NCBI GenBank assembly: GCA_963773065.1
Contig: CAVYZN010000018.1
Location: 1 to 28,870, forward strand
Reading direction: 5' to 3'
DNA length: 28,870 nucleotides
Source of the DNA: an uncultured Gammaproteobacteria bacterium
Lineage (GTDB): Bacteria; Pseudomonadota; Gammaproteobacteria; UBA9214
The notes beneath the pieces were generated by a model. That model saw only the letters and a program-made list of their open reading frames with translations, searched no databases and had not been told where the DNA came from. Positions 1 to 28,870 of the stretch are shown in pieces. Numbering within the stretch: the stretch's first letter is position 1; the number at the start of each line of letters is the position of its first letter. Made by a program: the position numbers and the translations under genes.

Positions 1-127
1 CCATTTTCAACTTCCGCCCAGAACCGGGCCGGAATCTACGGGCGCGGTGGAACAGCGGGAGAGTGATTAGCCGGTATGGGCGGTAACCGGCAAGGCCGGC
101 CGTGGTTAACCGAAGGAGGAGAAGATA

Positions 128-433
128 ATGGCGCGGTACCCTGCGAGAATACGGGCGCTATCGGGTATGTTCGTCGTGCTTCTGGCCGTGCTGGCGTTCG
201 GGACGCTGTTTTACCGCATGGTCGGTTACATGGAGTCGATCACCGTATCGATCGGGCGCATGAGCGACGATGTGGCATCCATGAGCCGGGAGATGACGGC
301 GATGCGGGAATCCATGCAAAAGATGGAAAGTCATATGGAGCAGCTGGGTGCTACGATGGGACAAGGTGCCCGGGAGATGCAACGGGTCAATCCGCTGCGC
401 ATGATGGAAGGCATGTCCCCGGGTAAAAATTAA
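128..433 (+). CDS. Small single-pass membrane protein with Met-rich coiled coil, function unknown
   Basis: GGAGGA upstream of the ATG; hydrophobic segment at aa 11-29; Met/Ile/Val/Leu in 4-3 heptad register at aa 31-84. Confidence 0.75.
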   Translation: MARYPARIRALSGMFVVLLAVLAFGTLFYRMVGYMESITVSIGRMSDDVASMSREMTAMRESMQKMESHMEQLGATMGQGAREMQRVNPLRMMEGMSPGKN

Positions 434-456
434 TGTCCAGCCATAAAGAAATGAAC

Positions 457-609
457 TCACCGCAAAGGCGCACGACTGCAGGGAGCAGGAGGTAGGGCAC
501 CAAAAGTAGGCGCTTTAGGCGACGCATGGAGCAGTTACCGAAAGAACGCAAAGCTGTTTAAATGTTTTTGTTAATAAGTTTCTTCGCGATCTTTGCGTCT
601 CTGCGGTGA
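457..609. repeat. Palindromic REP-like element (TCACCGCAAAGGCGCAAAG type) interrupted by a 69-bp insert
   Basis: Removing 472-540 restores TCACCGCAAAGGCGCAAAGAACGCAAAG, which matches the reverse complement of 582-609 at 24/28 positions. A half-copy recurs at 28266-28287. Confidence 0.7.
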
Positions 610-691
610 AAATGGTGTTTATAGATGAACGCAAATTCGTATCCAGCCATTGTGAAGCCTATCGCGCGCGCAGGCGTGTTATGAAACAGGA

Positions 692-1385
692 ATGACGATG
701 TACTGGGAAGATCGTAAAAAGGAAGAGACGGGCGTTGGCCGGATGACGTGGTCGATCTGGTCTATCCGATCGACTGCCACTATCTGCCGGTCGATCACAA
801 CTATGCGTTGGGCCAGGCGGTCGTGCAGGTGCTGTCCTGGTTGCCGGATGAGGAGGGCGCCGGTGTGCATCCGATCCAGGTGGCGATCTCCGCGCATGGC
901 TGGGAGCGGCCCGCCGGCGCCGACGATCTGCTGCATCTGTCGAAGCGCACCCGCCTGGTGATCCGGGTTCCGCGCCATCGCGTGGACGACGCTAAGGCGC
1001 TCGTCGGTCAACGGCTCGATGTGCGCGGACAGCACCTGGTGATCACCGGGGAACCCGCCGTGAGACCACTGCTGCCGAATACCACCCTGTATTCCCGTAA
1101 CGTGGCACTGGGCGCGGATGACGAGGACGGTTTCCTGCAGCGCGGCGGCGGACCTGCTGCAGCGGCTGGACATCCTGGTGCGCAAGATGCTGCCCGGCAG
1201 GGCCGGCGTGATCAGCACGCCGGACGGTCCGCTCACCACCCGCAGCCTGATGGTGGCCGATCTCGCCGCGGAGGAATCCCTCCGCCTGCAGCGGCACGGC
1301 CTGGGATCCCTGCCGCTATTTCGGTTGCGGGCTGTTCGTTCCCTACAAGGGGATCAAGGCCGTCAACCGGCAGTCGGAAGAGTAG
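692..1385 (+). CDS. cas6: Cas6 family endoribonuclease (type I-MYXAN Cas6/Cmx6-like), standalone; three apparent frameshifts
   Basis: Stitched frames read MYWED...PDDVVDLVYPIDCHYLPVDHNYAL...LLHLSKRTRLVIRVP...RSLMVADLAAEESLRLQRHGLGSCRYFGCGLFVPYK...EE*. LPxDH motif and C-terminal Gly-rich loop of Cas6 are present. Shifts near 738, 1146 and 1309. Confidence 0.85.
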
Positions 1386-1611
1386 ATCGCACGCGGCGAC
1401 ATGCATTCGTGCCTGGCGGCTGCCAGGTCGCCAGAGGGCCGGCTTGCCGGTCTGAAGTGCTATGAAGGCCATATTCCCGTTGACTTACCATGATTATGTT
1501 ACTGAATAACCCGTCGTTCGGCATTGCTTGTGTCATGATTAAGAGTAGGTAAAGCAACACGGTACCGGCGCCTGCCTGAAATTGTCGTTTTACATTGCCG
1601 GGGTGATCCGA

Positions 1612-2075
1612 GTGGAAAACTTTTTCCAATGGCGTCAGGAATGGACCCTCGATCCAGGAAATCTGGATGAACAGCACCGGATGCTGGTGGATGCGGTCAA
1701 CAAACTCGCCCCGCTTTACATGAAGGTGATCAGCAATGCGAAAGACAACAGCGCTTCCAGGGAGCAACTCACCGGGCTGCTGAGCCTTTTATACGGCCAC
1801 ATCGAACAGCATTTCCGTGACGAAGAGAAACTGATGCTGGAGTCGGCCTATCCCAGTCATAAAAGCCACGCACACGCGCATGTCATGCTCCTGGCGGAGT
1901 TGAAGAATTACTGCAACCGGATCACGAGCCGTGATGAAGAACTGGATATGGGACGCTGTATTCGCTCAAGACCTGGTTTATCACGCACATGCTGGACGAC
2001 AGGGAATTCGCCTCGCATTTCCATGCAACCCGGACCGGCGATGAATTCAACGGGCAACGCGGCGGCCGGTGCTGA
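1612..2075 (+). CDS. Bacteriohemerythrin (single domain); one frameshift near 1950
   Basis: W...LDEQH, HFRDEE and YP...HAHAH are present; after the shift the frame reads LKTWFITHMLDDREFA, completing the di-iron ligand set. GTG start at 1612 is inferred. Confidence 0.85.
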
Positions 2076-2112
2076 CTTATGATCCGCAATAAATTGTGGC
2101 GTCAATGAAGTG

Positions 2113-2148
2113 AAAACGGGCCTGGATCTTTAGCAATCCAGGCCCGTT
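2113..2148 (-). terminator. Rho-independent terminator between convergent genes
   Basis: Perfect 13-bp stem AACGGGCCTGGAT / ATCCAGGCCCGTT with an 8-nt loop and a short T run on the minus strand, 16 bp after the stop at 2165. Confidence 0.75.
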
Positions 2149-2164
2149 CCTGCCGGTTCACCGC

Positions 2165-4588
2165 TCAGGGCGTTTGGAGCCGGTTTCGCAGGTTGGGGTC
2201 GAACAGGTCCCCGCCATTCGGCAGGCACAGATCACTCCGTCCGTCGGCCGTATAACCGCCGGCGCCGCTGGCCGGTATCACCGCCGTGATGTCGTCCGCG
2301 CGGCCGTCGAGGTTATCATCGGAGGCCGTGTGACCGTTCGGCACGAACAATTGGGGGTGATCGAACGGCGCCTGGTCGCACTGCACCCGTGGATCGGTCA
2401 GTGTTTTCATGAAGGCCACCAGCGCGTCAATCTGCGCGTCGGTCGACTTGACGTCCCTGATGAAGAAGTCGACGTTCGTGCCGAAATCGGGGCCGGCAAG
2501 CGGCGCGGTGTCCTGGCCGAGCGGCCCCGTTCCCGAGGTGTCCCCGGTGTATGCCGAGTTAATCAGGCTCTTGTCCCGGCGACTTCCCCCGCGGGCGTAG
2601 AACTGCGTCTACCGATTTCAGGTCGCTGTAGTTGCCCGAGTGGAAGTAGGGCGGTGTCAGCGCCACGTTGCGCAGCGACGGCGTCTTGAAGGTCCCGTCC
2701 ACAAGATTCAGCTCGGTGTGTCCAGTTGAAACCAGGATTGACCGTACCACCCGTACACGGGTATGACGGCGTGCCACCGCCCTCGATGAGGGGATTGTTG
2801 ACACAGGGATTGATGCCGGTCGGGTCCACGACCTGCCCAAGCTGTTCGGCAACAAACATGCGCGCGGCCGAGAGCGTATTGCCGTGAATATCGAAACCAC
2901 CGGCCCCCGGGTCGAAACTCGCCGGCGTAACGCCGATATTGAAGAAGCCGCGATCGTGCACGCCGCCACACTGGTAAAGATTAGTCGTTGCGTTGAAGGT
3001 GCAATTAGCGCCTATTCCCCCCGGCGGACTGGCGTGGTCGATGCGGGATCGCTCGACCGGCACGAAGGTCTCGCCAGCCAGGAACTGTGCTTCGGAGAAC
3101 GTCGGGAAGACCAGCGGGTTCGCGAGCGGGTTTGTCACCGGATGGCAACCGCTGCAGGCTCGGGTTGCCGGGTTGCCTGATCCCCGTACCCCCGTTGTTG
3201 AACAAGCCGAAGCCCAGCACTTCCTGCGCGGTGAAACCCCCAAACTGGGGATCCGTGGGCGGGACGGGGCTGGTGAAGTGCCGTCCGGCAGAGCTGGCAG
3301 GTAACCACCGGGTCCCGGATGGGCACTAACACGGTAGCGTTACCGCCAGGGTTTGTGACGCGCGGAAGACAGCTCGCGAACCAGGTATCGAACTTGCTTT
3401 GATCGGATACCAGCGTCGCCTCGTACATCATGATGGCGATACCCCAGAACGCGGAGAAATTGTGTTCCATCTGGGTGTGGCCATTCATCCCGGTGCCCTT
3501 CTGCAATTGTCCGTCGGCCGTGATCTGGTAGCGGCCGGTGGCCTTCCAGTACTTGTCCTCAAACGCCAGTTTGATCAGCTTGTCGTAGCGGTAGGCCGGA
3601 GCCAGACCCTGTCCTGATTTATCGCGCAGAGCGCCGAGCACGCTGTCCTGGGCATGCACTTGTTGCTGACTCAACGGTCTTCTCAGCAGCAGCCGGCGCC
3701 CGACATCGGCGAAGGCGCGCCCCTCACAGGACATCTCCAGCTCGCTGAGCGGCGGGCCCACCGCCTGCGAGGCGAGGCTGGCGTTTTGAACCTGCAGATA
3801 ACCCAGCTCCGGTTTGCCGGCGCCATTGAGGACGATCAGCCGTTTACTGGGATCGGCCGCGATGTCCCGCGGGCCGAAAACATCGACGCCGTTGAATATC
3901 CTGTTGGCGCGGCCATCCCAGAAGTTACGGTCGTTGAATACCGCATTGATCGTGGTCGGCGTGTTGCGCGGCTCGACCATCCGGGAGGGAAATACGCCGG
4001 CATGGAAGATCGCGGCGCTGGGGTTGCCGCACCTGTCGTTGAGTCCCATCATGCGTCTGACCCGGTCGAAATCGCTGTCAAACGAGCCGGAGGACGAGGC
4101 CACGTCGTCGGTGGTAATCTCGAGCGGAGAGTTTCGGTTCTTGTAGTCCGTGAGCGAGTGGAAGGGAAAATCCGCGGCTTTCAGCTCGTAGGTGCCGTCG
4201 ATGTCGGTTGCTCCCGACTTCGTCCGCCCCGTGTTGCGGGCGCGTCAAGGGTTCACCGTCATAATCGGCGATATTGCCAAAGGCCGGTATCGGCCGTGGG
4301 CAGTTTTTACAGGCCGGGACTCAACTGATTGCGGATGCGGCTATCGGCGCCCGCGCTGAAGTGACAGCTTGCGCAGGCCTGGCCTTCGCTGCCGGCCTGT
4401 ATATCCCAGAACAGGGCCTTTCCCAACGCGATCGCCATTTGCTTGTTCTTGATGATTCCTGCTCCCACCGCGAGCTGCGGCGATACCGGCGGCAGTAAGC
4501 TGGATTGCACCAGTGGAGCCACCAGCAATCCTGTCGTGATAATGAATGTCGAACTCAGAATTATTGATCGTATGTGTAGCGTTTGCAT
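2165..4588 (-). CDS. Exported di-heme cytochrome c peroxidase/MauG family protein; several frameshifts
   Basis: Signal-like N-terminus MQTLHIRS... after AAGGGG; motifs LGKALFWD, CASCH, RNTPTTINAVFN, FWDGRA, CSGCH, FKTPSLRNVALTPPYFHSG and AFMKTLTDPRV..QAPFDHP, spread over several frames. Confidence 0.85.
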
Positions 4589-4884
4589 TGTTGTCCCCTT
4601 TCTCTCATGGTTGTTTTGCAAGCCATCCAGGCCTGCGGACATTATCGTGTCCCCGATGCTATAGGCCACCGACTATGGGTGGCGGCGGTCTTCATTTTCC
4701 GGAAGGCATTCAAAAGCAGGGGGACCGTCATCGTTAATTTCCCTTCGTTCTCGTTAAATTCCGTTTTTTCCTATTCCCTTTGATCGTTTTGTTATGGTCG
4801 TTTTTTGAGTTTGGCAAAGACTGCCCATCAATTCAATCTTTGTTGGCCTTCAAGACGTGATTTATCGCTCCAATCGAGTTTTTA

Positions 4885-4900
4885 TACGTAGTTTTACGTA
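4885..4900. promoter_or_regulatory. Candidate operator TACGTA-N4-TACGTA
   Basis: Dyad-symmetric 16-mer within a 10-bp-period repeat (ttatacgtag/ttttacgtag/ttttccgtgg) in the AT-rich region upstream of the di-heme gene. Confidence 0.4.
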
Positions 4901-5005
4901 GTTTTCCGTGGATATTGGTCAATGGGGGCAGACTCGATTGATCGTGAATTTCCAGTTAGCCACTGCATAATGAGGGATCAATCGAGTCTGACCTCATTGA
5001 CACCA

Positions 5006-6698
5006 TTACAGGACCACCGTCGCTGCCACCGTTCCCGCACGGTCGTGTTTCGCGCTCAAGCGGAGACTCATGCCGGCGGTGGCGCGCACCAACCACTCCA
5101 CCCGCAGACGATCATCGGTCACGTCGGCGGCCTGCCCGGCCCAGCCCGAGGGCGAGGAGGGTTTACCGGAACGGCCCTCGAGCTGTCCCAGCACCTTGCG
5201 CGGCGGGTCGCCAATCAGCGTTGCGCCCTCCGGCAGTTCGATCTCGCAGACCACGCCGCGCACCAGCTTGCGGTCGCGGGCGTGCCGGGTGAGATCGGTG
5301 GGCAGCCAGCCGCTGTTCTGCACCACGCACCACACGCGGAAGGTGTCGGGCGATACCGCCACCGCGCCGCTTTGCAGCAGCTCCAGGCGCGGGAAGATCA
5401 GGTTGTGCCAGACCAGCCAGCGCGGCAGCCGGTCGATCTCCTCCCGCAACAATTGCGGTGGCGGGTTCCAGAACGAGTACAGCGGATTCCAGCCACCCAG
5501 CTCGACGTGCCCCAGTTGCGGATGCTCCCAGGGATACCAGTCGATGTAGCCCTGTCCCTGCAGCGCCGTGTCGCTCCAGGCGAGCAGCTTGAGATCGTCG
5601 GCGAGTGGGTGTTCGCGGTACCAGTCGATGAACTTGTATTCCCCGATCCCGGCCTGGCGCTGCGGGCTCCAGAGTTCCACCGTCCAGGCGAACAGGCCGA
5701 GTTCCTCGTAGAGCCAGTCGTCCATGGCGCCAGTGATGACTTGCTGCGGGTGATAGCGGAACTCGTGGTAGGCGGAGATCGCGGGATAGCCGGTCAGCGC
5801 ATGGCCCTGTGCGCCGATCTTCTGGAACGCCCACAGGTCCTCGACCGGCATCTGCTCGTCCGCCTGATAGGAATAGGGGCGCAGCAGGACGCCGCTGTAG
5901 GAGTGCAGGGCGATGCCGGCGCAGACGTTGCGGTGCCGGGCGACGAAGTCGACCAGGGCATGCACCTCGGGCTCGGAGGTCGGGTAGCCTCCCGCCCCCT
6001 GCTGCTCGTGTTCACCGCGCCAGCGTCCGGGGAAGTTGCGGTTGAGGTCCAGGGTTTCCTTGCGCGGCTGCAGGGTGATGGTGCTGCCGTCGTAGTTTTC
6101 CAGCCGGCCCTCCGGCAGCAGGCGGTAGTAGTCGCCGCCGGTTTCCGCCGGCTCGCGCCGCACCAGCAGGCGCGGCTCCTCCGGGCACGCCTTCCAGGGG
6201 CCGTTGGGATCGGCGATGCGCATGCTCAGGATGCGCCCGTCGCCGTCGATGTCCTCGGTCATCAGCCCGCCGACGGGTGTCTCCTCGAACGGATAGGGGC
6301 GGGTGCTGGAGCGGATCAGCTTCGGGATGTCCGCGAGCGCCCATTCGGCGCCGTCCGGATTCGCCCGCGGGCAGATGTAGAAGGCGCGGCTGTCGAGGCA
6401 GCGGGTCACCTCCGGGTCCGTGCGCATAGCCGCTCAAGAGGTGGTCGATGAGCCGCAACGCGGCGGCCGAGGCCACCAGCTCGGCGCTATGGATGTTGGC
6501 ATCGACCCACAGCGCCGGCTTGTCCGTGTCCGGGCCGGTCGCGAAGCGGGTGATCGTGACCAGCCAGATGTCGCGACCCTCGAAGCTCTTGCCGATGCTC
6601 TGCAGTCGCGCCAGCCCGGGGTGGCGCGCCGTGTAGTCGTGCAGCACCCGGGTGAGTTCGTCGTAGCGGTAATAGGTATCGAAACGGGCAGCTTCCAC
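5006..6698 (-). CDS. M14 family zinc carboxypeptidase; one frameshift near 6424
   Basis: AAGGAG RBS and GTG start; IGKSFEGRDI, zinc motif HSAE, NPDG, DLNRNF, SEPE and LHSY; joins ORFs 6012..6698 and 5006..6427. Confidence 0.9.
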
Positions 6699-6833
6699 GG
6701 TAAACTCCTTGCAGCCGCTTACGCCGTGACTATACTCGCGCCGTGGTCATTTTCCAAAACGAAAACCGATGCTTATCAATAAACAGGGGTTCGTTACGGT
6801 AGTACCCTGTCATTAGCAACGAAAAGGCCAGTT

Positions 6834-8000
6834 ATGATTCGCTCAGCCCGGCTGGAGGACCTGGAAGCCCTGGTAGCCATCGAGAACCGCTCCTTCGACG
6901 TCGATCGTTTCAGCCGCCGCAGTTTCCGTTATCTGCTGACCAAGGCCAATGCCGAAACCCTGGTCTACGAGGAGCAGGGCCGGGTGCTTGCCTATGTCAT
7001 GTTGCTGTTCAACACCGGCACGTCGCTTGCCCGCCTCTATTCGCTGGCCGTCGACCCGGTGCTGAGAGGCCGAGGCATCGGCAGCGCCCTGATCGAGGCC
7101 GCCGAAGCCTCCGCCGTCGGACATGACTGCATCTACCTGCGCCTGGAAGTGCGCCGCGACAATACCACGGCGATACGCCTCTACGAGAAGCTCGGTTACA
7201 AGCGGATCGGCGTGCTGCCGGATTATTACGAAGACCACATGGAGGCCCTGCGCCACGAGAAGCTGCTGGCGCCGCATCTGGAACCGGACATGGTCCGGGT
7301 GCCGTATTACGAGCAGACCCTGGATTTCACCTGCGGGCCGTCGGCGCTGCTCATGGCCATGAAGGTGCTGGATCCGAAGGTCGAACTCAGCCGTCTGCTG
7401 GAGCTGCGCCTGTGGCGGGAATCCACCACCATCTTCATGACCTCCGGTCACGGCGGCTGCGGTCCCTACGGCATGGCGCTGTCGGCTTATCACCGCGGCT
7501 TCGATGTCGAGATCTATGTCAAGGAGCCGGGCGTGCTGTTCGTTGATTCCGTGCGCAGCGAGGAAAAGAAGGAAGTCATGCGCCTGGTGCAGGAGGACTT
7601 CATCGGCGAACTGGCGAAGCTGCCGGTCAAGCTCAGCCACCGGGCCTTGCGGGTGCATGAGATCCAGAAAAAATTCGAGTCGGGCGGCATGCCCATCGTA
7701 CTGATCAGTTCCTACCGGATCTACCGGGAAAAATTCCCGCACTGGGTGGTGGTGACCGGATTCGATGAAAAGTACATTTACGTGCACGACCCCTACGTGG
7801 ATTACGAGGCGGGCAAGACCGCCACCGATTGCATCAATATGCCGATCCTGAAAAAGGATTTCGAACGCATGGCCCGCTACGGCAAGGCCGGGCAGGAAGC
7901 CGCCCTGATCCTGAAACGGCGCAGCCGGGGCGCGCGCGCCAGGAGCGGTGACAAGACCGTGACCGAAAAGGCGCCTCTCGCGTCGGATGTCCGGACCTGA
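6834..8000 (+). CDS. RimI-like GNAT acetyltransferase fused to a DUF3335 (peptidase C39-like) domain
   Basis: GNAT motifs RGRGIG and LRLEVRRDN..AIRLYEKLGY; C39-like YYEQTLDFTCGP, LWRESTTIFMTSGHGGC, PHWVVVTG and HDP (Cys-His-Asp). Confidence 0.9.
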   Translation: MIRSARLEDLEALVAIENRSFDVDRFSRRSFRYLLTKANAETLVYEEQGRVLAYVMLLFNTGTSLARLYSLAVDPVLRGRGIGSALIEAAEASAVGHDCIYLRLEVRRDNTTAIRLYEKLGYKRIGVLPDYYEDHMEALRHEKLLAPHLEPDMVRVPYYEQTLDFTCGPSALLMAMKVLDPKVELSRLLELRLWRESTTIFMTSGHGGCGPYGMALSAYHRGFDVEIYVKEPGVLFVDSVRSEEKKEVMRLVQEDFIGELAKLPVKLSHRALRVHEIQKKFESGGMPIVLISSYRIYREKFPHWVVVTGFDEKYIYVHDPYVDYEAGKTATDCINMPILKKDFERMARYGKAGQEAALILKRRSRGARARSGDKTVTEKAPLASDVRT

Positions 8001-8028
8001 CTCAGCCTTCCGCCACCTCTGAACCATC

Positions 8029-8833
8029 ATGAGTGCGACCATGCAAATCAGCGGTGCAAACCATCAAGGCGCGGGGGAGGCTGATCGGTAAACAGCTCGA
8101 CCTCAGAAGCCTGGGCCAGGCGAAGCGGGTCGCCGTGCAGCCATTGGCGCTGTCTTCGGGTGACAAGGGGCTGGCCGTCCTGTTCCGCTACGGTGCGGTG
8201 GTGCTGTTCGATGTGCCGATCGAGGAGGAGGCCGCGCTGCTCGGCTCGCTGAGCCCCCTGGTTAGCGAGGGCGTGACCATAATCGAAACGGAGGATCTCG
8301 ACATCCGGATCGTTCCGGGGATCGAGGAAGGATTCAGCGGCGGAATCCTGCAGATACAGGAATCCTCGATGGACCGCTTGCAGACGGTCGCCGAGGTTCT
8401 GGCGCAAAGCATGGTGCTGGCGGAATACGAGGAGAGCATCGCCACGACCTTCGACCGGGTGGAACCGCTGGCGAAGGAGATGAAATACCGGGGCACCACC
8501 AACTGGGCCGCCGGCAAACTGCGGCGGGACATGGGCGACACCCTGCTCAGCCTGCATCGCATGGTGGGACGGGTGGAGGTGGGTGAGAAGCCGGAAATCC
8601 TCTGGGATCATCCCGAGCTGGAGCCATTGTACGTGCGGCTGGAACGGGAATTCGAGATCCGCGAGCGCAAGCTGGCCCTCGAGCGCAAGCTGGAGCTGAT
8701 TTCACGCACCGTGGAAACCCAGCTGGAGCTGCTGCAGGCCAAACACTCGCTGCGCGTCGAATGGTATATCGTCATCCTGATCGTCGTGGAGATCCTGCTG
8801 ACGCTCTACGAGCTGTTCGTGCGCAGCGGCTGA
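8029..8833 (+). CDS. RMD1/DUF155 family protein; probable frameshift near 8058
   Basis: LFRYGAVVLF, KPEILWDHPELE, EFEIRER and C-terminal RVEWYIVILIVVEI membrane helix. The true start is probably ATG 8029 or 8041 in another frame. Confidence 0.85.
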
Positions 8834-9123
8834 AGCGGCACTGACGGCGCGCGGTATGACGAGCGGCTGAAGCACCCATGGCGTAACCCTACCGTTGGTG
8901 TGATAGGAATTATAGAAGCGAATGTTACCATCGCATCACCAATTGACACGTTGGAATATGACGTTGAGGAGAGTATGCATTATAATTATTTATTATACTC
9001 CAGGCGCGGATGAATCCCTTCGAGTGAATACACGCGCGACTCGAACTGCCGGGTTGTAAAGCGGCCCGGATTTGGGAATGATGACGGTTTTTATTGGGCA
9101 GGGCCCGAATTCAGAGGTTTGTT

Positions 9124-10407
9124 ATGACTGGTGCGGTAACGACTGAGGCGCAGGATCCGGCGGCTAAGGACACGAACACGGCCGATGGCAAGAGCAGGAA
9201 GAAACGCACGGCGGGGCCGGCGACGAATCCGCTGACGCTCCGCCAGAGAGGAAGACGCCGATGGAAGAGCAGCGGCGCCAAGAAGGCGGACGGGAAGAAG
9301 CAAGCGAGGAAAGGGCCGACACCGGTCGCGATCTTCCGCCGGGGGGAGAAGTAGGTGGTAGGAAGGGCGGAGCCGGTGTCTGCCGAACTTCCACCCAGGC
9401 GGCGCGGGATACTTCTCGGCACGCGCCCCGGGACCGTGGCGCCTGCCGCCGCGGATGATGAGAAATCACTTGCCTGGATGGCGACGCAGGCGGTCAAGGC
9501 GCTGAACGCCGTCAAGGCCTCGCAACTGGAACAGGCGCAGGCGCTCAAGGCCAGGGCGGAAACATCCCAGGATGAGCAGACCCTGGCGTGGGAGGAGGAA
9601 GGCATCGCCCTCGATGCCGGTGAACCCGCGGCGTCCCGGGGGGGGGTCCCCGGGGATATGTCCAGACGAGCGCCCGTCGGACAGCCGGGTCCGGTCATGC
9701 AGTCTGTCGAGTCCTCGCCGGAGACGGTTACCGTCCAGCGGATACCTGCCGTTGCCCGCGGGGCCGCCGCGCCTCGCGTGCCGGCGAGCCTGATTGTCAT
9801 GCTGGGTATCCTGGCGATGATCGGCTGGCTGGGTTACCGGCACTGGATCGCCGCTGATCGCGCCGCGAGCGAGGTGTCCACCCCGACCACGGCGATCATC
9901 GAACCGGCCGGACCGGTGACGGGAGTGGAGCTGACGGCCCCGCCCATCAGCGTGGTGGCCGCGCCGGAACCCACGGCCGGACATTCCGAACCCGCTTCCA
10001 CCGAGGCTGACACGGCGCCAGCACTCGAGCCGGCGGCCATTGCCCCGGCTGCCGCGACCATGGAGCAGAGCGAGCCGGCGGCAACGGCGGCCACTCCGCA
10101 GGCGGAGGCGGCGGCCGGAGATGCCCCGCATCCGGTGCAGGCGAATCCGGCACCCGCCGCGATGCCGGGCGAGCGTGCCGCGCAGCCCCGCCGGCGGTGT
10201 GTCCGCGGCAACCGGCGTCACCGCCGATGTAGCCACAAGGCAGCCGGCGTCACCTGCACCCGATGTGACTCAAGGCAACCGGCGCCACCGGCGGCGCCCG
10301 CACCACGGCCGCAGTACCCGGCAAACGGCTACGGCTACTATCCGCCGCCGTCTTCCTGGCAGCCGTACTACCGGCCCGCGTATCCTCAGGCGCCGGCACG
10401 CCAGTAA
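9124..10407 (+). CDS. Hypothetical low-complexity membrane protein (Lys-rich N-terminus, one TM helix, Pro/Ala linker, Tyr/Pro tail); frameshifted
   Basis: GAGG precedes ATG 9124; ORFs 9094..9354 and 9355..10407 abut; TM segment LIVMLGILAMIGWLGY. Internal frames are uncertain. Confidence 0.55.
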
Positions 10408-10607
10408 TCTGCCGGCTTCGGGTGATTGAACGGACATGCCGGGAGGGCGCATGGGTGAGCGGGTGCCGCAGACTGCCAACACTGCATCCCGTGGTGCCGG
10501 GCCGCGGCGGTGGAATTCTCGGTCGATGAGACGCGGAGTTGTCCCGGCGCCGGCACGATCACGCAGCGGGTCGCTCCCCTTCGGCAACCCGGGTGGAAAT
10601 AGTCCCT

Positions 10608-12250
10608 ATGACGTTTAGACACCGCACCCGGTTTGCCGCCGTCCTGTTCGTTGCCGCGCTGGCCTTGTCTGCCCCAGGCGCCGATGCCGGCGGCCGCCGG
10701 CGACCCATCGCCTGATCGTCAGGTTCGTCAACCCCGCGGATGGCGGGGGAGCCCAGGCAGGGGTCGATGCCGTGCTGCTCGGGCGGTTGAACCGGCGCGC
10801 CGGCACGAACCTCACGCCGCTTCATGCCATGTCTTACAACGCCCGGGTTTTCGCGTTGCCGCAACGGGTGCCCGAGGCGGTGGCAGCCGCCATGGCCGCG
10901 CGACTGGCCGCCGATCCCGCTGTCGAGTACGCGATACCGGATCGCGTGATGAAGCCCTCGTTCGTTCCCAATGACCCCCTGTATGGCCGGCAGTGGAATC
11001 TGTTCGAGGATGCGGGCGGGGTTCGCCTGCCGGATGCCTGGGATCAGGAGCGCGGCGCCCCCGCGGTCGTGATCGCGCTGCTCGATACCGGCATCCTGGC
11101 GCACGCCGATCTCGACCCGGCACGGTCGGTGCCGGGTTATGACTTCATCAGCGATCGGGACAAGGCCAATGACGGCGATGGGCGCGATGCCGATCCCGCC
11201 GACCCGGGTGACTGGGTCGCCGCCGGCGAATGCGGTTCAGGCGAACCTGCCGAGGCCAGTTCCTGGCATGGGACGCTGGTCGCCGGCGTCGTCGGTGCGG
11301 CGACCGACAATGGCACGGGCATCGCCGGCGTGAACCACGGGTCGCGCCTGCTGATGGCGCGCGTGCTCGGCAAGTGCGGCGGCTTTACCTCGGACATCGT
11401 CGATGCCATGCGCTGGGCCGCCGGTCTGCAGGTTCCCGGCGTGCCGGACAACGCCAATCCCGTGCGGGTGATCAACCTGAGTCTCGGCGGGGATGGCCCC
11501 TGTACCCGCCTGGAGCAGGATGCCATCGACGAGGTGAACGCGCGGGGTGCGGTGGTCGTGGCGGCGGCGGGCAACGGCTGGGGCGACGTCGCCGATCAGA
11601 ATCCCGCCAATTGCCAGGGTGTGGTCACCGTGGCGGCCACGACGCGCAGCGGAGCCCGCGCCTCCTACACCAACACCGGCAGCGGGGTCGATCTGAGCGC
11701 GCCCGGTGGTGACGGCGGCGATGATCTGATCGCGCTCTCCAACACCGGCAGCACCGTGGCGGAGGCGGATGATTACCTGCCGGTGGCGGGCACCAGCTTC
11801 TCGACCGCCGAGGTCAGCGGTATTGCCGGGCTGATGTTGTCGGTCAACGGGGATCTCAACCCGCAACAGGTGCGTGACATCCTGGTGCAGAGCGCCCGCG
11901 CGTTCCCGGATTCCAGCTGCAACTCCCTGCTCTGCGGCGCCGGCATCGTCGACGCCGGCGCCGCCGTGCAGCAGTCCGTCACGACTCCGGTCAACCCGGA
12001 CACCGACGCCGACGGGGTAATAGATGTCAACGATTTGTGTCCGGACACGCCGGCCGGTTCGCCCGTGGATACCGAGGGTTGCAGCACGCTTCAGCTGAAC
12101 TCCGCGGGTAGTGGCGGCGGCGGCGGAGGCGGTGGAGGTGGCGGCGGGTGCGCACTCCGGCGTGCCGGCGGTTTCGATCCGCTGCTTCCGTTGCTGGTGT
12201 TCTTCTCCGGCCTGGGCCTGATCGTCCGTCGGCGCCCGGGCGCCAGGTGA
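10608..12250 (+). CDS. Secreted S8 subtilase with thrombospondin type 3-like repeat and Gly-rich C-terminal sorting signal; N-terminal frameshift
   Basis: Signal peptide MTFRHRTRFAAVLFVAALALSAPGADA, then HRLIVRF in a shifted frame; triad DTG, HGT, GTS; oxyanion AAGN; DTDADGVIDVNDLCPDTP...GC; poly-Gly-C...FDPLLPLL-TM-RRR. Confidence 0.9.
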
Positions 12251-12263
12251 TCGTGTCCGGCGG

Positions 12264-12668
12264 TCAGCTCCCCACGCCGAAGTTGCGCAGAGCGGTGCGG
12301 AAGGAGTTGAACGGGCTCATTACCGCATCACCGATAATGACCGCGTAGCCCAGCCAGTGGTAGAAGGTGGGCGTCTCTCCGAGTTTGAACACCAGGTAGG
12401 ACATCAGGCCGGTGGCGATGACCACCGCCAGCACCGCGAAGATGATATCGGACAGAAAGTAGGCGGTACTGATGTCGCCGGACTTGAAGAACTCGACGAT
12501 CAGCACGAAGATGCAAAGTCCGATGAAGATGTAGCCGGTGATGCCGTGCATATCCAGCCCGGTGAAGCGCACGACGAGCAGGTAGGCGATGAGGAGCAGG
12601 GTGTAGGGGATCTTGTTGTAGATCCGCATGCCCTTCTGGTTGCTTTTGATGGTAATGTCTTCAGACAT
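12264..12668 (-). CDS. Hypothetical four-TM membrane protein
   Basis: Intact ORF with GAGG RBS, GC-rich third codon positions and about four hydrophobic segments. Confidence 0.75.
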   Translation of the reverse strand: MSEDITIKSNQKGMRIYNKIPYTLLLIAYLLVVRFTGLDMHGITGYIFIGLCIFVLIVEFFKSGDISTAYFLSDIIFAVLAVVIATGLMSYLVFKLGETPTFYHWLGYAVIIGDAVMSPFNSFRTALRNFGVGS

Positions 12669-12802
12669 GGGTCGGTCCTCGAATGGCGAATAGGGATGTG
12701 CCGACGGGCATCGGCGTCTATGACTGAGGGGATTATCAGGGTTGCGTCACGGCTTTTCCAGAGCCTGTGCCCGGGGCGGGGGCCAGGGAGCGTCAGAGGA
12801 TG

Positions 12803-12883
12803 GGGAAACAGGGACATTCTGGTTTAACAGTGGGGTCTGCGTGAGCGGAGGGTTATCGATAAACCAGAATGTCCCCATTATCT
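12803..12883. repeat. 81-bp palindromic repeat, copy 1
   Basis: Perfect 16-bp inverted arms GGGACATTCTGGTTTA (12811-12826) / TAAACCAGAATGTCCC (12860-12875); 79/81 identical to 14175-14255. Confidence 0.95.
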
Positions 12884-13021
12884 ATATGTCTCGCGCTGGT
12901 TCTCCCTGTCCCTGAATTTTCTTGATGCTACGAACTGCACCAGTGATATCAGCACGAACAGTAAAAACCCCGTGATAACGCCGATGAGGTAGACAACGAA
13001 AAAAGCAAAGGAGGTAGTCAT
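12878..13021 (-). CDS. Putative 47-aa single-TM protein
   Basis: MTTSFAFFVVYLIGVITGFLLFVLISLVQFVASRKFRDR...; its ATG overlaps the upstream TGA (ATGA), and its stop lies inside the 81-bp repeat. Confidence 0.45.
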   Translation of the reverse strand: MTTSFAFFVVYLIGVITGFLLFVLISLVQFVASRKFRDRENQRETYR

Positions 13022-13290
13022 TGAAGTAGCGCCATGCCGAGTAGCGCGGAGATGAAGAGCCAGATGGCGGACGGCAGCGGTGTCTCTACAACGTTGCCAG
13101 AGTGCACGGGCCACACATACAGGTTGCCAGTTTTATCGGCCTCTGCATCCACGCAATCCCCGCAATTGTCAAATCCGAATGCTCACGTGTAATCGATGTC
13201 CCACGCTGCCTGGGTAGACCAGTAATACCAGTTCTGGATATTGGAAAAACGGCCGTAGTTGGCATTATGGGCCGCGGCTGTCAATACCCA
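13018..13290 (-). pseudogene. C-terminal remnant of a DUF1566 (Lcl) domain protein with VPLPA-CTERM-type sorting signal
   Basis: Not in the ORF track. Minus strand reads NYGRFSNIQNWYYWST...YT*AFGFDN, then after a shift DKTGNLYVWPVHSGNVVETPLPSAIWLFISALLGMALLQ*. It has an in-frame stop, a frameshift and no 5' end. Confidence 0.7.
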
Positions 13291-13323
13291 CGGGCGTCGC
13301 TACGTGCACTACATCGGAGAATG

Positions 13324-13496
13324 GGGGACAGACCACGTTTTTAGTCTGGCTTTGCAAGTCTTCTGACTTTTCCGGGTGTGACACGTCGTTGCAGCATGCG
13401 GAACACTTCTGCCTTGAATCGTTCGTTACTCAAGACATAATTGCCATTTGTGACAGTACGAATTTCAGCGATCATACGAAAACGTGGTCTGCCCCC
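13324..13496. repeat. REP-like inverted pair (GGGGACAGACCACG family)
   Basis: GGGGACAGACCACGTTTT (13324-13341) and AAAACGTGGTCTGCCCCC (13479-13496) are complementary at 17/18 positions around an AT-richer spacer. Confidence 0.85.
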
Positions 13497-13524
13497 TTTT
13501 AGCATTTACGACGTTGCGCATAAG

Positions 13525-14082
13525 ATGACTGATCATGCTGAACTCGACCGCCTCGTGTTTCACGAGGTAAATTCCCGGCTGTGGGTGGACTTCGAGTGTC
13601 TGTTCGAAAGTCGCGGGGGGCCGAAGGCGTGCTGGTGCATGGTCTGGAGATCGACGCCTGCTGAAGCGAAGCACAAGGACGGCGCGAGCCGCAAGGCGGC
13701 TATCGCGAAACGTGTGACTGCGGGAATCCCGATTGGGCTGCTCGGATACCTGGATGGTGAGCCTGTGGCCTGGTGCTCAGTGGCGCCGCGCTCCACCTAT
13801 CGGCGACTTGTCGCTGACAGCGCTGATGATGGCATCTGGTCGATTGCGTGTTTCTTCGTGGTGCGGAGGCTGCGCAGTCAAGGTATTACGCAACGAATCA
13901 TCGAGGCCGCCGTCGAGCATGCCCAGGCGCACGGCGCCTCGATTGTCGAGGCGTACCCCGTGGATCCGGATTCACCGAGTTACCGTTTCATGGGGTTCGT
14001 GTCCGTTTTCGAGAAGGCCGGCTTTTGCGAGGTCGGGCGGGCAGGCACGCGGCGCCATGTCATGCAGTTAAAGGTAAGGTAA
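13525..14082 (+). CDS. GNAT family N-acetyltransferase
   Basis: CWCMVWR, GLLGYLDGEPVAWCSVAPR, WSIACFFV...RSQGI, VEAYPVD and F.KAGF.EV. ATG 13525 is preferred over the TTG at 13441, which lies within the inverted-repeat pair. Confidence 0.88.
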   Translation: MTDHAELDRLVFHEVNSRLWVDFECLFESRGGPKACWCMVWRSTPAEAKHKDGASRKAAIAKRVTAGIPIGLLGYLDGEPVAWCSVAPRSTYRRLVADSADDGIWSIACFFVVRRLRSQGITQRIIEAAVEHAQAHGASIVEAYPVDPDSPSYRFMGFVSVFEKAGFCEVGRAGTRRHVMQLKVR

Positions 14083-14084
14083 TG

Positions 14085-14151
14085 TGCCAACCATCGCCTG
14101 GCATTCCATCGCGCGGCGTCGTCACGCCGCCGCTCAGGCGGCACGTTCAAG
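14085..14151 (+). other. Degenerate attC-like site
   Basis: TGCCAAC...CGCCTG...[GCGGCGT-cgtc-ACGCCGC]...CAGGCG...GTTCAAG starting 2 bp after the GNAT stop; core sites deviate from RYYYAAC/GTTRRRY. Confidence 0.4.
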
Positions 14152-14174
14152 CTGTAGAAAAAGTCTTGCAAAAC

Positions 14175-14255
14175 GGGAAACAGGGACATTCTGGTTTAAC
14201 AATGGGGTCTGCGGGAGCGGAGGGTTATCGATAAACCAGAATGTCCCCATTATCT
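14175..14255. repeat. 81-bp palindromic repeat, copy 2 (same orientation as copy 1)
   Basis: Differs from 12803-12883 at two positions, both in the loop region. Confidence 0.95.
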
Positions 14256-14310
14256 CAACCTCACTAACCCAATATCGACACCGATTATCTAACCGCCTAA
14301 GCCGCGGGCG

Positions 14311-15618
14311 TTACAGCAGACCCGAGAACAGCGTGGCGATGCCGAGGAAACTGAAAAAGCCGGTGCAGTCGGTGATGGTCGTCAGCACGATGGTCGAGGA
14401 TTGCGCGGGGTCCTGGCCGATCGCCGTCATCAGCAGCGGGATGGCCGCGCCGAAGACGGCGGCGATGACCATGGAGAGGATCATGGAGACGCCGATGATC
14501 CCCGCCATACCGGGGGACCCGCTCCACGCCCAGACCGCGAGCGCGGTGGTGGAGGCGACGGCGGCGCCGTTCAAGAAGCCGGCCGACATCTCCTTGAAGA
14601 TGATCCGCGGCCAGTGTTGGACGCGGATCTCGCGCAGTGCCAGGCCGCGAATGGTGACGGCGAGCGCCTGGGCGCCGGTGTTACCGCCTTGTCCGGCCAC
14701 GACCGGCATGAGCACGGCCAGCGCGGTGTACTTGGCGATCGTGCCCTCGAACAGGCCGACGACGGAGGCGGCGAGGAAGGCAGTGGCCAGGTTGATTTGC
14801 AGCCACGGGAGGCGCTTGCGCACGGCGAAGGAGACCTTCGAGAGGGCGCGCTCGTCCTTGCTGACGCCCACCATCGTCTGCACGGCGACGGTGGCCTCGT
14901 CCTCGGCCGCGGCCATGAGGTTGCGGTAGCGGACCACGCCGATGAGGCGCTCCTCCGCGTCCACCACCGGCAGGTCGGTGAGGCGGTAGCGCTCCAGGAT
15001 GTCCACCACCTCCTCGCGCGGCGCGAGCGCGCCGACCACCGCCCGCACCGGGCGCTGGATCTCATCGAGGCGCGTCGTCGCGCTCGCGGTGGCGATGTCC
15101 TGGATGTCCACCTCTCCCTCGAGACGATTGTCGGCGTTCACCACGAACAGCATGCGTACGCCACGCCGTCGCAGCGCGCGGATGCGGGCGAGGGCCTCAT
15201 TCACCGTGGTGTCGGGGCGCAGCAGCAGCACCCGCGGGTCCATCAGGGCGCCCGCGCTATCGGCCGGATAGGAAAGGATGGCGCGCACCTCCTCCGCGGT
15301 CGCCGCCGGCAGCCTTGCCAGATGTGTCTCGCGGGACTGCGGATCACCCATGGAGAGGAGCGCCGCCGCACGGGGAGTACCCATGTGGCGCAGCACCTCC
15401 GTCGCCCGGGCTTCCGCCAGGGTATCGATGGCGCGCCAGCCGACATCCGGGGACAGCCGTTCCCATATGCGCGCGGTCACGGTGATGGGATGCCTGGACA
15501 GGACGTCCGCGATGTCCGCGGGCGGCAGTCGTTCCAGCAACTGCACGGCGTCGTCCGGATGGTCTTCGATGAGGTCCCGTTGCAGGACATGGATGGCGTT
15601 GTCGATCCCCGGTTTCAT
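14311..15618 (-). CDS. mgtE: Magnesium transporter MgtE
   Basis: N-domain, YPADSAGALM, CBS pair, RLPWLQINL, GGNTGAQ, DPA and TTITD..GF metal-binding helix. Confidence 0.93.
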   Translation of the reverse strand: MKPGIDNAIHVLQRDLIEDHPDDAVQLLERLPPADIADVLSRHPITVTARIWERLSPDVGWRAIDTLAEARATEVLRHMGTPRAAALLSMGDPQSRETHLARLPAATAEEVRAILSYPADSAGALMDPRVLLLRPDTTVNEALARIRALRRRGVRMLFVVNADNRLEGEVDIQDIATASATTRLDEIQRPVRAVVGALAPREEVVDILERYRLTDLPVVDAEERLIGVVRYRNLMAAAEDEATVAVQTMVGVSKDERALSKVSFAVRKRLPWLQINLATAFLAASVVGLFEGTIAKYTALAVLMPVVAGQGGNTGAQALAVTIRGLALREIRVQHWPRIIFKEMSAGFLNGAAVASTTALAVWAWSGSPGMAGIIGVSMILSMVIAAVFGAAIPLLMTAIGQDPAQSSTIVLTTITDCTGFFSFLGIATLFSGLL

Positions 15619-15619
15619 G

Positions 15620-16453
15620 TCAGTCTTCCGTCTTGTGGTGTGCGCTCGCGCCGGCGTTGCCGGTGAACAGCGCCGCTACGCCCAGCCAGAAGATGTCCGC
15701 CAGCGCGGTGCGGGTGGCGGAAAGCTCGTTGCGCTCCGCCACTTCGGTGAGCAGATGCTGTTCTTCCGTCATCACCTTCGCGCGCGCCAGCACACCCTGG
15801 TACAGGCCCTCACGGTTGACCACCGGCAGGCTGTCGTGGGTCAACCAGGCGGGATGGTTGGTGACTGTCTGCAGCGCGGCGCGTGCGTTCAGCACCACGG
15901 GCGCCGGGCGCAGCACCCGCTGGATCTTGCTGCGGTCGCGCTCGCCGAGCAGGTCGCGCAGGTCAACCACGCCCGCCAGACGGCGGTTCTCGTCCAGCAC
16001 GCAAAGCGTGTGTCCCGTGCGCTGCCCGACGCGGCGCACCAGACGCAGCGCGTCGCCCACGCGCTGATCCAGGTTGAGGGTCAGCGCATCCGCATCGACG
16101 TAAGAACCGATCACCGTTTCCGGGTAGCGCAGGCGCAGGCGCAGCCGGGCCGCGGCCGGACGCGGCATGGCCGAGAACAGGCCTTTTACCTGCTCGGCGT
16201 TCATCAGGCGCAGCACCGCCACGGCCGCCAGCGACGGAATGCGCCCGAGTATCTCGGCCGCCGCCTTGGTCTGCAGATGGCCGAGGCAGCGGGCGGACGC
16301 AACCGGCGTCATGTGTACCAGCACGCTGGCCGCCAGCGGGCGCGGCATGGCCTGGAAGATGGCCTTGAGGTCGCGGCCATCGAGGCGCGCCAGGGTGCGG
16401 GCCGCGGCGGCCGGGTGCAGGGTGAGGTAACCTTTGGTGAGCGCGTCAAGCAC
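15620..16453 (-). CDS. MgtE N-terminal/CBS-domain protein lacking the transporter domain
   Basis: Helical repeats, YPETVIGSYVD and a CBS pair (LAGVVDLRDL, SLPVVNREG); overlaps the upstream gene and ends 1 bp before mgtE. Confidence 0.8.
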   Translation of the reverse strand: MLDALTKGYLTLHPAAAARTLARLDGRDLKAIFQAMPRPLAASVLVHMTPVASARCLGHLQTKAAAEILGRIPSLAAVAVLRLMNAEQVKGLFSAMPRPAAARLRLRLRYPETVIGSYVDADALTLNLDQRVGDALRLVRRVGQRTGHTLCVLDENRRLAGVVDLRDLLGERDRSKIQRVLRPAPVVLNARAALQTVTNHPAWLTHDSLPVVNREGLYQGVLARAKVMTEEQHLLTEVAERNELSATRTALADIFWLGVAALFTGNAGASAHHKTED

Positions 16454-17351
16454 GGCCGGGTTCCTGTTCCTCGATGATCAATGACACGGTTTCCAGGAAG
16501 GCGCGCGCCGGGATCCAGGCCTCTCCCTCCGCGGTCTCCACCATCACCGCCACCTGGGTCATCTCCAGGATCTCGCCCTCCAGCCCCTGCACGCGCACCC
16601 GCAGTCCGGGCCGATAGACCTTGCGCACATAGTGCGATGCCATGACGTTACGCACCGCATCCGCGGCGCCGATGCCGAAGGCAATCGCGGCGCTGCCGAA
16701 GAGCGCCGCCGCCGCCAGAATGATGATGTTGGCGAACAGGCTCACATCGAGCCCGAGCTGATTCAGCCCCAGCAGCAGCGCGAAGGCGAGGATAAGCCCC
16801 GCCACCAGGTGACCGAGCGAGAGTCCATGCTGAAAACCGCTGGAGTCGGCGACCGCCACGATCATGTTGCGTATGCCGCTGCTGATCAGGTAGCCGATGA
16901 ACAGGATGAAGGCGCTGATCAGCACCCGCGGCAGGTAACCCAGCAGTCCCAGCACCCAGTTGGCGAAGGTGATGAGGCCGAGCTGCTCCGCGGCGGCGCT
17001 CACGGCGTAGGTGAGCGTTATCCAGAAGGCGACGTTGCCGACCAGGTTCGAGACCGACCAGCGCGCGCGGGTGACCTCCTGGCCGAGCCAGCGGTGGACG
17101 ACGGACAGGATCACGTCCAGTCCCTTGCCGAAACGGTGCACCAGCCAACGCACGATGAATGCCGCCAGCCAGCCGATGACGAGCAGCGCCAGCGCCTCCA
17201 GCAGGTGGGGCAGAAAAGTCTTGAGCGCCACCGTCAACTCGCGCAGCGCACCTTCCAGCCACAGGCGCGGATTGTCGATGAGGTTCACCCCGATCTCCTT
17301 GAGCGGAGAGGGCGGCGGTGTTATCGGCGCTGCGTGGGGCGTAACTGCCAT
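16446..17351 (-). CDS. Small-conductance mechanosensitive channel-like protein (TM_helix repeats)
   Basis: FLPHLLEALALLVIGW and YLPRVLISAFILFIG repeats; AIAFGIG; C-terminal beta domain PGLRVRVQGLEGEILE. Start is inferred at ATG 17351. Confidence 0.82.
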   Translation of the reverse strand: MAVTPHAAPITPPPSPLKEIGVNLIDNPRLWLEGALRELTVALKTFLPHLLEALALLVIGWLAAFIVRWLVHRFGKGLDVILSVVHRWLGQEVTRARWSVSNLVGNVAFWITLTYAVSAAAEQLGLITFANWVLGLLGYLPRVLISAFILFIGYLISSGIRNMIVAVADSSGFQHGLSLGHLVAGLILAFALLLGLNQLGLDVSLFANIIILAAAALFGSAAIAFGIGAADAVRNVMASHYVRKVYRPGLRVRVQGLEGEILEMTQVAVMVETAEGEAWIPARAFLETVSLIIEEQEPGRA

Positions 17352-17525
17352 GGTCGAGTCCGCTGGGTAGGTGCTGACAGTGCCGCTAACTATACACAGG
17401 CTGCCGAACCGCACCAACCTTGCCGGCGGCGATTGTTGAGAAATCGAAGGGAAAGCGAGGCGTAGCTTCTCGTGTAAGTCACCGCCGGGAAAATCCGCGC
17501 GTGTCCGGCAACCGTTGTTTTGGGT

Positions 17526-17712
17526 ATGAAACTGGTTACTTTTGATGCGCTGCGCACACTGAAACTGCCCGGCGCCACCTACATCAAACCGGAACTCTTT
17601 CTCCGGCATCTGCCGTTGCTCCGGTCGGCTGACTGGGTGCTCTTTCCGGAATACTGGCAGGTCAATACGCTGGTGCTCGGGTTGCACTGCCGGATCTTCC
17701 CCAGCCATGCCA
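17526..17712 (+). pseudogene. N-terminal fragment of a RimK-like ATP-grasp protein
   Basis: MKLVTFDALRTL...YIKPE...ADWVLFPEYWQVN.L...RIFPS matches the N-terminus of an ATP-grasp family I recognise; similarity stops after about 62 aa. Confidence 0.65.
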
Positions 17713-17792
17713 CCCATCCTGCCATGCGGAGCCGGAGCCTACAATGATTCCGGCGGTCGCTACTCCTATGGCGCAGGATTCAACCGGCGAGA

Positions 17793-18005
17793 TTATTCCC
17801 GATGCAGGTCAGCAAGCTTTTTCTCGTACTCCTCCTGGTTGAGCTCGCCGGCCTTCAGGCGCAGTTGCAGGGACTTGACCAGTAATTCGTCATCAACCGG
17901 ATGCTTGCTTTTCGAAGCGGCCCAGAGGATGGCCAGGGCAATGCCGCCTATGGCCGACAGCCAGCAGAGGATCATGGCCCAGAAACCCAATTTCGAGATG
18001 TCCAT
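17793..18005 (-). CDS. Small SHOCT-domain membrane protein
   Basis: One TM helix followed by SLQLRLKAGELNQEEYEKKL (SHOCT pattern). Confidence 0.8.
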   Translation of the reverse strand: MDISKLGFWAMILCWLSAIGGIALAILWAASKSKHPVDDELLVKSLQLRLKAGELNQEEYEKKLADLHRE

Positions 18006-18043
18006 CACCCAATCACAATTCCGCCGCGCGGGGTCCTCGCCTC

Positions 18044-18222
18044 AGAGCCTGTGAAAATATCGACGGCCGTCGCGAGGGCGTCGATTGGCGTGCGAGGCAA
18101 GGCGCGCTGCGCGAAAACAAGGGAGTTTGGCGAGCCAAATGACCGAAGTTTTCGCGTGGCGCAACGCCGCCGCAGCCGCAAAGCGGCGTCCGCAGCAGGC
18201 TGGCGATATTTTCACAGGCTCT
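18044..18222. mobile_element. MITE-like non-autonomous element
   Basis: Perfect 19-bp terminal inverted repeats AGAGCCTGTGAAAATATCG / CGATATTTTCACAGGCTCT; no transposase; no exact target duplication visible. Confidence 0.8.
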
Positions 18223-18599
18223 TAGCTCAGGTCGATGGCATGCGCCTTCAGATCGGCCAGCGCAACCACCTCGAGTGTCCGCGCGTGGGTGGCGCGCAGG
18301 CACACATGAGATGCGCAACCGGCCTCCAATGCCTCTTTCCAGCGCGCCGCGCATACACACCAGCGGTCACCGGGCTTGAGGCCGGGAAACCCGAATTCCG
18401 GCATGGGCGTGACCAGGTCGTTGCCATGTGCCCGGCTGTAATCCAGGAAGGCCTGCGTCACGTTGGCGCACACGGTGTGCACGCCCGGATCCTGTGGCCC
18501 GGTTTCGCAGGACCCCGTGCGGGTATAGCCGGTCAGCGGTCGCAGGGAACAGGTTTCCAGCGGTTCTCCCAGTACGTTTTTCTGTTCGATAGCGTTCAT
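18222..18599 (-). CDS. DUF2237 family protein
   Basis: NVLGEPLETCS..PLTGY.R.G.C, GNDL.TP.PEFGFPGLKPGDRWCVCA.RW.EA and LRATH. Confidence 0.93.
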   Translation of the reverse strand: MNAIEQKNVLGEPLETCSLRPLTGYTRTGSCETGPQDPGVHTVCANVTQAFLDYSRAHGNDLVTPMPEFGFPGLKPGDRWCVCAARWKEALEAGCASHVCLRATHARTLEVVALADLKAHAIDLS

Positions 18600-18716
18600 G
18601 CGTCGCGTCGCTCCAGAGGCGGGTTCTGGCCGTATAACTTAATCGGTCTTCCGTGAAATGTAATGTAAGTAGTTGTCTGATAGTTTTTCATTTAACGGTC
18701 AGGGGTTCAGGGTGGT

Positions 18717-19433
18717 TCACTGACTGGTCTTTTTAAACACCAGAAAGTAATTGCTGCGCAGCACGGGTTTCTCTTCCACGAAATCGTAGCCGGCCGCCTG
18801 CACCTCCCGGATCACGGTGTCTCTGCCGGCGCGCACATGACCCATGATCCACGGCGGACTGACACGGAGGTCACGCCGGAAATCGATGATGACCAGCTCG
18901 CCGCCCGTGCGCAGTGCGCGGCGGATGGAGGCCAGCATGCTCGCGGGATACTCGAAGTGGTGATAGGTGTCGGTGATGAAGGCCAGGTCGATCGAGGCAT
19001 CCGGCAGGGTGACGTCCCGGGGTGTGTTGACGATGCCTTCCACATTGCCGAGTCCCTGCTCGCGGCAGGTGCGCAGGATATTCTCGATAAAGGTGGCCGA
19101 GATGTCGACGGCATAGACCTTGCCGGCGGGCGCCACGCGGGTGGCAAAGAGTCGCGTGAACAGACCGGTGCCGGCGCCGATATCCGCCACGGCCATGCCC
19201 GGACGGACACCGGTGGCGTCGACGATGGCATGACGCCGCGCGTAGACTTCGCGGCCCTCATTCTCGAAGGCGGCAACCCACTGCGCCCAGTCGGGGTTCT
19301 CGTAGTTACGGTTGATGCCGGGATTGACGCTTTGCTCCTGCGCCCGGATCGGCATGAGAACCAGGGCCAGGCCGATGCAGCACGCTATGAGCGCGTATTG
19401 CAGGATCTTCGGTTTTATTCGATTAGGGCGCAT
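18717..19433 (-). CDS. Class I SAM-dependent methyltransferase with N-terminal signal/TM segment
   Basis: VADIGAGTG, VYAVDI, DTYHHFEYP and L..GG.LVIIDF. Confidence 0.9.
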   Translation of the reverse strand: MRPNRIKPKILQYALIACCIGLALVLMPIRAQEQSVNPGINRNYENPDWAQWVAAFENEGREVYARRHAIVDATGVRPGMAVADIGAGTGLFTRLFATRVAPAGKVYAVDISATFIENILRTCREQGLGNVEGIVNTPRDVTLPDASIDLAFITDTYHHFEYPASMLASIRRALRTGGELVIIDFRRDLRVSPPWIMGHVRAGRDTVIREVQAAGYDFVEEKPVLRSNYFLVFKKTSQ

Positions 19434-19509
19434 GATGACCGGGTCCAGAGTACCTTTTCCCGCGTGCTAAAAGAAGCCGGGTGCAAGGCGCCGCTGTAGC
19501 GCACCCCAT

Positions 19510-21231
19510 TCACATTGATTGCGGTTTGGCGGCTCCGGGATGATCCGGCGCCGCCAGCAGGCGTGCGACCGCCGCGCTCGGGGGCGGGATGTGGCGCGCC
19601 GCCGTAGCGACCCAGATCATCGAGGAGCCGGTTTGCCTCAACCAGCAACGCGCCGCGTTCCGCGCTGGTCGCCGCGAACGCCGCCTCCGCCCTCACGTTG
19701 AGTTCCTCCAGTCCCCGTCCGAGGCCCGTGCGCAGCGCGCGTATCACCGTCGCTTCCGTGGAGGGCTTGAGGCGGCGGTGCAGCAATAAGGGCAGGAGCC
19801 AGGCGACCAGTACCAGCAGGAGGCTGTTAATGGCGAAGTCGGCGCCAAGATACGCCGCCTGCCCGGTCGGCGCCCTGCAGGAAGCCGGTGATCACCTGGT
19901 ACGACACCCACAGCAGGGCCGCGATGGGCAGCAGACTGAGCGCCGCGCCCGTGATGCGGCGCAGTGCGCGCTGCCACGGCGTGCCGGGACGGGCCAGTCC
20001 CTGGCGCAATGACTGTTGCAGTCTCTGATCGACCGTTTGACTGGCGGTGCCGATCACCGGCTGCAGGCGTGCGAGCAGCGGTTGCGGGGCCACCCCGATG
20101 CGCCGCAGTGCGATCTCCAGGGTATCGCAGACCTCGGTCAGCTTGCCCTGCGCCCAGGGGTCCCAGAGCGCGGTTGCCGCCTGACGTTCCCTGGCCGTGC
20201 GCGGCGCGGGCGGCGCTTCCCGCGAGCGTTCCAGTCCCCGTGTTTCCGTGTCATGGCGTTCCCCCAGCAAGCGCGTGAGCAGACCGGCGTCGCGGCTGGC
20301 GAATTCCGCGGCGATCTCCTGGATGGGCCAGATCATGCCGTCCGCGATCGCCGCCGCCGCGTGCGACCAGTCCCGCTGAAAACCGCTCCCTATGTCCCGC
20401 CAGTCAACCGTCTCCCCGAGGCGTCGCAGCGCCGCCTCCAGCACCGCGGCCAGGTCCTGCATATGGGCCCGGTGTCCGAGCCGCTCGAGTTCCTGTTGGC
20501 CGTGCTGGGCCTGCACGGCCCGGATCGCAGCCTCCAGCTCGTTGAACTGGTCATCCGGGCACGGTCCGCCGCCGCAGCAGGTGTGCAGCACCAGCGGGTC
20601 GGCAAAACCGGCCTCGATGCAGGATCGCGACCAGATCCGCCTGCTGTTCGGTCGCGCCCTCGTCCCAGTGATTCATGACGAACATCCAGCCATGGCGGTG
20701 GCCGCGCCGGCGCAACACCCGCCAGCCGATGTCGTCGCGGTAGCGTTCGGGGCTGACCACGTAGATCAGCAGGTCGACATGGGGGAGCCAGGCAAACGCC
20801 AGTTCCCGGTTTCCCTGTTCGGTGCTGTCGATATCCGGCATGTCGATCCACAGGACATCGCGCCGCGCCGCATCGGCATGCCGCGCGATGCGCACCTGGT
20901 TCACGGAGAAGTGTTCCGCCAGGGTGGCAAGTTCCACCGCCGCGTGCACATAGACCGTGACCTCGTGGGATGTCGGGCGCTCCACGCCGACGCGGGCGAT
21001 GGCTTGTCCGGCGAGGCGGTTGAGCAGGCTGCTCTTGCCCACGCCGGTGCCGCCGAAAAAGGCGACGACCAGGGGGCGGGCAGGTTGCGCCCGGGTGAAC
21101 AGGTCGGCCGGCGTGCGCTGTTCCACCTGCCGCAGCGCCTTGAGTTCCGTCTCGCCGAGCCAGGCCATGGCCTGCGCGCGGGCGATCCAGGCGCCGACCC
21201 GCTCGCGCAGTTGGGAGACCCGTTCAGTCAT
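19510..21231 (-). CDS. Dynamin-like/Era-like P-loop GTPase with C-terminal TM hairpin; several frameshifts
   Basis: G1 GGTGVGKS, G2 RPTS, G3 DMPDIDS, SPERY.D and G4 NHWD; helical region; hydrophobic LLPIAALLWVSY and LLLVLVAWLLP. The stop at 19510 is inferred from a shifted frame. Confidence 0.75.
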
Positions 21232-23056
21232 GCCGCCACGCCTTGAGCGCCTGTTCCGCCGCCGCGTACTCCGGCCGCGTAATGCCGAACAGACCGGGCG
21301 CCTCGAGGTTTTCGGCCAGCGCGCTTAACGCCTCCCGTACCGGGCCGTTGAATAGCCGCCGCTCTACGGCGGCATACTGGGCTGCTTCAGCCTGCCGGCG
21401 ACATGCGTCATGTAAGACCCGAGGGCGCCTTCGGTCAGCAGGGAGGTCAGCGACACCATCGCCGGCGCGAACAGCAGGTCGTTCAGCCCCACGCCCCCGG
21501 TTTTCAGCGCGAGGGCGATGGCCGCGGCGTCGGTGGTGAGGCGCGCCGCGCGCAGCGTGTTGAGCAGGGCGGGTTTGTGCTGCAGGTTCGCATACAGTTC
21601 ATGCGCCGCGGCCTCGATTTCCGGACTGGAAGTCGAGGTGGTGGCGATGGGCGGCCGCGGCGAACTGCCCGGTCAGGTCCGCCTGCCGTTCGGCGAGGCG
21701 CAGGCCGAGCGCCTGCCAGAACGCGGCGCCCGGCGCATGCGGCGTGCCGCGGCGCAGGGCATCGCGCGACAGCGTGGTGAGCAATTGCTCCAGCAGGTCG
21801 CGCAGGATCAGTTCCTCGCCGGGCAGGTCATGCGCCGCCCGGCCGCGCAGGCGCCCCGTGAGGGTCTTCAGGTGCCGGGAATCGAGGAGCTGGCGGGCCG
21901 GCCAGGTGATCGCCTGGCGGATGCGTGTCAGGGACTTGGCAAGCCCGGGCAATTCCAGCAATTGCAGGAGTTCCAGTATGGCCAGGCGAAAGGTGTCGAA
22001 ACGTTGCGGGTGATCCAGGAACTCATCCCGGTAGGCTGTCAGCGCCTGGCCGATGGCCGCGTCGATGGACTGCTCCCAGATTCCGGCCGCCCCGAGTTCG
22101 ATCGTGACCGGCGCCATCCAGGCCGTCCAGTGCGCGTTGCAGCAGCGCCCCCACGCCGGCGCCACGCCGCGGCGGTCCACGCCATCCAGCGCACGGTGCA
22201 GCGCCGCGCGCAGTTCGGCCGCCTCCGGCGGGCGGCCCGCGGCCGCGAACGCATCAATGTCGGGGCAGTAGGGTATGGCGATGACATCGATGGCGCCGGC
22301 CGCCGCCGTCAGTTCGGCGAGCCGGGTCCGCAAGCGCCGCCACCAGCAGGCTCCCGGGCGTCCCCGTTGGTCTTGTTCAGGCACACCACCAGGGACCGCC
22401 GCAGGGGTTCCAGCAACTGCAGGGTTTTCCACACCGACAGGTCCGCGTACTTCTCCTTGCTCACCACCAGCACGATCACATCGGCGAGCGCGGCGACTTC
22501 CAGCACGCCGCGTTGATAGCTGTGGGCCTTGAAGGAGTCGAAGTCGGGCGTGTCCCAGATCACCGTATCGGGGGCCATGCCGGCCGTGTCGCCGCCGAGG
22601 GTACGCAGGCCGTAGCAGTCGAGCCGGTCGCGGGTCAGCGCCGCGCTCGTCGAGGCGTTCCCAGCCGGGGAAAAAGGGCTTGATCCATGCCAGGCTCGCA
22701 TCCCGCGGCGTTGATGGCGAAACCCTGCGGGTGGATGGTGTAGCCTGCCAGCGGGCTCACCTCGGCGACGCGCTTGCCGAGCAGCAGATTGACGACGGTG
22801 CTCTTGCCGACCTGGGTCGGCCCCATCACGGCCACCTGCAGCGGACGCGTAGCTCGGGCCATCCAGGGCGGCGAGATCGCGCAGCGCCGCGTCGGCGAAC
22901 TGCAATGCCGCCAGACGCCGGGCCAGCTCATCCGTACTCAACGGCGCGAGGGGCATCGCGGTAGCGCTGCGCCAGCCTGGCGATGACTCGCGCGAGCGGC
23001 TCGCCGCCGGGTCGGCCGGCGGCGGTATGATCGTCTTCGCGGCTGTCAGGATTCAC
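21224..23056 (-). CDS. Second dynamin-like/Era-like P-loop GTPase; several frameshifts
   Basis: G1 GPTQVGKS, SPLAGYT, G3 DTPDFDS, SKEKYAD and G4 NKT; helical C-terminus ...PALLNTLRAARLTTDAAAIALALKTGG...AWRHD*. Its stop overlaps the next ATG (ATGACTGA). Confidence 0.75.
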
Positions 23057-23150
23057 GGCAGGGTATTTTGCCCGATGGCCGCCTCCGCGTCAGTGCCGGC
23101 TTCGTATCGGGAGGGTTGCGGGTGAATGAAGGCGAAGCCGCCCGCGACGG

Positions 23151-25817
23151 TTACTTCTGGTGCGCCGTAGGCATGCCGGCATCGCCGTTCACCGCCGCCG
23201 GTGCTTTCCCGGTAGCGGCAGGATGATCCGCATAGACCAGTTTCGCGCTCATGCGTGGCAGGCCGCTGATCAGGGACATCAACAACGCCGCCAGATAGGG
23301 GAGCGACTGCACGATCAGGACGATGATCCAGAGCAGGAGATCCAGGCTGTCCGATCCGTGCTTCATGACGATACCCGCGGCGGCGCCCCACAATGCCAGC
23401 ATGAACAGGCTTTCTTCACGCGCGCTCGCCAGGGCCTTCACCAGCGCCAGGCTGTGTTCCCGCTTGGGTGTGCGCAAAAAGGGCCTGCCGCTGGTGACCA
23501 TGCCTAACAGCATGGCCTTGGCGATAGTGTGCGAGAGCGCCAGCCCCGCGAGTATGGCGGCCAGTGTCTGCCAGCGCGGTTCCGACCACCCGGGCGCCCC
23601 GGTACAGGTAGATCACTTTGGCGATCTTGAAACTGAACAGCGCCAGCGGCAGGACGGAAAGGATGATCAACGGGGGGTCGAAGCGTGCCGGCATCATGAC
23701 CATCGCCAGTGACCAGCCCAGCGCAGCCAGGTTGAACACCAGGTTCATGCCGTCGGCGATCCATGGCAGCCAGCCGGCCAGGAAGTGATAGCGCTGACCG
23801 GCGGTCAGCCGACTGGCGCCGCCGCCGAACAGTTGCGCCGCATGGCGGCGCATGATCTGCATGGCGCCATACGCCCAGCGGAAGCGCTGGTTTTTGTAGT
23901 TCATGAACGTGTCGGGAATCAGGCCCTTGCCGTAGCTGTTCGGGAAATAGGTCGCCTCGTAGCCCTTCTCGAAGATGCGCAGGCCGAGTTCGGCATCCTC
24001 GGTAATGCTCCATTCGCTCCAGCCGCCGACCTCGGCCAGCACCGACCTGCGCACCAGGGTCATGGTGCCGTGCTGGATGATCGCGTTGCGCTCGTTGCGG
24101 GTGATCATGCCGATGAAGAAAAAGCCGCGATATTCCGCGTAACACATCGCCTTGAAGGCGTTCTCGCCGCCGTCCCGGTAATCCTGCGGCGCCTGCACGA
24201 TGGCGATCTGCGGGCGCTGGAACCGCGGCACCAGGTCGCGCAGCCAGTCCGGGTCGACGCAGATAGTCGCTGTCGATGACGGCGATGATCCGCGCCTCGT
24301 TCGCCGTGTGCGCGAGCGCGTAATTCAATGCCCCGGACTTGAAGCCGGCGAGGGGGTCGACGTGGAAGAAGCGGAAGCGCTCGCCGAGTAGCCGGCAGTG
24401 CGCCTCGACCGGCTTGCCAGACGGCGGGGTCCCTGGTATTGTTGTCGATGAGCAGGACCTCGTAGCGGGGATAATTCAGCCGCGCGAGGGTATCGAGCGT
24501 TTCAATCAGCATCTCCGGCGGCTCGTTGTAGGCTGGCACATGGATCGAGACCATCGGCAGGTCCGCATCGGCCATCGGCCGCGGCTTGAACAGCCGCCGC
24601 CGTTCCTGCACCCACAGCGCCTCGGCCCACTCATGCGCCTCGATCAGCAGCACCACGATCACCCCAATCATGCCGACCAGCATCAGCAGCCCTGATGATG
24701 ATGGTGCTGAGGGTCAGGTATTGATGGGTATATTCATAGACGATCCACACCGCGGCCGTGGCGGCGGCATAGGCGATGATGGCGAGAAAGCTGCGGCCAT
24801 GGCTGGTCAGCGTCTTGCTGTCGATCAGCAGCATGGCAAAGGTGATGGCGGCGAGCAGCACGGAGATCCCGGCCAGCTTGGGCCAGCCGGGGATTCCTAC
24901 AATGGGGTCGGAAAAGGCGAATTTCGGTTGCCTCTCGACGTCGAACACGCCCCAGTAGGCGCCCACGGCGCCTTCTGCCTGGCGTGCCGTTTTCCAAGGT
25001 TGATCAAAGGCTTCCATGATGTAGTAAATGTAATTTTCCTGCGCCGCCCGTTGGATGAAAGCGGCGCAGGAAGATCGCCTCATTCGCATCCGAGGCGACC
25101 GCGCCCTGGCGCGTGCGTCCATTGCTGGGCCAGCCAACCTCGGTAATCACGATCGGCTTGTCGGGATACATCACCCGCAGTTCATTGATGCGCTCGACCA
25201 CGAAGTCCACCGCCCGCTGCACGGGCACGCCTTCCCAGTAGGGCAGCACGTGCACCGCGAGGTAATCGACGTGCTTGACCAGCTCAGGGTTTTTCTTCCA
25301 GACGTGCCAGGGCTCCGCGGTGCTCACCGGAATTTTCACCTTGGCGCGCACCTTGCCGAGGTACTGGATCAACTTGGCGACCGGGATGTCCCCGCGCAGC
25401 ACCGCCTCGTTGCCGACGATCACCCGGACCACGTTGCGCCGGTGCTTTTGCGCGATCTCCAGCAGCCGCTTGATCTCGGCGTCGTTGTGATCGAGGCGGG
25501 TATCGAGCCACGCGCCCAGTGCCACGTTGATGCCGTGCTTGGCGGCTAGAGCCGGGAATCTCTGCCAGCGTCCCTTCCAGCGTGTAGGTGCGCACGGAGT
25601 TGGTCTTGCCCCTCAGCAAGACCAGGTCCTCCTCAATTTCCTGGACGGTTGGATAGCTGCCGAGCAGCGGGTTGTTGTGGGCCCGCATGGGTGAGAACGA
25701 GAAGCCCTGGATGACCGGCGGCCACGGCGGCTCGGTGTCCGGGCGGTTGATCCAGGCCCAGACGCTGATGGTGACCGCCGTGATGGCCACGGCGATGATG
25801 ATGTTGATCTTGTTCAT
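23151..25817 (-). CDS. ndvB: NdvB-like GH17 + GT2 fusion (periplasmic/cyclic beta-glucan synthase); several frameshifts
   Basis: GH17 motifs VGNE, HVLPYWEG, ITEVGWPS and EAFDQPWK; GT2 motifs HVPAYNEPP, DNNT, IDSDY, TED and QRFRW; C-terminal TM helices and FLRTPK. The true end could be 23053 if one more shift is present. Confidence 0.85.
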
Positions 25818-26045
25818 GAAAGACGGTTTACCGCTGGCGCTGATGTGCCCTCGCGCCCAGGTGCGGACACGGGCACCGTCGCGGCGCGGAAATCAGTATC
25901 TCCGTGGATCGTCGTCAGGTCTCGCATGGCCATTTATTGTGACTTTCTGGATGTCAGCCGGTGCGCTATTTATACACGATATTACCCGTACCGACAGTCC
26001 CGCCGGTTCAAGACGCGCGCTGGCGGTGTTTGCGCAGGCGCGTCG

Positions 26046-26681
26046 TTAATACGTGTAACCGGCCGGCGGTCGCGCCGCGCCGCGTACCGTCAACCAGGTG
26101 ACGGTCATGGCCATGACGCTGCCGAGAAAGGCCACAAAAGCGTCTTTCTGCGCATCCCAGGTATCGCCTTGGGTGCCGAGGTAGGCGGAGCCCAGTTCGG
26201 GACTGACGATTTCCGCGACGATGGCCTCGATGATTTCATAGAAGTTGCTGAAGGCCAGCACGACGGTTACGGTGAGCAGGTATGACCAGGACGTGCGCAC
26301 GCCCGTGGCTCGCAGCAGCAGTTCGCGAAACGGGTAGGCGATCAGCAGGCCGAAGGAAAAGTGCACGATGCGGTCGTAGTGATTGCGTTCCAGGGCGAAC
26401 AGGTCCTGGAGCCAGAAGCCGAACGGTGTTTCGGAATAGGTATAGTGCGCGCCGACCAGGTGCAGGCTGAGAAACACCGTGAACAGACCATAGGAGAGGT
26501 TGGAGAAGGCGAAGCGCCGGTAGCTGATCACCAGCAGGAATCCGTAGATAAAGACCAGCAGATTCTCGAGCAACCAGTCATGCCGGTTGAAGGGATCGAT
26601 CGCGGTGATCGCCCAGAGCACCACCAGCCAGAGCAGCATGCCCTGCAGGGGGCGATTGGCGCGAAACGGCAAGGGCTTCAT
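26046..26681 (-). CDS. DUF2238 family membrane protein
   Basis: DWLLEN, GAHYTYSETPFG, RNHYDRIVHF and YLGTQGD.WDAQKD. Start is inferred at ATG 26681. Confidence 0.92.
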   Translation of the reverse strand: MKPLPFRANRPLQGMLLWLVVLWAITAIDPFNRHDWLLENLLVFIYGFLLVISYRRFAFSNLSYGLFTVFLSLHLVGAHYTYSETPFGFWLQDLFALERNHYDRIVHFSFGLLIAYPFRELLLRATGVRTSWSYLLTVTVVLAFSNFYEIIEAIVAEIVSPELGSAYLGTQGDTWDAQKDAFVAFLGSVMAMTVTWLTVRGAARPPAGYTY

Positions 26682-26852
26682 AGCGGGCTCAGGATCGTGA
26701 TGGATGTATTCAATTTCTAGCATGACAGTTCCCGACATGCCATAGCAAGCCATGCTTCCGGTCGCGACGATCACGGACAAACCCCGATGCGGCAATGCCC
26801 GTTCCGGCCGGTATACTCGTCAGGTCAATTATCCACCCGGGAGGGTTTCCGC

Positions 26853-28091
26853 ATGAGGGTATTCAGCACGACCGGACGACTTGGCAAAACGGCGCGTCTC
26901 GCTTGCCTGCTCGGCGGCCTGTACGTTGCCGCGGCGCCGGCGCTCGAATACCGGCAACAGGAACTCATCCTCGAGGGCGGCGCCAGCCAGCGGGTGACTC
27001 TGCCGGCGGGTTATACCCTCGAGTTGCTGACTACGAAGCTGGATGGGCCGCGTCTGCTGACGTTTGCCGCTAACGGCGATCTGTTCATCGGCTCGAAATC
27101 CAGCAAGGTCTACCGGCTCGCGCCGCCCTACGCGCATCCCGAGGTGCTGATCACTCTGAACAACTACCCGCACAGCGTGGCGCTGCGCGATGGCGAGATA
27201 CTGATCGCGCAGACCGACGGCCTGTATCGCGCGCCTTACCGGCCGGGTCAAACGGCCATTCCGCCGGAGGCGCTCACCCTGCTGGCGGCATTACCGCCTG
27301 ACGGAGGGCACAGCAGCCGCACCGTGCGCATCGGTCCGGACGGGCGCGTGTACGTGAGCCTCGGCATCAGCCAGAATTGCAGCGACCAGTATCTGGGCGC
27401 CGATTATCCGTTCGATCAACGGCGCGGCGGCGTGCTGGTGCTGCGCGAGGACGGCGCGGCGCCGCGTTTCGAACCCTACGCCTCCGGTCTGCGCAACCCG
27501 GTCGGCTTCGACTGGCAGCCGGCGACCGGGGTTATGTATGCGAGCAACAACGGGCCGGACCACCACGGCTACGAGCAGCCGCCCGAATACTTCAGCCGTC
27601 TCGACGCCGGTTCGTTTCACGGCATGCCCTGGTTCCAGTACGACGGGGAGCGGCTGCGCCGCGACGAGTGCGTGAAGAGCCGGCCGCCGCGGCCGGAGAG
27701 CGATGTCGCCATCCCGGTCGCGACCTTTCCCGCGCGCAATGCGCCGATGGCCGTGGCCTTCGTGCCGCCGGGCGCCCTCGATGCGCAATACACGGGCGAT
27801 GCCGTGGTCGCCCTGCACGGCTCCTGGGGCACGCGACCAACCGGCGGGGCGTTCGGCAACCCCGCCACGCGCCGACCTCCCAAACTGGTGCGGGTGCGCT
27901 TCCGCGACGGCGTGGCGCAGGGCGTGGAAGATCTGGTCAGCGGGTTCCAGCTTGATAATGGCGAGCGCTGGGCGCGCCCGGTCGGCGTCGCCTTCGGGCC
28001 CGACGGCGCGCTTTATTTCACCAGCGACGGCGGCGCCACCGAGGGACTGTTCCGCCTGCGACGCCTATCACCGGCCGCGGCCACGAAGTGA
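26853..28091 (+). CDS. PQQ-dependent glucose/sorbosone dehydrogenase family beta-propeller, exported
   Basis: GGAGG RBS and signal peptide; GPDGRVYVSLG, ASGLRNPVG, ALHGSW and RPVGVAFGPDGALYFTSD. Confidence 0.9.
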   Translation: MRVFSTTGRLGKTARLACLLGGLYVAAAPALEYRQQELILEGGASQRVTLPAGYTLELLTTKLDGPRLLTFAANGDLFIGSKSSKVYRLAPPYAHPEVLITLNNYPHSVALRDGEILIAQTDGLYRAPYRPGQTAIPPEALTLLAALPPDGGHSSRTVRIGPDGRVYVSLGISQNCSDQYLGADYPFDQRRGGVLVLREDGAAPRFEPYASGLRNPVGFDWQPATGVMYASNNGPDHHGYEQPPEYFSRLDAGSFHGMPWFQYDGERLRRDECVKSRPPRPESDVAIPVATFPARNAPMAVAFVPPGALDAQYTGDAVVALHGSWGTRPTGGAFGNPATRRPPKLVRVRFRDGVAQGVEDLVSGFQLDNGERWARPVGVAFGPDGALYFTSDGGATEGLFRLRRLSPAAATK

Positions 28092-28133
28092 AGCGGGTGA
28101 ATGCGTGCTGACCTAGATGATTCCATCATCGAT

Positions 28134-28261
28134 GTAGGGCGAGTTAGGTACGCCGTTTGTGCCGTAACCCGCCAACTGTGCCGGCAGGCACTCATTAAAA
28201 AACGCATTGTGTTGCTGCGCAACGCCTGGCGGGTTACGCAAAATACGCTAACCCACCCTAC
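28134..28261. repeat. GTAG-type REP doublet (REPIN-like) between convergent genes
   Basis: GTAGGGCGAGTTAG...CGTAACCCGCCA (28134-28174) and the inverted TGGCGGGTTACG...CTAACCCACCCTAC (28227-28261). Confidence 0.85.
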
Positions 28262-28265
28262 AATT

Positions 28266-28287
28266 CTTTGCGTCTTTGCGGTGAAAA
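28266..28287. repeat. Half-copy of the CACCGCAAAG palindromic repeat
   Basis: CTTTGCGTCTTTGCGGTGAAAA matches 591-612 at 21/22 positions. Confidence 0.75.
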
Positions 28288-28347
28288 ATCCGAGCTGTAT
28301 CCGATGGCATTCCCGACATAGGCCAGCGTCTCCGCCCGCGCCGGCGA

Positions 28348-28848
28348 TCAGGGCGCCTCGTAGCGCACCCCGACGATGAGGTAATGCCGGACTCCGCCGG
28401 GTGTCTCGACTTGGACCTCGTCATCGAACGTCTTCTTCATCAGGGCGCGCGCCAGCGGGGCGTCCATGCTGATCCAGTCGCGGGCGGTGTCGAACTCGTC
28501 CGCGCCCACGATGCGATAGACTCGCTCTACGCCGTCGGCGTCTTCCAGGCTGACCCAGGCACCGAAAAAGATCAGCTCCGGATTGGACGGTGGACTCGAC
28601 ACCACCTTCAGCTCCGGCAGGCGCTTCTGCAGGTAGCGCAGGCGCCAGTCGATCTCGCGCAGTTCCTTCTTGCGATAGATATATTCGGCGTTCTCCGAGC
28701 GATCACCCTCGGCGGCGGCGGCAGTCAGGGCGCGAGTGACCTCGGCGCGGCGCAGCCACAGGTCCTTCAGTTCCTGTTGCAGAGCCTGATGGCCCTCCGG
28801 GGTGATGTAGGGCGAGGATTTCGGTGCGGGTGTCCGGTAACGTCCCAT
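28348..28848 (-). CDS. greB: Transcription elongation factor GreB
   Basis: [42 protein letters not shown] and IS.D.PLARAL. Confidence 0.95.
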
Positions 28849-28870
28849 CGGGCGGTCTCTCGTGCAGGGC

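Follow-up and report, generated by a model that had tools for sequence, protein, structure and literature searches.

The Cas6-like gene and its neighbours

The window analysed here, the whole 28.9-kb stretch of DNA, is the entire contig C18 of the assembly, so that the region just left of it, where a sequence-only reading of this DNA had envisaged that a cas operon and array might lie, is the end of the contig. On its forward strand it carries a Cas6-like gene of about 230 codons (positions 692 to 1385), which belongs to Pfam family PF09559 and runs through three reading frames because of three single-base indels. Upstream on the same strand is a 101-aa ORF (128 to 433) with one hydrophobic N-terminal segment and no Pfam family above cut-off, and downstream is a hemerythrin-domain gene (1582 to 2076, forward strand; PF01814, 32 bits), whose own frame is broken near 1949; these two genes agree with the flanks named in the sequence-only reading, a membrane protein and a hemerythrin. 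In all three of the runs covering the hemerythrin break, independent metagenome contigs have a base added behind 1949. The 101-aa ORF has a homologue upstream of the gene at the related loci L006, L007 and L040, where in the last it is cut by the contig end, and a hemerythrin gene lies downstream in three of the five loci of the window's type, with homologues following the gene in L007 and L040. The locus order of this type is a 1,440-aa membrane protein, the 101-aa ORF, the cas6-like gene and the hemerythrin gene; by analogy with L007, the 1,440-aa gene would be expected to the left of position 1. The 1,440-aa protein, as encoded on the related contig C19, matched no Pfam or NCBIfam family, and an Atlas search returned unnamed clusters only; a scan of positions 1 to 2400 for promoters and terminators gave nothing above shuffled sequences.

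Between the 101-aa ORF and the Cas6-like gene is an inserted repeat element (434 to 633, no strand assigned) that resembles stretches of contigs C11 and C32, has a very high summed contig depth in metagenomes and is absent from the same place in the relative L006. It is not part of the conserved surroundings of the gene. The window's other repeats belong to multi-copy elements that recur on many contigs, whereas the distribution of the gene follows that of the dsr genes (see below); the earlier suggestion that the protein acts on palindromic repeats of the window is unsupported.

Membership of the Cas6 family is real. A Pfam search of the window's frames matched PF09559 at 739 to 1140 (108.2 bits, model positions 1 to 121) and at 1139 to 1312 (52.6 bits, model positions 122 to 177), with a weak third match at 1308 to 1382 (11.7 bits, E 0.26, model positions 179 to 190). 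Both LPVDH and a glycine-rich C-terminal stretch occur between 692 and 1385, the latter in the third frame. An intact copy of the gene on C19 scores 197.9 bits against PF09559 and 125.1 bits against TIGR02807 (type I-MYXAN Cas6/Cmx6), above the curated equivalog cut-off of 98.85 bits; the separate pieces of the window score 72.5 and 21.7 bits against the same model. The description of the gene as a full-length, Cmx6-like Cas6 is therefore borne out.

The AlphaFold model of the protein (pLDDT 87.6, pTM 0.83) has two ferredoxin-like (RRM) domains in the Cas6 arrangement. Its top Foldseek matches are the Cas6 chains 8fcu_B and 8fcj_B of a type I-B CAST Cascade (E 5e-17, TM 0.73-0.78), and the next best are further Cas6 and Cse3 structures. 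When a family profile was compared with solved structures, 8fcj_B was found at E 3.8e-39; the single sequence finds it at E 8.4e-13. The Cas6 glycine-rich loop follows the pattern G-h-G, five residues including a basic one, and again G-h-G (TIGRFAM description). Among 64 aligned sequences, from proteins of CRISPR type and of the dsr-linked type described below, His35, Arg91, Gly202, Gly204, Gly210, Cys211 and Gly212 are invariant, and Leu203, Arg207 and Phe214 of the glycine-rich loop reach a conservation of 90% or more over the two clades. His35 is the histidine of LPVDH; chain B of 8fcj/8fcu, the nearest solved Cas6, has an asparagine in its place, and for this reason His35 is possibly non-catalytic. 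The dsr-type proteins have an N-terminal extension and an internal insert of their own, both missing from the CRISPR-type proteins, and are about 228 aa long, versus about 195 aa for CRISPR-type Cas6/Cmx6.

Origin of the frame breaks

Alignment with the intact copy places the breaks, on the forward strand, at 731 to 733 (site 732, one base missing), at 1139 to 1141 (site 1141, one extra base) and at 1306 to 1308 (site 1308, one extra base, in a run of C); two of the three lie outside homopolymer runs. The intact copy encodes 230 aa (C19:53870-54562) and is 92.5% identical to the window's gene at the DNA level, with a dN/dS between the two of 0.30 over 229 codons. The whole of C18 is colinear with C19:24297-54581 at 89-96% identity, and the aligned blocks contain 114 indels, 70 of them one base long, spread over many genes. 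Frames of 910 and 603 aa on C19 are broken into 7 and 4 pieces on C18, where fragmented long conserved genes keep 90-98% protein identity to C19. Frame breaks also occur on main contigs, in dsrA on C27 and in IleRS on C10, and several more small contigs shadow larger ones at 92-97% identity. Since the one-base indels run through the contig, the frameshifts are not a property of the Cas6-like gene. Open-frame coverage per contig, tried as a gauge of error, was uninformative in this GC-rich genome.

Independent metagenome contigs were aligned over the same sites. The extra base at 1139 is absent in both covering runs (X2 and X3) and that at 1306 in four of four; at 731 an added base is seen in one of the three runs that reach the site (X3), the X2 contig over 682 to 788 having one gap at an unlisted place and the X4 piece ending at 732. 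These contigs are 90-99% alike to the window and come from relatives or other samples, identity of strain not being demonstrated, and their coverage is patchy (671 to 1126 is uncovered in X1, for example); one of 982 nt spans 593 to 1486, including flanks that C19 lacks. Four homologous loci, those of C19, L006, L007 and L040, align across the gene without a gap. Because one-base indels occur contig-wide and the independent contigs over 1139 and 1306, and one at 731, lack the indel, the three frame breaks are most likely errors of the assembly consensus. The sequence-only reading was right that three frameshifts interrupt the gene; they do not hide a special gene, and no frameshift was confirmed, the contigs covering 1139 and 1306 and one of those at 731 being free of the indel.

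CRISPR and cas genes in the assembly

An array search of the window found five two-copy repeat families, none of them array-like, and profiles for Cas1, Cas2, Cas3-HD, Cas5d, DevR/Cas7 and RAMP proteins matched nothing in the whole assembly (completeness 90.9%), in line with the earlier statement that 28.9 kb hold no array or other cas gene. A k-mer scan of the assembly gave 13 candidate places for arrays, of which three, on C5, C9 and C10, were inspected singly. The candidates on C5 and C9 are coding tandem repeats with periods of 30 nt and 102 nt; among the three, only that on C10 is array-like. This small array (C10:23566-23902) consists of five full repeats of 37 nt, for which a 4-bp stem-loop is predicted. 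Sixteen ORFs scanned around it contained no cas family, and its repeat was looked for without success in the four congeners having this type of gene or the dsr-linked relative of it. In its terminal bases, at both ends, the repeat resembles those beside a true Cmx6-Cas3-Cmx8-Cas7-Cas4/1-Cas2 operon in genome G057, which has 21 of them. Contig C10 is a strain variant too.

Within the family to which the organism belongs, the Cas6-like gene is present in 30 of 36 genomes, Cas1 in one and DevR in none; in a sample of the class, 47 of 92 carriers are without Cas1. The possibility raised earlier, that an array and a cas operon elsewhere in the genome could give the protein a canonical role, is thus realized for an array, on C10, and not for cas genes of the six families searched. 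With none of these families found, the Cas6-like protein stands apart from CRISPR, and a canonical role in trans is unlikely despite the C10 array. Its orphan status therefore holds with respect to CRISPR; it is not unique in the assembly, given the intact second copy on C19.

Association with the dsr genes

The class sample comprised 301 genomes, in which a strong match was required for dsrA. The Cas6-like gene was found in 92, dsrA in 93 and both in 88, counts whose statistical weight is overstated because kin are not independent and which come from incomplete assemblies. In 66 of the 88 co-carriers the two genes lie 0.7-4.5 kb apart. Nineteen of the other 26 carriers were examined: 14 have a module of dsrQ, a small ORF and a DsrC-like gene, one has a true I-MYXAN cas operon and four have the gene elsewhere. 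In total, 85 contexts were examined, of which 80 are neighbourhoods of dsr or dsrQ and one is a cas operon. One of the carriers (G223) has a genome of 1.1 Mb. The co-occurrence counts lend strong support to a statement in the sequence-only reading, that solo Cas6 genes occur near sulfur-relay genes in sulfur oxidisers. A sample at the level of the phylum, dominated by other families of the same class and hence of little weight, had two carriers among 201 genomes. A search for related loci with the single protein as query returned three.

The usual operon consists of dsrQ (tauD-like), a conserved 65-aa ORF and the cas6-like gene, and is divergent from dsrAB. The 65-aa ORF overlaps the dsrQ stop codon, and about 20 nt separate its end from the cas6-like start; tblastn over 59 loci gave 48 rows for it, some of which are overlapping stretches of the same place. 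It showed no similarity to a 235-aa gene (c22) that occupies its place in some families. The proteins of the module around the gene are DsrQ, the 65-aa protein, a cysteine-less DsrC-like protein and 2OG-Fe(II) oxygenases. Literature searches, with most subscription papers outside reach, found no paper describing a link between a Cas6-like protein and dsr.

A tree of 79 proteins, built with a quick search and rooted on the CRISPR-type rows, splits into 21 CRISPR-type and 58 dsr-type rows with an SH-aLRT of 100. Nested inside the dsr-type clade are the 18 rows of the window's type (support 100); their sister group (support 91) contains the dsr-linked protein of G054. The phylogeny against CRISPR-linked Cmx6 that the sequence-only reading had proposed thus places this type far from the CRISPR-linked proteins, across a branch with an SH-aLRT of 100, rather than among them. 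The dsr-associated clade is a large set of mostly single-copy Cas6-like proteins of about 228 aa that is inherited with the oxidative dsr set.

The dsr locus of this genome (C27:17950-26465) carries dsrABEFHCMK, dsrQ, the 65-aa ORF and a DsrC-like gene. In the slot of the cas6-like gene, about 66 nt stand where about 630 nt of the gene have gone; its last codons are left. G002 and G003 have similar remnants, and both also carry the window's type. The copies of the window and of C19 lie outside any operon of dsrQ, 65-aa ORF and cas6-like gene. The resident, dsr-linked copy has thus been deleted, leaving a remnant, and the divergent type seen in the window sits elsewhere in the genome; presumably it replaces the resident copy functionally, in trans. 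Because the window's type is not beside dsr, two things connect it with the pathway: its place in the tree and the loss of the resident copy.

A proposed role and its alternatives

We searched for an RNA on which such a protein could act. Rfam searches of the window and of six module loci recognized no family; pieces of a group II intron on C19 were all that matched. A stem-loop of the form TATCCC-N4-GGG recurs between dsrA and dsrQ and directly behind the cas6-like stop codon; its stem is invariant, its orientation is inconsistent, it is not enriched genome-wide and it is absent near the window's gene. The Rfam search and the analysis of this motif, considered both as an RNA target and as an operator, gave no established candidate for the target.

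Taken together, these data lead us to a reading that we hold to be about evenly poised between right and wrong: the gene would encode a Cas6-family protein that is intact in nature and broken here by consensus errors, that works outside CRISPR, belongs to a clade inherited with dsr and has an RNA role in the dsr pathway. C18 would then belong to a second strain, a relative that was binned together with the first. The protein would have kept the Cas6 mode of action, binding and perhaps cutting a specific RNA stem-loop through contacts made by the glycine-rich loop and the conserved His and Arg residues, with transcripts of the sulfur-oxidation module, not CRISPR repeats, as the substrate. In this genus, where the dsr-linked resident copy is lost, the divergent member of the same clade at another locus would serve in trans. 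The domesticated RNA-processing role put forward in the sequence-only reading fits the invariant His35, the conserved glycine-rich loop and the predicted Cas6 fold; the palindromes it offered as targets do not share in this support. A bolder version, which we find somewhat doubtful, is that the dsr-type proteins are sequence-specific endoribonucleases recruited from a CRISPR system into core energy metabolism, which bind or cut a hairpin in the dsr/dsrQ transcripts, the TATCCC-N4-GGG stem-loop being one candidate, and thereby control how much of the sulfur-oxidation machinery is made or in what proportions. If true, this would be a first case of a solo Cas6 in a housekeeping pathway, important enough to persist where the genome is as small as 1.1 Mb and, as in this organism, to have a foreign copy take the place of a lost resident one.

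The Cas6 fold could also have been re-used without RNA, for a structural or chaperone-like partner of the module proteins that acts in sulfur trafficking, protein modification or sensing. In favour of this, the genes of the clade sit within a protein-coding module that is conserved, with the overlap of the 65-aa ORF and dsrQ, the spacing of about 20 nt and the 48 tblastn rows from 59 loci; the clade has its own N-terminal extension and insert, the nearest solved Cas6 lacks the histidine, and neither Rfam nor the motif searches found an RNA element. However, despite the long branch between the two clades, conservation of His35, Arg91, Arg207 and the glycine-rich loop is complete or reaches at least 90% in both, and with RNA-recognition residues kept in this way it would be unexpected for RNA binding to have been given up. 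We therefore consider an RNA-free partner rather unlikely. That the window's copy is a decaying relic, its frameshifts real and a working gene kept only in the strain represented by C19, seems improbable. The indels do stand in the deposited sequence, two of them outside homopolymer runs, and the independent contigs, not being proven to come from the same strain, are compatible with a recent inactivation in the C18 strain. Yet one-base indels have the same density over the whole contig, including long genes that retain 90-98% protein identity, and occur on other contigs as well; an entire 29-kb block of pseudogenes is unlikely, the dN/dS is 0.30, and contigs over 1139 and 1306 and one at 731 read through.

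Most improbable, in our estimate, is a canonical crRNA-processing Cas6 that acts in trans on the C10 array, or together with arrays and cas genes from the 9% of the genome that is missing from the assembly. The five 37-nt repeats of C10 with their predicted 4-bp stem-loop, the likeness of the repeat ends to those of the true Cmx6 operon of G057, the score of the intact copy against TIGR02807 (125.1 versus 98.85 bits) and the completeness of 90.9% all leave room for this role. It is opposed by the six negative cas profiles, by the lack of cas families in the 16 ORFs around an array that lies on a strain-variant contig and whose repeat was not found in four congeners, by the distribution of the gene (30 of 36 family genomes, with Cas1 in one; 47 of 92 class-sample carriers without Cas1) and by the separation of the protein from its CRISPR-linked relatives. 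We return to the reading of a non-CRISPR protein which, as a member of a dsr-inherited clade, probably handles RNA for the dsr pathway.

Comparison with known systems

Proteins of the clade are annotated publicly as 'type I-MYXAN CRISPR-associated protein Cas6/Cmx6' or 'CRISPR-associated protein Cas6'. With Cas6/Cmx6 of type I-MYXAN (I-B-like) systems the window's protein shares PF09559, LPVDH, Arg91 and the glycine-rich loop, as well as, in its intact copy, a TIGR02807 score above cut-off. It differs in belonging to a separate clade (SH-aLRT 100), in its length (about 228 versus about 195 aa), in its N-terminal extension and insert, and in that its gene is not accompanied by cmx8, cas7, cas5, cas3, cas1, cas2 or an array and tracks dsr instead. 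The separate clade, the lack of a cas operon and the dsr association mean that the public name over-reaches; with 80 of 85 contexts in the sampled class at dsr or dsrQ and one in a cas operon, tallies of 'CRISPR proteins' among sulfur oxidisers come out too high. For work on CRISPR evolution, the clade offers a clean and testable case of a single Cas protein retained for a job other than defence.

The Cas6 of the type I-B CAST Cascade (8fcj/8fcu chain B) is, among solved structures, the best match in both sequence and fold, at 25% identity. It sits on the crRNA hairpin inside Cascade and has Asn for His35; the insert that follows the first beta-alpha unit is missing from it.

In aerobic sulfur oxidisers, dsrQ (tauD-like) has been described as a gene upstream of dsrAB (Lenk et al. 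2012, as cited in Loffler et al. 2020, PMC7596348). The same tauD-like gene, divergent from dsrA, is here the first gene of an operon that normally ends with the cas6-like gene; the passage of PMC7596348 on this subject names tauD/dsrQ only, with no mention of a Cas6-like gene or the 65-aa ORF. To these surroundings of dsrAB our data would add a conserved 65-aa protein, a cysteine-less DsrC-like protein and a likely RNA-level player in sulfur metabolism.

A Cas-derived module with neither array nor adaptation genes has been described in Streptomyces, where I-E-derived cas5-8 genes are combined with a STAND NTPase and a function in defence is predicted (PMC8730458). Both cases involve Cas proteins outside a working CRISPR-Cas system; the Streptomyces module is the remnant of a multi-subunit effector, whereas the protein described here is a single Cas6 tied to a locus of energy metabolism.

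The Cas6-like gene and its neighbours

Translation of 651-1470 shows three forward frames that jointly spell one Cas6-like protein, encoded on the forward strand from 692, with the family's conserved start at the second Met, through an LPVDH motif and a C-terminal glycine-rich stretch to a stop at 1385. The profile PF09559 ('Cas6 Crispr') matches the first piece with 108.2 bits (model 1-121), the second with 52.6 bits (122-177) and the final 25 residues weakly (11.7 bits, E 0.26, model 179-190); TIGR02807 (NCBIfam, Cas6/Cmx6) gives 72.5 and 21.7 bits for the pieces, each under its cut-off of 98.85. Upstream is a 101-aa ORF with a single hydrophobic N-terminal stretch and no family match, and downstream a hemerythrin-domain gene (32 bits). 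With these matches, motifs and neighbours, the description of the gene and its surroundings in the sequence-only reading holds.

The gene order typical of the divergent clade to which this gene belongs (the window's type) begins with a 1,440-aa protein that matches no family, then come the 101-aa ORF, the cas6-like gene and the hemerythrin gene; it is complete in locus L007 and partial in C18 (the window's contig), in C19 of the same assembly, and in loci L006 and L040. On C19 the 1,440-aa protein, which has C-terminal membrane segments and no matching Pfam or NCBIfam family, is encoded directly upstream of an intact cas6-like copy (C19:54590-58912; L045:10591-14913, minus strand), and L007 has a homologue upstream of the small ORF. 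A 3.6-kb block of the window (1400-5033) is absent from C19; it holds the hemerythrin gene and frame-broken minus-strand ORFs, and the one 226-aa ORF tested there (2563-3243, minus strand) has no Pfam family. Dispersed repeats occur at 18039-18225 (~187 nt; at least 17 copies on other contigs, mostly 93-99% identical) and 28119-28266 (~148 nt; at least 14 copies, 78-91% identical).

Origin of the frame breaks

The assembly comprises 33 contigs and 3.84 Mb, with an estimated completeness of 90.9% and contamination of 6.3%; C18 in its entirety is the window. It is colinear throughout with C19:24297-54581 at 89-96% identity, bar a few inserted or deleted blocks, and the intact second copy of the gene (230 aa) lies at C19:53870-54562. 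Aligned with that copy, the window's gene shows three single-base indels and no others: a missing base at 732 and an extra base at each of 1141 and 1308. These are not peculiar to the cas6-like gene, since one-base indels run through the aligned C18/C19 blocks (70 of 114 indels, chiefly extra bases in C18), and C19 frames of 910 and 603 aa are split on C18 into 7 and 4 frame pieces at 90-98% protein identity. Broken frames are also seen in dsrA on C27 (~23440) and IleRS on C10, and C24, C25, C29/C30, C20 and C10 run parallel to stretches of larger contigs, with 92-97% identity. From this we conclude that the assembly merges two or more related strains into a consensus prone to indels, in which C18 represents a strain variant and not a paralogous block.

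We aligned short-read contigs from four independent metagenome runs to 500-2200 of the window. The extra base at 1139-1141 is missing from independent contigs in both covering runs, that at 1306-1308 is missing in all four, and a break in the hemerythrin gene near 1949 is absent in three of three. At site 731, a contig of run X3 adds a base behind 731, a piece from X2 has one unplaced gap and a piece from X4 ends at 732. One 982-nt contig covers 593-1486 with 37 other letters and 10 gaps; because it extends past the stretch shared with C19, a close relative has a C18-type locus with an open frame. Similarity among these contigs is 90-99%, so identity of strain is not proven by them. The gene alignment of C19, L006, L007 and L040 is gap-free, and dN/dS between the C18 and C19 copies is 0.30 (229 codons, 22 amino-acid differences). 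We consider the three frame breaks very probably assembly errors; a real, recent inactivation of the window's copy is improbable. The frameshifts, which the sequence-only reading described as hiding the gene, are most likely artefacts, given the C18-wide one-base indels, the metagenome contigs and the dN/dS value.

CRISPR genes and arrays in the assembly

Profiles for Cas1, Cas2, Cas3-HD, Cas5d, DevR/Cas7 and RAMP proteins had no match in the assembly; each matches in 2-7 of 14 control genomes. No CRISPR array was found in the window. A genome-wide k-mer scan gave 13 candidate places, of which those on C5 and C9 were rejected as coding tandem repeats. A genuine small array lies at C10:23566-23902 (also delimited as 23566-23950), with five complete 37-nt repeats, the start of a sixth and a predicted 4-bp stem-loop. 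Group II intron reverse transcriptases flank the array, and the scan of 16 ORFs near it gave no cas family. Four congeneric genomes lack a match to the repeat, whose first and last bases resemble repeats beside the true I-MYXAN operon of the relative G057. The genome thus contains an orphan array without effector or adaptation genes found by profile search. The claim of an orphan Cas6 with no array or cas gene stands for the window and, as regards the six cas profiles, for the assembly; outside the window the small array on C10 qualifies it.

Distribution with the dsr genes

At E <= 0.001, 920 of 1,647 candidates are relatives of the intact protein; most of the 120 listed measure 226-244 aa, and a few fall between 186 and 252 aa. 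Searched against representatives at 50% identity, it matches 1,006 clusters at E <= 0.001 and 136 at E <= 1e-30. The gene occurs in 38 of 61 relatives (this genome counted) and in 30 of 36 genomes of the organism's own family, nearly always as a single open copy; Cas1 was found in one of those 36, and DevR in none of the 61.

We drew 301 genomes evenly across the families of the class, including G075 and G177 (flagged unpublished; both non-carriers), and counted a TIGR02064 hit with best E <= 1e-35 as a strong match to dsrA (dsr, dissimilatory sulfite reductase). The cas6-like gene is present in 92 and dsrA in 93; 88 genomes have both, four the former only and five the latter only. In 66 of the 88 the two lie on one contig, 0.7-4.5 kb apart, which bears out the suggested co-occurrence with sulfur genes. 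We give raw counts in preference to Fisher values because related genomes are not independent observations and many of the assemblies are not complete. For 19 of the 26 remaining carriers the gene context was inspected. In 14 the gene lies in a module of dsrQ, a 65-aa ORF and a DsrC-like gene; these include three of the four carriers without a dsrA match, whose contigs end at the module. G057 carries it in a full Cmx6-Cas3-Cmx8-Cas7-Cas4/Cas1-Cas2 operon with 21 repeats, the only cas operon around the gene in the contexts examined, and four carriers (this genome, G058, G187 and G266) have it elsewhere. Of the 301 genomes, 116 have Cas1, among them 45 of the 92 carriers, so that about half of the carriers have no Cas1. 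Even a 1.1-Mb genome (G223) carries the gene in the standard order. A phylum-level sample dominated by other families had two carriers among 201.

Phylogeny and proposed replacement of the resident copy

A tree of 79 proteins built by maximum likelihood (quick search, support by SH-aLRT only) has a branch with support 100 that divides 58 dsr-type proteins from 21 CRISPR-type proteins, the latter being rows of ~195 aa retrieved with the G057 protein as query. The window's protein thus groups inside the dsr-type side and away from CRISPR-linked Cmx6. Its type (18 rows, including C19, L006, L007 and the relative G002) forms one clade (support 100, stem 0.57) nested there, sister (91) to a group containing the dsr-linked protein of G054 and not to its own family's dsr-linked proteins; its identity to the dsr-linked protein of the congener G001 is 47-49%.

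At this genome's dsr locus on C27, dsrQ, the 65-aa ORF (86% identical to that of G001) and the DsrC-like gene are all present. Between the latter two, at C27:25881-26001 (L066), lies a remnant of a deleted cas6-like gene, where ~630 nt of the G001 gene are replaced by ~66 nt and the last codons are kept. Similar C-terminal remnants occur in G002 (C58) and G003 (C221), both of which carry the window's type, and G001 has the dsr-linked gene and lacks the window's type. The simplest reading of these sequences is that a divergent member of the dsr-type clade arrived by acquisition or relocation, after which the resident copy was lost; this would imply a function that is selected for and able to act in trans.

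Organization of the dsr-linked module

Maps of 16 loci show a recurring order of dsrK-M-C-H-F-E-B-A on one strand and, divergently, a TauD/TfdA-family gene and the cas6-like gene, followed by a DsrC/TusE-like gene, three 2OG-Fe(II) oxygenase genes, small unknown genes and a DUF6866/Sfum_1244-family gene. On the account of Lenk et al. (2012) given in Loffler et al. 2020 (PMC7596348), the tauD-like gene corresponds to 'dsrQ', located upstream of dsrAB; that passage on dsrQ makes no mention of a Cas6-like gene. An ORF of 64-69 aa without a Pfam family sits between dsrQ and the cas6-like gene, overlapping the stop of the former and ending ~20 nt short of the start of the latter (L039:7726-7923, L029:7706-7915, C27:25667-25858 and numerous further loci). 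Ten of its residues are invariant across 38 sequences; it is kept in the 1.1-Mb genome and gave 48 tblastn rows over 59 loci, some overlapping. The adjoining DsrC/TusE-like gene (L029:9178-9516, L039:8921-9259, C27:26130-26465) encodes a protein whose C-terminal arm lacks cysteine and which ends in a conserved basic Gly-Gly-Tyr tail, in contrast to DsrC from the dsr operon.

The module gave no match in Rfam, and its sole recurrent non-coding feature is a short, partly palindromic, stem-loop-like motif, TATCCC-N4-GGG. It lies in the dsrA-dsrQ spacers and cas6-like 3' flanks of L029-L039, L063, L064, L038 and L043, 2-7 nt past the stop codon of the cas6-like gene in the organism's family, and also beside the DsrC-like gene; a looser palindrome of this kind is found in 11 of 15 dsrA-dsrQ spacers. 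On C27 it occurs at 24434, 26014, 26481 and 31857. Its 24 hits genome-wide fall inside the control-pattern range of 11-36, with three in C27:26014-31857. The stem never varies and the orientation is inconsistent; the motif could be a DNA operator or, equally, an RNA hairpin.

Structure and proposed function

The AlphaFold model of the intact copy (pLDDT 87.6, pTM 0.83) matches Cas6 structures, most closely that of Cas6 in a type I-B CAST Cascade (E 5e-17, TM 0.73-0.78), and the sequence matches 8fcj_B with E 8.4e-13 as a single sequence and 3.8e-39 as a family profile. In an alignment of 64 proteins of both clades, His35 (of LPVDH), Gly69, Arg91, Gly105, Phe147, Gly202, Gly204, Gly210, Cys211 and Gly212 are the same in every sequence; conservation reaches 90% or more at Leu203, Arg207 and Phe214. 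Retention of these residues across so deep a split argues that dsr-type proteins may still bind, and perhaps cut, stem-loop RNA as Cas6 does, although the nearest solved Cas6 (8fcj_B) has Asn in place of the family's His35.

We propose that the dsr-type protein would bind or cut a hairpin RNA in the service of the dsr module, a reading to which we give about an even chance. The main rival is a role with protein partners that is free of RNA, which we consider unlikely. The suggestion of a domesticated RNA-processing protein is favored by the conserved Cas6 residues and predicted Cas6 fold, but no RNA target was found and the TATCCC-N4-GGG motif is absent near the window's gene. Overall, the earlier observation is partly confirmed and its interpretation partly supported.

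Comparison with known Cas6 proteins

A literature search found no paper describing a link between Cas6 and dsr, although subscription papers fell mostly outside it and a prior description is possible; the four Cas6 passages of a review of CRISPR exaptations (PMC8730458) do not mention one. The interest lies at the level of the family, as a Cas6 branch tied to sulfur oxidation and not to CRISPR. Judged by its profile score (125.1 bits against TIGR02807 for the intact copy), the protein would be classed as Cmx6, the name that public sources give its relatives. The Cmx6 family is marked by a cas operon with an array and by grouping among CRISPR-linked members, and the window's protein has neither. 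Compared with CRISPR-type proteins, the dsr-type has an extra N-terminal extension and an insert. As far as can be inferred, the protein works like a Cas6, yet it sits in a distinct, dsr-associated branch.
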